Source: Vulcanimicrobiota bacterium (GTDB taxonomy: Bacteria; Vulcanimicrobiota; Vulcanimicrobiia; Vulcanimicrobiales; Vulcanimicrobiaceae). Taken from it: a stretch of DNA of 64,000 nucleotides. Shown in pieces: positions 1-64,000 of the stretch. Positions within the stretch are counted from its first letter, which is position 1, and each line of letters begins with the position of its first letter. The position numbers and the translations under genes are program-made. A model generated the notes under the pieces. The model made no database searches. It was not told the DNA's origin and saw only the letters and a program-made list of their open reading frames with translations. Location of the stretch: NCBI GenBank assembly GCA_963833095.1, contig CAWHWQ010000004.1, positions 192,001 to 256,000 of the forward strand, given 5' to 3'.

Positions 1-1876
1 GTGCAAGCTCGATTCCCGCTTCGACACAGAGCAAAGCGTCGCGCCAGGCGTTAGCGGTCAACATCGCCGCAGCCGCGAGTGCGTAGGCTTCTGCCGCGGC
101 AAGCGTCTGACCACCGGCGCGCAGATGCTGCGCTCGGCGTACGACCGATTCACGTCGCGCATCCCCCGCGAGACGCTCCGCAAAGGCCACGTGCAGCCGC
201 GCGCGGCGGCCACTGTTCAAGCAGCTTGCAGCCGTCTCACGAATGATATCGTGGGCGAAACGGAACTCTGAGCCGTGCTCGTCCGGTTCGATGAGCGAAA
301 GCGAAAGCAGCGTGTCGATCGCGTCGAAGGTTCGGCTTTCGCCGAATCCACAGACGGCAACGAGATCGTCGGCCGAGGCGCGTACATCGAGCGCGAGGGC
401 GCAGGCGACCGTGGCGGCGTCCTCACCATACGCGTATAGCCGGGCTTCGATATGTTCGCGAAGATCGCGCGGCACCGCGGCGTCGAGTGAGGATTGGGTT
501 CGTTTCCAGTCACCTGCGTCGGTGCGCCGGAGGTGGCCATCGTGGGCGAGCGATTCAAAGAGTCGGCTTGCAAAGAACGGATTGCCGCCCGACCGCGCGT
601 GGATGAAACGGGCGATTGGCTCCGCATCGTCGGGCGCGATTCGGCGAAGTCCCTCGTAGATCTCGCCGTGACTGAGCGGCGAAAGATCGATGCGCGTCGC
701 GTCGCTGATCTGCGGGAGAAGCGCGCGCAAGCCTTCGGGCCGCGTGGCCATGATGAGGCCGAGTCCGTTCGGCCGGCGTTGCGCAAGCTGGATCAAGACA
801 GCGATCGCATCGCCGCGTAGATATTGCGCGTCGTCGACGAAGAAACAACTCCGCTTGCCGGCGGCTTTAAGCAGCGCCGTCGAGAGCGCCGTGGCATCAC
901 CGGCGACGTCCGATTCGGCAAACGGGGTCCCGGTCATGGAATCGTGCACTTCGGTCCACGGGCCAAACGGCCGCGCATCATCCTCCACACCGTTCACGTT
1001 GACGGCATAGAGTTTCAACCGTCGCGCCGCGAACATCGCGTGCTGCAGCATCGCGCTCTTTCCGGCGCCGGGTTCAGCGCTAAGCAACAGCGTCACGCGA
1101 CCGCCGCTAAGCACGCGGCGCAGCGATCCGTCGATCGAGGAAAGGGCTTGTACTCTGCCACAGAACGGCAATTTCGGTTCATCGCCGGCCGGTTGCATGT
1201 CGACGAAACGCGCTTCGAACGCGAGCGACGGTTCCGCATCGAGTTCGGCGAGAACCGCACGATAGCGATTGGCAACAGCGGTAGCAGAGGCGCGGCGGCC
1301 GTGCGCGATCTCATTTGCAGCAACGAGATCGTACGGCGCCTCGGCCATCGTTCCCCGATCGATCAAGATGCGAGCGCTGCGCAGGTCGCGATCGACATCG
1401 ACGCTCTCGCCCAAGAGCGCTTCGAAGATTGCATCGGCGCGCTCGCGCGTCGCGATCGCCCAATCGCTATAGTCGCCATCAAGGAAGTCACCGCGATAAA
1501 GTTCGATCGCCGATCGGCGAACCTCCCAGCGCTCGTCATTTGCGCGCGACTCGAACTCCGCGACGTCGAGCGTCACCTCGCCGAGCCACGATAGACGAGT
1601 CTTGTTCGCGGTTAGCATCGTATCGGGATCGACGCCGGCCTCGCGCAACGATCGGCGTATCGACCAAAGCGAAGTATTGAGATTCGAACGGCCGCGCTCG
1701 GGCTCCAAATCGGACCAGAAGAGTTCGACGACGCGTTCGCGTGCGATCTCCATTCCGCGATTCCATACGAGATAGGTCAACAGCGCGCGGCTTTTCTGGG
1801 TCGGCGGTACGGGACACTCGCGCTCGTCGCGGCAAAACCGGAACGCGCCAAGGGTCTGCAGCGACCATGCGCTCAT
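1..1876 (-). CDS. SARP/BTAD-type transcriptional regulator with AAA ATPase domain (runs off window start)
   Basis: Manual translation from ATG 1876 (not in the ORF track because there is no stop in the window): MSAWSLQTLGAFRF..KSRALLTYL..LFWSDLEPERGRSNLNTSLWSIRR..LYRGDFL (wHTH/BTAD), Walker A AEPGAGKS, Walker B FFVDDAQ, SGGNPFF, FRFAHDIIRE. Confidence 0.85.
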   Translation of the reverse strand, partial: MSAWSLQTLGAFRFCRDERECPVPPTQKSRALLTYLVWNRGMEIARERVVELFWSDLEPERGRSNLNTSLWSIRRSLREAGVDPDTMLTANKTRLSWLGEVTLDVAEFESRANDERWEVRRSAIELYRGDFLDGDYSDWAIATRERADAIFEALLGESVDVDRDLRSARILIDRGTMAEAPYDLVAANEIAHGRRASATAVANRYRAVLAELDAEPSLAFEARFVDMQPAGDEPKLPFCGRVQALSSIDGSLRRVLSGGRVTLLLSAEPGAGKSAMLQHAMFAARRLKLYAVNVNGVEDDARPFGPWTEVHDSMTGTPFAESDVAGDATALSTALLKAAGKRSCFFVDDAQYLRGDAIAVLIQLAQRRPNGLGLIMATRPEGLRALLPQISDATRIDLSPLSHGEIYEGLRRIAPDDAEPIARFIHARSGGNPFFASRLFESLAHDGHLRRTDAGDWKRTQSSLDAAVPRDLREHIEARLYAYGEDAATVACALALDVRASADDLVAVCGFGESRTFDAIDTLLSLSLIEPDEHGSEFRFAHDIIRETAASCLNSGRRARLHVAFAERLAGDARRESVVRRAQHLRAGGQTLAAAEAYALAAAAMLTANAWRDALLCVEAGIELA

Positions 1877-1891
1877 TGCGTACGAAGCCCC

Positions 1892-2896
1892 TTATTGCTT
1901 AGGTTCATCCGGGCGGGCGCCCCCAACTTTGAGCACAACACGGCCTTGCGCCGTCCGGTCGAGTACGGTTTGCATCGCGTCTTTGAATTGCTCCAAGGGA
2001 AAAACAGCGCCCACGTGCGGCTTGAGTTTGCCTTGGGCGATCCATGCGAAAATCTGCTCGTCGGCGGCGATGCTCGCTTCGCGATAGCGCTCGGCCCACG
2101 CGCCCCAAAAGACGCCGACGATCGAATAGTTCTTGAGCAGCAGCAGATTCATCGGGACCGACGGGATCTCGCCGCTTGCAAAGCCGATCGGCAGCATCCG
2201 TCCACCCCAGTTCATGAGTCGCGTCATGGTGGTGAACACGTCGCCGCCGACGACGTCGAAGAAGACGTCCACGCCCTTGCCGCCGGTTACCGCCTTGATG
2301 CGTTCGCGCAAATCCTCGTGAAGGTAGTCGATCACTTCTTCTGCGCCGTGTTCGCGCACGATTCCAACCTTCTCTTGCGAACTCACGCCGGCGATGACCC
2401 GCGCTCCGAGACTGCGCGCTAAGTCCACGGCCGCAAGCCCGACGCCGCCCGCCGCGCCCGAGACAAACACCGTTTCCCCAGCCGCAAGCTTCGCGCGTTC
2501 CACGAACGCATAGTATGCGGTGCCGTAGCCGTGTCGCACGGTCGTTCCCGTGACGAAGTCGACGCTGGGTGGCAGTTGCACCGCCGAGAGCTGCGAGGCG
2601 ATCATCTGCGGTGAATAGGCGCCAGTCCAATTGCTGCAGGCGACGCGGTCTCCCGGTTGAAAGCGCGTGACGCCGTCGCCCACGGCGGCAACGATGCCGG
2701 CGGCGTCGGTGCCCGGGACGAATGGCGTCTGCGGCCGCAACTGATATTTGCCCGCCACCAGGAGACAGTCCATGAAATTTACCGCTGCGGCATGGACCTG
2801 CACGAGGATCTCTCCCGCCCCCGGTTTGGGCGCGGGCATTTCGCCAAACTCCAAATCATCGATTCCGCTAAACGACCGGCACACAACGGCATCCAT
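1892..2896 (-). CDS. NADPH:quinone oxidoreductase family (MDR) protein
   Basis: MDAVVCRSF..AAAVNFMD..GAAGGVGLAAV..GGKGVDV; start placed at ATG 2896. Confidence 0.9.
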   Translation of the reverse strand: MDAVVCRSFSGIDDLEFGEMPAPKPGAGEILVQVHAAAVNFMDCLLVAGKYQLRPQTPFVPGTDAAGIVAAVGDGVTRFQPGDRVACSNWTGAYSPQMIASQLSAVQLPPSVDFVTGTTVRHGYGTAYYAFVERAKLAAGETVFVSGAAGGVGLAAVDLARSLGARVIAGVSSQEKVGIVREHGAEEVIDYLHEDLRERIKAVTGGKGVDVFFDVVGGDVFTTMTRLMNWGGRMLPIGFASGEIPSVPMNLLLLKNYSIVGVFWGAWAERYREASIAADEQIFAWIAQGKLKPHVGAVFPLEQFKDAMQTVLDRTAQGRVVLKVGGARPDEPKQ

Positions 2897-2955
2897 AGCG
2901 ACCGTCTTTCGCGGCAGGTAGGTTGATTCCGGTCGGCGTGGGGAACAGGTGATGT

Positions 2956-3810
2956 GTGGACACCTCAACTCAGCCCGAAACCGTGCTGCGCCTTCGCGTT
3001 GGCTGCGCGCTTTCGTTTGAGTTCGAGTACCCGACGCCGGCAGTCTTTCTCGTGCGTCCCGAAGACGGTGGACGCCATCACCTAATTCGCGAGCAGTGGA
3101 CGACGCAACCGGATGCGGCGTATCACGACTACACCGATCTGTTCGGCAACGCGTGCCGGCGCGTTACCCTGCCGCAAGGCGATGTCTCGCTGCGCTACGA
3201 TGCGATCGTGCAGACGTCCCGAGAACTCGACGCGGTTGATTGGAACGTGGAGCAACATCTCGTGCAGGATCTGCCCGACGACGTGCTCGTCTACACCTTG
3301 CCCAGCCGCTACTGTCTCTCCGACGTCTTGGTCGACCGCGCGGCGCAGCTCTTCGGTTCGGCTCCGCGCGGGCGCGGCTGCGTGCAGGCGATCTGCGACT
3401 GGGTGAACGCGCACGTCACGTTCACCGCCGGGACAAGCTCGCAGCTCACGACCTCGGTCGACGTGCTCGAAAGCGGGCGCGGCGTGTGCCGCGACTACGC
3501 GCACTTAGCGATCACGTTTTGCCGCGCGATGAATATCCCGGCGCGCTACGTCTTCGGGTATCTCCCCGACCTCGACGTGCCGCCGCCCTATCCCACGATG
3601 GACTTTTGCGCGTGGTTTGAAGCGTATCTGGGTGGAATGTGGTGGACGTTCGACCCGCGCAATAACGGGCCGCGCAAGGGGCGCATTCGCGTCGCGCTCG
3701 GGCGCGACGCGCTGGATGTGGCCATGCTCACGACCTATGGCCCCTCGCAATTCAAAACTATGAGCGTTTGGGCCGATGAAGTTAAGGATGGCGGAAAACC
3801 GGCTGGATAG
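2956..3810 (+). CDS. Transglutaminase-like family protein
   Basis: LPSRYC, GVCRDYAH, IPARY, DFCAWFE, FDPRNN, GRDALDV. Confidence 0.9.
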   Translation: MDTSTQPETVLRLRVGCALSFEFEYPTPAVFLVRPEDGGRHHLIREQWTTQPDAAYHDYTDLFGNACRRVTLPQGDVSLRYDAIVQTSRELDAVDWNVEQHLVQDLPDDVLVYTLPSRYCLSDVLVDRAAQLFGSAPRGRGCVQAICDWVNAHVTFTAGTSSQLTTSVDVLESGRGVCRDYAHLAITFCRAMNIPARYVFGYLPDLDVPPPYPTMDFCAWFEAYLGGMWWTFDPRNNGPRKGRIRVALGRDALDVAMLTTYGPSQFKTMSVWADEVKDGGKPAG

Positions 3811-4693
3811 CGGCGACATCGGACACGTCGAGTTCCTCGACGAAAGCACCGTCGACTGGACGTCCGTCAGCGACGTTACCTACATCATCCACCAGCACAT
3901 CCGCTATAAGTATCCCGGGCCGATCGCCGACCTGCGGCAGCGTCTGATGATCTCTCCGCGGGACGGTCACGGCGGTCAGCGCCGTATCGTGCAGCGGCTC
4001 GACGTTTTTCCGCAGATGCCGGCGCACACGCACCATGACGCCTTTGGGAACAGTGTCATCGCGATGGCCGTTCCGCAGCTCGATTTCGGCATCGATTTCG
4101 AATACTGGGCAATCGTCGAACGCGACGCCTGGGTAACCGAACATCGTGAAAGGCACGGCGTCTTGGGAATGCGCAGCCTAATCCAACCGAGTTTGCTCAC
4201 CCGCGCCGACTCGAACCTGCGTGAAGTCGCGGGACTCCTGCGCGCGGCGCATCGCGATCCGCTCGAGCTCGCTCACGCGATCAATCACTTCGTGTTCACC
4301 TACATGACCTACGCCTTCGGCGTTACCGACGTTCACACGACGGCCGCCGCAGCCTTCATTCTCGGCAAAGGCGTCTGCCAGGATTACGCGCACGTGATGC
4401 TGGCCATCGCGCGCCATTGCGGCCTTGCGGCACGCTACGTCTCGGGCCATCTGCTAGGTGAGGGCGGGACGCACGCGTGGGTAGAGATCATGCTTCCCGA
4501 TGGCGACCATGCGCGGGTCATCGCGTTCGATCCCACCCACGACCGCGTCGTGACGATGAAGTATATCGTCGTCGCCGTTGGGCGCGACTATGCCGACGTC
4601 GCACCGACGTCAGGGGTCTTCATCGCGCCCTTCGCCGGCGAACTCACGGTGCGCAAGCGCGTTGGTCTTACCGAGGTCCGTTACGCCGCCTAG
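3788..4693 (+). CDS. Transglutaminase-like family protein with N-terminal Bact_transglu_N-type domain
   Basis: GVCQDYAH, ARYVSG, THAWVE, FDPTH, GRDYADVAP; ATG 3788 after AAGG. Confidence 0.9.
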   Translation: MAENRLDSGDIGHVEFLDESTVDWTSVSDVTYIIHQHIRYKYPGPIADLRQRLMISPRDGHGGQRRIVQRLDVFPQMPAHTHHDAFGNSVIAMAVPQLDFGIDFEYWAIVERDAWVTEHRERHGVLGMRSLIQPSLLTRADSNLREVAGLLRAAHRDPLELAHAINHFVFTYMTYAFGVTDVHTTAAAAFILGKGVCQDYAHVMLAIARHCGLAARYVSGHLLGEGGTHAWVEIMLPDGDHARVIAFDPTHDRVVTMKYIVVAVGRDYADVAPTSGVFIAPFAGELTVRKRVGLTEVRYAA

Positions 4694-4700
4694 CGCTCAT

Positions 4701-5155
4701 CTTGTCATCCCGAGCGTAGCGCAGCGTCCCTTTGTCATCCCGAGCGTAGCGCAGCGTCCCTTTGTCATCCCGAGCGTAGCGAAGCGTAGTCGAGGGACCG
4801 CCGCAACCAGTCACCCTGAGCTTGTCGAAGGGCGCGTCCCTTTGTCATCCCGAGCGTAGCGCAGCGTCCCTTTGTCATCCCGAGCGTAGCGAAAGCGTAG
4901 TCGAGGGACCGCCGCAACCAGTCACCCTGAGCTTGTCGAAGGGCGCGTCCCTTTGTCATCCCGAGCGTAGCGCAGCGTCCCTTTGTCATCCCGAGCGTAG
5001 CGCAGCGTCCCTTTGTCATCCCGAGCGTAGCGCAGCGTCCCTTTGTCATCCCGAGCGTAGCGAAGCGTAGTCGAGGGACCGCCGCAACCAGTCACCCTGA
5101 GGTGCCACACTGAGGCGCGACCTGAAAGGTCGCCTCGAAGTGGAGCCTCGAAGGG
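4701..5155 (+). repeat. Higher-order array of GTCA-tagged palindromic (REP-like) elements
   Basis: Nine copies of TTGTCATCCCGAGCGTAGCG: six 30-bp truncated units and three full elements ending GTCGAGGGACC, each followed by a GTCACCCTGAG..TCGAAGGG element. Confidence 0.95.
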
Positions 5156-5161
5156 TGCTCT

Positions 5162-7201
5162 ATGAGTACGGCGCGCGACGGAGTGTACTTTCGGGCCTGC
5201 AACCTTTGCGAGGCAATCTGCGGCCTGAAAATCACGGTTGAGCATGGGGCCATCGCCGATCTGCGCGGCGACCCGGACGATCCGCTTTCGCGCGGCGCGA
5301 TCTGCCCGAAAGCAACCGCACTGATCGATCTGCATTCCGATCCAAATCGTTTGCGCGTCCCGCATCGCCGCGTCGGCGACCGCTTTGAACCGATCGCCTG
5401 GGACGAAGCCTTCGATCTCGTCGCCTCGCGTCTGCGCGACATCGACGATCGGCTGGGTGGGGACGCGATCGCCACGTACCTCGGCAATCCGACCGTGCAC
5501 AACAGCGGCTCGTTGCTCAGCTCGAGCGGCTTCCTGCGGTTACTGCGCACGCGCAATCGCTTCAGCGCAACCAGCGTCGATCAGTTGCCCCACCACGTCG
5601 CGGCGACGCATATGTTCGGCCATCCGATGCTGTTGCCGGTGCCCGACGTCGATCGCACCGATTTCTTTTTGATCATGGGCGCAAACCCGCTGGTCAGCAA
5701 CGGCAGCATCATGACCGCGCCAGGTATGCGCGAGCGCTTGCGCGCGATTGGCGATCGTGGCGGTCGCGTCGTCGTCATCGATCCTCGGCGCAACGAAACG
5801 GCCAAGGCCGCGCACGAACATCACTTCGTGCGACCGGGAGCGGACGCGTTCGTGCTGCTCGCGCTAATCCACGTCATCTTCGAAGAGCGCCGCGAACGCC
5901 TGGGACGACTCGCCGATCGCTACGACGGCCTCGCGCAATTGCGCGACATCGCCGCGCGCTTTTCGCCTCAGCGCGTCAGCGCGCACACCGGCATCGCCGC
6001 CGCAACGCTGCGTTCGCTGGCCCGCGCATTTAGCGCTGCGCCGCGCGCGGTCGCCTATGGACGCGTCGGGCTCTCGACGCAAGCCTTCGGCGGGCTGTGT
6101 CAGTGGTTGGTGAACGTGCTCAATGCCGTCACCGGCAATCTCGACGAACCCGGTGGCGCAATGTGGCCTGCGCCGGCATACGACATGTTGTTGGGCAGCA
6201 AGCCCGGCGACGTTCACGAGGGGCGTTGGCACTCACGCGTGCGCAACTATCCCGAATTCAACGGCGAGCTGCCGGTCGCGACGCTGCTCGATGAGATGGA
6301 AACGCCGGGCGAAGGCCAGGTCCGCGCGTTCGTCACGGTCGCGGGCAATCCCGTGCTCTCAACGCCGAACGGCGCGCGTCTCGCGCAAGCGCTCGCGCGG
6401 CTCGACTTCATGGTTTCGATCGATCCCTACATCAATGAGACAACGCGCCACGCGCACGTGATCCTTCCGCCGGCGACCGGACTGGAAACCGATCACTACG
6501 ATGTCGTCTTCCATCACTTCGCGGTACGAAACACGGCGCGCATGAACCGCGCCGTTTTCGAGATCGACTCGACGCAGCGTTACGACTGGCAGATCTTTGC
6601 CGAACTCGCGCTGCGTTTGCGCGGCAAGAGCCTTACCCACCCCAACGAGCGCCTCGAGGCGGGCTTGCAACACGGCCCACGCGCAACGAGTATCGACGCG
6701 CTCCTTGCGCATCCGCACGGCATCGACTTTGGGCCGATGGAGCCATGCATGCCGCAGCGGCTCCTTACGGCGAAAGGACGCATCGATTTGGTTCCTCAAC
6801 CTTTTGCAGCCGACGTCAGCCGGCTCGAAGCGCAACTCGACGGGCCGCAACCCGAATTCGTTTTGATCGGACGCCGCTCGCTGCGTACCAACAATTCATG
6901 GATGAACGACCTCAAGCGGCTTAACCGCGGTGCAGACCCCTGCGTGCTTCTCATGAACGATGAAGACGCGCGCGATCGCGGCGTCGAGAGCGGCGCAACA
7001 ATCGAACTCACGACCCAAACCGGCAGCATCGGCGTGACCGTCGATCTGACGCCGGATCTTATGCGCGGCGTCGTGTGCTTGCCGCACGGCTTCGCGCGCG
7101 CAAACTATAATGAAATCATTGGAGACGATGTGGACGTGCTGACCGGCAATGCCGCACTCAACGGCGTAGCGGTCCATCTGACCTTGTCATCCCGAGCGTA
7201 G
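5162..7201 (+). CDS. Molybdopterin oxidoreductase (DMSO reductase superfamily) with N-terminal 4Fe-4S motif
   Basis: CNLCEAICG..GAICPK, GANPLVSNGS, VIDPRRNETA, GRR..NNSW, GVVCLPHG. Confidence 0.9.
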   Translation: MSTARDGVYFRACNLCEAICGLKITVEHGAIADLRGDPDDPLSRGAICPKATALIDLHSDPNRLRVPHRRVGDRFEPIAWDEAFDLVASRLRDIDDRLGGDAIATYLGNPTVHNSGSLLSSSGFLRLLRTRNRFSATSVDQLPHHVAATHMFGHPMLLPVPDVDRTDFFLIMGANPLVSNGSIMTAPGMRERLRAIGDRGGRVVVIDPRRNETAKAAHEHHFVRPGADAFVLLALIHVIFEERRERLGRLADRYDGLAQLRDIAARFSPQRVSAHTGIAAATLRSLARAFSAAPRAVAYGRVGLSTQAFGGLCQWLVNVLNAVTGNLDEPGGAMWPAPAYDMLLGSKPGDVHEGRWHSRVRNYPEFNGELPVATLLDEMETPGEGQVRAFVTVAGNPVLSTPNGARLAQALARLDFMVSIDPYINETTRHAHVILPPATGLETDHYDVVFHHFAVRNTARMNRAVFEIDSTQRYDWQIFAELALRLRGKSLTHPNERLEAGLQHGPRATSIDALLAHPHGIDFGPMEPCMPQRLLTAKGRIDLVPQPFAADVSRLEAQLDGPQPEFVLIGRRSLRTNNSWMNDLKRLNRGADPCVLLMNDEDARDRGVESGATIELTTQTGSIGVTVDLTPDLMRGVVCLPHGFARANYNEIIGDDVDVLTGNAALNGVAVHLTLSSRA

Positions 7202-7266
7202 TGGGTGAACGCTTGCGTTCACCCGCGTAGTCGAGGGACCGCAGTCACCGTGGGCTTGTCGATGCG
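7184..7266 (+). repeat. REP-like element pair between convergent genes
   Basis: TTGTCATCCCGAGCGTAG-GGGTGAACGC/GCGTTCACCC hairpin-GTAGTCGAGGGACC, then degenerate GTCACCGTGGGCTTGTCGATG. Confidence 0.9.
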
Positions 7267-7853
7267 CTAAGATCAAGAAACGCGGCTGTTGCATCGTGGG
7301 CACGCTTTTCGATCTCGCGCGGACTCGGTGGTTTCGCGACACCGAGTAATAAGTTTACGTGCAAATCGCCGAACAGTAACGCGGCAAAAAGCCTGGCAAG
7401 TTCCGGCGGACTTCCCTCGAGCAGCCCTGACTTCTTCGCTTGGGTCATGATGCTTCGCAAGGCGACGCGCCGGGTCTCGCGCGCAATCGAATCGAGCGTC
7501 TGCGCAACCTCGGGCGCGCGCGGCGCCTCGGCGATTGCCAATCGAAAAGCCGCAACAACCGTTGGGTCGCTGACTTCGCGCACGAGCTGAGATCCATAGG
7601 ACACCAGCACCTGCTCGAGCGTCCTGCGATCGCGTACGATCGGCAACTCCGCCGGCATATGGAGACGCTTTGCGCGTGCGCGAATACAGGCGGTCAACAT
7701 CTCTTGCTTGTCGCCTACGAGCGCATAAAGCTCGCGCTTTGAGACGTGCGCCCGTGCGGCGATCTCGGCGGTGCTGGTTGCCGCAAAGCCGGCGTCGGTG
7801 AACGCTGCAAAGGCAGCCTCGAGGATGCGGTCTCGAATCGCGTCGTCGCCCAT
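7245..7853 (-). CDS. TetR/AcrR family transcriptional regulator
   Basis: RILEAAFAAFTDAGFAATSTAEIAARAHVSKRELY HTH; ATG 7853 after AGGGAGG. Confidence 0.92.
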   Translation of the reverse strand: MGDDAIRDRILEAAFAAFTDAGFAATSTAEIAARAHVSKRELYALVGDKQEMLTACIRARAKRLHMPAELPIVRDRRTLEQVLVSYGSQLVREVSDPTVVAAFRLAIAEAPRAPEVAQTLDSIARETRRVALRSIMTQAKKSGLLEGSPPELARLFAALLFGDLHVNLLLGVAKPPSPREIEKRAHDATAAFLDLSASTSPR

Positions 7854-7875
7854 TTCGCCCTCCCTTGACAACTAA

Positions 7876-7923
7876 TGGTACCACGCAGTACCATAATCAC
7901 CTGTTGGTACCTGCTGGTACCAA
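7876..7923. promoter_or_regulatory. Two TGGTAC-N6-GTACCA palindromes, probable TetR operators
   Basis: TGGTACcacgcaGTACCA 7876-7893 and TGGTACctgctgGTACCA 7905-7922 in the divergent intergenic region. Confidence 0.75.
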
Positions 7924-7942
7924 CTCGAAAGGACGACGCCTC

Positions 7943-8461
7943 ATGCCGCCGCAAGTCATTTTCCTCACGCAACTCGTCTTGGGCTACGTCGCGTGTCTGC
8001 TGCTCATCGGCGGCTACGCTTGGCCCAGACTCAAGTCGATGGATCGCGTCGATGCGCTTCGCGCGATCGCGACCTTCCACAGCTTCCGATTCTTTGGCCT
8101 CGTCTTCATTCTGCCCGGCGTGGTGGGAGCGAACTTGCCCGCGGCCTTCGCGACGGGTGCGGCGTACGGCGATTTTGCAACAGGCGTGCTTGCGCTGCTC
8201 GCGCTACTCACGGTACGGATGCGCGCGCTCTTCTGGTTCTTCACGGTTGCGTTTAATCTGGTGGGTGCGGCCGACATTCTTCTCGACTACTATCACGGCA
8301 TCCAAAGCGGTCTTCCCAACGTCGCGGGACAATTGGGCGTCGGATATGCGATCGTGATCATCTACGTGCCGGCGCTGATGATCACGCATGTCGTCGCGTT
8401 GTACTTACTGACGCGCCCCTCTACTCGCGCGGCTTTGGCGAGGGCGGCATCGCCGCTTTGA
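7943..8461 (+). CDS. Hypothetical integral membrane protein
   Basis: Several hydrophobic segments, HSFRFFGL and YGDFATG motifs; GAAAGGA RBS. Confidence 0.8.
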   Translation: MPPQVIFLTQLVLGYVACLLLIGGYAWPRLKSMDRVDALRAIATFHSFRFFGLVFILPGVVGANLPAAFATGAAYGDFATGVLALLALLTVRMRALFWFFTVAFNLVGAADILLDYYHGIQSGLPNVAGQLGVGYAIVIIYVPALMITHVVALYLLTRPSTRAALARAASPL

Positions 8462-9838
8462 GCTTGAGCGTAAGGTCCGTCATAGACGCCTTCCGTGCGG
8501 GGTCCTCGGGTGCGGCGTGCACGGCGCTTAGATGTTGAACGTCGGTTGAACTCAGTGCCGGCGGCGCGCTCAACGTCGCCAGTGTGACGCTTCCCCGGCT
8601 GACGTCGGCTGCATGCGGCTGCGAAACGGGCGCGCTCGTCTTAAGCAAGGCTTCGACTTTGCTGCGCGCGCTAGGATCGGTGATTCGGGCGAGAATGTCG
8701 CTGGGTTCGTTGGGTTCCTCCCAGTCCTGCGTTTGAGCGACAGCGGTATGCACGGTCTCGCTTTCCTTGGGATTGTTTGGGCAGCGTATACGTCGAGAGC
8801 ACGGTGAGCACGCCGTCTTCGGCGGTCCCCGACTGGGGAAGGCCCACGCCGACCGAAATCGTCTGCACCTGCGCCATCGGTTTCTGGGCCAAACGTCAAT
8901 TGGTTCACACCGCCGCGAATGGTCGGCGCCCCGACGTTGTTACCGGCGGTCCAGTATTCGGAGTGTGCCGCGACCTGCAGCAAGTTGCCGGGTAGAAAGA
9001 TACTCACTCCAACCACCGGCAGCGTAAGGTACCAACTTCCGTTGCGACCTCCCCAGGTGAATTCTTGCGATCCGCAACCACCCTCGTTGCCTGAATTGCG
9101 AATGAAATACTGCCAGGTCGATTGCACGGTCTCGGTCGTTTTTGTTTTCGACGAGATCTGTTCGTTGGTCAAGATCGCGAGCGAGAGCACGGGGTGAATC
9201 TCGGTCCAACCTCCATGGTGCACGCCATCGACTCCGAGCACGCCGGAGGCGACTGCGAAATCTCCGTTGATGTTGCTGCCGATTTGACCCGGTTGCCAAA
9301 ACGGGTCCCCAAAATTGTTGATCGTTTCGGTCGAGTCGAACTCGAGGCCGAGCGAGGCCTCCCCCGCAGTCAGCGGTTCGGTTACCGGAAGATACGGATC
9401 GAGACGCATGTTGATGTCGTTGTCGTTGGGCCAGCTCCCCGACGCGCCTTCCCACTCGATGTATCCGATGTCGGTTACCGTATCCCAATTGAGGTGACCG
9501 GGGAACGGGTCTCCACTGCACTCGCCAAAGGTGGCAAACGGCGCATCTTGTGGATCCCATTCCGTCGGTTGGCTCGTACACGCCGCGTTCGGTGGATAGT
9601 ATCCACCCGGACCGCAGATCGTATTGAAATTCGGTGATTGGTTGGAGTGCTTTTCTTGATAGGCCCAGATCGGATTGACCGGAAATCCGTTCGCGTCGAC
9701 GTCTTGGCTCGAATGCCATTCAAGATCGAACGGCGCCTTGCCGGCCGGATATCCCGAAAACGTCAGGGCGTCGGCGGTGCGCGGCAAAAGCGCGGCGGCA
9801 AGTGCGAAAACAATTACGATGAGTATGGACTTCGACAT
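8421..9838 (-). CDS. Secreted hypothetical protein (apparent frameshifts near 8890 and 8760)
   Basis: Signal peptide MSKSILIVIVFALAAALLPRTADA; plausible protein continues through ORFs 8570..9868, 8671..8892 and 8421..8753 in successive frames. Confidence 0.65.
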
Positions 9839-10078
9839 CACGTGTCCCCTCCCGCAAGGACACCGCAACTATACTCCGCACCTACGCAATTCACAATCGG
9901 CCCGATGCTAAAAGACTACACCGCAACGAATGTTACGGCGGCGTGAGCACGATCTGCATGCGCACGAAATCGAACGTCACAGCGTTGTTATCGAAGAATG
10001 TGCCCATCGGTGATCCGCCCGGACCATACGCCCCTTGCACGTTGTGCTGGCAGGCGGTCGAAAGACAGATTTCGTCGG

Positions 10079-10188
10079 CGAGCGTAGCGCAGCGTAGCCC
10101 CCTGTCATCCCGAGCGTAGTGCAGCGCCCCTTGTCATCCCGAGCGTAGTGGGTGAACGCTTTGCGTTCACCCGCGTAGTCGAGGGACC
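10079..10188 (+). repeat. REP-like cluster (truncated units plus one full hairpin-containing element)
   Basis: CGAGCGTAG x3, GGGTGAACGCtttGCGTTCACCC, GTCGAGGGACC. Confidence 0.9.
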
Positions 10189-10229
10189 GCATCAAGAGCG
10201 GCGAAGCGCTTCCTAGCGGAGGTATCTTC

Positions 10230-12014
10230 TTGCGTTCTACTCTTTTTGCGCTGCTCGGCGCCGCGGTGCTGTTGGCATCGACGACGCTCTTCCTCACGGC
10301 GGCCGCCCCCACGACGCTCAAGACATCGCCGTGCCGGATCGGCCAAACCCACGCGGCGGCAATCTGCGGGACGCTCACTGTTTTTGAAAATCGCGCCACT
10401 CGCACCGGCCGCACGATCGACCTTCACTTTATCGACATCGCGGCCAAGCACCCAATGCATCAGGCGGTCGTCTTTAATCCCGGAGGGCCCGGCGCTTCTG
10501 CGACCGCGATGGCCGCTGATTTTGCCGATGCGACGGACGGAGCATTCGCCACGCTGCGCGACCGCTACGACATTTTGCTCGTTGACAATCGCGGCACGGG
10601 ACAATCAGCTCCGCAAGATTGTAACTTTGCGCCTGCGGCTCACCCTGAACTGTATTTCGCGCAGTTGTGGCCCGATACGATCGTTCGCTCGTGTCGTGAC
10701 GGCCTTGCCGCGCACGCGGATCTGAGTCTCTACTCGACCAGCGTGGCGTCCGACGACTTGGACGAGCTGCGCGCCGCTCTGGGCTATCCCAAACTCGTGC
10801 TGTTCGGCGGATCGTACGGGACGCGATTCTATCTAGACTACGCTCGCCGCCACCCCGGCACCGTCGAAAGCGTTGTGCTCGAAGGCGTGGCGCCACCGCA
10901 TTTCTACATCATCCCGCTGCCGATGGCTCGCGGTGCACAAACGGCGATCGATAATCTCGAACGGGCCTGCCGCAACGATCCAAGCTGTTCGGCGCACTTT
11001 CCCCACTTCACCGAACATTTCGCGGCCCTGGTGCAGCGTTTCGATTCCGGCCCGGTTATGCTTGCCGTGCAAAACTCCGTCACCCACCAATCGCAGCGCG
11101 TGCAACTCACAAAAGAAGTCTTTGTCGAGACCATCCGCCACGCGCTGTACTTTCCATCCGGCGCCGCGTACCTTCCCGTGACAATCGAACGAGCGTACCA
11201 CGGCGATTATACGCCGCTCGCCGAGATGGTCAGCCAGTTGTCGCTCCTGTTCGCGAACATTGTCGACGGCGGGATCAATCTTTCGGTGACGTGCGCGGAG
11301 GACATTCCGTTCATTACCGAGGCCGATGTTACGCAATACAGCGCAGGCACGTTCGAAGGTGACGCTCGCGTGCGAGCGCAGAAGAGTGCGTGCAAGACCT
11401 GGAACGTCGATCCGGTGCCGGCGACCTTTGTTGATCCGGTACGCAGTGATGCGCCGATCCTGATGATTTCCGGGACCGACGACCCGGCATCACCGCCGGA
11501 GTACGCTCGAGACGCGCTCCCGTACTTGCCTCACGCGCGGATCATGCTCGTGCCGGGTGCCTCGCACGACAGCAACTTGCCGCCCTGCGTCGATGCCACG
11601 ATCGTCGCGTTTGTGAAAGCTCGTTCCGCTGCGGGGCTTAATCTGAGCCGCTGCGCGGCGACGTATCACCGGCCCTCGTTTGTCACCCTTGCCTACGATG
11701 AGCCCGCCGCCGGCGAAAATCACGCGCAGACCGAACGATTCACGAAGATCCTTGACGCGATGATGCACGGTGGGATCGATCGCTCGCAGTTCACGCCCGC
11801 GTTTTCAAAACAGCTTCCCGACGCGGAGGTCAAAGGCGTGGCGTCGGGTCTTCAATCACTGGGGGGACTGCAGGCGATCGTTTTCAAAGGGGAGACGGGA
11901 TCGCCCAAAGCCCGGATCTATACCTACCTGATGCGCTTCGCGCGAGGCAACGTGCTCGTGACGTTCACGCTCGATACGTCAAACCACCTAAGCAATCTCG
12001 ATCTCTCGGGCTAG
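10230..12014 (+). CDS. Secreted alpha/beta hydrolase (TAP-like peptidase) with C-terminal extension
   Basis: Signal peptide, NPGGPG, DNRGTG, GGSYG nucleophile elbow, DPASP, GASH. Confidence 0.9.
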   Translation: MRSTLFALLGAAVLLASTTLFLTAAAPTTLKTSPCRIGQTHAAAICGTLTVFENRATRTGRTIDLHFIDIAAKHPMHQAVVFNPGGPGASATAMAADFADATDGAFATLRDRYDILLVDNRGTGQSAPQDCNFAPAAHPELYFAQLWPDTIVRSCRDGLAAHADLSLYSTSVASDDLDELRAALGYPKLVLFGGSYGTRFYLDYARRHPGTVESVVLEGVAPPHFYIIPLPMARGAQTAIDNLERACRNDPSCSAHFPHFTEHFAALVQRFDSGPVMLAVQNSVTHQSQRVQLTKEVFVETIRHALYFPSGAAYLPVTIERAYHGDYTPLAEMVSQLSLLFANIVDGGINLSVTCAEDIPFITEADVTQYSAGTFEGDARVRAQKSACKTWNVDPVPATFVDPVRSDAPILMISGTDDPASPPEYARDALPYLPHARIMLVPGASHDSNLPPCVDATIVAFVKARSAAGLNLSRCAATYHRPSFVTLAYDEPAAGENHAQTERFTKILDAMMHGGIDRSQFTPAFSKQLPDAEVKGVASGLQSLGGLQAIVFKGETGSPKARIYTYLMRFARGNVLVTFTLDTSNHLSNLDLSG

Positions 12015-12045
12015 TGACACCTTGCTACTTACCGGAGGAATAACC

Positions 12046-12600
12046 ATGCGCTCTTCTCTTCTTGTGCTGATGTTTGCAGCGATGACGATTCTGCCGGCGG
12101 CGCCCGCCTCGGCTGATGCCACCAGCGACATGGTGGCGATGGCGCAAACCTTCGCAGCGGTGCAGTCGTTCCACGCTGATATCACCACGCCCAAGGGCAT
12201 CACGATGAGCATGGACATGATCAAGCCCGATAAGTTCCACGTGACGATGAACGGCATGCAAGTCATCGAGATCGGCAGCGACATGTGGATGAACATGACC
12301 GGGTCGTGGCAGCACATGAATATGGGTGGTGCGATGATTCAGCGACCGATGGACATGGCGCGCAACGCCGGCATGCATGGGAACGCCCCAAGCGATTACC
12401 AGATCACCGACCTTGGTCCGGCCATGCTCGACGGCATCCCGGCGCACAAGTACCACATGGCGGGAAAGACCGGCGACGCCGTCGACATGTGGGTTTCGAA
12501 GAATCTTCCGCTTCAGGTGCAAGCAACAGGCAAAAAGGGGACGGCTACGATCAAGTACTCCCAGTACAATAGCGTCCCTCCCATCACCCCACCGGTGTAG
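12046..12600 (+). CDS. Secreted Met-rich hypothetical protein (LolA-like fold possible)
   Basis: GGAGG RBS, signal peptide, beta-strand pattern ending YSQYNSVPPITPP. Confidence 0.8.
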   Translation: MRSSLLVLMFAAMTILPAAPASADATSDMVAMAQTFAAVQSFHADITTPKGITMSMDMIKPDKFHVTMNGMQVIEIGSDMWMNMTGSWQHMNMGGAMIQRPMDMARNAGMHGNAPSDYQITDLGPAMLDGIPAHKYHMAGKTGDAVDMWVSKNLPLQVQATGKKGTATIKYSQYNSVPPITPPV

Positions 12601-12669
12601 CCCGCCCTGTGATCACTTTGATGGCTGTTGGGAAGGACGATCGAGGGAGGCACTCGGTAGTAGGATACC

Positions 12670-13215
12670 CATATGTGAAGCCTGTGTCATCACAGCGGCG
12701 CATCGCGCTTTCCCGCTCGCAGGCTGCTCTTCCGCGACGCTCCTCGCCAATGCAACGGGGCCGACCGCAACAGAGCGCGCTCGCGTGCAACGACGGGTGG
12801 AACGCTCACGTACCCTGCCGGGGGCGGATTCACCGCCGACTTTGCATACGGTAGCAATAACGCATCGTCGGCGCTGGTCGCGAGTGACGACGATTACCAA
12901 TCCACCGCGGCCGTGCCAAGGCACCTTCTCGCCGGACGATTGTGATCGCTACGAGCTGACGCTCAGTCAGGACGCGAAATTCACGGGTGGAACGGCTACG
13001 ACGGACCGACGACATTCTCAAGCGATCGAGCCGGCGTTGGACACACGCCGATACGAAGCTAACGACCTCACCTTGGCGGTCGCAGAAGGCTCCGATCCGC
13101 GAACGTAGCGCATCGACGGTACGACGGCGCTCGTGACCGAGCAAGCAACGGTAGCGGATGTCGCACGGCAAGAGCCATACACGCGGCAACATCCGAGAAA
13201 GCCAAAAACGAACTG
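12670..13215 (+). pseudogene. Probable decayed lipoprotein/secreted protein gene
   Basis: Lipobox-like LAGCSS and fragments (GGTLTYPAGGGFTADFAYGSNN; YELTLSQDAKFTGG) in different frames with stops. Confidence 0.35.
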
Positions 13216-13649
13216 ACGTGTTTCGCAGCGCTGCTGATATCCTTCTGTGGATAAGACGTTTGCGACTTGGGTGTAATGCCAATGCTCGAGTGGTGCAGGA
13301 ACAGCGCGCGAAGAAACCACACAACTAACGGCTGCGGTGCATGAGCTCATTCTAGAATTGCGCGACAGCGGGCCTAGCCCGAAAAGATCACGGTGGCGGG
13401 ATAGAGTAATTCGTTGAAGATGTGCATGGGGCACCCGCGCCCCACTAGCGAGGCAGGCGGTAATGACTGAACGAACACCCCGAGGCGAACTCTCGCAACG
13501 AATCCCAACGCTAGCAATAAGGCAGTCGTTAATATGCACGCGAGCAGTCCCGTCGCACGACGAGATCGGAAAAGCGTGAACTACCCCTGAATTGACCGCC
13601 GAAATTTACGGATCCGATGCGGCTGCCCGCACGCAGAACGAAAGGCGAC

Positions 13650-14320
13650 CACGTGGATTATCGCCTCGAAACGATTCGTTCGAGTTGCTGGATTGCCGCA
13701 ACAGGCGGAGGCCATTTTCGTCCTGGATCAGGGAGCCTCCGTACTGCGAATTCAATTGGGAGCTAGAGAAATAGCGCGACGCTGCATCGTGCTTTCAATG
13801 AACCCGAGTTTGCGAAGCTATTCTGCTTTTGCAACACGCAAGAAGGTCGCTAACCTGATAAGGTATCTACATCCAGTTCGGAGTTCACGTTACGCTTTCT
13901 TCCAGCGAAACAGAAGCTCCACGATGGGACGCTTGAGAGCGATGCGAAGGCGCTCTTCAAAAAACACGACGAGCCACAAACGGTTAGCGCGTACGAGCTG
14001 GAGGCATGGAGTAAGTGGCAGCATGGAGATATTGTAGCCCTCGCGGACGCCGCCAAATGCGTCGAGAATGCGAGGACTTCAAGACGCATTAACGGATTTC
14101 AAACGGGATGTGTAGCACTGATACACCGCGCCTGCGGATTCGTTCTCACGCTGCTGTATGTCCTATCGTGGTTTGGCGTCCAAGATCAGAAGTTAGACGA
14201 ATATGTTCAGCGCTTTGCTACTTCACGCCGGCCATCGCCGAGCAAATCACGGCCCTAAGAAATGCCCTAGCGATTATCGAGAATGCAATCGCAGCGGACG
14301 CGAATAAGAAAGCAAATTAA
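13650..14320 (+). pseudogene. Probable decayed hypothetical gene
   Basis: More AT-rich than the flanks; protein-like fragments (ESDAKALFKKHDEPQ..WSKWQHGDIVAL; AEQITALRNALAIIENAI) broken across frames. Confidence 0.3.
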
Positions 14321-14389
14321 AACCGCGTCGTTGGAGCGATCCGCCGCGACGGCACTAAGGACAAGGGACGCCCGTGCCCCGCCACCGTC

Positions 14390-14567
14390 AACCCTCGGTA
14401 ATGCCCCTTGACCGGCCGACCCTACTGCTGCCACCATCCTCGCACCATGATCTCGATGTTCGTTTCGACGACCACGACGACCACCACCACCACGACCACT
14501 GTCGTTCGGTGCAGGTTGACGTAGGCTAAAACACGAGATCAAGGACAGCTTACGAATTAGGGAGCCA
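14390..14567 (+). repeat. Duplicated copy of the thr promoter/leader region lacking the terminator hairpin
   Basis: 14390-14415 = 14995-15020; 14444-14556 = 15049-15161 (113 bp identical); then joins directly to TTAGGGAGCCA. Confidence 0.95.
14447..14524 (+). CDS. Thr-rich leader peptide, copy 1 (MISMFVSTTTTTTTTTTTVVRCRLT)
   Basis: Identical to 15052..15129. Confidence 0.6.
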   Translation: MISMFVSTTTTTTTTTTTVVRCRLT

Positions 14568-14649
14568 TCAGCGTGGCGAAAGCCATCCAGGATTCCTAAG
14601 GCGAAGCGAAAAAACGCATGCGCACGTTCTACGCTTGCAGGAGGGCAAC

Positions 14650-14991
14650 ATGAAGATACTTCGTGCACTTTTTGCCGTCGTCATTGCCTTTAGCATCCCC
14701 GTCGTAGCTCTGGCGGATTGCTATGTTTACGCTACGTGGTCGCCGGGACTTCTCGTCTACCAACCGGCGAATAATTCGTGCGTCACGGTAAAGCACGGAT
14801 TCCGATGCAAATTTGGCGCCGGAAAGACGATCTCCCTCGGTTTCGGTGGCCCGAACAGCACACGCACCGCCTGCATCGCGACGCTGCAGAACGTGGGCAG
14901 CATGTTTGCGGATAAGTGGCATCTTAGCACGAGCAGCGGCTGCAGCTTCCACTGGAAAGGTTCAAACACGGTTGAGGTCAGCCTTCGTTAG
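14650..14991 (+). CDS. Small secreted Cys-containing hypothetical protein
   Basis: GGAGG RBS, signal peptide MKILRALFAVVIAFSIPVVALA, 5 Cys in the mature part. Confidence 0.8.
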   Translation: MKILRALFAVVIAFSIPVVALADCYVYATWSPGLLVYQPANNSCVTVKHGFRCKFGAGKTISLGFGGPNSTRTACIATLQNVGSMFADKWHLSTSSGCSFHWKGSNTVEVSLR

Positions 14992-15012
14992 GTTAACCCT
15001 CGGTAATGCCCC

Positions 15013-15042
15013 TTGACCGGTCCACCCCGCTGCTGCTAAGGT
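15013..15042 (+). promoter_or_regulatory. Putative sigma70 promoter of the thr leader
   Basis: TTGACC-N18-TAAGGT with TGn extended -10. Confidence 0.55.
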
Positions 15043-15051
15043 AGCCAAACC

Positions 15052-15129
15052 ATGATCTCGATGTTCGTTTCGACGACCACGACGACCACCACCACCACGA
15101 CCACTGTCGTTCGGTGCAGGTTGACGTAG
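15052..15129 (+). CDS. thrL: thr operon leader (attenuator) peptide, 25 aa with 11 consecutive Thr
   Basis: MISMFVSTTTTTTTTTTTVVRCRLT directly upstream of a terminator and thrC. Confidence 0.85.
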   Translation: MISMFVSTTTTTTTTTTTVVRCRLT

Positions 15130-15158
15130 GCTAAAACACGAGATCAAGGACAGCTTAC

Positions 15159-15196
15159 GAAGCCCCGCACCGATTGGTGCGGGGCTTCTTGCATTT
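15159..15196 (+). terminator. Attenuator terminator of thrCB
   Basis: Perfect 13-bp stem GAAGCCCCGCACC-GATT-GGTGCGGGGCTTC followed by TTGCATTT. Confidence 0.85.
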
Positions 15197-15210
15197 GTTA
15201 GGGAGCCAAC

Positions 15211-16347
15211 ATGCGCGTGGAATGTAGCGACTGCGGCGCGGTCGCCGACCCCCTGGAGATCTGCCGGTGCGGCGGGTTGCCCGAGTTCGTGCTCGAGCCG
15301 CTGCGCCTCGACCCAGTCGGCCTGCGCCGCCTCGTGCGCGAGCGCCGCGCCAGCTACGAACCGCTCTTCGCCTCGGGCGTCTGGCGCTGGCGCGAACTGC
15401 TGCCCGCGATCCCGGCCGACTCGATCGTGTCGCTGGCCGAAGGCAACGTCCCGCTCTACGCCTCCGAGTCGGGCGCGCGCTACGCCGGCGTCGATCGCCT
15501 GGCCTATCTGCACCTCGGCATGAACCCGACCGGCTCGTTCAAGGATCTGGGCATGACGGTTGCGATCTCGGCCGCCAAAGCGTCGGGTGCGCGCGGCGTG
15601 GTCTGCGCCAGCACCGGCAACACCGCCTCATCGATGGCCGCCTACGCGGCGCGCGCCGGACTCGACGCGTATGCGATCGTCCCGCGCGGTCGCGTTAGCG
15701 ATGCCAAGCTCGCGCAGATGCGTGAGTACGGCGCACAGTTGATCGAAGTCGACGGTTCGTTCGACGACGCGTTCGCGTCGCTCCAACTGGTCAGCGATGC
15801 GGCGGTGGTGAACTCGGTCAACGCCTATCGCATCGAAGGTCAGAAGTGCGCGGCCTTCGCGATCCTCGAAGCGCGCGGCTGGGATGTCCCCGACTGGGTC
15901 GTGCTGCCCGGCGGGAACCTCGGCAACATCTCGGCGATTTCCAAAGGTTTCCGCGAAGCGTTACAACTCGGCTTGATCGACAAGCTCCCGCGCCTCGCGC
16001 TGGTGCGCGCGTCACTCGGCGTCGCCACGACCGCTAGCGCGATCGCGGTCGGCAATCCGAAATCGCGCAACCGCGCCTCGCGCGCGCTCGATCGTTTCAA
16101 CGGCGTCGAACTCGCGGTCAGCGACGAGGCGATCCTCGATGCCAAAGCCCACATCGGGCGCGAAGGCATTGGCTGCGAACCGGCTTCGGCCGCGTCGCTG
16201 GCCGGCGCGCGTCGACTGCGCGAATGCGGCAAGATCGCGCCCGACGCCGACGTCGTCGCGATTCTCACCGGCCACATCCTCAAAGATGCACGCCCTTCGA
16301 GGCTCCCTTCGGTCGCACCTCAGGATGACAACTATGCAGTTGCGTGA
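15211..16347 (+). CDS. thrC: Threonine synthase
   Basis: N-terminal Zn-ribbon-like CSDC..CRCG, NPTGSFKDLG (PLP lysine), CASTGNT, PGGNLGN, EPASA, LTGHILKD. Confidence 0.95.
   Translation: MRVECSDCGAVADPLEICRCGGLPEFVLEPLRLDPVGLRRLVRERRASYEPLFASGVWRWRELLPAIPADSIVSLAEGNVPLYASESGARYAGVDRLAYLHLGMNPTGSFKDLGMTVAISAAKASGARGVVCASTGNTASSMAAYAARAGLDAYAIVPRGRVSDAKLAQMREYGAQLIEVDGSFDDAFASLQLVSDAAVVNSVNAYRIEGQKCAAFAILEARGWDVPDWVVLPGGNLGNISAISKGFREALQLGLIDKLPRLALVRASLGVATTASAIAVGNPKSRNRASRALDRFNGVELAVSDEAILDAKAHIGREGIGCEPASAASLAGARRLRECGKIAPDADVVAILTGHILKDARPSRLPSVAPQDDNYAVA
16293..16330 (-). repeat. REP-like element within the thrC 3' end (only minus-oriented copy seen)
   Basis: Reverse complement TGTCATCCTGAGGTGCGACCGAAGGGAGCCTCGAAGGG. 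Confidence 0.85.
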
Positions 16348-17246
16348 TCGCTTCGTCGTCAGTGTTCCCGCCACCAGCGCCAATCTCGGGCCGGGCTTCG
16401 ATTGTGTCGGCATCGCGCTCGACCTGCGCGCCCGCGCGATGGTCGAACCCGCGAAACGGCTTCTCGCTCGAATTCAGCGGCCCGGAACAACCCACGCACA
16501 TCGGGTTCGAACGGATGATCATCGACGCGATGCACACGATCAGCAGCGAGCTGCCGCGCGTGCGCGTACACCTCAACAATGCGATTCCGCTGGGCAAGGG
16601 CGTGGGCTCCAGCGCCGCCGCAAGCGCGCTCGGCATCACCATCGCCGCGCGTGCCTACGGCCTCGAGCTCTCTCGTGACGACATCGCGGATCGCGTGTGC
16701 GCGCTCGAGGGCCATCCCGATAACGCGCTGCCCGCCGTCTACGGCGGCATCGTGATCGCCACCTCGGCACGCGCCAGCATCAAACTCCCCGCGCCGCGCG
16801 ATTTACACGCGATCGTCGTCGTGCCCGAGTTCGATCTTGCAACCGAAAAAGCGCGCGCACTGCTTCCGATCCAGTACGATCGCCGCGACGTCGTCTTCAA
16901 CATTCAGCGCGCGGCGCTGCTCGGCGCCGCACTCGCCTCGGGCAACTGGAACCTGCTGCGCGAAGCGATGAACGACCGCTTCCACCAGCCCTATCGGGGC
17001 GAGGTCGTGCCCGGACTGGCCGACGCACTGCGCGTCGATTCACCCGAACTGATCGGCATCGCGCTCTCGGGCGCGGGGCCCAGCGTGCTAGCCATCGTCC
17101 GCGACCGTGCCGCGTGGCGCCCCATCGCCGCCCGCATCGCCGCTTGCTTCGAAGCCGCCGGCATCGCCGCCCGGAGCTACCGCCTGCCCTTCGCCGCGCG
17201 CGGCCTAGTTTCGCGCCGGCACTTGACGGAGCGCAAAGCGGCATGA
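16334..17246 (+). CDS. thrB: Homoserine kinase (frameshift near 16460)
   Basis: VPATSANLGPGFD in one frame; IPLGKGVGSSAAA, EGHPDN, DRFHQPYR, LSGAGPS in the next. Confidence 0.92.
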
Positions 17247-17252
17247 TAGCCT
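17223..17252 (+). promoter_or_regulatory. Putative promoter of the hom-metY-metX leader
   Basis: TTGACG-N18-TAGCCT with TGn; ATG 7 nt downstream. Confidence 0.55.
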
Positions 17253-17259
17253 ACCCGAA

Positions 17260-17343
17260 ATGTTCGCGCCCACCATGATGACCTGTTCCATGTGCATTAT
17301 TCAAATGAATAAGGCGGGGACTGTCATTGGGAGCACCGTGTAA
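17260..17343 (+). CDS. Met/Thr/Cys/Ile-rich leader peptide (MFAPTMMTCSMCIIQMNKAGTVIGSTV)
   Basis: 27-aa ORF between the promoter and a terminator upstream of hom. Confidence 0.75.
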   Translation: MFAPTMMTCSMCIIQMNKAGTVIGSTV

Positions 17344-17367
17344 AACACGGAATCGAGAAAGCACCAA

Positions 17368-17407
17368 AACGACGCCTCCGCCGATACGACGGGGGCGTCG
17401 TTCTTTT
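17368..17407 (+). terminator. Attenuator terminator upstream of hom
   Basis: AACGACGCCTCCG / CGGGGGCGTCGTT stem (one G-U) followed by CTTTT. Confidence 0.85.
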
Positions 17408-17432
17408 ACTCGGAGCTCAAAGGGAAACCATC

Positions 17433-18557
17433 ATGGACTGTACGGTTGGAATCGGATTACTCGGATGCGGCACGGTCGGCGCGTCGGTCGCGCAGCGTCT
17501 GCTCTCCGAGCGCGACGCGATCGAGCGGCGCAGCGGCGTGCGCTACAAACTCCAGGCGATCGCCATCGCCAATCCGTTAAAAGCCCGCCCGGCCGAAATC
17601 GATCCGGCGCTCTTCACGAAGAACGCGCGCGCCGTCATCGACGATCCGCGCGTCGATCTGATCGTCGAAGCGATCGGCGGCACCCACGACGCCTCCGAAC
17701 TGCTCGAATACGCGCTCGAACGCGGCCGCACGGTCGTGACCGCCAACAAAGATCTCATCGCGACGCAAGGCCCGCGCCTCTTTGCCCTGGCCCATTCGCG
17801 CGGTGCGCGCTTGCGCTACGAAGCCGCCGCCTGCGGGGCGATTCCGGTGATCCGCGTGCTCGACGACGCGCTCGCCGGCGATTACGTTCACGCCTTCGGC
17901 GGCGTGGTCAACGGCACGTGCACCTACATTCTCTCGCAGATGGAACGCGGCGAAGAGTACGACGTCGCGCTGCGCCGCGCACAAGAACTGGGCTTTGCCG
18001 AAGTCGATCCGACCAGCGACGTCGAGGGCCTCGACGCCGCGCACAAACTCGCACTGCTCATGCAGCTCGCGTTTCAAATGGCGGTGATCTCGCCGCGCTT
18101 ACGCCGCAGCGGCATCAGCGGGGTGAGCAAACGCGACGTGGCCCGCGCGCAAATGCTCGGCTATCGCATTCGCCTGGTCGCCGCCGCCACACGCAACGGC
18201 AACGTTGCCAGCGGCGAAGTCGCCCCGGTGCTCGTACCCGAAGCGCATCCGTTTGCGCAGGCCAGCGGACCCGAAAACGTCGTGCGCGTCGTCTCGCGCG
18301 ATGCGGGTGCGCTGCTGCTCTCCGGCACCGGCGCCGGCGGTTTTCCCACCGCGTCGGCGGTGCTCGGCGACGTGGTCACGGCGCTGCGCGACATCGCCAA
18401 TCAGCGCGCGGTGAATTACCCCGCGCTCAATCCCGCGCTCGATATCGCACCGCTGTTTGCGAACCTCGCGCGCCATCCCGAACTCCCACGCTATCCGGTG
18501 TGGGATGACTCGCTCCTCGAAGCTCCGGTCTCGCAGGTTGAAACTGCGTTCTCATGA
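17433..18557 (+). CDS. hom: Homoserine dehydrogenase (no evident ACT domain)
   Basis: GLLGCGTVG, VVTANK, YEAA, NGTCTYIL, GFAEVDPTSDVEGLDAAHK, GAGGFPTASAV. Confidence 0.95.
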   Translation: MDCTVGIGLLGCGTVGASVAQRLLSERDAIERRSGVRYKLQAIAIANPLKARPAEIDPALFTKNARAVIDDPRVDLIVEAIGGTHDASELLEYALERGRTVVTANKDLIATQGPRLFALAHSRGARLRYEAAACGAIPVIRVLDDALAGDYVHAFGGVVNGTCTYILSQMERGEEYDVALRRAQELGFAEVDPTSDVEGLDAAHKLALLMQLAFQMAVISPRLRRSGISGVSKRDVARAQMLGYRIRLVAAATRNGNVASGEVAPVLVPEAHPFAQASGPENVVRVVSRDAGALLLSGTGAGGFPTASAVLGDVVTALRDIANQRAVNYPALNPALDIAPLFANLARHPELPRYPVWDDSLLEAPVSQVETAFS

Positions 18558-20858
<2,301 letters not shown>

Positions 20859-20967
20859 GCATCCAATGGCCGGTGAGCGTTTTGAAACGCTTCTTGCGCC
20901 TTACGACCTATTTCCGGGCCGCCTTCCACGTGGGAATGATGATATACTCGTCCCACAAGGAGCCTGC

Positions 20968-21372
20968 GTGAGCGCCGAACCCCTCGAAAGCCGGATAGCC
21001 CGTATGGAGGGCGTCAACGTCCAGATCGCCGATCGCCTGAACAGCATCGACGGGCGGCTTGATTCGCTCGACGGCCGTATCGACTCACTCGATCGTAGCT
21101 TACGATCCGAGATTGGCGGAGTTCGCTCCGAGTTCGGCACCCTGCGCTCCGAGTTCGGCACCCTGCGCTCCGAGATGAATTCTCGCTTCACGCAGATCGA
21201 CGGTCGCTTTACGCAAATCGATGGGCGCTTTACACAAATCGACGGGCGCTTTTTGCAGATCGACGGCCGCTTCGCACAGATGGACCAAAAATTCACTTGG
21301 GTCATCGGCATTGTCGTGGCGTCTTGGACGACGAGCATGACGGCAACGCTGGCGCTATTCTTCCGCCACTGA
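20968..21372 (+). CDS. Heptad-repeat coiled-coil protein with C-terminal membrane anchor
   Basis: AAGGAG RBS + GTG; RSEFGTL x2, FTQIDGR x3 and variants, hydrophobic C-terminus. Confidence 0.8.
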   Translation: MSAEPLESRIARMEGVNVQIADRLNSIDGRLDSLDGRIDSLDRSLRSEIGGVRSEFGTLRSEFGTLRSEMNSRFTQIDGRFTQIDGRFTQIDGRFLQIDGRFAQMDQKFTWVIGIVVASWTTSMTATLALFFRH

Positions 21373-21476
21373 GCGGTCGCGAGTTCGCGCATTTGTGTTG
21401 CATTTACCCATTGTTGCAATAGTGGGGGAGCGCAACCCCCCAAGCTAAAAGCGTAAAGCATAGCTCTGCATGTGAG

Positions 21477-23435
21477 GTGCTTAAGGTGAGATGCTTTGCG
21501 ACGTCCGCTACCATCGGGATGTTAACGACTCTAGCTATTTTCGCTCCCGCAACGTCTTCGGCTGCGGATTTGTTTTCCGGACAAGTCCAAATCGGCCACG
21601 CTCCGATCCCAGGTGCGACCGTCACACTGTGGTCGGCGGGCACCGGCGCGCCGATGAAACTCGACGAGACGCGATCCGACGCAAACGGCCGCTTTAGCAT
21701 CCGCAGCTTTTTTCACGGCGATCAGAAGAACTTCGATCTCTATCTGATCGCGAAGGGCGCGCGACCCGGGCTCGTGCTGGCGACCGTCCTTGGAAATCGC
21801 GCACCGCACACCGTCGTCATCAACGAGCTTACGACCGTTGCCTCGGCGTTTACCAACGCACAGTTTTATCACGGTGATGCGATCTCCGGCAATCAACTCG
21901 GGCTTCAAATCGCCGCCGGAAATGTGCCCAATCTCGTGAATCCCTCCACGGGCACTTGGGGCAAGGTGCTCTTGGATCCGCTCAACAGCACGCAAACCGC
22001 AACGCTCGCGACATTGGATACACTGGGTTCACTGATCACCGCCTATGCAACAACCGCCGACGACACGTGGCGAGGCAGCTTCCTGAAATCCTCGGCCGAC
22101 ACGCTCCAAGCGATGAGCGCTATCGCGCGCACGTCGTGGAGCGACCCCAAAGGGCTGTTCGCACTCTTCGATCAGGCGTATCCTCAACCCAAGGACGGCT
22201 CGCGCCGCGCGGCGCCGTTCGTTCCGTATCTTGCCTGGGCGCCGCCCGACTTCGCGCTGAGCCTATGCTTTGCAGGCGGTGGAACGTATTCTGCCGGCCG
22301 GCTGATGTTCGACGCAAACGGCAACCTCTGGAGCGGTCAAAACTGGATGGCCGGCTCACAGTCCGGCGTTATTCAAAGCATCGGCGGCGGCGTGGTAAAG
22401 ATGGCGCCCAACGGAACCGCGCTCTCGCCGGCGATCACCGGATTCACCGGCATGGGCGTCGATGGCGTTGGATGGGGAACCGGCGTCACGCGCAGCAACG
22501 TCTGGGCAACCAGTTTCGACGGCAAGATCTTGATCATGGATTTCAACGGGCGGCCGGTGGCTAAAGAGAGCGATTTGCCGTTCAAGCAAAAGCTGCTCGG
22601 TTTGATGGGCGTTGGTATTGCGACCAACGGCGATGTCTGGATCGCCGACGGGTCCGACAATCAGCTCCTGTACTTTCCGGGGGGTCGAATCAAGAATGGC
22701 CGCATCGTCAAAGTCGCGGGGCTTAAATCGCCATTCGATATCGTCATCGACAATCAGAATCGCGTCTGGGTCAGCAACTCGCAGTCGTATACCGTCCTGC
22801 GCTTTCCGGCGAACGATCCTTCTAAGGTCGAGACCTTTAAGGTGGGAATCAGCGTACGAGCGCTTGCACTAGACACGCAAGGCAACGTGTGGGTCGCGAG
22901 CAACGCGTCGCTCGACTTCCCCGTTCCAACGATACCCGATGGCGCATCCATCATGGAGCAATTCCGTCTTCTGGGTGCAGCCGCGCTGCGCTACAACAAA
23001 CCGACCGGCTTCGTGAGCATGATCCGTCCCGACGGCACGCAGCCCAATCCCGAAGGCTTTACGGGAGGCGGCGTTATCAACATCCCCTGGGGCTTAAATA
23101 TCGACGGCAACGGTGACGTGTGGGTCGGCAACTTCAAAGGACGCAGCGTCGTGTTGATGGCGGGCGCAACGCCGAAGGGACATGCGGCCGGTGCCAAGAC
23201 CGGCGACGTTCTCCACGTGTTCAGCGGTGGCAGTATCCAAATGATCACGGATGTGTCGATCGATCCCGCAGGCAATGTGTGGGTCGCGAACAACTGGAAC
23301 GCGCCGGAAGGCGCGGGTGGGAATCCGCCGCCCTTTCCGGTTTCAACGTGGGGAGGCGGCTCAGGTATTACCGTCATCTACGGCGCAGCGGCGCCGGTGA
23401 AATCACCGCGAATGGGTCCGGTGCGACCGTATTAG
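21477..23435 (+). CDS. Secreted NHL-repeat/beta-propeller protein (start uncertain)
   Basis: Repeated DxxGNVWV motifs, VVINELTTVAS, hydrophobic N-terminus. Confidence 0.85.
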   Translation: MLKVRCFATSATIGMLTTLAIFAPATSSAADLFSGQVQIGHAPIPGATVTLWSAGTGAPMKLDETRSDANGRFSIRSFFHGDQKNFDLYLIAKGARPGLVLATVLGNRAPHTVVINELTTVASAFTNAQFYHGDAISGNQLGLQIAAGNVPNLVNPSTGTWGKVLLDPLNSTQTATLATLDTLGSLITAYATTADDTWRGSFLKSSADTLQAMSAIARTSWSDPKGLFALFDQAYPQPKDGSRRAAPFVPYLAWAPPDFALSLCFAGGGTYSAGRLMFDANGNLWSGQNWMAGSQSGVIQSIGGGVVKMAPNGTALSPAITGFTGMGVDGVGWGTGVTRSNVWATSFDGKILIMDFNGRPVAKESDLPFKQKLLGLMGVGIATNGDVWIADGSDNQLLYFPGGRIKNGRIVKVAGLKSPFDIVIDNQNRVWVSNSQSYTVLRFPANDPSKVETFKVGISVRALALDTQGNVWVASNASLDFPVPTIPDGASIMEQFRLLGAAALRYNKPTGFVSMIRPDGTQPNPEGFTGGGVINIPWGLNIDGNGDVWVGNFKGRSVVLMAGATPKGHAAGAKTGDVLHVFSGGSIQMITDVSIDPAGNVWVANNWNAPEGAGGNPPPFPVSTWGGGSGITVIYGAAAPVKSPRMGPVRPY

Positions 23436-23528
23436 CGTGCGCATCGTGATCGTCGTCGCGACCATGCGCTCATTGCTACGGTAACTGCGCGCTGGGCGAG
23501 AATCCGCCCTGCTTTCTCTTCTATTACA

Positions 23529-23990
23529 CTAGCTGGGTTGGTCGAAGAAGCCCGGTTTGCTTTGCCCGACTTCGATGATGTACCCATCGGGATCGCGGAT
23601 GTAGCAGCGCGTCTCGCCGTACTTATCGAGCGGCTCGGTGAGAAACGTCGCGCCGCGGCTGCGCCACAATTCGTAGCACGCCGCGATGTCCGCAACGCGA
23701 AGATTCATGAAGCTGCTGATCACATGTGGGTTGGGAGTCTGGAGCGTTACGCCCGGTTTGTCCGGCGTCGGACCGCCTCCCGGGTTAAAGATGAGCCACG
23801 TGTTCGCGATTTGAACGTAGGCTGGGTCGTCGGGTCCTCTTAGGCTTTTGCGCGTAACTTTTGCGCCGAAAACCGTTTGATAGAATTGCACCGAGCGCTC
23901 GACGTCGGTGACGGTGAGAAAGAGCGCGGCGGTAAACCCCACTTGCGGTGGTATCGTATAGTCGATCTGCGCGACCTGGACTTCATCCAT
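23529..23990 (-). CDS. VOC/glyoxalase family protein
   Basis: LTVTDVERSVQFY..GGGPTPDKP..ETRCYIRDPDGYIIEVGQ. Confidence 0.9.
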   Translation of the reverse strand: MDEVQVAQIDYTIPPQVGFTAALFLTVTDVERSVQFYQTVFGAKVTRKSLRGPDDPAYVQIANTWLIFNPGGGPTPDKPGVTLQTPNPHVISSFMNLRVADIAACYELWRSRGATFLTEPLDKYGETRCYIRDPDGYIIEVGQSKPGFFDQPS

Positions 23991-24851
23991 ACTTGAACCC
24001 CGATTTGCTTTGGCCGACTTCGATGATGTAGCCGTCAGGGTCGCGGATATAGCAACGCGTCTCGCCGTACTTGTCAGAGGTTCGGTCAGAAACGTTGCGC
24101 CGCGGCTCTTCCAGAGCTCGTAGCATGGCCTGAATATCGGCAACGCGAATATTCAAGAAACTGCTGAACTCGTTGAGGGTGGGTGGGGTTCGCAGCGTTA
24201 CCGTCGGTTTATCGGGTGTCGGGCCACCGCCAACGTTGAGAATCATCCACGTATTGGCAATCCGAATGTACGGTGGCTCACCTCCCTGGTCGCCCATGCT
24301 CACGATTTCTCCGCCGAAGACCGTCGCGTAGAAGTTGGCGGATCGCGCTTGGGGTCGGCCACGGTGAGAAATTGCGCGATCGTCAAATCTTCGCCCGACG
24401 GCACTTCCCTGTACCCGGGCGTGCTTTGCCCGACTTCGATGATGTAACCGTCAGGATCGCGGATGTAGCAGCGCGTTTCGCCGTACTTCTCGATCGGTTC
24501 GGTGAGAAAGGTTGCGCCGCGGCTCTTCCAGAGCGTGTAGCACTTCGCAATATCCGCCACGCGGATATTCATGAAACTGCTGAACACGTTGGGGTCAGGC
24601 GGGGTTCGCAGCGTCACCGTCGGTTTGTCGGGTGTCGGGCCGCCGCCAACGTTGAGAATCATCCAGATGTTGGCGATCTTGATGTAGGGCGGGGCATTCC
24701 CGTCGCCCATGCTCACGATTTCTCCGCCGAAGACCGTTGCGTAGTATTTCGCCGAGCGCTCGAGGTCGGACACGGTGAGAAACTGCGCAATGGTGATCCC
24801 CTCGCGGGGTGGCATCTCAAAGGTCTTCTGATCGACTTGTACTTCGTCCAT
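23983..24851 (-). CDS. Double-VOC-domain protein (frameshifts near 24340, 24125, 24075)
   Basis: Two near-identical VOC modules, each with GGGPTPDKPTVTLRTPP and ETRCYIRDPDGYIIEVGQS. Confidence 0.8.
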
Positions 24852-24916
24852 GCCCCCATCCTAGCACTACGATTTACGAGCGCAATAGGTACTAAAAGTG
24901 TGCTATTTTGGAGTCT

Positions 24917-25510
24917 ATGATTCGGCGGCTCCGCAGGCGCGATTTGCCCATCGATACGATCGAGCTTGCCCGCTTCCTGATCGGCAAAATGCTGGTGCAC
25001 GATCTTCACGGGCAGCGAACCAGCGGCCGCATCGTGGAAACCGAAGCGTATCCGGTCGGCGATGCGGCCGGGCATGCGTTCGGCGGCAAAACGAAAAGGA
25101 ACGCGTCGCTCTACCTGTCGCCCGGTCACGCCTATGTGTACTTCGTCTATGGCATGTATTATTGCATGAACGTTTCGAGCGAACGCACCGGCGTCGGTGC
25201 CGGCGTGTTGATTCGCGCGCTCGAGCCGATCGACGGAATCGACCTGATGAAGGAGCGTCGCAGCGCGTCGTCACCGCGCGATCTTGCGCGTGGGCCGGGC
25301 CGTCTCACCCTCGCAATGGCAATCGATTTGCAGTACGATGGGGTGGATTTGTGCACGGATCGCGGACTGTGGCTTGGCGTGTCTGATGCCGAATATCGCG
25401 GCGTCGTGTCAGCGACGACGCGAATCGGCCTCAGCCGCGAGCAACACCAGCCTTGGCGCTTCTATGAGCACGGCAGCACGTTCGTCAGCGGACGACTACC
25501 CCGAGAGTAG
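24917..25510 (+). CDS. mpg: DNA-3-methyladenine glycosylase (MPG/AAG family)
   Basis: [45 protein letters not shown]. Confidence 0.93.
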
Positions 25511-27543
25511 AGGTCTTCGATCCTGACTGGAAGGTCGCGCACGCGCACGCCGGTCGCATGATACACGGCGGCAGTAATCGCGGGCGCGACGCCCGCCAAG
25601 CCGATCTCGCCGAGGCCGCGAGCGCCAAGCGCATTGAGCTCGTAGTCGGGATAATCCAGAAAGGTCACGTCCATCGCGGGGTGATCCGCATTCGACGCAA
25701 CCACGTAGTCGGCCAAGTTGCGATTGAGCGGCGCCGCGCTTTGCGGATCGTACCGCGTCTCTTCAAACAACGCCATGCCGACGCCAAAAACGACCGACCC
25801 TTCGATTTGGTTACGCGCCGTCATTGGGTTGATGATCCTGCCGGCATCGATCACGGTGACGGTGCGTCGCACGCGCAAACGCGCGATCTCGGGCTGCCAG
25901 GTGACTTCGACGAACTGCGCGCCGAAGCTATGGCTCGATTTCTTCGGCGTGGCGGTGTCGAGATACGTCCCGGTCGATCGGCCGATCCCGACGCCGTTTT
26001 TCAACGCTTCCGTACACGCCATAATCGTCGCGGGGATGAGCGATGCGGTCGCCATGGAGCCGCCGGACATGGGGCCGGGCGGCAGCGATGAATCGCCGAT
26101 TGAAACCGTAATCCGCTCGATTGGCATTCCCAACGCGTCGCTCGCGATCTGCGCGAGCATCGTGTAGGTTCCGGTACCGATGTCTTGGGTCGCACACAAG
26201 AGGCGCGCGCTGTCATGCTGCAGCTCCACGCGCACCTCGCAGTCCAGGCTGTCGGCGATGTATGAACAGCCCGCCATGCCCCAGCCGACGATCATGCCAT
26301 CTTTGCGCATCGAGCCGACCGCGGGTGTGCGTTGCTCCCACCCGAACTTCTTCGCACCCACGTCGTAGCACTCGGCGACGTGACACGACGTGAACGGGAT
26401 GTCGAGGCCTTCGTCATGTTGGGGCGCGCTGCGCAAGCGCAACGCGACGGGATCCATTTTCAACAGCACGGCCAGCTCGTCGAGAGCCGACTCGGTTGCA
26501 AAGAGTCCGGGAGCTGCGCCCGGGGCGCGCATCGAAGTCGGCGCGCCCACATTGCGCTTGGCAATGCCGCTGCTAATGCGCAGATTCGACGTACTGTAGA
26601 AGTAGGGCGTGGCCTCCCAACAGTACTCGTCGTAGTCGCCGAGCATGTTGCTGTGGTTGGTGTAGTCGTGTTGCAGCGACGTCAGATCGCCGTCTGCGGT
26701 GGCGCTCACACGCATGCGCTGCACGGTGACCGGGCGGTGCCCCACGTTCATGAACATCTGCTCGCGCGCGATGACCACTTTCACGGGTTGACCGAGATTT
26801 CGCGCGGCTGCCGCGGCGAGCGGTGAATGCGTCCACGGCCACAATTTTCCGCCGAATCCCGCACCCAGGTAACGCGTGATCACGCGGACCTTCTCGACTG
26901 GAATCCCGAGCATCTGCGCCAGCACGCCGCGGTGATTTACCACCGCCATGGAGGTCTCGTGAAGCGTAACCGCGTCACCGTCCCACCTAGCAACCGTCGC
27001 GTGCAACTCCATCGGATTGTGCGTCTCGACCGGCGTGCTGTAGGTGGCGTCGAGTTTGAACTCTGCCTGTGCGAATGCTTTGTCGGGATCACCGCGCTGG
27101 CTCACGATTTTGCGCTCGCCTTGCGCGACGGTGATCGGAGCCGTCAGCGCCACGTCGGGCGCGTAGCTAATCCGGAGGTGGGCTGCGCCTTCGGCCGCTG
27201 ACTCGAGCGTCTTTGCGACCACGAGCGCGACGTACTGTCCGTAGTACGCAATCTGGTCATCCACCAGCGGTGCGCGCGTCTCGTCGGCGTACGCGACGCC
27301 CGGCGCCAGTGGCGCTGTCAGCGAATGAAGAGCGCCGATGTTGGTATGATCGTACACGGCGACGACGCCCGGCACCGCAAGCGCAGCTTCGGCATCGACG
27401 CGCAGCACCTTACCTGCAGCGATCGTGCTGCCAACCGGCACGCCGTAGAGCATCCCGTTTTCGATGCGATCCGAGGCATAGTCGGCCGCGCCGGTTACTT
27501 TGAGCCGCCCTTCGATCCGGCGGATCGGTGTTCCCACGCTCAT
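25462..27543 (-). CDS. Xanthine dehydrogenase family molybdopterin-binding subunit
   Basis: [56 protein letters not shown]. Confidence 0.93.
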
Positions 27544-27577
27544 GACGTCACCTCATGTCACAACCACTTCTACGCGG

Positions 27578-28423
27578 TCACGGAACGATGGCGTAAACGC
27601 CGAGCGCGCCTACGCCCTGGTGCGTGGCAATCGTCAGCGAGGCTTCGCGCATGTATTCCTGCGCCGGCGCGTGACCCAGTTTTGTTTCGAACATTTTTTT
27701 GAGCGCTGTTGCCGCTTCTTCAGCCTGCGTGTGACCGAATGAAACGCGAACGTTTGGCGCGTGCCCAATCGCGCGAACGACCGCCTCGACCATCAGCTCG
27801 CACGTCTTCTCGAACGAAAAGCTCTGACCCGCCGGTACGATTACGCCATCTTCGCTAAACTTGAGCACCAACCGCACGTTTGTCAGCGAGCCGAGCGCAA
27901 CAACTGCAGCCGGCAGCCGGCCGCTGCGCCCGAGCGTCGCAAGATCGTGCATCGCAAAATACGCCGCGCTGTTGAGAGCCTTCGGGTCCACGCGCTTGGC
28001 AATCTCGGCCAGAGAGGTACCGCCCTTGGCAAGCTCGACGGCGTAGAGCGCGAGCAGCGTCTGAGCACCCGCCGAACCCTGCGAGTCAACCACGCGCACG
28101 CGAGCGTCGAACGCTTTTGCCGCAGCGAGCGCATTTGCGTAGCTCTGCGAAATCTTTGACGAGAGCACGATCGCCACGACGTCGTCTCCGGCGTCGATCG
28201 CTTTGGCGAAGATTTCCTGAAATTGCGCCTGAGACGGGGATTCGGTCTTGGGAATCTCGCCCGCCCCAACGCGGCGAAAAAAGGTCGCGCGATCGATGTC
28301 AATGCCGTCGCGAAAACGGTCATCTCCCAGCAATACCCACACGGGCACGATCTCGATTCCCAGGCTCGTTGCCTCGGCGCGGGAGAGATCGCTACCACTA
28401 TCGGTGACAACCGTAACGCCCAC
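27578..28423 (-). CDS. DegV family fatty-acid-binding protein
   Basis: VVTDSGSDL, PKTES, LSSKISQSY, VVDS, LGRSGR, ATHQGVGA. Confidence 0.9.
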   Translation of the reverse strand: MGVTVVTDSGSDLSRAEATSLGIEIVPVWVLLGDDRFRDGIDIDRATFFRRVGAGEIPKTESPSQAQFQEIFAKAIDAGDDVVAIVLSSKISQSYANALAAAKAFDARVRVVDSQGSAGAQTLLALYAVELAKGGTSLAEIAKRVDPKALNSAAYFAMHDLATLGRSGRLPAAVVALGSLTNVRLVLKFSEDGVIVPAGQSFSFEKTCELMVEAVVRAIGHAPNVRVSFGHTQAEEAATALKKMFETKLGHAPAQEYMREASLTIATHQGVGALGVYAIVP

Positions 28424-28508
28424 GATTCGTTAGATCCTCGAACCTCCATCGAACGCTGTCCTAGACGACCGCCGCCGGGCCCAGTCTGCCCGCGCTATCC
28501 TCAAATGC

Positions 28509-28949
28509 ATGCGTACAATAGGTTGCCTCGCAACCCTTCTCCTTTGCCTCGCCACAGCAGTGCCGTGTCTTGCTACCGGCACTTTTCGCGTCCAGGAGAG
28601 CAACGGGCCCGTGCGCGTTTATAAGGACGTCTCGATTAAGGTCGTCCACCAAACGCTGCGCGTCACGTCCGCCGACGGCGAAGCGACCTTCGTTATCAAT
28701 CACGCGGCCTGCGCCTACGATGGCTATCTCGAGCGCTGTACTCCCATCAAAATGAGCCTCGAGCGAGACGGTACCACAAGATCGATCGATTTCACCGGCG
28801 GAACGATCTACGTCAACCCGACCCGCAGCACGCAGCAGCTCACACACTCGTCGACGCAGTTGCCGCCGCATGGCATCCTCTTCTCCATCCGTACGAAGAT
28901 CGGCGCCTTCGTGTCGCTGAGCGGACAGATCGATGGGTTAGTGCGCTAG
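28509..28949 (+). CDS. Secreted hypothetical protein
   Basis: Signal peptide; abuts the next ATG. Confidence 0.75.
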   Translation: MRTIGCLATLLLCLATAVPCLATGTFRVQESNGPVRVYKDVSIKVVHQTLRVTSADGEATFVINHAACAYDGYLERCTPIKMSLERDGTTRSIDFTGGTIYVNPTRSTQQLTHSSTQLPPHGILFSIRTKIGAFVSLSGQIDGLVR

Positions 28950-29858
28950 ATGCTGCACGGGCTACTGCTGGCAGTAGCGCTGCTGGCTTCGGGAACACCA
29001 ACGCCGGCGCCCTCGGCACAGCCCTTCGACCTTAGCAAACTGACGCCGCAACAGCAGGCGGCCGTCCAAGCCGCGATCGTGAAACTCTCGCAAAATCCGG
29101 TCGGAAATATCGCCGCGATTCCGTTCCAAAACAACTTCAATTTCGGCGTTGGTCCGTACGCGCGCTTTCAATATAATCTCAACGTGCAGCCGGTGATCCC
29201 CGTGGCCCTGGGTACGAGCGCGAACCTCATCCTGCGCACGATCATCCCCGTCTTGGTCCAGCCGTCGTTTGCGTCACCGGCGACCTGCGGCCGGACCGAA
29301 GTCTGCGCATCGACGTCGGGCGTCGGCGACATTCAAGAGCAAACGTTCTATGCGCCAAAAACCAAGCCGGGCGAACTGGTGTGGGGCGCGGGGCCCGTGT
29401 TTCAAATCCCAAGCGCGACGCCGGGAACACTGGGCGCCGGGAAGTGGGCGGCCGGTCCGGACCTGGTGCTCTTGGAGATGCCCGGTCGTACGGTGTTCGG
29501 AATCCTGATGACGCAAATTTGGTCCTTTGCCGGTCAGACCAATCGGCAAAACATCAGCGCTGCGCTGTTTCAGCCCTTCTTCAACTACAACCTCAAAAAC
29601 GGGTGGACGCTTTCGACCGCGCCGAGCATCACCGCGAACTGGGTCGCGGCCAAGAATAAATGGGCCGTTCCACTGGGCGCCGGCGTATCGAAAACGTTCA
29701 AAGCCGGCGATCAGGTGATGCAACTCTCCGCGCAATATTACAGCTACGTCGCGCGGCCGATCACCGCACCGCAAACCAACGTAAAAGTCTCATGGTCCCT
29801 CCTCTTCCCGATCAAACGCGGCATCGACATTGGCGAACTGATCAAGGAGAACATGTAA
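28950..29858 (+). CDS. Putative outer-membrane beta-barrel protein
   Basis: Signal peptide, SQNPV..PFQNNFN, LNVQPVIP, WGAGP, QPFFNYN, alternating strands ending LLFP. Confidence 0.7.
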   Translation: MLHGLLLAVALLASGTPTPAPSAQPFDLSKLTPQQQAAVQAAIVKLSQNPVGNIAAIPFQNNFNFGVGPYARFQYNLNVQPVIPVALGTSANLILRTIIPVLVQPSFASPATCGRTEVCASTSGVGDIQEQTFYAPKTKPGELVWGAGPVFQIPSATPGTLGAGKWAAGPDLVLLEMPGRTVFGILMTQIWSFAGQTNRQNISAALFQPFFNYNLKNGWTLSTAPSITANWVAAKNKWAVPLGAGVSKTFKAGDQVMQLSAQYYSYVARPITAPQTNVKVSWSLLFPIKRGIDIGELIKENM

Positions 29859-29859
29859 C

Positions 29860-30699
29860 ATGACGCCGGAAAAACTCGCGGTTGTCGTCTTTCTGATCTG
29901 TTTCATGCTAGTGGCCGGCTTGCAATGCGACTTCGCCGAGCTGCGTGAAGCATTTCAAAGTCCGATGCGCTTGCTGCGGATCTTCGCGGCGAATTTCGTG
30001 CTCGTTCCGATCATCGGCGTGATCGTCGTCCGGTTGTTTGCGCTCGACATCTATGTCGCGACCGGCATTCTGCTCATGGCGATCTCTCCCGGCGTTCCCT
30101 TTCTCCCGTTGATTGCCGGATCGGGCAAGGGCGGAAGTGCCGGCCTTGCAACTGGCCTCGCCGTGATCTTGCCGGCCGTCTCGATCATCACCGTTCCCAT
30201 CACCGCGCCACTGGTGCTTCCCGCCGACGCGGCTGCGCACATCACCCTCGCCTCATTCATTGCAAGCCTCCTGCTGGTCCAGTTGCTGCCGCTGTGCGTT
30301 GGTCTCGTTATCCGGGCGCGCTTCGGCAAGGTCGCCCCGATGCTCACCAAGCTCGTCGCGATTGTCCTCGCCGTCGCCGGCATCGTGGTGCTCTTCTACC
30401 TCGTTCCGCAAATGGGCAAAGCCTTTGCGGCCGTTTACGGATCGCGCGGCCTGATTGCGTCGCTCGTGATCATCGTGCTCTGCGCCGGCGTCGGTTTGCT
30501 CCTTGGCGGAAAGACGCCGGCGTACCGGGTCACCCTATCCATTTCCACGATCATGCGCAACGTTGGTCTAGCAACCCTCATCGCGACGCAGAATTTCCAC
30601 GGCACGGTCGCAGGAGCGGCCGTACTCGCGTATTTCGTCATGCAATTCATCTTTGCCAACCTGATCGGCATGTACTATAAACGAAGAGAGGCCAAATGA
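29860..30699 (+). CDS. Bile acid:sodium symporter family transporter
   Basis: ANFVLVP, AISPG.P, QLLPL..G, RNVGLA. Confidence 0.85.
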   Translation: MTPEKLAVVVFLICFMLVAGLQCDFAELREAFQSPMRLLRIFAANFVLVPIIGVIVVRLFALDIYVATGILLMAISPGVPFLPLIAGSGKGGSAGLATGLAVILPAVSIITVPITAPLVLPADAAAHITLASFIASLLLVQLLPLCVGLVIRARFGKVAPMLTKLVAIVLAVAGIVVLFYLVPQMGKAFAAVYGSRGLIASLVIIVLCAGVGLLLGGKTPAYRVTLSISTIMRNVGLATLIATQNFHGTVAGAAVLAYFVMQFIFANLIGMYYKRREAK

Positions 30700-31439
30700 C
30701 GCCGTTGATCTTTAGTCCGGAGTTCGGGCTGTTCACCCTTGGCACGATCGGGATCATCGATCTTATCGCCGCCACCACCAACGCGTTCAACGGAACGCTG
30801 CTCGCGCGCTCGCCCAGTCACTACAAGCATTTCACCATTGTCGGCGTAGCATTGCTGGGACTCGCGGGCGGTATCGGCGGCGGCACGTTGCGCGATATCC
30901 TCCTCAACGAAGTCCCCGCGCCGCTGGTCAACCCATGGTACATGTTCTTCTGCATCGCGGCGATCATAGTTGCGCTGTTGATCGCCTATAATGGCGGGCA
31001 AAAGTTCCGCGCCGGCCTGCTTTCGTTCATGACCGCATTTACGCTGCCATGGTATGCGATCGTCGGCGCCGACAAGGCGATGACGCACCACCTGGGATAC
31101 GGCGCGGCGATTCTGATCGGCGTCATCGGCACAACCGGCGGACGCTGGATCATCGATCTCTCCTGTATGAAGATTCCCCAACAATTGGTGCGCGGCGAAT
31201 TCTTTGTCGGGACGGCTGCAATGACCGCGCTGCTCTACGTCATTTTGCGCTTCTCGCTCGGCATGGATATCATTGTTGCGACCGCCATTGCGGTGCTGTT
31301 TGGTTTCGGCTTCCGCTTGCTCTCACTGTACATGGGCTGGGAAGAGTGGGAACCGTCGGAACCGGACGCGTTGCGGGCGGGCGAAAAAGAACACCACAGC
31401 CTGACCGTCGATATCCGCGAGGAATTTAGGGAAAGCTGA
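30696..31439 (+). CDS. TRIC cation channel / UPF0126 family membrane protein
   Basis: GIGGGTLRDILL and GTTGGRWIID duplicated motifs. Confidence 0.85.
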   Translation: MTPLIFSPEFGLFTLGTIGIIDLIAATTNAFNGTLLARSPSHYKHFTIVGVALLGLAGGIGGGTLRDILLNEVPAPLVNPWYMFFCIAAIIVALLIAYNGGQKFRAGLLSFMTAFTLPWYAIVGADKAMTHHLGYGAAILIGVIGTTGGRWIIDLSCMKIPQQLVRGEFFVGTAAMTALLYVILRFSLGMDIIVATAIAVLFGFGFRLLSLYMGWEEWEPSEPDALRAGEKEHHSLTVDIREEFRES

Positions 31440-31443
31440 GCCG

Positions 31444-31992
31444 CTACAACACTGCGTGCCGGATGATTTCGACGCCGACCGCGATGAAAAAGACGCCCAG
31501 CGCAACGTCGACGTAACGGCGGTATTGCGCGAGGTGCGCAACCTTGGGCGCCACAAACAGAATTGCCGTTGCGAGAGCTGAAAACACGACCGCGTAAATA
31601 AACCCCACGCCGCTCGCGCGCAGCGCGCCCAGCAATGCAAACAGCGGCACGTACATCGCAACGTTGTCGATTCCGGTAGCAAACACGATGGCCGCGATCG
31701 ATGCCGAGCGCGCGGTCGCGGTTTGCTTTCCAAACGCGGTGATCACTTTGCCCAGACCAATCGCCGCCGGCACGATCCCGAGCCATGCCACATTTCCGGC
31801 CGAGATCGTGTCCATGGCAAACGAAGCGATCAGGCAAGCGATTACCAAAAGCCCAAAGGCAATCGAGGCTTCGATGCTCGCGCGTAGCCAGCGCGCTGGA
31901 GAATTGACCGCCGCCTCGGCCGCTAAGCAGCTAAAACCATCGATATTCGTGAGAACAAAGGCCATAACGAGCACGAGCATCTGGTAGTCCAT
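31444..31992 (-). CDS. CadD-like (LysE superfamily) metal transporter
   Basis: FVLTNID and GIDNVAMYVPLF motifs. Confidence 0.75.
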   Translation of the reverse strand: MDYQMLVLVMAFVLTNIDGFSCLAAEAAVNSPARWLRASIEASIAFGLLVIACLIASFAMDTISAGNVAWLGIVPAAIGLGKVITAFGKQTATARSASIAAIVFATGIDNVAMYVPLFALLGALRASGVGFIYAVVFSALATAILFVAPKVAHLAQYRRYVDVALGVFFIAVGVEIIRHAVL

Positions 31993-32100
31993 GCTACCCA
32001 GATCAGCCTCGACGCGGCCAATGCTGTCCTAGACAGGCATCAGTATTGACGCCGGTTATCACCTATGCTCGAAGTCCAGGACAACCTGGACAGGTGTCTT

Positions 32101-32982
32101 ATGAGTGGAGCCTTAGCAGCCTACGAAGGCCTTCTTCCCACACTGAGCATCAAAACCGTGGCGCAGATGGCCAACCTCTCGATCGACACGATACGCGCGT
32201 GGGAAAAGCGTTATCGAGCCGTCGTTCCTCAGCGCGCCCAAGGGGGCCGGCGCCAGTTCAGTAGCGGTGACGTCGAGCGGCTCGTGCTTCTACGCGAGAT
32301 CGTGGCTGCCGGCACGGCGATTTCGCGCGTAGCGCACTGTTCGACCGTCGAGCTCCGCGGCATGGCACGCGTGGTCGTCGATCGTGGCGAGTCCGATGAC
32401 GCCGACGTCGTGCGCTTGCTCAAGGTTATCCGTGCGCGCGACGTTTCGCGGCTGTGCGACGAATTGCTCAAGATGGCGCTCGTGCGCAGCACCGCCGAAT
32501 TCGGCGACGACATTATTGCAGCCGTACTCGCCGAACTCGACCGCAACGCGGAAGCACGGCATACCGGCGAACTGCTGCTGTCGTGCGCGCTCGTTTCGAT
32601 TTCATCGCGGTTGTTCGACAAGCATCCCGGCGCGCGCGGCCCCAACGTCATCTCGCTGACGCTGCCGGGCGAGCCGCACGGGATCCCTCCGCTCCTTGCG
32701 GCGCTCGTCGCCTCCGAAAACGGCTTCTGCGGTATGTATGCCGGAACGCAGATCGAACCGGCGGATGTCGAGACGCTCGCCGTCGACTTGGATGCAGTTG
32801 CAATCGTGATCCATACCGCGGTCGAGTCGTTCGAGCATATGCAAGCCGCGCTGCGGCTCGTTGAAAAACTGCCGCGAACGCGCCTCGTGATAACGGGGCG
32901 AGGTAGTCTCCTCGCCCCGCCTGGTGTTGGGGCAGCGAACTCTTTGCGCGACCTCGCGCGGGAATTTAAGAGCGTATACTAG
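32101..32982 (+). CDS. MerR-family regulator with degenerate B12-binding domain (CarH/LitR-like); start may be 32065
   Basis: SIDTIRAWEKRY..PQR..GGRRQFS..DVERL HTH; LPGEPHG motif. Confidence 0.8.
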   Translation: MSGALAAYEGLLPTLSIKTVAQMANLSIDTIRAWEKRYRAVVPQRAQGGRRQFSSGDVERLVLLREIVAAGTAISRVAHCSTVELRGMARVVVDRGESDDADVVRLLKVIRARDVSRLCDELLKMALVRSTAEFGDDIIAAVLAELDRNAEARHTGELLLSCALVSISSRLFDKHPGARGPNVISLTLPGEPHGIPPLLAALVASENGFCGMYAGTQIEPADVETLAVDLDAVAIVIHTAVESFEHMQAALRLVEKLPRTRLVITGRGSLLAPPGVGAANSLRDLAREFKSVY

Positions 32983-32988
32983 CCGCAG

Positions 32989-33444
32989 CTACTCCATCGC
33001 CGTTGCGAAAAAGTTGCCGGCGCGCCAGTAACCGTACGCGATGATCTGACGACCGACCGCGACGCGACCGCTGGTTTCGCGATTGAGGGCCGGCTGATCG
33101 TTGATCACGATCGTGCGGTCAGCGAGTTGCACCGTGACGAGATGCCCGCGCACGGACGTGATCGTGCCCGCAATGCGCGCACGACGCGGACCGACCGCGT
33201 AGCCCGGGCAATGCCCGTTGGCAGTCCATACGCCGCTCACCCACGTACCACAAATGGGATCGCCGTATTGGTTGTTGGGACCAAACGCCGCCGTGTCGTT
33301 GATGTCCGCGTCCGGATCCTTATCAACTGTGGTGGTCGTCGTGGTTGTCGTTTGTTGTGTTTGCTGAGATTGAGCAAACGCCGGCGCGGCCAGCGCTGCC
33401 CCAAGGGCCAGTGAGAGAATCGTCGCCGTAATTTCTCGTTTCAT
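32989..33444 (-). CDS. Secreted hypothetical protein
   Basis: Signal peptide MKREITATILSLALGAALAAPAFA, Thr-rich linker, OB-fold-like C-terminus. Confidence 0.8.
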   Translation of the reverse strand: MKREITATILSLALGAALAAPAFAQSQQTQQTTTTTTTTVDKDPDADINDTAAFGPNNQYGDPICGTWVSGVWTANGHCPGYAVGPRRARIAGTITSVRGHLVTVQLADRTIVINDQPALNRETSGRVAVGRQIIAYGYWRAGNFFATAME

Positions 33445-33481
33445 AGCGGCATTTCTACCCACTTTTTCGCGCTAAACCAAA

Positions 33482-34621
33482 CTAGCGCTCGTACAGCCAA
33501 CGTTTGATCGCGGCCGCAACAAGGATGTGCTCGATTGGATGCAGGCGCGACAAGAGTGCCTCTTCATCTTCGCCCGCCATTACCTGCAGCGGCTTGCGCG
33601 TCAGCACGCGTCCGCGGTCCGTCTGCGCAGTCACCTCGTGCACGCTTGCGCCGCTCCACGCGCTGCCGGCCGCAAGCGTATCGCGCACCGCGCGTGCTCC
33701 GCGAAATGCCGGGACGACCGTTCCGTCAGGCATGCCGACGCGATCCCGTGACGGGTCAAGCGGCAAGAACGACGGATGCACGTTGAGCATTTCGGGAAAT
33801 GCGTCGACAAACGCCGGTTCGAGCAAATGCATCCATCCAAGCAATAACACCAGCTGCGGTTCGAACCGTGCGACCGCGCCGCGCAGCAGAGCATCGTACT
33901 GCGAGCGAGACTGGTCGCCGCGCTGCCAGGGCAGCGCGATCGCCGGAATCCCGGCGGCTTTGGCCCGTTCGATCGCGTAGGCGCCCGGCTTGTTGCAGAC
34001 CAGCGCCGCGAGGTCCAGCGGCAGGCCGCCGGCGACACGATCGATCACCGCTTGAAAATTCGTCCCGCTTCCCGAAGCCAGCACGACCGTGCGAACCGGA
34101 GCCGGCGTAAGACTGCGCGGATCGTAGCGTTCGACAACGCGCGCTCCGGCGTGCCGCTCGTAGTACGGTACCAAACCCTCCGACGTCGCGGCGATCAGCG
34201 CGCGCCGATATCCACGCGCGCGCAACCCGCACAACGCCACCTGCAACAACGAAGAGCCTAAACTGTCACCCTGAGGTGCGAAGCCTCGAAGGGTCGGCTC
34301 AACACCCAACGGACCGAAGATGCCGACATCCGGTTCGCGCGCGATTCCGCGCAGCCATGCGTAGCGCAGGCCCGTCGGATCGAACGCCGCAAAGCCGGCC
34401 GGTTTCCCGTCACGCATTGCAACCGCAGACTGCGCAACCGCGACTTCGCTGCTCCACGCGCCGCCGAAGACGTCATCGATCCATGCCAGTACCGGATCGC
34501 TTGCGCCGCCGGCAACATCGAGCGAGTATCCGGCACGTTCGACGCGTTCGCGCGCAGCGCCGTCGCCCGCGAAACGTTCGTCGAGATCGACGGCGAGATT
34601 AACGAGCTTCGTGGATGACAA
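33482..34621 (-). CDS. purN: GNAT acetyltransferase - phosphoribosylglycinamide formyltransferase fusion
   Basis: N-terminal GNAT (AGFAAF, FGPLGV.P, ARGY..A.I, YYER); C-terminal PurN (VLASGSGTNFQAV, LLGWMHLL, NVHPSFLP, SGASVHEV, DRG, IEH). Confidence 0.88.
   Translation of the reverse strand: MSSTKLVNLAVDLDERFAGDGAARERVERAGYSLDVAGGASDPVLAWIDDVFGGAWSSEVAVAQSAVAMRDGKPAGFAAFDPTGLRYAWLRGIAREPDVGIFGPLGVEPTLRGFAPQGDSLGSSLLQVALCGLRARGYRRALIAATSEGLVPYYERHAGARVVERYDPRSLTPAPVRTVVLASGSGTNFQAVIDRVAGGLPLDLAALVCNKPGAYAIERAKAAGIPAIALPWQRGDQSRSQYDALLRGAVARFEPQLVLLLGWMHLLEPAFVDAFPEMLNVHPSFLPLDPSRDRVGMPDGTVVPAFRGARAVRDTLAAGSAWSGASVHEVTAQTDRGRVLTRKPLQVMAGEDEEALLSRLHPIEHILVAAAIKRWLYER
34264..34293 (+). repeat. 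REP-like element in frame inside the GNAT domain
   Basis: TGTCACCCTGAGGTGCGAAGCCTCGAAGGG, read as TLRGFAPQGDS on the coding strand. Confidence 0.9.
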
Positions 34622-35632
34622 CTTGCGGCTCGCTGCCCTCGCGCGCTTCGATCCAGCCGATGACTTTCGCGCCCGGCGCCGCCGCCGCGGCTTTGGCAGC
34701 GTCGACGAACGGCACGATCAGCGTGTATCCGACGCCCATGTTCAACGTGCGGTACTTTTCCTCGTGGGTCAAAGTGCCGCGGCGCACCAGTTCTTGCATG
34801 ATTGGCGGCACGCTCCAACGCGCTGCCTCGAAGATGGCTTTCGCGCTATCAGGCAGCGTTCGCGGCACGTTCTCGAGCAGGCCACCGCCGGTGATGTGCG
34901 ACATCGTCTTGACGCGCGCGACCTTCTGAATCGCCCGGACCTCGTCGTAGTACGAAGGGTGCGGCGCAAGCAACGCATCGGCAAACGTTGTTCCGTTGAA
35001 GGGCTTGGTCCATTCATCGCGGCGGAATCAGCGCGCGCGCAAGCGAGTAGCCGTTAGTGTGCAGCCCGATCGAGGGCAATCCGATGATTGCATCGCCGGC
35101 GCTCGACGCTCTTGGGCTTCGGAATCTCGTCAATGTCCACGATCCCGACGATCGTTCCGGCCAGATCGAAATGCCCCGGTGCGTATAATCCCGGCATCTC
35201 GGCCGTTTCACCGCCAAGCAGCGCGCATTCGTGGGCGCGGCATGCCTGCGCGCAGCCCGCGACTACCTCGGCGGCAACCGCTGGGTCGAGTTTTCCGACC
35301 GCAAAATAGTCGAGAAAGAACATCGGTGTCGCGTTTACGACGAGGATATCGTTGACGCAATGATTGACGAGATCGCGCCCGACGCCGTCGTAGCGCTGCA
35401 GTTCGGCGGCGATGAGAATCTTCGTGCCGACACCGTCGGCCGACGCGACCAGCGCACGGTCGCCCCCGCCGGGCAAGCGGAAAAGCCGCCGAAGCCGCCG
35501 ATCGCGTCGAGCTGATCGGGATGCCGCCACGCGCCCAGGACCTCGCTTGTAGCGCGCGACGGCCTCGTTGCCCGCGGCAATATCGACGCCGGCGCGCGCG
35601 TAGGCGTCTTCCGTGCGACTTTGGTCGCTCAT
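34599..35632 (-). CDS. purM: Phosphoribosylformylglycinamidine cyclo-ligase (about four frameshifts)
   Basis: YARAGVDI, IGGFGG, ADGVGTK, NHCVND, FFLDY, GGETAEMP, GLHTNGYSL, HITGGG, TLNMGVG across frames. Confidence 0.93.
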
Positions 35633-35730
35633 AGGGCCCCCGGCGCAGGGCCAGAGCTGCGCACCAGCCGAATTGTGGTCAAAACGATCGCCATTCGGCG
35701 GTCATACTTCACCCAATCGAAAGGTAGCCC

Positions 35731-37289
<1,559 letters not shown>

Positions 37290-37293
37290 CCCA

Positions 37294-37543
37294 TGTCATC
37301 CCGAGCGTAGTCGAGGGACCGTTACCCATCTCCGGCAACGCGGCGCGTTCACCCGCATATTTGTCATCCCGAGCGTAGTGGGTGAACGCGAAGCGTTCAC
37401 CCGCGTAGTCGAGGGACCGTTACCCATCTCCGGCAACGCGGCGCGTTCACCCGCATATTTGTCATCCCGAGCGTAGTGGGTGAACGCGAGGCGTTCACCC
37501 GCGTAGTCGAGGGACCGTTACCCATCTCCGGCAACGCGGCGCG
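37294..37543 (+). repeat. Tandem 98-bp units of REP-like element plus linker
   Basis: Three TGTCATCCCGAGCGTAG..GTCGAGGGACCGTTACCCATCTCCGGCAACGCGGCGCGT units; the first lacks the internal hairpin. Confidence 0.95.
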
Positions 37544-37933
37544 TCACTGCGCACTATGCGTTTCCGACGTCATTGGCTCGACCCATTGCGCGCGCCACGC
37601 CGCGGGAGCAATTGGTTCCCCGAAGTACTGAGTTTCGTGGAATACTTTGTCTCCTCGGAACTCGTGGATGCTCACCGTATACCAAGGCTTTCCGTCATAC
37701 GTGATAATGACCTCGCTTACCCAAACGGGGCCGCTGCCCATTATCCGCAGCACTTTAGATATACTCGGATGACCTCGCTCTGCACGGCGCTGAGCGATCA
37801 GGTTTGCAAGGCCGCGTATTCGTTCGCCCGATTGAGGGAAGTCCCAAATGACGTCTTCCGCGTAGAGGTCGCCCGACATCGGATTCGCCCAACGCTGCTC
37901 GATCATCGAGATCCGAATAGCAGATTCGTCCAT
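37544..37933 (-). CDS. SnoaL/NTF2-like protein
   Basis: YAEDVIWDFPQSGERIRG..VSIHEFRGDKV..ETQYF..WRAQWVE. Confidence 0.88.
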   Translation of the reverse strand: MDESAIRISMIEQRWANPMSGDLYAEDVIWDFPQSGERIRGLANLIAQRRAERGHPSISKVLRIMGSGPVWVSEVIITYDGKPWYTVSIHEFRGDKVFHETQYFGEPIAPAAWRAQWVEPMTSETHSAQ

Positions 37934-37963
37934 AAAGTACTCCTAAGAACCACCTTCGTTGAT

Positions 37964-38001
37964 TTGTCATCCCGAGCGCAGCGAAGCGGAGTCGAGGGAC
38001 C
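37964..38001 (+). repeat. REP-like element
   Basis: TTGTCATCCCGAGCGCAGCGAAGCGGAGTCGAGGGACC. Confidence 0.9.
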
Positions 38002-38089
38002 GTTACCTACCCGTGCACCGCGAAGAAAAAGGCAACGAACGACGCCAAAATTACGGTGGTCTGCCCTACGATGCAGAATTTAAGAACCC

Positions 38090-38245
38090 TTAGGTGAGAG
38101 TCGAGCTTCCTCTCGATCCGATCGCAGCGCTCGTTGAGCGCAACCGAGAGCCAGTCGGGCTGTGCGCTCAAGGCGGTCTCCTTCTCGCCATCCTAGCCCA
38201 CCTCGCGCAGCGATAACAAGGGGCCCCTGAGGGACGCTCGCAGAA
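38090..38245 (+). ncRNA. Structured panB leader, candidate pan RNA motif
   Basis: GAG-A-GCC-A-GTC..GGC-GGT-CTC hairpin with two bulged A (38146-38180), plus alternative stem TTGAGCGCA/TGCGCTCAA, directly 5' of panB. Confidence 0.5.
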
Positions 38246-38257
38246 GCACAAACGGCT

Positions 38258-39088
38258 ATGGCACAGACCCGCCAACTCAAAGAAGACGCTCGCCCATACG
38301 AGCCGGCCAAGGGTCCGGCACTACGACGCGTCACCGCCGGCGCTATCAAGCGGCGCAAAGGCACAACTATCGTCCCCATGATCACCGCATACGATGCGCC
38401 GTTCGGGCGTTACGCTGAAGAAGCGGGCATCGATTGGATTCTCGTCGGTGATAGTCTCGGGAACGTCGTACTCGGATTCGACGAAACGACGCCGGTGACA
38501 ATGGATGACATGGTCCATCACACCGCCGCCGTCGTGCGCGGCACATCGCGTGCGCACATCATTGCCGACATGCCCTTCGGCTCGTATCAAGTCAGCGACG
38601 AAGAGGCGCTGCGCAACGCGATTCGCCTGGTCAAAGAAGGCGGCGCAATGTCCGTCAAACTCGAGGGTGGCAGCAACGAAGCCGCGCGCATCCGCGCCAT
38701 CGCGCGTGCCGGTATTCCGGTTGTCGGTCACATCGGTATCACGCCGCAAACAGCCGGGCTTGGTCCCGGCTATCGTATGCGTACCCATCGCGATCGATTG
38801 ATGGAGGATGCGCTCGCGGTCGAAGCCGCCGGCGCCTACGCGATCGTGCTCGAAGTCGTCGATTTCGAAATCGCGCGCGAACTCACCGAAAAGCTTTCCA
38901 TTCTCACGGTCGGCATCGGTGCGGGATCACACTGCGATTCGCAAGTGCTGGTCATGCACGACGTGCTCGGCATGTACCCGCACTCGCCGCCGTTCGTCAA
39001 ACGCTTTGCCGAGATCGGCATCGCGATAACGAACGCCCTACGCGAGTATGCGAGCGCGGTAAAGGAAGGCGACTTCCCCGCCAAGTGA
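38258..39088 (+). CDS. panB: 3-methyl-2-oxobutanoate hydroxymethyltransferase
   Basis: MITAYD, LVGDSLG, ADMPFGSY, VKLEGG, GHIGITPQ, GIGAG. Confidence 0.96.
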   Translation: MAQTRQLKEDARPYEPAKGPALRRVTAGAIKRRKGTTIVPMITAYDAPFGRYAEEAGIDWILVGDSLGNVVLGFDETTPVTMDDMVHHTAAVVRGTSRAHIIADMPFGSYQVSDEEALRNAIRLVKEGGAMSVKLEGGSNEAARIRAIARAGIPVVGHIGITPQTAGLGPGYRMRTHRDRLMEDALAVEAAGAYAIVLEVVDFEIARELTEKLSILTVGIGAGSHCDSQVLVMHDVLGMYPHSPPFVKRFAEIGIAITNALREYASAVKEGDFPAK

Positions 39089-39723
39089 ACGGCCCGCAGT
39101 TCGACGACGCGTTTCGCGCGCGGCTGCACGACCTTTTTCGATGGCGCCGCGACGTGCGACACTTTCGCAAGCAGCCCGTTTCGCGCGAAGACATCGAAGC
39201 GCTGGTGCGTGAAACCGCGCTCTCTCCGTCGGTTGGTTTTTCGCAACCCTGGCGCTTCGTGCGGGTCGATGCTACGGAGCGGCGCCAATCAGTCACCGCC
39301 TCATTCGAACGCGCGAACGCCGATGCACTGGCCGGGTACGCGGGCGATGACGCGCTCAAGTACGCGACCCTCAAACTTTCGGGATTGCGCAATGCGCCGG
39401 TGCACCTCGCCGTGTTTTGCGATGCCTCGACAACGACCGGCAAGGGATTGGGACGCGCCACGATGCCCGAGATGCTCGCCTATTCCGCGGCCAATGCCGT
39501 CTACACGTTTTGGCTTGCGGCTCGGGCGCGTGGGATCGGCGCCGGATGGGTCTCCATTCTCGATCCGGAAACGGTGACGCAGACGCTCGAGGTTCCGCCC
39601 GAGTGGAAGCTCATCGCGTATCTCTGCGTCGGCTATCCGGCCGACGAATCCGATTCACCCGAACTCGAACGCGCGGGCTGGGAATCGCGCGACGACCGCG
39701 CAACGACGGTGTACGAGCGCTAG
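39085..39723 (+). CDS. bluB: 5,6-dimethylbenzimidazole synthase
   Basis: WRRDVRHF, PSVGFSQPWRF, YATLKLSGL, LGRATMPEM..YS, GWVSI, LIAYLCVGYP, ELERAGW. Confidence 0.9.
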   Translation: MNGPQFDDAFRARLHDLFRWRRDVRHFRKQPVSREDIEALVRETALSPSVGFSQPWRFVRVDATERRQSVTASFERANADALAGYAGDDALKYATLKLSGLRNAPVHLAVFCDASTTTGKGLGRATMPEMLAYSAANAVYTFWLAARARGIGAGWVSILDPETVTQTLEVPPEWKLIAYLCVGYPADESDSPELERAGWESRDDRATTVYER

Positions 39724-39761
39724 TAGTCATCCGAGCGGGCGGCTCGAGCGTACTACGAAGT

Positions 39762-39920
39762 ATGCGGTTCCTCTCGCACCTCTTCCCCGTCGTCATGGTA
39801 GTCTTCGTCGCCATCGCCGTAACGCAATTTTCACTCGCCTGGGGCAATGCGCAGCGTGGCATCCTTCTCTACGAGCGGACCTGCCCGCTCAATAGCGGTC
39901 CTGAGGCGCCTTCCCTCTAA
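39762..39920 (+). CDS. Small hydrophobic hypothetical protein (52 aa)
   Basis: MRFLSHLFPVVMVVFVAIAVTQFSLAWG.. fills the gap between bluB and the next gene. Confidence 0.45.
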   Translation: MRFLSHLFPVVMVVFVAIAVTQFSLAWGNAQRGILLYERTCPLNSGPEAPSL

Positions 39921-39930
39921 AGCCTCGCCC

Positions 39931-40893
39931 ATGAACCGGCGTGCCTTTGCCGGGGGCGCCGCCGCCTCCGTTACCGCGAGTATGCTCGGCGGTTGTTCAG
40001 GCTCCGAACCGCGCGCGCTGCCGGGCGTTCCGCCTCGCCTTTCCTACGATGATTCGGTGCGAGCGATTCGCGCTGTGATCGCTCGCGATGCAGCCGATGC
40101 GACGCTCATCCATGAGGCTTTGCCGCGTCTCTACGAACATGGCGGCCCGGTCGAGAACGCGGTCATTCTTTTTCATGGATTCACGAATTGCCCGCAACAG
40201 TTCGACCTGCTTGCACGGCAATTCTACGCGCGTGGCTGTAACGTCTACGTGCCGCGCATTCCGCGCCACGGGCAGAGAGACCGTGTCACCACGACGCTTG
40301 CGAACCTTACCATCGACGAGTTGGGAACGAGCACGCTGGATGCGTTTACTTTTGCGCGAGGACTCGGCCGGCGCCTGAGTTCGGTCGGCTTATCGCTCGG
40401 CGGATCGATGTCGCTGTGGCTCGCTCAAGCGATGCCGATCGATCGCGCCGTCGCCGTTTCGCCGTTTCTCATGCCGATCGGCATTCCCCGAGGCATCGGC
40501 ACGGCAGCGATGCGCACACTCTACACGATCCCGAGCATGTACTGGTGGTGGGACCCGCGCGTAAAACAACATTGCCTGCCCACCTACGCCTATCCCGGCT
40601 ATCCAACGCACGGTCTTGCTGAAGTGACGTTCTTCGGCGATAAGCTCTTCGCGTACTCACATGGCAAGCCGCTCGGAAAAAATTGTATCCTCGTTACCAA
40701 TGCGAACGAAAGCGCGGTGAACAACTCGGTGTCGCGCGACCTGCTCGCGCAATGGAAGACCAGTGGCGCAAACGTATCCGAGGTCGTGCTGAGCGGCCTG
40801 GGTCCGCCGCGCCACGATATCATCGATCCGACGACGTTTCCGCAAGGTGTGAAGTTGGTTTATCCGCGGCTCATCGACATGGTTCTTAGCTAA
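39931..40893 (+). CDS. Tat-exported lipoprotein alpha/beta hydrolase (esterase-like)
   Basis: MNRRAF twin-arginine, LGGC lipobox, HGFTNCP, GLSLGG. Confidence 0.85.
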   Translation: MNRRAFAGGAAASVTASMLGGCSGSEPRALPGVPPRLSYDDSVRAIRAVIARDAADATLIHEALPRLYEHGGPVENAVILFHGFTNCPQQFDLLARQFYARGCNVYVPRIPRHGQRDRVTTTLANLTIDELGTSTLDAFTFARGLGRRLSSVGLSLGGSMSLWLAQAMPIDRAVAVSPFLMPIGIPRGIGTAAMRTLYTIPSMYWWWDPRVKQHCLPTYAYPGYPTHGLAEVTFFGDKLFAYSHGKPLGKNCILVTNANESAVNNSVSRDLLAQWKTSGANVSEVVLSGLGPPRHDIIDPTTFPQGVKLVYPRLIDMVLS

Positions 40894-40897
40894 GCGC

Positions 40898-42628
40898 CTA
40901 CACATCCGCCAAGCTGCGATAGGCTTGCAGCACGTCGCGGCGTGTGACGATGCCCAGCAGATGCTCGTCGGTGGGATCCACCACCGGTAAGAGCGGCACC
41001 GGCGCATCGGCCATCAGCGTAGCCGCACGCTCCACGGTGTCATCGGCGTGCAGCACGTGGGTCATCGGTTGGACCAGACTCGAGATGCGCTCGCGCCCGC
41101 GACCTTCGGCAACGGCGCGCGCCAAATCAGCCGACGTCACGATGCCGATAAAGCGCCGGCCGCTGCAGACCGGAACCGCCAGCTCGCCGGCCTCCCCTTC
41201 GCGCAGCGCAACGCTTGCGATCTCGTCGTTCAACTGCGCGACCACCGGCGGATCGCGTCGTATCGTGTCAACGTTGAGGCGACTGAGAAAACGTGGACGG
41301 CGGACACGCTGCCAGTCGATGCCGCGTCGAATCAACTTCATTTCGTACACCGTCGAGCCGAGCATGCGCCGCCCCAGTACCGTCGCAATTACCACGCATA
41401 CCATCAGCGGCAAAATGATCCGGTAATCGTTCGACATCTCAAAGACGATGATAATCGCCGTCATTGGCGCTTCGGATGCCGCAGCAAACAGCGCGGCCAT
41501 GCCGACGAGGCCATACGCGGCGCCGGGTGCCGTCCATAGCGGGAAGACCTGATGCACGAGGCGTCCAAAAGCATCGCCCAAAAACGCGCCGGTGAAGAGC
41601 GATGGCGCAAAGACGCCGCCCGATCCGCCCGAACCCAGCGTGAGCGACGTCGCAAGAGGCTTGGCGATCGCAAGCGCAAGCGCGCGATCCGCGCCGACAT
41701 GTTGATCGAGCACCTGCTGCATCGACACGTAGCCGACGCCGAAGATCTGCGGAATCCAAATGCCGATCACGCCGACCAAGCCGAAGCCGATGCCGCCTTT
41801 GACCCACGAGGGAATCTTGAATTCTTCGAAGCGGTCTTCAAAGAAATACAGCATGCGTACAAAGCCGGTCGCCCACACCGCGGCGATCACGCCCAGAATC
41901 GCATAGAAGAACAATTCATACGGAGAGACCAGTTCAAATCCGGCCGCCGAGAACGAGGCATGATCGCCGAAATACGCGCGGCCAATTACCGCCGAAATCA
42001 CTGACGACACCACGATCGCGGCAAACGAGCGCGGCGCGAACTCCCCGAGAATGACTTCGGCGGCAAAGAATACGCCGCCGATCGGGGCATTGAACGTCGC
42101 CGAGATTCCCGCCGCGGCGCCGCACGCGACCAGCGTTCGCACGATCGGCGCCGGCGCGCGCACCAATTGCCCAAGGAGCGAGCCGATGGTCGAACCGATC
42201 TGCACGATCGGCCCTTCCCGTCCGCAGCTTCCGCCAAAGCCGATCGAGGTCGCCGAGGCCAAGGCTTTGATGGCGATCACGCGCGGGCGCATCTTGCCGC
42301 CACGCAGCGCGACGGCTTCCATGACTTCAGGCACGCCGTGCCCCTTGGCTTCCGGGGCGAAGGTCGATGTGATCCAGGCAGCGATGATGCCGCCGATCGC
42401 GAGCTGCACCACGATCGCCGCCACGCCGATCACTCTGCCCAGCGATGCGCCGATGACGTTGAATGCAAGAAACGTTTCGCCGGTAATGAGCGCGCGAAAG
42501 GCGACGGCTCCAAAGCCCCCGCCGAGGCCGACGATGACCGCAGTCACCATCAAAAACGTCGTCTGGGATACCGTTACGCGTCCGACGCGCAGTTGGGATC
42601 GCCCGTCTTTAAGGACGTACTCGATCAC
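40898..42628 (-). CDS. ClC chloride channel/antiporter with CBS domains (start uncertain)
   Basis: GHGVPEV, GREGP, FNAPIGG, GGVFAP, C-terminal CBS pair. Confidence 0.93.
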   Translation of the reverse strand: MIEYVLKDGRSQLRVGRVTVSQTTFLMVTAVIVGLGGGFGAVAFRALITGETFLAFNVIGASLGRVIGVAAIVVQLAIGGIIAAWITSTFAPEAKGHGVPEVMEAVALRGGKMRPRVIAIKALASATSIGFGGSCGREGPIVQIGSTIGSLLGQLVRAPAPIVRTLVACGAAAGISATFNAPIGGVFFAAEVILGEFAPRSFAAIVVSSVISAVIGRAYFGDHASFSAAGFELVSPYELFFYAILGVIAAVWATGFVRMLYFFEDRFEEFKIPSWVKGGIGFGLVGVIGIWIPQIFGVGYVSMQQVLDQHVGADRALALAIAKPLATSLTLGSGGSGGVFAPSLFTGAFLGDAFGRLVHQVFPLWTAPGAAYGLVGMAALFAAASEAPMTAIIIVFEMSNDYRIILPLMVCVVIATVLGRRMLGSTVYEMKLIRRGIDWQRVRRPRFLSRLNVDTIRRDPPVVAQLNDEIASVALREGEAGELAVPVCSGRRFIGIVTSADLARAVAEGRGRERISSLVQPMTHVLHADDTVERAATLMADAPVPLLPVVDPTDEHLLGIVTRRDVLQAYRSLADV

Positions 42629-42638
42629 TCGGCGGCGG

Positions 42639-44009
42639 TTATCCGACCATCGCGCGCGCATCGTGCGCAGCGGGAACATTCGGATACACGCCCGTCAAAC
42701 AGCCCAGGCACATCTCGTCACGCTCGCGGCCCGTCGCCGTCACGAGGCCGGCGAGCGAGAGATAGCCCAGCGAATCGGCCCCGGTCTTCTCGCGAATCTC
42801 TTCGATCGAGTAATTGGCGGCGATCAATTCGTCGTAGGTCGCCATGTCGACACCGAGGTAGCACGGATGTTTGATCGGGGGCGAGGTAATGCGCAAGTGC
42901 ACTTCTTTTGCACCCGCATCGCGCAACAGCTTGACGATCCGCGGCGTGGTGGTTCCACGCACGATCGAATCGTCGACCACGACCACGCGCTGTCCGCGCA
43001 GATTCTCCACCACCGGGTTGAACTTCAATTGCACGCCGCGCGCGCGCAGGCCCTGATCCGGACTGATGAACGTGCGCCCGATGTAGCGGTTCTTGATCAG
43101 ACCCTCGATATACGGCAGGCCGCTTTCGGTAGCGTAGCCGATGCCGCCGGGCACGGCCGAGTCGGGGATCGCCATCACCACATCGGCGTCGACGGGATGC
43201 TCTTTTGCCAGCGCGCGGCCCATTGCGTAACGCGCCATGTAGATCGAACGACCGTTGAGCGTTGAATCGGGGCGCGCGAAGTAGATGTATTCGAACATGC
43301 ACAACGCTGGATGCGCGCGCTCGTTGACCACGATCGTCGATTCGATGCCCTCGGGCGTGATGCGAACCACTTCGCCGGGTTCGATTTCGCGCACGTATTT
43401 TGCGCCGATGGTCGGCAGCGCGCATGACTCCGATGCGACGGCGTAGCCGCCCTCGTCGAAGATGCCCAGGCACAGCGGACGCACGCCCCACGGATCGCGA
43501 AACGCATACAACTCGTCTTTGGTGCAAAGCACGATCGAGTAGGCGCCGCGCGCGACCGACAGCACGTGTTTGATGCGGTCGAGCATGGTACCGGATGCCT
43601 CGACGATGGTCTTGGCCATCACTTCGGAATCCGAGGTGGCCTGCAGCGTGGTGCTGGGTGAAAGCGATTCGCGCAGGTCGTCCGTGTTGGTGATGTTGCC
43701 GTTGTGCGCAAAGGCGAAGTCGCCGATCTCGGTTGATTCCAGCAGCGGCTGCGCGTTGACCACGATCGAAGATCCGGTGGTGGAATAGCGGGTGTGACCG
43801 ATGGCGATGTAACCGGTCAGCTCGGCGAGCGACTCCTCGTCGAAGATCGCGCCGATGAGGCCCATATCTTTATGCGAACGAATCGTGCCGCCGTCGGCGG
43901 CAGCGATGCCGGCGGACTCTTGTCCCCGGTGCTGCAGGGCGTAAAGCCCAAAGTACGCCAAGCGTGCGGCTTCACGCCCAGGCGCCAGTATCCCCGTAAT
44001 CCCGCACAT
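42639..44009 (-). CDS. purF: Amidophosphoribosyltransferase
   Basis: MCGI, LQHRGQESAG, GHTRYST, EYIYFARPDS, VDDSIVRGTT. Confidence 0.97.
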   Translation of the reverse strand: MCGITGILAPGREAARLAYFGLYALQHRGQESAGIAAADGGTIRSHKDMGLIGAIFDEESLAELTGYIAIGHTRYSTTGSSIVVNAQPLLESTEIGDFAFAHNGNITNTDDLRESLSPSTTLQATSDSEVMAKTIVEASGTMLDRIKHVLSVARGAYSIVLCTKDELYAFRDPWGVRPLCLGIFDEGGYAVASESCALPTIGAKYVREIEPGEVVRITPEGIESTIVVNERAHPALCMFEYIYFARPDSTLNGRSIYMARYAMGRALAKEHPVDADVVMAIPDSAVPGGIGYATESGLPYIEGLIKNRYIGRTFISPDQGLRARGVQLKFNPVVENLRGQRVVVVDDSIVRGTTTPRIVKLLRDAGAKEVHLRITSPPIKHPCYLGVDMATYDELIAANYSIEEIREKTGADSLGYLSLAGLVTATGRERDEMCLGCLTGVYPNVPAAHDARAMVG

Positions 44010-44021
44010 GGTCTGGCCTAG

Positions 44022-44687
44022 CTATTCGCTACGACGGCTGCCCCCACCCATGATCGACAGCAAAGCCAGAAAGATGTTGATCGAGTCGAGATAGATCGAG
44101 ACCGCTATTTGCACGGGAGTCAGGCCGTCGCCGCCCGCGCGAATACGCGCAAAGTCCACAAGCACGATCGCCGTGAAGATGACCAGGATCGCCCACGAAT
44201 AGATCGTCGGCGAGAGGAAGTGCACGAAGAGCGAGATGATTCCGATGACCACCAAAGCGAGCAACGCGCCGAAAATGATCCCCGAGAAACGTCGCAGATC
44301 AAGGCCGGTCGCATACACGATCGCCCCGAGCGCAAACATCCCAAGGCCGGTCGTCAGCGCCGCATTGAACACGACCGCGCTGCCTGCGACGTGCAGGTAG
44401 TAGGTCACGATCGGCGAGATAAAGATGCCTTCGAGAAACGCGAAGAGGTAAAAGATCGCAAGCGACAGCGCGCCGTTTGCCTTCGTCGCGTTCATGACGA
44501 AGAGCAGAATGAACGATCCGAAGAACGCGATCCAGCTCGGCCCCGTGCCGACGTTCGGAAAGAGATAGACGGCAAGCGCGCTGATGCACCAGCCGAGCGC
44601 GGTGATTCCCAGCACCTGCGCAAGAAGCGACTGCGGCTTTACCGTAACGGCCGAGCCGTACGGTGCCGGTTGATATCGATAAGCCAT
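44022..44687 (-). CDS. Bax inhibitor-1/YccA family membrane protein
   Basis: Multiple TM helices, AVSIYLDSINIF; GGAGG RBS. Confidence 0.9.
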   Translation of the reverse strand: MAYRYQPAPYGSAVTVKPQSLLAQVLGITALGWCISALAVYLFPNVGTGPSWIAFFGSFILLFVMNATKANGALSLAIFYLFAFLEGIFISPIVTYYLHVAGSAVVFNAALTTGLGMFALGAIVYATGLDLRRFSGIIFGALLALVVIGIISLFVHFLSPTIYSWAILVIFTAIVLVDFARIRAGGDGLTPVQIAVSIYLDSINIFLALLSIMGGGSRRSE

Positions 44688-44739
44688 GGCTCTTGTAGAT
44701 AACCTCCTTGCGGCCTTCGGGTTACACGTTTACGTCCCC

Positions 44740-44776
44740 GTCACCCTGAGGTGCCCGCGAAGCGGGCCTCGAAGGG
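44740..44776 (+). repeat. REP-like element abutting the SOS promoter
   Basis: GTCACCCTGAGGTGCCCGCGAAGCGGGCCTCGAAGGG. Confidence 0.9.
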
Positions 44777-44777
44777 C

Positions 44778-44806
44778 TTGATACGAACGTATGTTCGTAT
44801 TATACT
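44778..44806 (+). promoter_or_regulatory. Sigma70 promoter with LexA (SOS) box in the spacer
   Basis: TTGATA-N17-TATACT; ATACGAAC-GTAT-GTTCGTAT (CGAAC-N4-GTTCG) at 44781-44800. Confidence 0.9.
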
Positions 44807-44815
44807 GGCGGGAAC

Positions 44816-45703
44816 ATGCGCGGAGTGGAGATCGTCGAGCAGCAGGCCAAGAGCATCCTCAATGCGGTGACCGGCATGCCGTTCCGGTGGTCGATCAACC
44901 CCTATCGGGGCTGCTACCACCAGTGCCGCTTCTGCTACGCCCGCCGTACCCACACCTACCTCGAAGAGGACGGGGTCAACGGCTGGGGCTCCAAGATCTA
45001 CGTGAAGGTCAATGCGGCCGCGGTCGTGCGCACGGAGCTGGCCAAGCGAAGTTGGAAGCGCGAGACGGTGGCGATCGGCACGGTCACCGATCCGTATCAG
45101 CCGCTCGAGGGACGCTACCGGATCACCCGCGGCATCCTCGAGGCGATGCGCGACTACCAGTCGCCGGCGAACCTGATCACCCGCTCACCGCTGGTCGTGC
45201 GCGACATCGACGTACTCCAAGACCTCGCGCGCGCCGCCGGCACGCACATCTCGATCAGCATTTCGACGCTCGATGAGCAACTCGCGCGTGAAATCGAACC
45301 GACCGTTGCGCCGCCGCGCCAGCGTCTGCGCGCAGTACGGATGCTCGCCGACGCCGGTATCGCGGTAAGCGTTGCGCTCGCGCCCGTTCTTCCGCACATC
45401 ACCGATTCGCCCGAATCGATTGACGCGGTCGTGCGCGCCGCGCGCGAAGCCGGCGCCGCCAAAGTCTGGCACAACACGTTGTATTTGCACGACATCACGC
45501 GCGACTCGTTCTTCGCGTATCTTCGCGAGTATAAACCCGAATTGATTGCTCAGTATGCGCAGGAGTATCGCGGAACGTACGCACCGCGCGCCATTGCCGA
45601 TCGAGTCAGCGCCAACGTCCACGAGGCGACCGCGCGCAATCCCGCGCGTGTCACTGCACCGCGCATTCAAACGCAAGCCGCCCTGCAGCTCTCGCTGATC
45701 TAA
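44816..45703 (+). CDS. Radical SAM protein, Rv2578c/SplB-like DNA repair family
   Basis: SINPYRGCYHQCRFCYAR (CxxxCxxC), GTVTDPYQP.E, C-terminal QLSLI. Confidence 0.9.
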   Translation: MRGVEIVEQQAKSILNAVTGMPFRWSINPYRGCYHQCRFCYARRTHTYLEEDGVNGWGSKIYVKVNAAAVVRTELAKRSWKRETVAIGTVTDPYQPLEGRYRITRGILEAMRDYQSPANLITRSPLVVRDIDVLQDLARAAGTHISISISTLDEQLAREIEPTVAPPRQRLRAVRMLADAGIAVSVALAPVLPHITDSPESIDAVVRAAREAGAAKVWHNTLYLHDITRDSFFAYLREYKPELIAQYAQEYRGTYAPRAIADRVSANVHEATARNPARVTAPRIQTQAALQLSLI

Positions 45704-45705
45704 CC

Positions 45706-45764
45706 TTGTCATCCCGAGCGTACGTGGGTGAACGCTATGCGTTCACCCACGTAGTCGAGGGACC
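45706..45764 (+). repeat. REP-like element
   Basis: TTGTCATCCCGAGCGT-ACGTGGGTGAACGCtatGCGTTCACCCACGT-AGTCGAGGGACC. Confidence 0.9.
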
Positions 45765-45767
45765 GCC

Positions 45768-45908
45768 TCAAACCTCTGCGTCGGGTTGACGCCGTCGTCG
45801 CTCGATAGCCTCGAACTGCGCATCGATTCGATCGAAACGAGCCATGAACATCGCCCGAAAGTCGAGCAGAGCGTCGAGAACGTCACGCATGGTCGGTTGA
45901 TCTTCCAT
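45768..45908 (-). CDS. Small coiled-coil-like protein (46 aa)
   Basis: Manual translation MEDQPTMRDVLDALLDFRAMFMARFDRIDAQFEAIERRRRQPDAEV. Confidence 0.5.
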   Translation of the reverse strand: MEDQPTMRDVLDALLDFRAMFMARFDRIDAQFEAIERRRRQPDAEV

Positions 45909-45917
45909 GGGCACAGT

Positions 45918-46292
45918 CTACCGCGCGAACACGAGCAGAATCAACGTAACAAATGTTGTAGCGTGGAGGATCAAATGCTGCGTGTTTGGCGTGACGCGCG
46001 TGCGAGCCGGCCGCGCACGCGCCGGGATGAGATAGGGAATCCACCAGGCCTGGATTTGCCCAAGGAAGAGCGCACCGTAGCTGATCCATAGCCACGCGTA
46101 GAGCCAGCCTGGATACGGTGTATAGCGAAAGAACGCGCTACACAGCAGACCAAAGGCAAATGGCAGCGTTTGGACCGCGGTCACCGTCACCATGTGCCGC
46201 AGCGTCTTTTGCGCGCGAATGTCCATCGCGAGGAGAGCGACTTGCAATCCTTGCAGCGCAAGCAGCAGATCCCGCGCGACCACACCGTTCAT
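45918..46292 (-). CDS. Hypothetical membrane protein
   Basis: Hydrophobic; AWWIPYL and PNTQHLILH motifs; ATG overlaps the purD stop. Confidence 0.7.
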   Translation of the reverse strand: MNGVVARDLLLALQGLQVALLAMDIRAQKTLRHMVTVTAVQTLPFAFGLLCSAFFRYTPYPGWLYAWLWISYGALFLGQIQAWWIPYLIPARARPARTRVTPNTQHLILHATTFVTLILLVFAR

Positions 46293-47575
46293 CAGAACGA
46301 CGCGATGTCGGTGCGAAACGTGAGATCCTTGGTCCCGATGCGGTTGGCGAGTGCGCGTACGGCATCGTAGGCGCGTGCGCGCGCTGCTCCAAGATCGTCG
46401 CCAAGCGCGCTCACGGTGAGCACGCGTCCGCCGTTGCTGCGAACCGCTCCGGAATCGAGCGAACTTGCACCCCAGAACGCCTGCACGCCGTCACCGAGTG
46501 CGACGTCGGGATTGAGTCCCGCAAGCGGTGTGCTCGTTCGCGGATAGTCGCTCGTAGCAAGCACCACGCCGACGCACGCTTGGTCCGAAAGCGATGACAG
46601 GCTTAGGTCCATGGCGCCGTCCGCACACGATTTCAAGAGACCGGCGAAGTCGCCGCGCATGCGCGGCATCAATACTTGCGTTTCGGGATCGCCGAAGCGG
46701 GCGTTGAATTCGATTACCGATGGGCCATCCTTGGTCCACATCAGCCCGCAATAGAGCACGCCGATGTATTGCTCGCTCTCGGCGAGCAAGCCGCGCAGTA
46801 CCGGCGCAAGAATCGCTTCGCGCACTCGATCGAAGAGATCGTCGGGAAAGCCGTGCGGCGGTGAGTAGGCGCCCATGCCGCCGGTGTTTGGACCGGTGTC
46901 GCCGTCGCCCGCGCGTTTGTAGTCGCACGCTGCGGCCAGCGGCACCATAGCTCGCCCATCCGCGAGAGCAAAGACGCTCACTTCGCGCCCTTCGAGCCGC
47001 TCTTCGAGCAACACGTCGCTGCCGCCGCCGGGAATCTTATTCTTGCCGTACCAGTCGGCGAGCACCGCGCGCGCTTCACCGACGGTGTCGCATACGACCA
47101 CGCCTTTACCCGCGGCGAGTCCATCGGCTTTGACGACGACTCCGGTGCCGCTCCAATCCTCGAGCGCCGTATTGGCGGCTTGGAGTGAGTGCACGATCGC
47201 GGCCTTTGCCGTCGGCACGCCGTGGCGCTGCATGAAGCGCTTCGAAAACGTCTTGCTCGATTCGAGCCGGCCGCCCGAACGATTCGGACCAAAGACCGGC
47301 ACGCCCGCATCGCGCAACCGGTCTCCGACGCCGGCGGCGATTGCCGATTCGGGCCCGAGCACCACGAGATCGATTTTCTCGGCGAAGACGCGCTCGAGAA
47401 GCGCTTTGCCGTCGGTTGCCCCGATGTCCCAATTTTGCGCGCGCGAGGCGGTGCCGGCGTTGCCCGGCGCAACGAAGAGCGCCTCGCATGACGGCGACTG
47501 CGCGAGTTTCCACGACAGCGCATCTTCGCGCGCGCCGTTGCCTACGACGAGAATTCTCATCTTACTCCCACTCAA
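46292..47575 (-). CDS. purD: Phosphoribosylamine--glycine ligase
   Basis: GNGARE, APGNAG, LESSK, KADGLAAGKGV, GPNTGGMG, EFNARFGDPETQ, GGRVL. Confidence 0.97.
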   Translation of the reverse strand: MSGSKMRILVVGNGAREDALSWKLAQSPSCEALFVAPGNAGTASRAQNWDIGATDGKALLERVFAEKIDLVVLGPESAIAAGVGDRLRDAGVPVFGPNRSGGRLESSKTFSKRFMQRHGVPTAKAAIVHSLQAANTALEDWSGTGVVVKADGLAAGKGVVVCDTVGEARAVLADWYGKNKIPGGGSDVLLEERLEGREVSVFALADGRAMVPLAAACDYKRAGDGDTGPNTGGMGAYSPPHGFPDDLFDRVREAILAPVLRGLLAESEQYIGVLYCGLMWTKDGPSVIEFNARFGDPETQVLMPRMRGDFAGLLKSCADGAMDLSLSSLSDQACVGVVLATSDYPRTSTPLAGLNPDVALGDGVQAFWGASSLDSGAVRSNGGRVLTVSALGDDLGAARARAYDAVRALANRIGTKDLTFRTDIASF

Positions 47576-49106
47576 CCGTTGCGGGCGGCTTGGAGGTAAT
47601 GTCGTAGGCGACGCGATTGACGCCCTGCACTTCGTTGACGATGCGCGTCGAGATCCGTTCGAGCAGTTCGTGCGGCAGACGCGCCCAGTCGGCGGTCATT
47701 CCGTCTTCGCTGGTGATCGCGCGCACCGCAACCAGGTTGGCGTAGGTGCGTCCGTCGCCCATCACGCCGACGCTGCGCACTGGGGTCAGCACGGCGAAGT
47801 ACTGCCAGGGATGCGGGTCCAGGCCTTTGGCGTTATCGATCTCGTCGCGCACGATCGCGTCGGCGTCGCGCACGATCTCCAAGCGATCCGGCGTAATGTC
47901 GCCGATGATCCGCACCGCGAGGCCTGGCCCAGGAAACGGCTGACGTTGCACGATGTGCTCGGGCAGACCCAGCACGCGACCGAGCGCGCGCACTTCATCT
48001 TTGAACAACGCGCGCAGTGGTTCGATCAGCGAAAAATCCATCTCTTCGGGCAGACCGCCGACGTTGTGATGCGATTTGATCTTGTGTCCAGCCTTGCTGT
48101 CCGGCGTTTTGGATTCGATCACGTCGGGATAGAGCGTCCCTTGCACGAGATATTTCACGCCCGGAATCTTTTTTGCTTCTTCTTCGAACACGGCGATGAA
48201 CTCGTGACCGATGATGATGCGCTTGCGTTCGGGATCTTCGACACCGGCAAGCTTGGTCAAAAATCGTTCGCGCGCGTCGATCGCGATAACCGAAAGGTGC
48301 ATTACGTCGCGAAACGCAGCCAGCACCGATTGCGCTTCGCCCTTGCGCAGCAGACCATGATCGACGAAGACGCAGGTGAGCTGCTCGCCGATCGCGCGCG
48401 AGACCAGCGTTGCGGCGACGGCCGAATCGACGCCGCCCGAGAGCGCGCAGATGACCTTGTCGCGCCCGACCTTTGCGCGAATCTCCTCGATCGCGCGATC
48501 GACGAACGACTCCATCTTCCAATCGTCGGCCAGCCCCGCAATCCGATGCAAGAAGTTGGCAAGGATCGTCGTTCCGGCTTTGGTGTGCACCACTTCGGGG
48601 TGAAATTGCACGCCATAGATCTTGCGCTGCGCATCGCCCATCGCGGCGACGTTGCAGCGCGGCGTCGATCCAAGCGCTGAAAAGCCCCGCGGAAGTTTGA
48701 CCACCGAATCACCGTGCGACATCCACACGCGCGATTGCTCGGGCACGGCCTGCCAGAACGGCGAATTATGCTCCACGATCGTCAGCGTTGCCGGACCGTA
48801 TTCAGCGTGATCGAGTTTGACCAGTTCCGCGCCGAGATGGCGCGCAACCAGTTGCATGCCGTAGCAAATGCCCAAAAGCGGTAGCCCGCTCTGCAAGATC
48901 GCCGGATCGAAATCGGGTGCGCCGTCAACCAGTGTGCTTTCCGGGCCGCCCGACAGAATGATCGCCGCGGGATTGCGCGGCGCAAGCGTCGTCCACGCGA
49001 CGTCGTAGGGAACGATCTCGCAGTACACGCCCAGTTCGCGCGTCCGGCGCGCGATCAGCTGGCTATACTGCGCGCCGAAGTCGAGGATAAAAACCGTGGG
49101 GGGCAT
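47562..49106 (-). CDS. guaA: GMP synthase (glutamine-hydrolysing)
   Basis: DFGAQYSQLI, GICYGMQ, QFHPEV, LSGGVDS, IKSHHNVGGLP, KPPATVEWE. Confidence 0.97.
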   Translation of the reverse strand: MPPTVFILDFGAQYSQLIARRTRELGVYCEIVPYDVAWTTLAPRNPAAIILSGGPESTLVDGAPDFDPAILQSGLPLLGICYGMQLVARHLGAELVKLDHAEYGPATLTIVEHNSPFWQAVPEQSRVWMSHGDSVVKLPRGFSALGSTPRCNVAAMGDAQRKIYGVQFHPEVVHTKAGTTILANFLHRIAGLADDWKMESFVDRAIEEIRAKVGRDKVICALSGGVDSAVAATLVSRAIGEQLTCVFVDHGLLRKGEAQSVLAAFRDVMHLSVIAIDARERFLTKLAGVEDPERKRIIIGHEFIAVFEEEAKKIPGVKYLVQGTLYPDVIESKTPDSKAGHKIKSHHNVGGLPEEMDFSLIEPLRALFKDEVRALGRVLGLPEHIVQRQPFPGPGLAVRIIGDITPDRLEIVRDADAIVRDEIDNAKGLDPHPWQYFAVLTPVRSVGVMGDGRTYANLVAVRAITSEDGMTADWARLPHELLERISTRIVNEVQGVNRVAYDITSKPPATVEWE

Positions 49107-49169
49107 CGACCGCCCATTCGGCTCGAATTAGCCGGTCCCTAGCCTGTCGTGCCCCCCAAAAGCCTCGAG

Positions 49170-49706
49170 TTATTTTGCCGCCGCTTGGGCAGCCTTGATG
49201 ACCGCATCGTAGTTGGGCTCGTGACTAATGTCGGGCACCATCTCGACATACGTCAGTTTCTTGTCCTTGCCGATGATGAAGATCGAGCGCATCAGCAGGC
49301 TGTTCTCTTTGATTCGCACACCGTAGGCGTAGCCGAAACTATGATCCCGGTAGTCCGAGAGATTTTCCAGCGTGACGCCCTCGGCACCGCACCAGCGCAC
49401 CATAGCAAAGGGCAGATCGAGACTCACGATGTACGGCTTCACGCCCTCGGGCAGTTCGCCCAAGCGCTTGTTGAAGGTGCGGGATTCAATCGCGCACGTC
49501 GGCGTATCGAGCGAGGGAACCACGATCAAAAGCGCCGCGCGTTTGCCATGATCGGTGAGATCGTCGAGGGTCAGAACCGACATATTGGTCGCGGTGAGGT
49601 GCACCTCAGGAGCCTGGTCACCGGCTTTGAGTTCTGGGCCCAGCAGCGTGAGGGGGTTGCCGCGCGCGGTAACGACGCCGGCGCGCTCGATGGTTTGTGT
49701 GGCCAT
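49170..49706 (-). CDS. tpx: Thiol peroxidase
   Basis: VPSLDTPTC, SLDLPFA..RWC, EPNYD. Confidence 0.95.
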   Translation of the reverse strand: MATQTIERAGVVTARGNPLTLLGPELKAGDQAPEVHLTATNMSVLTLDDLTDHGKRAALLIVVPSLDTPTCAIESRTFNKRLGELPEGVKPYIVSLDLPFAMVRWCGAEGVTLENLSDYRDHSFGYAYGVRIKENSLLMRSIFIIGKDKKLTYVEMVPDISHEPNYDAVIKAAQAAAK

Positions 49707-49744
49707 TTCTACCTCCGAAGGCGATTACGTGAGAGACTAGTACA

Positions 49745-50329
49745 ATGCATCGTCATTCGCATACCGGCGCCAAGCAGCCGCACATCTTCTCCCATGAGAA
49801 GGCCGATTGGCTGGACGAGCCGCAGCGCGAAGGATGGCTACCCACCCCGACGCTGTTGGACCTGCTCGAGGTTGCGCCTGGGATGCGCGTTTTGGATTTT
49901 GGTGCCGGAACCGGTCGCTATGCGCTGGCACTCGCGGAGCAGTATACACAGACCCGCGTAGTCGCCTTGGACATCCAGCCTGAGTTCCTCGCTATCATTA
50001 CCCAGCGGATCGCCGAGCACAATCTTGCGAACATTCGCGCCACCGATCGCATCGACGGACGATTCGACCGAATTTTTGCTTTAAACGTTCTGCATGAGAT
50101 CGGTGACGACGATCTGCGGGTCATCCGCGGGGCCTTGCGGCCGGGCGCCTTTGCGTTGTTCGTGGATTGGAACGCGACGATCAACCGTCCCACCGGACCG
50201 CCGCGCGAACATGCGCACGCGCCGGGTGAAGCGCGCGAGCGCCTGCGCGCTGCCGGCTTCGCCAGTACAAAACACATAGAGGAGCCGAAGCTCCCCTATC
50301 ATTTTGTCTTCCGCGCCAGTTTGTTATAA
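49745..50329 (+). CDS. Class I SAM-dependent methyltransferase
   Basis: VLDFGAGTG, ALDIQPE, NVLHEI, GPP. Confidence 0.88.
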   Translation: MHRHSHTGAKQPHIFSHEKADWLDEPQREGWLPTPTLLDLLEVAPGMRVLDFGAGTGRYALALAEQYTQTRVVALDIQPEFLAIITQRIAEHNLANIRATDRIDGRFDRIFALNVLHEIGDDDLRVIRGALRPGAFALFVDWNATINRPTGPPREHAHAPGEARERLRAAGFASTKHIEEPKLPYHFVFRASLL

Positions 50330-51003
50330 CGCTTTATCACGCGGGCGCATTGCGGCCAGAATCTGTGCACCCGCGACGGCGGCTCGGCATCATCGTAGCG
50401 GCGAAAGCTCATGTCTCCGTCCGCAAAAATTCCCCGCGCCGGCAGCGGTCGTATGAAACGATAGGCGACGTCCGCGTCCGGCACGCCCAGCGTGTTCGTG
50501 AGCCGCGATAGACCCTCATCGGCATTGGGGTCGAATGCAGCAGTGACCGCAAACGACCATGTGTACGGTTTGGCCGGGCCCCACAGCGTTGCAACATTTG
50601 GCGGAACCGTCACCGCAAGCTCAACGTCGGCAACGCGGCGCTCGGGGTCGAACGCGTAGGTGCCGTCGTACATACCGCCCGCCATGTCGAACCCGTAGGC
50701 GACCCCGCGGTCAAGCGTGAGCGTGCACCAACCCGGAAGTCCTAAAGACGAATAGCTCATCAGAAACACGCCATCGCGCATAATAACCCCTCGACCCTTC
50801 GCCCGCCCAATCTCTAGCTGGCGGCCATACTCGGACAACTGTGCAAAGAGCCTTGTGTAGGCCTCGGCTGGTCCAGGTATGTCCGATCCTCCCTCGGCTA
50901 GCCAAGATGAAACGGAACGCAGAGAAGCGCCAACCATCTTTGCGAAGTCGTCCTGCGAGAGCTGGTACCGCTTCAGGAAGTCGCGCAATTCTGCGTGTTT
51001 CAT
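50299..51003 (-). CDS. XRE-type HTH fused to a GrlR-like beta-barrel domain
   Basis: LSQDDFAKMVGASLRSVSSW..IPGP HTH; MRDGVF..YGFD..GGMYDGTY. Confidence 0.65.
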   Translation of the reverse strand: MKHAELRDFLKRYQLSQDDFAKMVGASLRSVSSWLAEGGSDIPGPAEAYTRLFAQLSEYGRQLEIGRAKGRGVIMRDGVFLMSYSSLGLPGWCTLTLDRGVAYGFDMAGGMYDGTYAFDPERRVADVELAVTVPPNVATLWGPAKPYTWSFAVTAAFDPNADEGLSRLTNTLGVPDADVAYRFIRPLPARGIFADGDMSFRRYDDAEPPSRVHRFWPQCARVIKRYNKLARKTK

Positions 51004-51053
51004 ATGCAACTATTGTGCGCCTCTAACACGCAGACTGTCAAGGGGCTTCCACA

Positions 51054-51090
51054 ACAAAAAAGAGCCCGCACGGATGTGCGAGCCCTTTTC
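51054..51090 (-). terminator. Intrinsic terminator after the zinc-ribbon gene
   Basis: Imperfect GC-rich hairpin with T-run on the minus strand (AAAAAA on +). Confidence 0.65.
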
Positions 51091-51109
51091 CGTTTGCGTT
51101 TCTAAGCGC

Positions 51110-51439
51110 TTAGCGGTACGACGGACGCGATTGGAAACAATCGCGGCAGTAGACCGGTTTGTCGCCGCGCGGTTGGAACGGCACTTCGGCCACACCGCCG
51201 CACTGGCTGCAGGTTGCGCGGAACATTTCGCGCTGGCCACCGCCACCGCCATTGCCGCCGCCGCCGGTACGACCGGCACCACCGCGGCCACCGCCGGCTG
51301 CCTTACGGGCTGCACGACAATCGGGGCAACGGTTGGGCTTGTTGGCAAAGCCCTTCATGGCGAAAAACTCTTGCTCGCCGGCCGAAAACGTGAACTGGCG
51401 CGAACAATCAACGCAGTTCAAATATTCATCTTGATACAT
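51110..51439 (-). CDS. Zinc-ribbon / CxxC-x17-CxxC domain protein
   Basis: CVDC..FTFSAGEQEFF..PNRCPDC, Gly-rich linker, CSQCG..VPFQP..PVYCRDCF. Confidence 0.92.
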   Translation of the reverse strand: MYQDEYLNCVDCSRQFTFSAGEQEFFAMKGFANKPNRCPDCRAARKAAGGGRGGAGRTGGGGNGGGGGQREMFRATCSQCGGVAEVPFQPRGDKPVYCRDCFQSRPSYR

Positions 51440-51620
51440 TGGTAAACGAGGACTCCTTGGACTTACTGGTAGCTATTTGTTCTCGGAATCGACTCGTTTA
51501 GCCCAATCAATGGGAACCAGACCGCGAAACCTAGACGCCTGTAGCCTACCATGTCCAGGCTGAAACCACAACCTTCCCTGCGGCAAGTGTCGCAGGTACC
51601 GAGCGAGAAGAGGCCGGGCA

Positions 51621-52085
51621 ATGGAAGCACACGATCGGCTCACTACCGCCGAGCTATTGGCCTTGCTCGAGATCCCGACCGACGGCCGGATATTGGCCTT
51701 CGGCTCCTCGAGCGCGGTCCACGCGCTCGAAATTGCAGCGGCTCGCCCCGACGTGCTGATCGTGGTGTGCGATATCGAGTCGGAAACGACCACCGAAGTC
51801 TCCGAACGCGCCGTCGCCGAGCGGCTCGAAAACCTGGTGGTGGGTGATACGCCCGCCGGTCCCTTGGTCGACCGCGCACTCTGCATCGACAGCCTTGCGA
51901 CGATGCAACCCGCGCATCTGGTCACCATTCGCACCGCGATGCTGCCGGGCGGATACGCCGTGTTCGTCGAGTCCACCGAGCCGCCGCCCGAACCGCTCAC
52001 CGAGAAACTGCACGGCGTGGGTTACGCCGTCGCCGACGCGCTCGACGGTGCGCTGGCCGGCTCAACCGTCATCCGCGCCAGGTAA
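51621..52085 (+). CDS. Degenerate methyltransferase-like protein
   Basis: RILAFGSSS, VCDI, LPGG resemble a class I MTase core lacking the GxG motif. Confidence 0.55.
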   Translation: MEAHDRLTTAELLALLEIPTDGRILAFGSSSAVHALEIAAARPDVLIVVCDIESETTTEVSERAVAERLENLVVGDTPAGPLVDRALCIDSLATMQPAHLVTIRTAMLPGGYAVFVESTEPPPEPLTEKLHGVGYAVADALDGALAGSTVIRAR

Positions 52086-52097
52086 GAACGCCAGTTC

Positions 52098-53231
52098 TCA
52101 CGTGAGTATGTCAGCCAGTCTCTCCTGATCTCTTGCCATCACCACTTCCATCGCAATGCGTTCACCGACCGACACGTCGCGGCCCCAACGATAGGCGGAG
52201 TACGGCGTGTAGCGCGTGCCCGGCGAACCCGGGATGCGCAGCGAGACGTCGTAACACACGAATTCCTTCGGCGGCCCGGCAACGATAATGCATTGCAGCG
52301 CAAACGGCCCGATGATTCCCGGCGCATTGGCTTCGCGCGCCGCGCTAACGAAACGTTCCCCCATCTCAAACGCCTGCTCGAGGGTCGATTCGGTCAAGGT
52401 CGCCGCAATGTGTCCGGCTTCTTCCAACCGCATCGGGACGTCGCGCAACGCCTCGAAGACCGCAGGCGGCACGTTACGGAAGCCTTCGAGATTGGTCTGA
52501 CGGCGCGTGTCCGTCCCCATCAATTCGAGTTCACCTAGCAGCGGCGAATAGAAGAAATTCAGATTGATCGAGGGTCCAAGAAGATACTCCTCGATGACCG
52601 AGTCGTGCAAACCCTCGGCGGTGAGCATCCCCTCGCGAATAAGCCGTTCCGCGGTCCTACGATACTCCTGCGGTGATGAGACCAGAAAAAACGCGCGCTC
52701 GAAACTGATCTTGGCGTGCGGGGCCTTCACCATCACGAGGCGATCGATCTCATTGGGCGACGCAAATTGGCGCGGATAGCGGATGCCGGCGCGCTGCATT
52801 AGCGTATATTGATTGCCCGCTTCGTTGCGCTCTTCAGCGCGCAAGAGGTACCGATTCCCGAAAAACGGGACCCGCATGCCGCGTTCGATCTGATCGTAGC
52901 TGAACTTTTGATGCAGGTAGACTTCGAACGAGCGATTGGCCACGAAGATCGCGCTACGCTCCAGCAGCGCTTGCTGCACCTTCTCGTCGAGGAGATCGGT
53001 GAACGCGTCGAGGTCGATCGTCTCGTCGACGCAGCCGCGCGCAACCGGCATCTCGCGCCGGGCAAAGTGCTCGGTGTAGGTGCGCTCGCGCCCCTTCGCT
53101 GTGATGACCAGATTGCGCAAACCCTGCGCGCGCGCTCCGTACGCCACGTCCAGCGCCGAATGGCTGCCGATCGAGCATAGCGTCAATTCAGAACGGTTGT
53201 AGGTCGCAAGCGCGGCAGAAACGTAGTCCAC
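52098..53231 (-). CDS. purP: PurP-like ATP-grasp protein (DUF1246/DUF1297), paralogue 2
   Basis: IGSHSALDV..GA, NRSF, VPFFGNR.LLRAEER, VKAPHAK..ERAFF, FFYSP, GPFALQ, DVSLRIPG, GERIAME. Confidence 0.88.
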   Translation of the reverse strand: MDYVSAALATYNRSELTLCSIGSHSALDVAYGARAQGLRNLVITAKGRERTYTEHFARREMPVARGCVDETIDLDAFTDLLDEKVQQALLERSAIFVANRSFEVYLHQKFSYDQIERGMRVPFFGNRYLLRAEERNEAGNQYTLMQRAGIRYPRQFASPNEIDRLVMVKAPHAKISFERAFFLVSSPQEYRRTAERLIREGMLTAEGLHDSVIEEYLLGPSINLNFFYSPLLGELELMGTDTRRQTNLEGFRNVPPAVFEALRDVPMRLEEAGHIAATLTESTLEQAFEMGERFVSAAREANAPGIIGPFALQCIIVAGPPKEFVCYDVSLRIPGSPGTRYTPYSAYRWGRDVSVGERIAMEVVMARDQERLADILT

Positions 53232-53241
53232 GTGCGCCGGG

Positions 53242-54228
53242 TTAATCCTCGATGACGACCTTTCCCGCCATCTGCCGCATGACGAACGTGCCATAGATGA
53301 CCACGACGACGAGCGCGACGATGACGACCGTGAGCGCGCTTGCGAGCGCAACCGGTCCGGGTGACGCGTCAAAGATCGAGATGCCCCCTTGGCGTGGCGG
53401 AAGGCTCGGCAAAAGGTACGGGTACATCGTGACCGAGGCTTGCAGCAAGAGCGACGCTAGAAACACCGATGACGCTGCAAAAGCGCGGTGCTCGCGTTTG
53501 CTCAGCGAAAGGAACAGCAACGCTACCAGCGATCCGAGGCTCAGCAGCGGAATGAAATCGATCCACGAGAGACCGATCCCGCGTTCGGACACCGTCGCCG
53601 CCGAAATCGCGAGGTAGAGCACCAGCACCACCGGCCACAGACGCGGTACCAGTCGCCGAGCGCGCTCCGTGGACGGCCCTTCCGTGCGCATAACCAAGAA
53701 CGTCGTGCCATGCAGCGCCAACGCAGCAACGGCAAAGATTCCCACCAGCAACGCGTAGGGATTGAGGAGCTCGTCGAACGTCCCCTCAAAATAGCCCTGG
53801 GGCCCCAGCGGCACGCCATGCAGCAAGTTGCCTAGCGCGACGCCAAAAAGCAAGATCAACAACGCGCTGGATGCGGCAAAGCAGAAATCCCAAAACTGAT
53901 GCCAGATCTCACTTGGGATGTGCGAACGCAATTCCATCGCGATGCCGCGAAACATCAAGAGCCACAGCACGATGATCAAGGGAAGATAAAATCCCGAGAA
54001 CGACGATGCATAGGCTTTTGGAAAGAGCGCAAAGAGCGCACCTCCCGCGGCGATGAGCCACACCTCGTTTCCATTCCAGAACGGGCCGATGCTTTGCATC
54101 GAACCTTCGCGCTGACGATCGCTGCGCGCAACCAGCGGTGTGATCGTCGCAACGCCGAGATCGAACCCGTCGAGCAGAACGTAGACGGTGAGCATGAACG
54201 CAATAACGACAAATGCCGCAACGCTCAT
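53242..54228 (-). CDS. cydB: Cytochrome bd oxidase subunit II
   Basis: LDGFDLG, GPFWNGNEVWL, FRGIAMELR. Confidence 0.95.
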   Translation of the reverse strand: MSVAAFVVIAFMLTVYVLLDGFDLGVATITPLVARSDRQREGSMQSIGPFWNGNEVWLIAAGGALFALFPKAYASSFSGFYLPLIIVLWLLMFRGIAMELRSHIPSEIWHQFWDFCFAASSALLILLFGVALGNLLHGVPLGPQGYFEGTFDELLNPYALLVGIFAVAALALHGTTFLVMRTEGPSTERARRLVPRLWPVVLVLYLAISAATVSERGIGLSWIDFIPLLSLGSLVALLFLSLSKREHRAFAASSVFLASLLLQASVTMYPYLLPSLPPRQGGISIFDASPGPVALASALTVVIVALVVVVIYGTFVMRQMAGKVVIED

Positions 54229-55532
54229 GCCGGGCCGTGACCGATCTCGCGAAGCGTCAGAAACAAGAAGAGAAAGCCTAGCAAGAAGTACATTCCGATA
54301 AAGCCGATGAGCGTGAAGATCGTTTCACCGCTGGCAACGGTCGGTGAGGCGCCGCTCGCCGTGCGCATCAACCCATAGATGATCCACGGTTGACGTCCGA
54401 CCTCGGTCGTGACCCATCCGGCTTCGTTCGCAATGTACGGAAAGGGCATCACGAGCAGCAACAGCCAGAGCAGCGGACGCGTCTCAAAGAGCTGTTTTCG
54501 CCAGAGGAACAGCGCGCAGAGTCCTGCGATGCCGGTGAAGATCGTGCCGAGCCCGACCATCACATGGTATGCGTAATAGGTCAAATCCACCGGCGGCCAC
54601 AGCTCGGTCGCATACGCGCTCAAACCCTTGACGTTTGCGGTGAAATTGCCGTAGGCAAGAAAGCTCAGGAGATCGGGCACAAAGATTGGGTCGATCAAGC
54701 TGCGCGTGTGCGAATCCGGCATACCGATAATCGCCAGCGGCGCATCTTGCGTCGAGCGGAAGAGTCCTTCCATCGCGGCGAGCTTGATCGGCTGGTACTT
54801 GGTCACTTCGTCGCCGTTGCGATCGCCCGTCGGAAACACGGCAAGCACCGCAAAGACCAACGCCACGATTACGCCGATATCAACGAAACGCTGCGCCAAG
54901 ATCGTCTCGCGTTTCGAAAGCAGATAGTATGCGCCCACACCGGCAATGATGAACCCGCCGGCAACCATCGCGCCGCACAGCACGTGCGCGTATTGCCACC
55001 AGGCAAAGGGCGAGAGCAGCAGCGCCGGCAGGCTGGTGAGTTCGATTTTGCCACCCGGTGCAAGCGCGTATCCGACGGGATGTTGCATCCACGCGTCGGT
55101 CGCGACGATGAAAAATCCCGAGAGCCACGAGCCCACCCACACTGCGACCGCGGAGGTCGAGTAGAGCCACGGCGCGACGCGGTCTTTGCCCCACAAGAGG
55201 ACACCCAGGAAGATCGACTCGAGGAAGAACGCGTAGGCGCCTTCCATCGCAAGCGGTTGCCCGATGACCGCGCCCGCCGCCGCAGAGAACGCCGCCCAAT
55301 TCGTCCCGAATTCGAACTCCATCGGAATGCCGGTTACGACCCCGACCGCGAAGTTGATCGCGAAGATCCGGGTCCAAAAGGTCGCCGCCCGCGCGGCATC
55401 GCGATCGCCCCGCGCCGCTTCGATGGTGTAGAGCGCGACAAACGGCGCCAACCCGATCGTCGTGATCGGGAACAAGTAATGGAACATGATGGTGAACGCG
55501 AACTGCAGCCGGTCGGCTGTTACGACATCCAT
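54225..55532 (-). CDS. cydA: Cytochrome bd oxidase subunit I
   Basis: RLQFA..FHYLF, GVVTGI.MEFEFGTNW, QPIKLAAMEG, EVGRQPW. Confidence 0.96.
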   Translation of the reverse strand: MDVVTADRLQFAFTIMFHYLFPITTIGLAPFVALYTIEAARGDRDAARAATFWTRIFAINFAVGVVTGIPMEFEFGTNWAAFSAAAGAVIGQPLAMEGAYAFFLESIFLGVLLWGKDRVAPWLYSTSAVAVWVGSWLSGFFIVATDAWMQHPVGYALAPGGKIELTSLPALLLSPFAWWQYAHVLCGAMVAGGFIIAGVGAYYLLSKRETILAQRFVDIGVIVALVFAVLAVFPTGDRNGDEVTKYQPIKLAAMEGLFRSTQDAPLAIIGMPDSHTRSLIDPIFVPDLLSFLAYGNFTANVKGLSAYATELWPPVDLTYYAYHVMVGLGTIFTGIAGLCALFLWRKQLFETRPLLWLLLLVMPFPYIANEAGWVTTEVGRQPWIIYGLMRTASGASPTVASGETIFTLIGFIGMYFLLGFLFLFLTLREIGHGPA

Positions 55533-55657
55533 ACCCCGCTATTCTATGACAACGCGGTGCAAGAAGCGACCGCCTTGTGTCGATCTATGCGCCCGCTTGG
55601 TCGAACCGGGCATGGGTCGTGACAGCGCCCACTCGGCGCATTATGATAGCTCGTACC

Positions 55658-56914
55658 ATGAAGCTTCGCTCGCTATGTGCCCTGGCGGTGCTCTCGCTGG
55701 TAACCATCACCGGATGCTCGAAGCCCCAGGAGCAGCCCTCGCCCGCCCCGGTGGCCACGTCGGTGGCGAAGGAGGCGACGCTCGCGCCAACCGAGCTGTT
55801 GGCCGGCACGATCGCGCCCTTTCAGAACATCGCAATCACCTCGTCGCTGGCCGAACCGACGCTGACGGTCAACGTCAACGAAGGCGATATCGTCCGTCGC
55901 GGCGAGGTTCTCGCCCGCTTAAATACCGACGATCTGCAGGCCGACTACCGGCAGTATATGGCGTCGGCGCAAGGCAGCGGCGCAACCACCACGCAAGACG
56001 TCTACACCGCGACGCAGACGATAACCACGGCGGGACAGACCTTGCTTTCTGCGCGAGCCGCCCTTCATCAAGCCCAACAGACGCTGGCAAATGACTCGGC
56101 CAACCTCAAGATCGACGAGTCGCTGCTGCAGAACGGCTACGTTTCGCAGCAAACCGTCTTCACGCAGCGCACCCTCGTCGCCAACGATCAGCAGTCGGTC
56201 CGTTCGTACCAGGCGTCGCTTACCAGCGCGATGGCTGCGCGCACCGCCGCCGGTACGATGAGCAAGGGCGTCCCGGCTTCGATGATTCAAGCGCAAGAGG
56301 CAGCGCAACAAGAAGCTTACGCGCAGGCCGATCAATATCGCGCGCAAATCGCGCGCGGAACGATCGTTTCGCCGATCGACGGGATCGTCGTCAATCGCTA
56401 CCTCAATCCCGGTGAATATCCCGGAACCCGCCAGCTCTTTACAATCCAGCAGCTCAATCCGGTGTATGCGGTCTTCGACGCGTCTGATGCGCAACTCGTC
56501 GGCGTGCGCAAAGGCGCAACGATCGCGTTCACGACCACCGACGCACCGAATCGAAAGTATCAAGCCAAGATCGTCGCCATACTCGGTCAGGTCGAGCCGG
56601 GTTCGACCAGTTTTGTGGTCAAGGCCGTCTTACCCAACCCGCATTACGCCTTGACCTCCGGCATGGCGATCTCGGGGATCGTTGCGCTTGCCCCCGTGCG
56701 CGGCATCAGCATTCCGGTCACCGCCTTTCTCGACGACTCGCATTCGTCGGTGATGGTCGTTTCATCCGACGGCACCGTGCACACGACGGCGGTTCGTCAG
56801 ATTGGGGCAGCCACGCAAACCGCCGCCGTCGTCACCGGTCTTGCGGCCGGAACACCGGTCATTGCAAACGGGCAACTCGGGCTCGCCGACGGTCAGAAAG
56901 TCGCCGTGCACTAG
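55658..56914 (+). CDS. RND efflux periplasmic adaptor (lipoprotein)
   Basis: ITGC lipobox, VNEGDIVRRGEVLA, IVSPIDGIV, L.SGM. Confidence 0.92.
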   Translation: MKLRSLCALAVLSLVTITGCSKPQEQPSPAPVATSVAKEATLAPTELLAGTIAPFQNIAITSSLAEPTLTVNVNEGDIVRRGEVLARLNTDDLQADYRQYMASAQGSGATTTQDVYTATQTITTAGQTLLSARAALHQAQQTLANDSANLKIDESLLQNGYVSQQTVFTQRTLVANDQQSVRSYQASLTSAMAARTAAGTMSKGVPASMIQAQEAAQQEAYAQADQYRAQIARGTIVSPIDGIVVNRYLNPGEYPGTRQLFTIQQLNPVYAVFDASDAQLVGVRKGATIAFTTTDAPNRKYQAKIVAILGQVEPGSTSFVVKAVLPNPHYALTSGMAISGIVALAPVRGISIPVTAFLDDSHSSVMVVSSDGTVHTTAVRQIGAATQTAAVVTGLAAGTPVIANGQLGLADGQKVAVH

Positions 56915-56915
56915 C

Positions 56916-59900
56916 ATGGGCCTGACCAAAGTCTTTCTCGAACGCCCGACGTTAGCATTCGTTCTGATCGCGCTCATCTTTCTCGCCGGTTTCATGGCGC
57001 TGCGCTCGCTCGTGCAACAGCAATTCCCCAATGTCGTTCAGCCCACGATCACCGTCACGGCGAACTATTCCGGCGCTCCGGCGACCGTGATGCGCGACGA
57101 CGTCGTGATGCCGATCGAAGATCAACTCGCCGGCGCGCTCGACCTGTACCGCATCAACTCCGTCGTTCAGAGCGGAACGGCGCGAATCAGCGCCGTGTTC
57201 ACACTGACCTCCGACACGTCGACCGATCTTGCCAATACGCTCAAAGCGGTGCAAGCCGCTTCGTCCCAGCTCCCCAAAAATATGCTCGCGCCCACCGTGC
57301 AAATCAACGATCCCAGCGAGTCCACGGTGGTAACGCTCGAAGCGTCCTCGGCAACGTTACCCCTCTCCCAACTCTCGATGCTGGTGATCAACCGAATCGG
57401 ACCAGCAATTCAGCAGGTCCCCGGTGTTTCGCTCGTCAGCGAAAACGGAACCGTCACGCCAGCCTACGAGGTCGTGGTCAACCCGTTTCGTTTGGCGGCC
57501 GCGAACCTCACGCTCAACGACATCTACAACGTCGTCAGCGCTGATAACCAGCGCTTGCCCGGCGGCTACGTCTACAGCGCCAATCGTCAAACGCAAGTCG
57601 ACATCCGCGGCGACGTGCAGACACCGCAGTCGATCGCGTACCTCCTAATCGCACCACCGAGCGGCGTCGCGCCGCTACCCGGCATAAACCCCCCGGTCGG
57701 TTCGGTGAATCCCTGGACCGTTGGGAACACCGTGCACCGCATCGGGGATGTCGCATCGGTCGTTAACGGCAACGAGCCGCGGCTGCAAATCGCTGAAATC
57801 AACGGACAATCGGCGGTTCTTCTCTCGGTTCAAAAGACCGACGCCGCGAGCGAAGTCAACGCTTCAAATGCGGTGATCGCCGCATTGCCCAGACTCGAGC
57901 GCGAGTTTCCCGCGGTCTCGTTCCGCGTCATCAACGTCGAGTCGCGCTTTACCGAGCAGCAGATCTCCGGCGTCGAGCGGACGCTCATGGAGGGAATCGT
58001 CCTCACCGGGATCGTGATGCTCTTCTTCTTGGCAACTCCTGGCGACGCCATCGTCGTGTTGATCGCCATTCCGACGTCGCTCTGCGTCGCGCTCTTCGTG
58101 ATGAAGATGCTCGACTTGACGCTGGACACGTTTCGCTCTTGGCCATGACGCTGGTCATCGGAATCCTCGTCGACGACTCGACGGTCACGCTCGAGAATAT
58201 CGCGCGCCACTATAAGCTCGGGGAAGATCCCTGCGATGCCGCGCTCGAGGCCGCAGCGAGATCGGCATGGCCGCGATCGTCATCACGCTCGTCGACGTGG
58301 TCGTCTTTCTTCCGATCGCATTCATCCGGGGCAGTCGGACGGTTTCTCCAAGAGTTCGGCATCGTCGTGACGATTTCAACGCTCACCTCGCTTTTCGTCT
58401 CCTTTACGATCACGCCCACGCTCGCCGGCCTCTGGGCGCTCGAGTCGACGTGGAAACCTTGGCGAATCATTCGCGTCTTCGAAGCCGGGGTCGCGCGCGT
58501 GACGGACTGGTACGCCACTCACGTCTTACGGTGGGGCCTCGCGCACCCGTGGCTCGTGCTCGGTGTTTGTGTTGCGTCGTTCGTCGTGTCCGTCTCCCTG
58601 GTTCCGCTGGGCGCTATCGGCGAAGAATTCATTCCGCCCGAAGACCGCGGCGAGATTTTCTTGCAGTTCGCGTATCCCAGTGGCACGCCGCTGGCAACCG
58701 TACAAGCCGCAGCGATAAAGATCGAGCAAGTCGTCGATCAGAGCCCGGATCTCTTTGCTGATGCGACTATCGCCGGCGCGTATGCGGCTCCGTTCGGCGG
58801 ATTCGTCTCACAGATCAACGTGGGTCAAGTCCACGCCTTCCTCAAGGCCGGCCGCAAGCACTCGACGTCGTATTGGGTTCAGTATTACCGCACGCATATT
58901 CCGCAATTGGTGCCGGAGGCGAACGTAACGGTCGTTCCCGTAACCAACATCAATGGTGGGAACTCTCAACCGTTCGACATGATCGTCAGCGATATCTCAG
59001 GCGGCGATCCGACGTCGTGGGCGATCAAACTCTTCGGGATACTGCAGGGCACGCCGGGCGCAACCGATGCCAATAGCACCGCCGCCTCGCTCGCCCCGGA
59101 GATCGAACTCGAGTTCAATCGTGCCCGGGCGCGCGCACTCGACGTCGACATCGGTCAGGCCTCGCTCGCAGCGGAAGCGGCCTTCGGAGGTGCGATCGCA
59201 ACGTCATTCGAGCGCCCTACCGGCGAAGAGCAAGTGCAGATCATCTATCCAATCAGCGCTCAGCACCAAGTCGCTCAGCTTCTCAACATTCCAGTTCGAA
59301 CGACCAACGGCAACATCGTGCACATGGGAGACTTCGCGCACGTCACCGAGGATCCGCAACCCCCGCTGATCATACGCATCGATCTCAACAACGCCGTGCA
59401 CCTCTTGGCAAACCCGGATGCAAAGACGTCGCTCGGGCAACTCACCAACGCCTTCCTCAAACGCGCCGCGTCCGTGCATCTCCCAAGCAATATCACGCTG
59501 ACCGCGGCACCGCTGGGTCAGGGCGATTTCATGAACCAGTTGCTCGCGGGAATGGGCGCCGGGCTGATTCTCTCGGTCGTTCTCGTCTTTTTGTTGATGG
59601 TCGCGCTGTACAACAGTTACATCTCGCCGTTCATCATCATGTTCTCGGTCCCCGTGGCGGCCGTTGGCGGCATCTTCGCGCTGTTCCTAACGCACGAGAC
59701 GTTGAACATGTTCTCGTTGATCGGCTGCGTGCTGCTGGTCGGGATCGCGGCCAAGAACGGCATCCTGTTGGTGGATTATGCGAACACGCTGCGCGAACGC
59801 GGTGAAGCAAAGCTCGTGGCCATTCAGGAGAGCGCGCGCACCCGTTTTCGTCCGATCGTGATGACCAGTCTTTCGGTCATTGCCGGCAACATTCCATTGG

Positions 59901-60124
59901 CGCTGGCGCTCGAACCCGGGTCGAGCGTTCGCAGCAGCCTTGGTGTCGTGGTGTGCGGCGGCGCATTTAGCTCACTCGTGCTCACACTGGTGTTGGTTCC
60001 CGTCATGTACATGTGGCTCGCGCCCGAAACATTGCCGGTGGTTCACCACGGCGAGGAGAACGGCATTACCCAGCCGGCGCCAAGACCTTCCGCGCCTCCG
60101 GTGAGTCCTGGTATTCCACGGTAA
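56916..60124 (+). CDS. RND efflux permease (AcrB family; frameshifts near 58135, 58255, 58330)
   Basis: FLERP, GILVDDS.V..EN, ITPTL, KNGILLVD, RFRPIVMT, LVPVMY. Confidence 0.92.
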
Positions 60125-61196
60125 GAATCGAGCGCAGGTGCGCCGCGGCGGTTTTGGCGTCGTCTGAATCCATCCGCTGCAACGTGTTCAGGCAGCTCAA
60201 AAGCAGCATCGGCATGTCGCGATCGCGCGGGTACACCTTGTGCATGTCGTCGATGGACTGCGCCACGAGCACGGTTTGCGCCGCCTCGCGGTTACCGTAG
60301 TTGTAGTCGAGCATGAAGTTGATGTGTTTGAGCTCGTTCTCGATGCCGAGAATCGAGTACCCCATCTGCCCGAAGTACTCGTCTGCAGGCGCAAGCGTGG
60401 TGAGATATTTATCGTGCGGCATCGCCGAGACGCTCGCGATGATCAGCAGCGAGGGCAGATTCTTGATCCGCTCCGCGATGATATTTGCATTGGTTCGATC
60501 GCCTTGCGTAAAATCGCCGGTCGTGCTCGCTTGCGCGATTTGAACCGCGCGCACGAACTCCGGCCCGTAGGTCGTCGGAAGGTGCGCCAGCGGAAAGTTC
60601 GGATTCGCGGCCTTTTGAAAGGCCAGCGAACGCCAGGAACGATCGCCGGTGAGCACCCACGCGCGCCAATTGGCTTCGACGGTTTGCAGTCGCGTATTGA
60701 CGTCGGCGGGATAGGCTGCGGCATTGGCTTGCGCATCCTCGTCGGCGAGACGCGCGAGATTCTGCGGATTGTCTTCGGAGTTGACGCGCTCCAGTAAGCC
60801 GTTGGCATCCGCGACAAGGGCCGGATCGGTGCTGTTGCGACTCACCCATACCGCGGCTTCGCGAACGTACCACACGGCCGCGTCGTGATTGGTCAATGGA
60901 TTGTAGTGGAGACCCGAGCCGATTTGCACGGTCAAGGTCTCGAGTTCGCGGAACGCCGGATCGTCGGGTCGCTGGAGCGAGTACGCGCGCCCCGCGTTGA
61001 AGATCGTCGAGAGATAGAGTTCCTGATCGACGAAATCCCACTGCGCGGCCGACGCCTTATCGTAGGCGGTCTTCATTTGCGCGTAGAGTACGCTTGGATC
61101 AGCCTCCAGGGCCGCGCGCGCCGGAAGCGCTAACGCTGCGATGACCGCGATCGCGAGGCACCCCGGAAGAACTGCGTTAAAGAACCGAACCATCAT
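60066..61196 (-). CDS. Secreted helical (TPR-like) hypothetical protein
   Basis: Signal peptide; APADEYFG motif; C-terminal EYQDSPEA. Confidence 0.8.
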   Translation of the reverse strand: MMVRFFNAVLPGCLAIAVIAALALPARAALEADPSVLYAQMKTAYDKASAAQWDFVDQELYLSTIFNAGRAYSLQRPDDPAFRELETLTVQIGSGLHYNPLTNHDAAVWYVREAAVWVSRNSTDPALVADANGLLERVNSEDNPQNLARLADEDAQANAAAYPADVNTRLQTVEANWRAWVLTGDRSWRSLAFQKAANPNFPLAHLPTTYGPEFVRAVQIAQASTTGDFTQGDRTNANIIAERIKNLPSLLIIASVSAMPHDKYLTTLAPADEYFGQMGYSILGIENELKHINFMLDYNYGNREAAQTVLVAQSIDDMHKVYPRDRDMPMLLLSCLNTLQRMDSDDAKTAAAHLRSILTVEYQDSPEARKVLAPAG

Positions 61197-62199
61197 CTAA
61201 GACCAAACGCAGATTGTTGGTCAAAAGTGCGTTCTTGATTTCCCGAGCGATTCGCCGTCCGGTCGACATCGGTTCGGAGTAGTTGAGATACGAATACGGC
61301 GATCCGTCGATGAAGAGGTTGGTTCCGGCGACGATTCGCGCCGAGATTTCCATACAGTAAAAATGCATATCGGGTGTAATGATTGACTCGATGCAAAACG
61401 CGCCGAAAAGGCCCTTGGGCCCGGCAATTTCCTTGCTCACTCGTACCACATTTTCGCCCATCCGTAACGCTTCGGCCAGCATCGATTCGCGCAGGCTCAC
61501 CGGCTGGTTACCGACGACCACGTAGGACGGGCTCACATCCATGCCTTCTTGCGCAGCGGCTGGAATGCGGCCAAGCGAATCGACGTTGGTCTCGTAGCGG
61601 CGGTCCATCGACATGATCTCGAGCCGGTCTTCCAGCGGCGAATAGAAATAGTGGATGTAGAGCGGAACGCCGATGATGTACTCCTGGATCGTGTAGGCTT
61701 TCTTGAGTTCCTTCGAGCGCTTCTCGAAGTCGGCCGCGTCCCGGATAAACATGTAACCCTTGCCGCCGCCGGCACCGTAGAGCTTCACGATCACCGGACG
61801 ATCGATTTCGGCCCCGGTCTTGAATTGACGCGGCATCGTGATGTCGGCCCGCGTGAGCCACTCGCGCTGCAATTCGCGGCTCGCCTCCCAATCGAGGACG
61901 GCCTTGTTCCCGAAATACGGAATCGTCATCTTCTTGTGCTCGTCGAGCGACAGATATGCGACGAACGAACCGTGCGGCACGATGATCACCTTACGCCGCT
62001 CCAGCTCGCCGACCAAATTGGGAAATTCCGAGTAGCTATCGACCGCCATGACCTCATCGATGAACGCAAACGAACGGTAGAGACGTTCGGTTTGGCGGCT
62101 CGCGACCGCAAGCGTATGAAAGCCCTCGTCGTGCGCGCCTTTGAGAATCTGCAGCGCCGAATGGGAGCCCAGTGTCGCAATCGTGTACGGTCGATTCAT
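61177..62199 (-). CDS. purP: PurP (formate-dependent FAICAR synthetase family), paralogue 1
   Basis: IATLGSHSALQILKGA..EGF, PHGSFVAY, PYFGNK.VL.WE, GGKGY, YFYSP, DRRYETNVD, EISARIVAGTN, MSTGRRIAREIK. Confidence 0.92.
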   Translation of the reverse strand: MNRPYTIATLGSHSALQILKGAHDEGFHTLAVASRQTERLYRSFAFIDEVMAVDSYSEFPNLVGELERRKVIIVPHGSFVAYLSLDEHKKMTIPYFGNKAVLDWEASRELQREWLTRADITMPRQFKTGAEIDRPVIVKLYGAGGGKGYMFIRDAADFEKRSKELKKAYTIQEYIIGVPLYIHYFYSPLEDRLEIMSMDRRYETNVDSLGRIPAAAQEGMDVSPSYVVVGNQPVSLRESMLAEALRMGENVVRVSKEIAGPKGLFGAFCIESIITPDMHFYCMEISARIVAGTNLFIDGSPYSYLNYSEPMSTGRRIAREIKNALLTNNLRLVLDDGSVL

Positions 62200-62588
62200 T
62201 TCGGGAAAATAGCCCTTTCAATGGCGGGATTGCAGAGAAGGCGTTCCGCGGCCTGCGCAAGCACGGTCGCGTTCGCAGGCGCACCCGAAGCGCCGAAGAG
62301 ACGCCAGCCGACGGGCCGCTCGGCATCATCTTGCACGATCCAGACTTCACCGGGCCGCGGCGCATCCTCATCGAGCACGGTGACGCGGTGCTTGTTGGGA
62401 TTGTAGAGTGATTCGTCGCGTTCGATCTGCGCGATCAACGCCTTGGGCTCGGGCGCGTCCGCGACACGAACGATCTCGCAGCGCTCGACACCGGCGACCT
62501 CGACGCCAAGGCGCCGCAGGGTGACAAGCGCGGTGTACGCCGCGTTGTCGGGTATCTTGAGGTTGATGGCGATGGCGCGGTGACTCAC
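62196..62588 (-). CDS. purS: PurS-like protein with two degenerate PurS modules
   Basis: LKIPD..TLRRLG, LYNPN and LLCNPAIE; lies between purQ and purP. Confidence 0.6.
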   Translation of the reverse strand: MSHRAIAINLKIPDNAAYTALVTLRRLGVEVAGVERCEIVRVADAPEPKALIAQIERDESLYNPNKHRVTVLDEDAPRPGEVWIVQDDAERPVGWRLFGASGAPANATVLAQAAERLLCNPAIERAIFPK

Positions 62589-63355
62589 GTGCGTCGTACC
62601 GCCTCGACAAAACTGCGAAAGAATACCGCTCCGCCCGACGGCGCAAGGATCGCATCACCACGACGCCGGTCGGGATGATTGAAGGTCCACGCATCGCGCT
62701 CGGGGTGCGGCATCAGCGCGAGCACGTTCCCGTCGCGATTGACGAGTCCGGCAACGCCGAGCGCGGATTGGTTGGGGCTGGCGGAATCGTCGACGCTGCC
62801 GTCTTCGTGCGCGTAGACGAACGCGATGTGATTACCGTCCTGCAGTTCGTGCAAATGCTCCGCGCTGGCCGCGAGGCGGCCCTCTGCGTTTGCGGTCCAC
62901 GACGGAATTACCACATCGTGCGGAAGCAGCGCCGTAATCGCCGAGCGCGTCGGATCGACGCAAAGCTTCGCATGCACGTGGGTACAAACGAAATGCGGGA
63001 CCGGTCCGTTGCGCGTGAAGGCTGCGGTGGGACGGCGGATCTCGCCGGTCCCCGGAACCAAACCGGCTTCGAGCAAGATTTGCGCGCCGTTGCAGATCCC
63101 GAGCACGAGCTTCCCCTTCTGCGCTCCGGCAATCACATGGTCCATCGCCACATCGTGCGCAGCGATGGCTCCGGCACGAATGCGATCCTCGTAGGCAAAG
63201 CCCCCAGGTAACACGTAGGCATCGAAGTTGGGGAGTTGCTGCGCGCCGCTCCAATGCACGAGGTACGCATCGCCGCCGCAATCGCGCAGCAATCGGGCCG
63301 TTTCTTCCTCTGAGTTTGTGCCGGGAAAGACCAGCACCGCGATGCGTTTGCTCAC
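62585..63355 (-). CDS. purQ: FGAM synthase glutaminase subunit
   Basis: FPGTNSE, PGGFAYEDRIRAG, GICNGAQIL, MPHPER. Confidence 0.95.
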   Translation of the reverse strand: MSKRIAVLVFPGTNSEEETARLLRDCGGDAYLVHWSGAQQLPNFDAYVLPGGFAYEDRIRAGAIAAHDVAMDHVIAGAQKGKLVLGICNGAQILLEAGLVPGTGEIRRPTAAFTRNGPVPHFVCTHVHAKLCVDPTRSAITALLPHDVVIPSWTANAEGRLAASAEHLHELQDGNHIAFVYAHEDGSVDDSASPNQSALGVAGLVNRDGNVLALMPHPERDAWTFNHPDRRRGDAILAPSGGAVFFRSFVEAVRRT

Positions 63356-64000
63356 GGATACACCTCGCGCAACGGCGCCAGCCAGATGTCGCGCAACCGA
63401 TGAAGATCGAAGGCTTGATCGTCCACGACGAAGATCGGACGATCGATCGTCACCCCGATTTCGTAAACGCCGCTCACGTCGTCGGCGAGGCCTTCAAACG
63501 TTTCCACATCATCGGCGGCAACCTCAACGACGAAGCCGCCGGATTCGCCGAAGTAGGCCTCCAGATCGCCTGCGCCGCCGTGCGTCCACTGCCACGCATC
63601 GTCGATCTGCACACCGACGTGCGCGCGGCCCTGGCGCATTGTCGCGAACGCCATTTCACACATCGCCGCGATCAATCCGCCGTTGCCGATCGCGTGCGCC
63701 GAGCGAAACAGTCGCGCTTGCGCCGCTTCATACATCAGGTCGTGCTGCGCGAGGATCACGTCGTACTCGATGCGCGGCAGATGCGGGTCGCTGCGGCCCA
63801 AGACGTCGAGCAGCACCGAACCGCCGAGCGCGCCTTGCGGCGCACCAATGAGATACAATACCGAACCGGCCTGCTTGAGCGGCATCGTCACCACCGTGTC
63901 GATATCGCTAAACGCGCCGACGCATGCGACGATCGGCGAGGCCGGAATCGCCCGCCCGTTCGCGGATTCGTTATAAAGGCTGACATTACCCGAAACGAAC
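63352..64000 (-). CDS. purL: FGAM synthase large subunit (3' part; runs off window end)
   Basis: FVSGNVSLYNES..IPASPIVACVG, SAHAIGNGGL, YFGESGG. Confidence 0.92.
   Translation of the reverse strand, partial: FVSGNVSLYNESANGRAIPASPIVACVGAFSDIDTVVTMPLKQAGSVLYLIGAPQGALGGSVLLDVLGRSDPHLPRIEYDVILAQHDLMYEAAQARLFRSAHAIGNGGLIAAMCEMAFATMRQGRAHVGVQIDDAWQWTHGGAGDLEAYFGESGGFVVEVAADDVETFEGLADDVSGVYEIGVTIDRPIFVVDDQAFDLHRLRDIWLAPLREVYP

Follow-up and report, generated by a model that had tools for sequence, protein, structure and literature searches.

A predicted leader-peptide attenuator with methionine and cysteine control codons in front of hom-metY-metX in Vulcanimicrobiaceae

Genomic context and leader anatomy

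The window analysed here is a 64,000-nucleotide stretch of contig CAWHWQ010000004.1 (assembly GCA_963833095.1) from a Vulcanimicrobiota bacterium of the family Vulcanimicrobiaceae, and all features described lie on its forward strand. The gene hom (17433..18557), the first that the leader would regulate, encodes a homoserine dehydrogenase of 374 aa (NF004976, above cut-off) and has a purine-rich ribosome binding site at approximately 17419-17425. The Hom protein contains the Pfam domains PF00742 and PF03447 only, with no ACT domain detected, and hom has a single match in its own genome. It is followed by a metY-type O-acetylhomoserine sulfhydrylase gene (18582..19848), the halves of which match TIGR01326 and NF006096, and by metX for a homoserine O-acyltransferase (19845..20831), whose best matches, NF001209 and TIGR01392, are both below cut-off. 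Upstream, thrC-thrB extend up to the hom leader and are preceded by a separate threonine leader with terminator (15052..15199), found by the genome scan and the covariance model described below; this leader (15052-15129) has 25 codons with 11 consecutive threonines, and its terminator lies at 15159-15199. A scan of positions 16500-18000 gave no forward-strand terminator between thrB and the hom leader. In the assembly, thrB is frameshifted at 16459 and metY near 19307. Among four close relatives examined, thrB was intact in all four and metY (421-422 aa) in three, and at both places all four differ from the window; both frameshifts may be assembly errors.

Ca. Eremiobacteraeota and Ca. Aquilonibacter are among the relatives whose Hom is 87-98% identical, which places the window in Vulcanimicrobiota. 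Four metatranscriptomes contain just 0.06-0.13 of the query words. In all four runs, contigs match parts of the leader with 0-4 letters different; three of them continue past the terminator into hom, and the start of two lies within thrB. As such contigs reveal neither transcript ends nor strand nor level, and could derive from DNA, no conclusion is drawn from them.

An earlier note on this DNA had placed a promoter, a short upstream open reading frame (uORF), an intrinsic terminator and a competing antiterminator pairing in front of hom, and sequence inspection and folding located each of them there. The putative sigma-70-type promoter (17223..17252), within the 3' end of thrB, combines the -35 hexamer TTGACG (17223-17228), an 18-nt spacer and the -10 hexamer TAGCCT (17247-17252); the final three bases of the spacer are the stop codon of thrB and supply the TGn of an extended -10 element (17244-17252). 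It was missed by a generic promoter scan, its match being below the 9-of-12 threshold, and is suggested instead by conservation, as TTGAC...TAnnnT occurs at the matching place in 80 hom upstream regions. The uORF (17260..17343) starts with an ATG at 17260, 7 nt 3' of the -10 box, and has 27 codons with the translation MFAPTMMTCSMCIIQMNKAGTVIGSTV, which matched no NCBIfam family. Its two cysteine codons lie mid-ORF and are not adjacent.

The 3' part of the uORF (17313..17330) forms strand 2, which supplies the antiterminator with its 5' arm, and strand 3 (17364..17382) serves both as the 3' arm of the antiterminator and as the 5' arm of the terminator, as seen by folding and in the alignment. 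With the 3' arm of the terminator omitted, 17305-17390 folds best as the antiterminator (-27.0 kcal/mol, z -3.28, matched by 1 of 200 shuffles). The intrinsic terminator (17368..17407), also terminator-like in a terminator scan, comprises helix 3:4 (17368-17402) and the tract TTCTTTT up to 17407; at -25.2 kcal/mol and z -4.06, its stability was reached by none of 200 shuffles. A small hairpin (17336..17350), whose loop region holds the stop codon of the uORF, is nested in the antiterminator by folding and is absent from the consensus pairs of the family. The best fold of the whole leader combines the terminator with a further helix, 1:2 (17266..17334), in which Met/Cys codons pair with strand 2. 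This anti-antiterminator and possible pause hairpin, which is predicted to hide strand 2 in the absence of a ribosome, had been overlooked in the earlier note.

Occurrence among hom loci

From 231 collected hom loci, 26 duplicates, 11 loci without the hom 5' end and eight with <200 nt upstream were removed, leaving 186. Leaders were recognized by a rule that ignores codon content and requires promoter-like hexamers, a start codon 4-11 nt after the -10 box, an ORF of 8-50 codons, and a hairpin with a T run. The rule was positive in 97 of the 186 upstream regions, from which L140 and L193 were removed as mis-calls before counting. In the L193 genome a covariance-model match lies at the same place, and hence a leader that escapes the pattern may exist there. 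The remaining 95 leaders were divided by the -35 hexamer alone into 80 with TTGAC and 15 with another hexamer. A metY or metX gene lies directly behind hom in 75/80 of the former and in 0/15 of the latter, which have Thr-rich leaders (7.6 Thr, 1-3 Met and about 1 Cys per leader) and serve as natural controls.

The 80 TTGAC leaders encode 75 distinct peptides of 21-30 codons, with Hom identities as low as 46%, and the distance from the uORF stop to the hom start is 83-133 nt across the family. There is no thrB upstream of 61 of the 75, which retain the complete layout. In 78 of the 80, exactly 7 nt separate the -10 box from the ATG, and a Shine-Dalgarno (SD)-like word precedes hom in 74/75 and the uORF in 0/75. 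Because the ATG lies only 7 nt behind the -10 box, the uORF transcript is probably leaderless. Neither this property nor the broad use of such leaders in the family had been noticed in the earlier note.

Most of the 89 hom loci in which no leader was called are distant homs from metagenomes, paralogues, or homs within operons. The leader is not universal, since 25 of these loci (counted from the table) have a met gene behind hom and lack it. The majority of 80 loci in a metagenome scan were distant homs (36-52% identity) without a Met/Cys leader. A Hom tree of 88 of 89 proteins was made with FastTree and midpoint-rooted.

Alternative helices and modelling of ribosome stalling

When each leader was folded singly, three helices recurred. 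The terminator helix 3:4 is paired in 86% of cells with two-sided change in 9 of 13 pairs, the antiterminator helix 2:3 in 80% with two-sided change in 11 of 16 pairs, and helix 1:2 in 86% with two-sided change in 14 of 17 pairs and a covariation of 0.285 versus 0.167 in shuffles. For all three helices, percent paired and covariation score exceeded all 500 shuffles and all slid controls, a comparison that overstates the signal, since the controls take no account of relatedness and the same sequences had supplied the helices. In its core, the antiterminator is more conserved than covarying (two-sided change in 2 of 5 pairs of helix 74-78), and its count of pairs with two-sided change was reached by 24 of 500 shuffles; it has at least 8 pairs in 72/75 leaders. 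Family terminators, whose presence was part of the selection rule, range from -17.6 to -38.5 kcal/mol with 3-9 T in the following 10 nt.

Stalling was modelled by equilibrium folding with the ribosome footprint masked codon by codon. Across the family, the mean fraction of terminator 5' arm sequestered by upstream RNA is 0.73-0.77 when the A site lies within the Met/Cys block. The fraction drops over the three codons after this block, and stands at 0.15-0.19 at the stop codon. In the window leader it is 0.54 at codons 4-13, 0.26-0.37 at Met16, 0.00-0.08 at the stop and 0.12 without a ribosome. The model thereby assigns Met6, Met7, Cys9, Met11 and Cys12 as control codons of the window uORF, with Met16 borderline; Thr5, Thr8, Ile13 and Ile14 also fall within the stall-sensitive part. 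The capture fraction of the window, taken alone, was reached by 22 of 300 shuffles and the energy by 2 of 300.

The anatomy, its conservation, the codon bias, the covariation and the feasibility of switching are computed results; from them we infer a course of events that runs from the start site and uORF translation through stalling on the acting amino acids to termination in vivo. RNA polymerase would start at or beside the uORF ATG, and a ribosome would load directly at the 5' end of this leaderless transcript. Shortage of Met or Cys would make it stall on the Met/Cys codons (codons 6-12 in the window) and cover strand 1, so that strand 2 pairs with strand 3 before strand 4 is made, no terminator forms and the operon is transcribed. 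When both are plentiful, the ribosome would reach the stop codon and cover strand 2, allowing 3:4 to form and transcription to end at about 17407. If no ribosome is present, helix 1:2 of the window leader would hide strand 2 and the terminator would form. A family mean of 0.59 for arm sequestration without a ribosome (equilibrium folding of truncated RNA) counts against the model, and this last state is expected to rely on kinetics, with 1:2 forming first.

We consider it very likely that hom-metY-metX is controlled by such a ribosome-mediated transcription attenuator, sensing charged elongator Met-tRNA and probably Cys-tRNA. Conservation, the bias in reading frame, covariation and the modelling of stalls all give good support to the stalling attenuator with mutually exclusive antiterminator that the earlier note proposed.

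In 59 of the 75 leaders, a conserved CTTTCCCATC anti-SD motif precedes the hom SD; it is missing from the window. By folding, the hom SD of these 59 leaders is more accessible when the ribosome is stalled (0.47 versus 0.23), with access more than 0.2 higher in 29/59 and more than 0.2 lower in 0/59. In the window it is unchanged, at 0.61 stalled versus 0.69 at the stop. The modelling suggests that the 59 motif-bearing relatives may have an added translational layer.

Codon content and candidate inputs

Coding was tested on a codon-blind alignment of the 75 leaders. The distance from the ATG to an anchor Met codon is a multiple of three in 75/75 despite indels, and that to the terminator in 39/75. 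The first 63 nt contain no in-frame stop versus 91 and 28 in the other two frames, where the leader rule itself guaranteed stop-free codons 1-8 only, and ATG triplets number 318, 42 and 3 by frame. Internal Met codons average 4.24 per leader, 10.4 times the genome background, and Cys codons 1.88, or 7.8 times; over whole leaders, Ser stands at 2.1x, Thr at 1.2x and Ile at 0.6x. Compared with dinucleotide shuffles, in which counts overstate the excess because kin share sequence, Met reaches 306 versus 74±8 in the 75 leaders and 111 versus 26±5 in 31 diverged representatives. The excess of Cys is weak in the 75 leaders (139 versus 124±9, reached by 17 of 300 shuffles), and in the diverged representatives Cys stands at 67 versus 51±5, reached by 0 of 300. 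The sensing window contains Met in 75/75 leaders, Cys in 72/75, Thr in 57/75 and Ile in 27/75. Three leaders have no Cys at all and 46 have no Ile, and the Cys codons sit in helix 1:2.

We conclude that Met is very probably an input at the hom-metY-metX leader and that Cys is probably one, while Thr is a doubtful and Ile an unlikely input. For the family as a whole, the sequences point to Met as a robust input, Cys as a likely one though partly tied to helix 1:2, and Thr as a possible one, with Ile unsupported.

The earlier note had proposed that stalling at Met, Cys, Thr or Ile codons would each open the operon, a reading that shares the mechanism preferred here and differs in the inputs. It has a physiological rationale, in that the single, ACT-less Hom of this genome also feeds Thr and Ile synthesis, and in the genus of the window the thrCB Thr attenuator and the Met leader would then act in series. 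The Thr and Ile codons in the stall-sensitive part of the window leader fit it, as does the count of Thr above shuffles (90 versus 45±6). Leaders with thrB upstream have Thr in 14/14 and Ile in 13/14 sensing windows, versus 43/61 and 14/61 elsewhere. Twelve of these 14 are near-kin of the window with 88-100% Hom identity, and because most of them thus form one clade, to which the Ile-Ile form is confined, the excess is not independent evidence. Family-wide, Thr and Ile are near or below background, a run of Thr and Ile control codons of the thrL type is absent from the 75 leaders, and Ile lies under the shuffled mean (38 versus 67±7). Leaders without Thr or Ile also occur in other genera that have one hom match, Thr is served already by the separate leader before thrC in the window, and the Thr codon ACG is one transition from ATG and would retain the 1:2 pairing. 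We regard the four-input reading as rather improbable, holding at best for the genus of the window. The conserved Met/Cys-rich uORF and the covarying helices expected upstream of hom in relatives were indeed present, whereas Thr and Ile were not conserved across the family.

Related leaders in the genome and the family

Scanning the window's own genome gave 793 promoter-plus-start sites, of which 333 had a short ORF and 52 of these a hairpin. In five of the 52, TTGAC occurs together with a terminator at least as stable as -25 kcal/mol and with a gene lying 81-92 nt after the stop. Two of the five are the Met/Cys leader of hom and the 11-Thr leader before thrC. Of the other three, a Leu/Val/Ile leader is followed by an ilvB-like TPP enzyme, a Pro-rich leader by pyrroline-5-carboxylate reductase, and a second Met/Cys leader by an ABC transporter of the NMT1/THI5 type, which we take to be of the sulfonate type. 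A covariance model built from the 75 leaders ranks four of these five first in the genome. Training sequences included, it is positive in 75 of 121 genomes of the class, with 73/99 in the same family and 1/3 and 0/18 in the other two families.

Sixty weaker model matches were retrieved; hom leaders already known were left out, as were antisense duplicates and the bulk of the weakest matches. The uORF was called automatically in 39 and read by eye in the remainder, and Pfam domains were looked for in 30 of the 60 proteins encoded downstream. Met/Cys leaders stand before Cys/Met PLP enzymes, sulfite reductase, PAPS reductase, TauE and NMT1-type binding proteins, and two Met-only leaders of one genus (L286 and L325, read by eye) precede Cys/Met PLP enzymes. 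Phe/Tyr/Trp leaders were found before EPSP synthase and prephenate dehydratase, Leu/Val/Ile leaders before KARI and an HMGL-like enzyme, and Lys-containing leaders before Orn/DAP/Arg decarboxylases. The calls L315, L323, L332 and L336 do not fit the downstream gene. Judged by codon content and gene annotation, the family appears to use such leaders before Thr, Leu/Val/Ile, aromatic, Lys, Pro and sulfur genes.

Discussion

Methionine genes are usually controlled by SAM riboswitches, T-boxes or repressors. A search of 16500-18000 against Rfam gave five weak matches and no riboswitch, the best (E 0.034) falling on the leader's hairpin, and among 16 related loci only a tRNA was found, with no riboswitch or T-box. 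SAM-I was found in 0/41 family genomes, and neither SAM-I nor a T-box in the window's own genome (81% complete). As anticipated earlier, no Rfam riboswitch explains the leader region.

An undescribed ligand-binding riboswitch or protein-bound RNA switch could share the same alternative helices, with the ORF being incidental. The covariation of the three helices would be compatible with this, as would the lack of a third-position coding signal (entropies of codon positions 1, 2 and 3 of 1.10, 1.14 and 1.14); Met, however, has a single codon, so that little third-position freedom is expected. An incidental ORF is difficult to reconcile with the invariant ATG at a set distance from the -10 box, the preserved frame, the in-frame bias of ATG and the lack of stops. 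Moreover, the most conserved Met codon (62/75) lies outside the consensus helices. Together with the Rfam results, this makes such a switch very improbable.

Stalling might also be caused by nascent-peptide or small-molecule arrest rather than by a lack of charged tRNA. In Arabidopsis CGS1, SAM acts on the ribosome-peptide complex, and an M-x-x-M-C-x-M-x-M-H-A pattern recurs in our alignment. The His, Ala and Val/Ser codons of the leaders are, however, the partners of the ATG codons in helix 1:2, and the C-terminal part is variable in length and frame-shifted in 5/75 leaders by column 77. By the stall model, arrest in excess SAM would open the operon when closure is due, and the sister leaders follow their own amino acids. 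We consider this explanation highly improbable. That the hairpin is a leaky terminator of thrC-thrB with a uORF arisen by chance, as the lack of another forward-strand terminator-like site from thrB to the leader might suggest, is scarcely credible given the layout kept in leaders without thrB upstream and the position of the hairpin between a conserved promoter and hom.

The attenuator with Met and Cys control codons therefore remains our preferred reading. Classical leader-peptide attenuators include trpL, hisL, thrL, leuL, ilvL and pheL of E. coli and Salmonella, as covered in the available text of PMC1183508. By anatomy and modelling, the Met/Cys leader appears to share all defining features of the trpL/thrL type, including a uORF with codons for the end product, helices 1:2, 2:3 and 3:4, an intrinsic terminator, and a stall that would free strand 2. 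It differs from this type in its Met and Cys control codons, its probably leaderless uORF without SD, its methionine operon and its phylum. By defining features it is not a thrL leader, a SAM riboswitch, a T-box or a mycobacterial polycysteine sORF.

The suggestion in the earlier note that a methionine-responsive attenuator of this kind may be undescribed was too strong. An untested precedent is metL (SLIV_29928) of Streptomyces lividans, a leaderless leader peptide that contains Met and Cys codons, lies upstream of metNIQ and was called methionine-dependent by its authors; the available text of that source describes no typical intrinsic terminator, and the authors considered termination unclear (PMC8079986). 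Both leaders are leaderless, ours probably so, carry Met and Cys codons and precede methionine genes. According to the same text, metL has its Met/Cys codons at the 3' end and precedes an import system, unlike the leaders described here, which stand before biosynthesis genes and have a covarying terminator/antiterminator set in 75 natural versions. In the available part of one source, the leaderless polycysteine sORFs of mycobacteria, such as Ms5788A, are Cys-responsive via translation by SD occlusion, with termination excluded (bioRxiv 10.1101/834739). They likewise are leaderless sensory uORFs that read a sulfur amino acid by stalling and form a regulon of several copies. As presented there, their Cys codons are consecutive and at the 3' end, whereas the Met/Cys leaders are dominated by Met, have their control codons mid-ORF and would act through a terminator. 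The uORFC-8-2 motif before cysS in Rhodobacterales is a predicted Cys uORF with a terminator (PMC8632094). As far as that source's main text goes, in which the word 'methionine' is absent, the motif resembles our leaders in the Cys codons of the first stem and in the intrinsic terminator, and differs in having two tandem Cys codons, no Met and a tRNA synthetase gene behind it. For the methionine operons of Actinobacteria, no conserved RNA structures are reported in the accessible portion of PMC1262725, and the accessible portions of PMC2965389 and PMC1183508 give general context on attenuation with no Met leader.

In the literature searched we found no tested attenuator with Met control codons, which supplementary uORF tables or subscription papers could hold, and nothing on attenuation in Vulcanimicrobiota (Eremiobacterota). 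Vitreschak et al. are said to have predicted in 2004 a multi-input Thr/Ile/Met attenuator at the homoserine branch point, that of thrA in Pasteurellales. This leader is reportedly dominated by Thr and stands before a bifunctional aspartokinase/homoserine dehydrogenase, and is closer to our Thr-rich hom leaders than to the Met/Cys leaders. The logic of the Met leader is that of textbook attenuation and the Met signal has only untested precedents; the surprise is accordingly moderate, the mechanism being classical.

Methionine is nevertheless an awkward signal for a leader peptide, as starvation could also block initiation and thereby close the switch. At stake are the charging of elongator Met-tRNA as a regulatory signal and the coupling of transcription and translation from a leaderless start, for which the 75 natural variants of a complete Met/Cys attenuator supply control codons, helices and spacing.

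A wider reading, offered tentatively and quite possibly not holding as a whole, is that Vulcanimicrobiaceae, in which no SAM-I was found, shifted their amino-acid control to leaderless uORF attenuators of one build. The Met sensor would then read elongator Met-tRNA yet need initiator Met-tRNA to load. Met-only versions would stand before cystathionine synthase/lyase-like genes and Cys/Met versions across sulfur uptake and reduction, with further sensors for Lys and Pro. In the genus of the window, signals from Thr, Ile, Met and Cys would be combined at the homoserine branch point through Thr and Met/Cys attenuators placed in series on thrC-thrB-hom-metY-metX. The switch would also unmask the hom ribosome binding site in most relatives, resulting in dual transcriptional and translational control. 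The codon content of the leaders would predict the function of downstream genes in a mostly uncultured soil phylum, and candidate Lys and Pro attenuators are among the functions that the leaders annotate.

Predicted attenuators and reading frames around the thr and met genes

Upstream of thrC-thrB, on the forward strand of the window (15022-15199), lies a Thr leader peptide of 25 codons, 11 of them consecutive Thr codons, followed by a strong terminator; its start stands 9 nt 3' of a -10 box. From its sequence, this is a second, predicted attenuator, located 2.2 kb 5' of the Met leader. The thr promoter and Thr leader also occur as a near-exact duplicate on the same strand (about 14390-14560, uORF at 14447), which lacks a terminator and is followed by a secreted-looking ORF of 113 aa (14650-14991, +) that gave no match in a Pfam scan.

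Comparison with four close relatives revealed frameshifts in thrB (at 16459) and metY (at about 19307), and the first half of metY continues in the metX frame as a spurious 749-aa ORF. Both frameshifts are probably assembly errors; metY is also broken in L031, one of the collected hom loci. Immediately 3' of metX, a 168-aa ORF (20866-21372, +) has coiled-coil-like 7-residue repeats and a weak DUF7310 match below the cut-off. Two or three similar ORFs, which we take to be glyoxalase/VOC-like, stand in tandem on the reverse strand (23500-24900).

Further amino-acid leaders in the genome and its relatives

In the window's own genome, a predicted leaderless, Pro-rich uORF of 20 codons (L233, G000:C5:336719, -) precedes a pyrroline-5-carboxylate reductase gene (PF14748) and, with its terminator of -31.5 kcal/mol, is a candidate proline attenuator. 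A Leu/Val/Ile leader with terminator (L234, G000:C5:455693, -) precedes an ilvB-like TPP enzyme gene and then an ilvC-like gene. The second Met/Cys leader of this genome (L232, G000:C5:569992, +) lies before an NMT1/THI5-type ABC transporter and is kept in three genomes of the genus (L292, L294 and L296).

Among the relatives, predicted leaderless uORFs with two Lys codons lie 5' of Orn/DAP/Arg decarboxylase (lysA-like) genes at L285 and L334, and may represent lysine attenuators. Phe/Tyr/Trp leaders precede aroA-like and pheA-like genes, Ile-rich leaders precede PALP (ilvA-like) genes, and a leader containing Thr/Ile/Met/Leu lies 5' of a gene whose AA-kinase/ACT product carries a DNA-binding domain at its C terminus (jointly L280, L283, L284, L288, L319; L300, L307, L310, L327, L328, L333; L304, L313, L330; L305).

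Upstream layouts of hom and other sulfur genes

Directly 5' of the SD of sulfur genes we found a conserved CTTTCCCATC motif, present in 59 of the 75 hom leaders (e.g. L013, L047 and L175) and also at L048, L068, L163, L202 and G000:C5:570133. Loci devoid of a uORF retain it, and at L048 it immediately follows the promoter. The motif, which had no match in Rfam, is possibly an anti-SD switch or a protein site.

At L017-L021 and L025-L028, hom is followed by metY and has neither uORF nor terminator; the conserved stretch 5' of the matched part of hom looks, from its sequence, like an N-terminal extension of Hom. A hom clade that lacks met neighbours (L209, L211-L214, L075-L082, L085, L089 and L096) carries Thr-run leaders with one to three Met and about one Cys. 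The type of hom leader changes with gene context.
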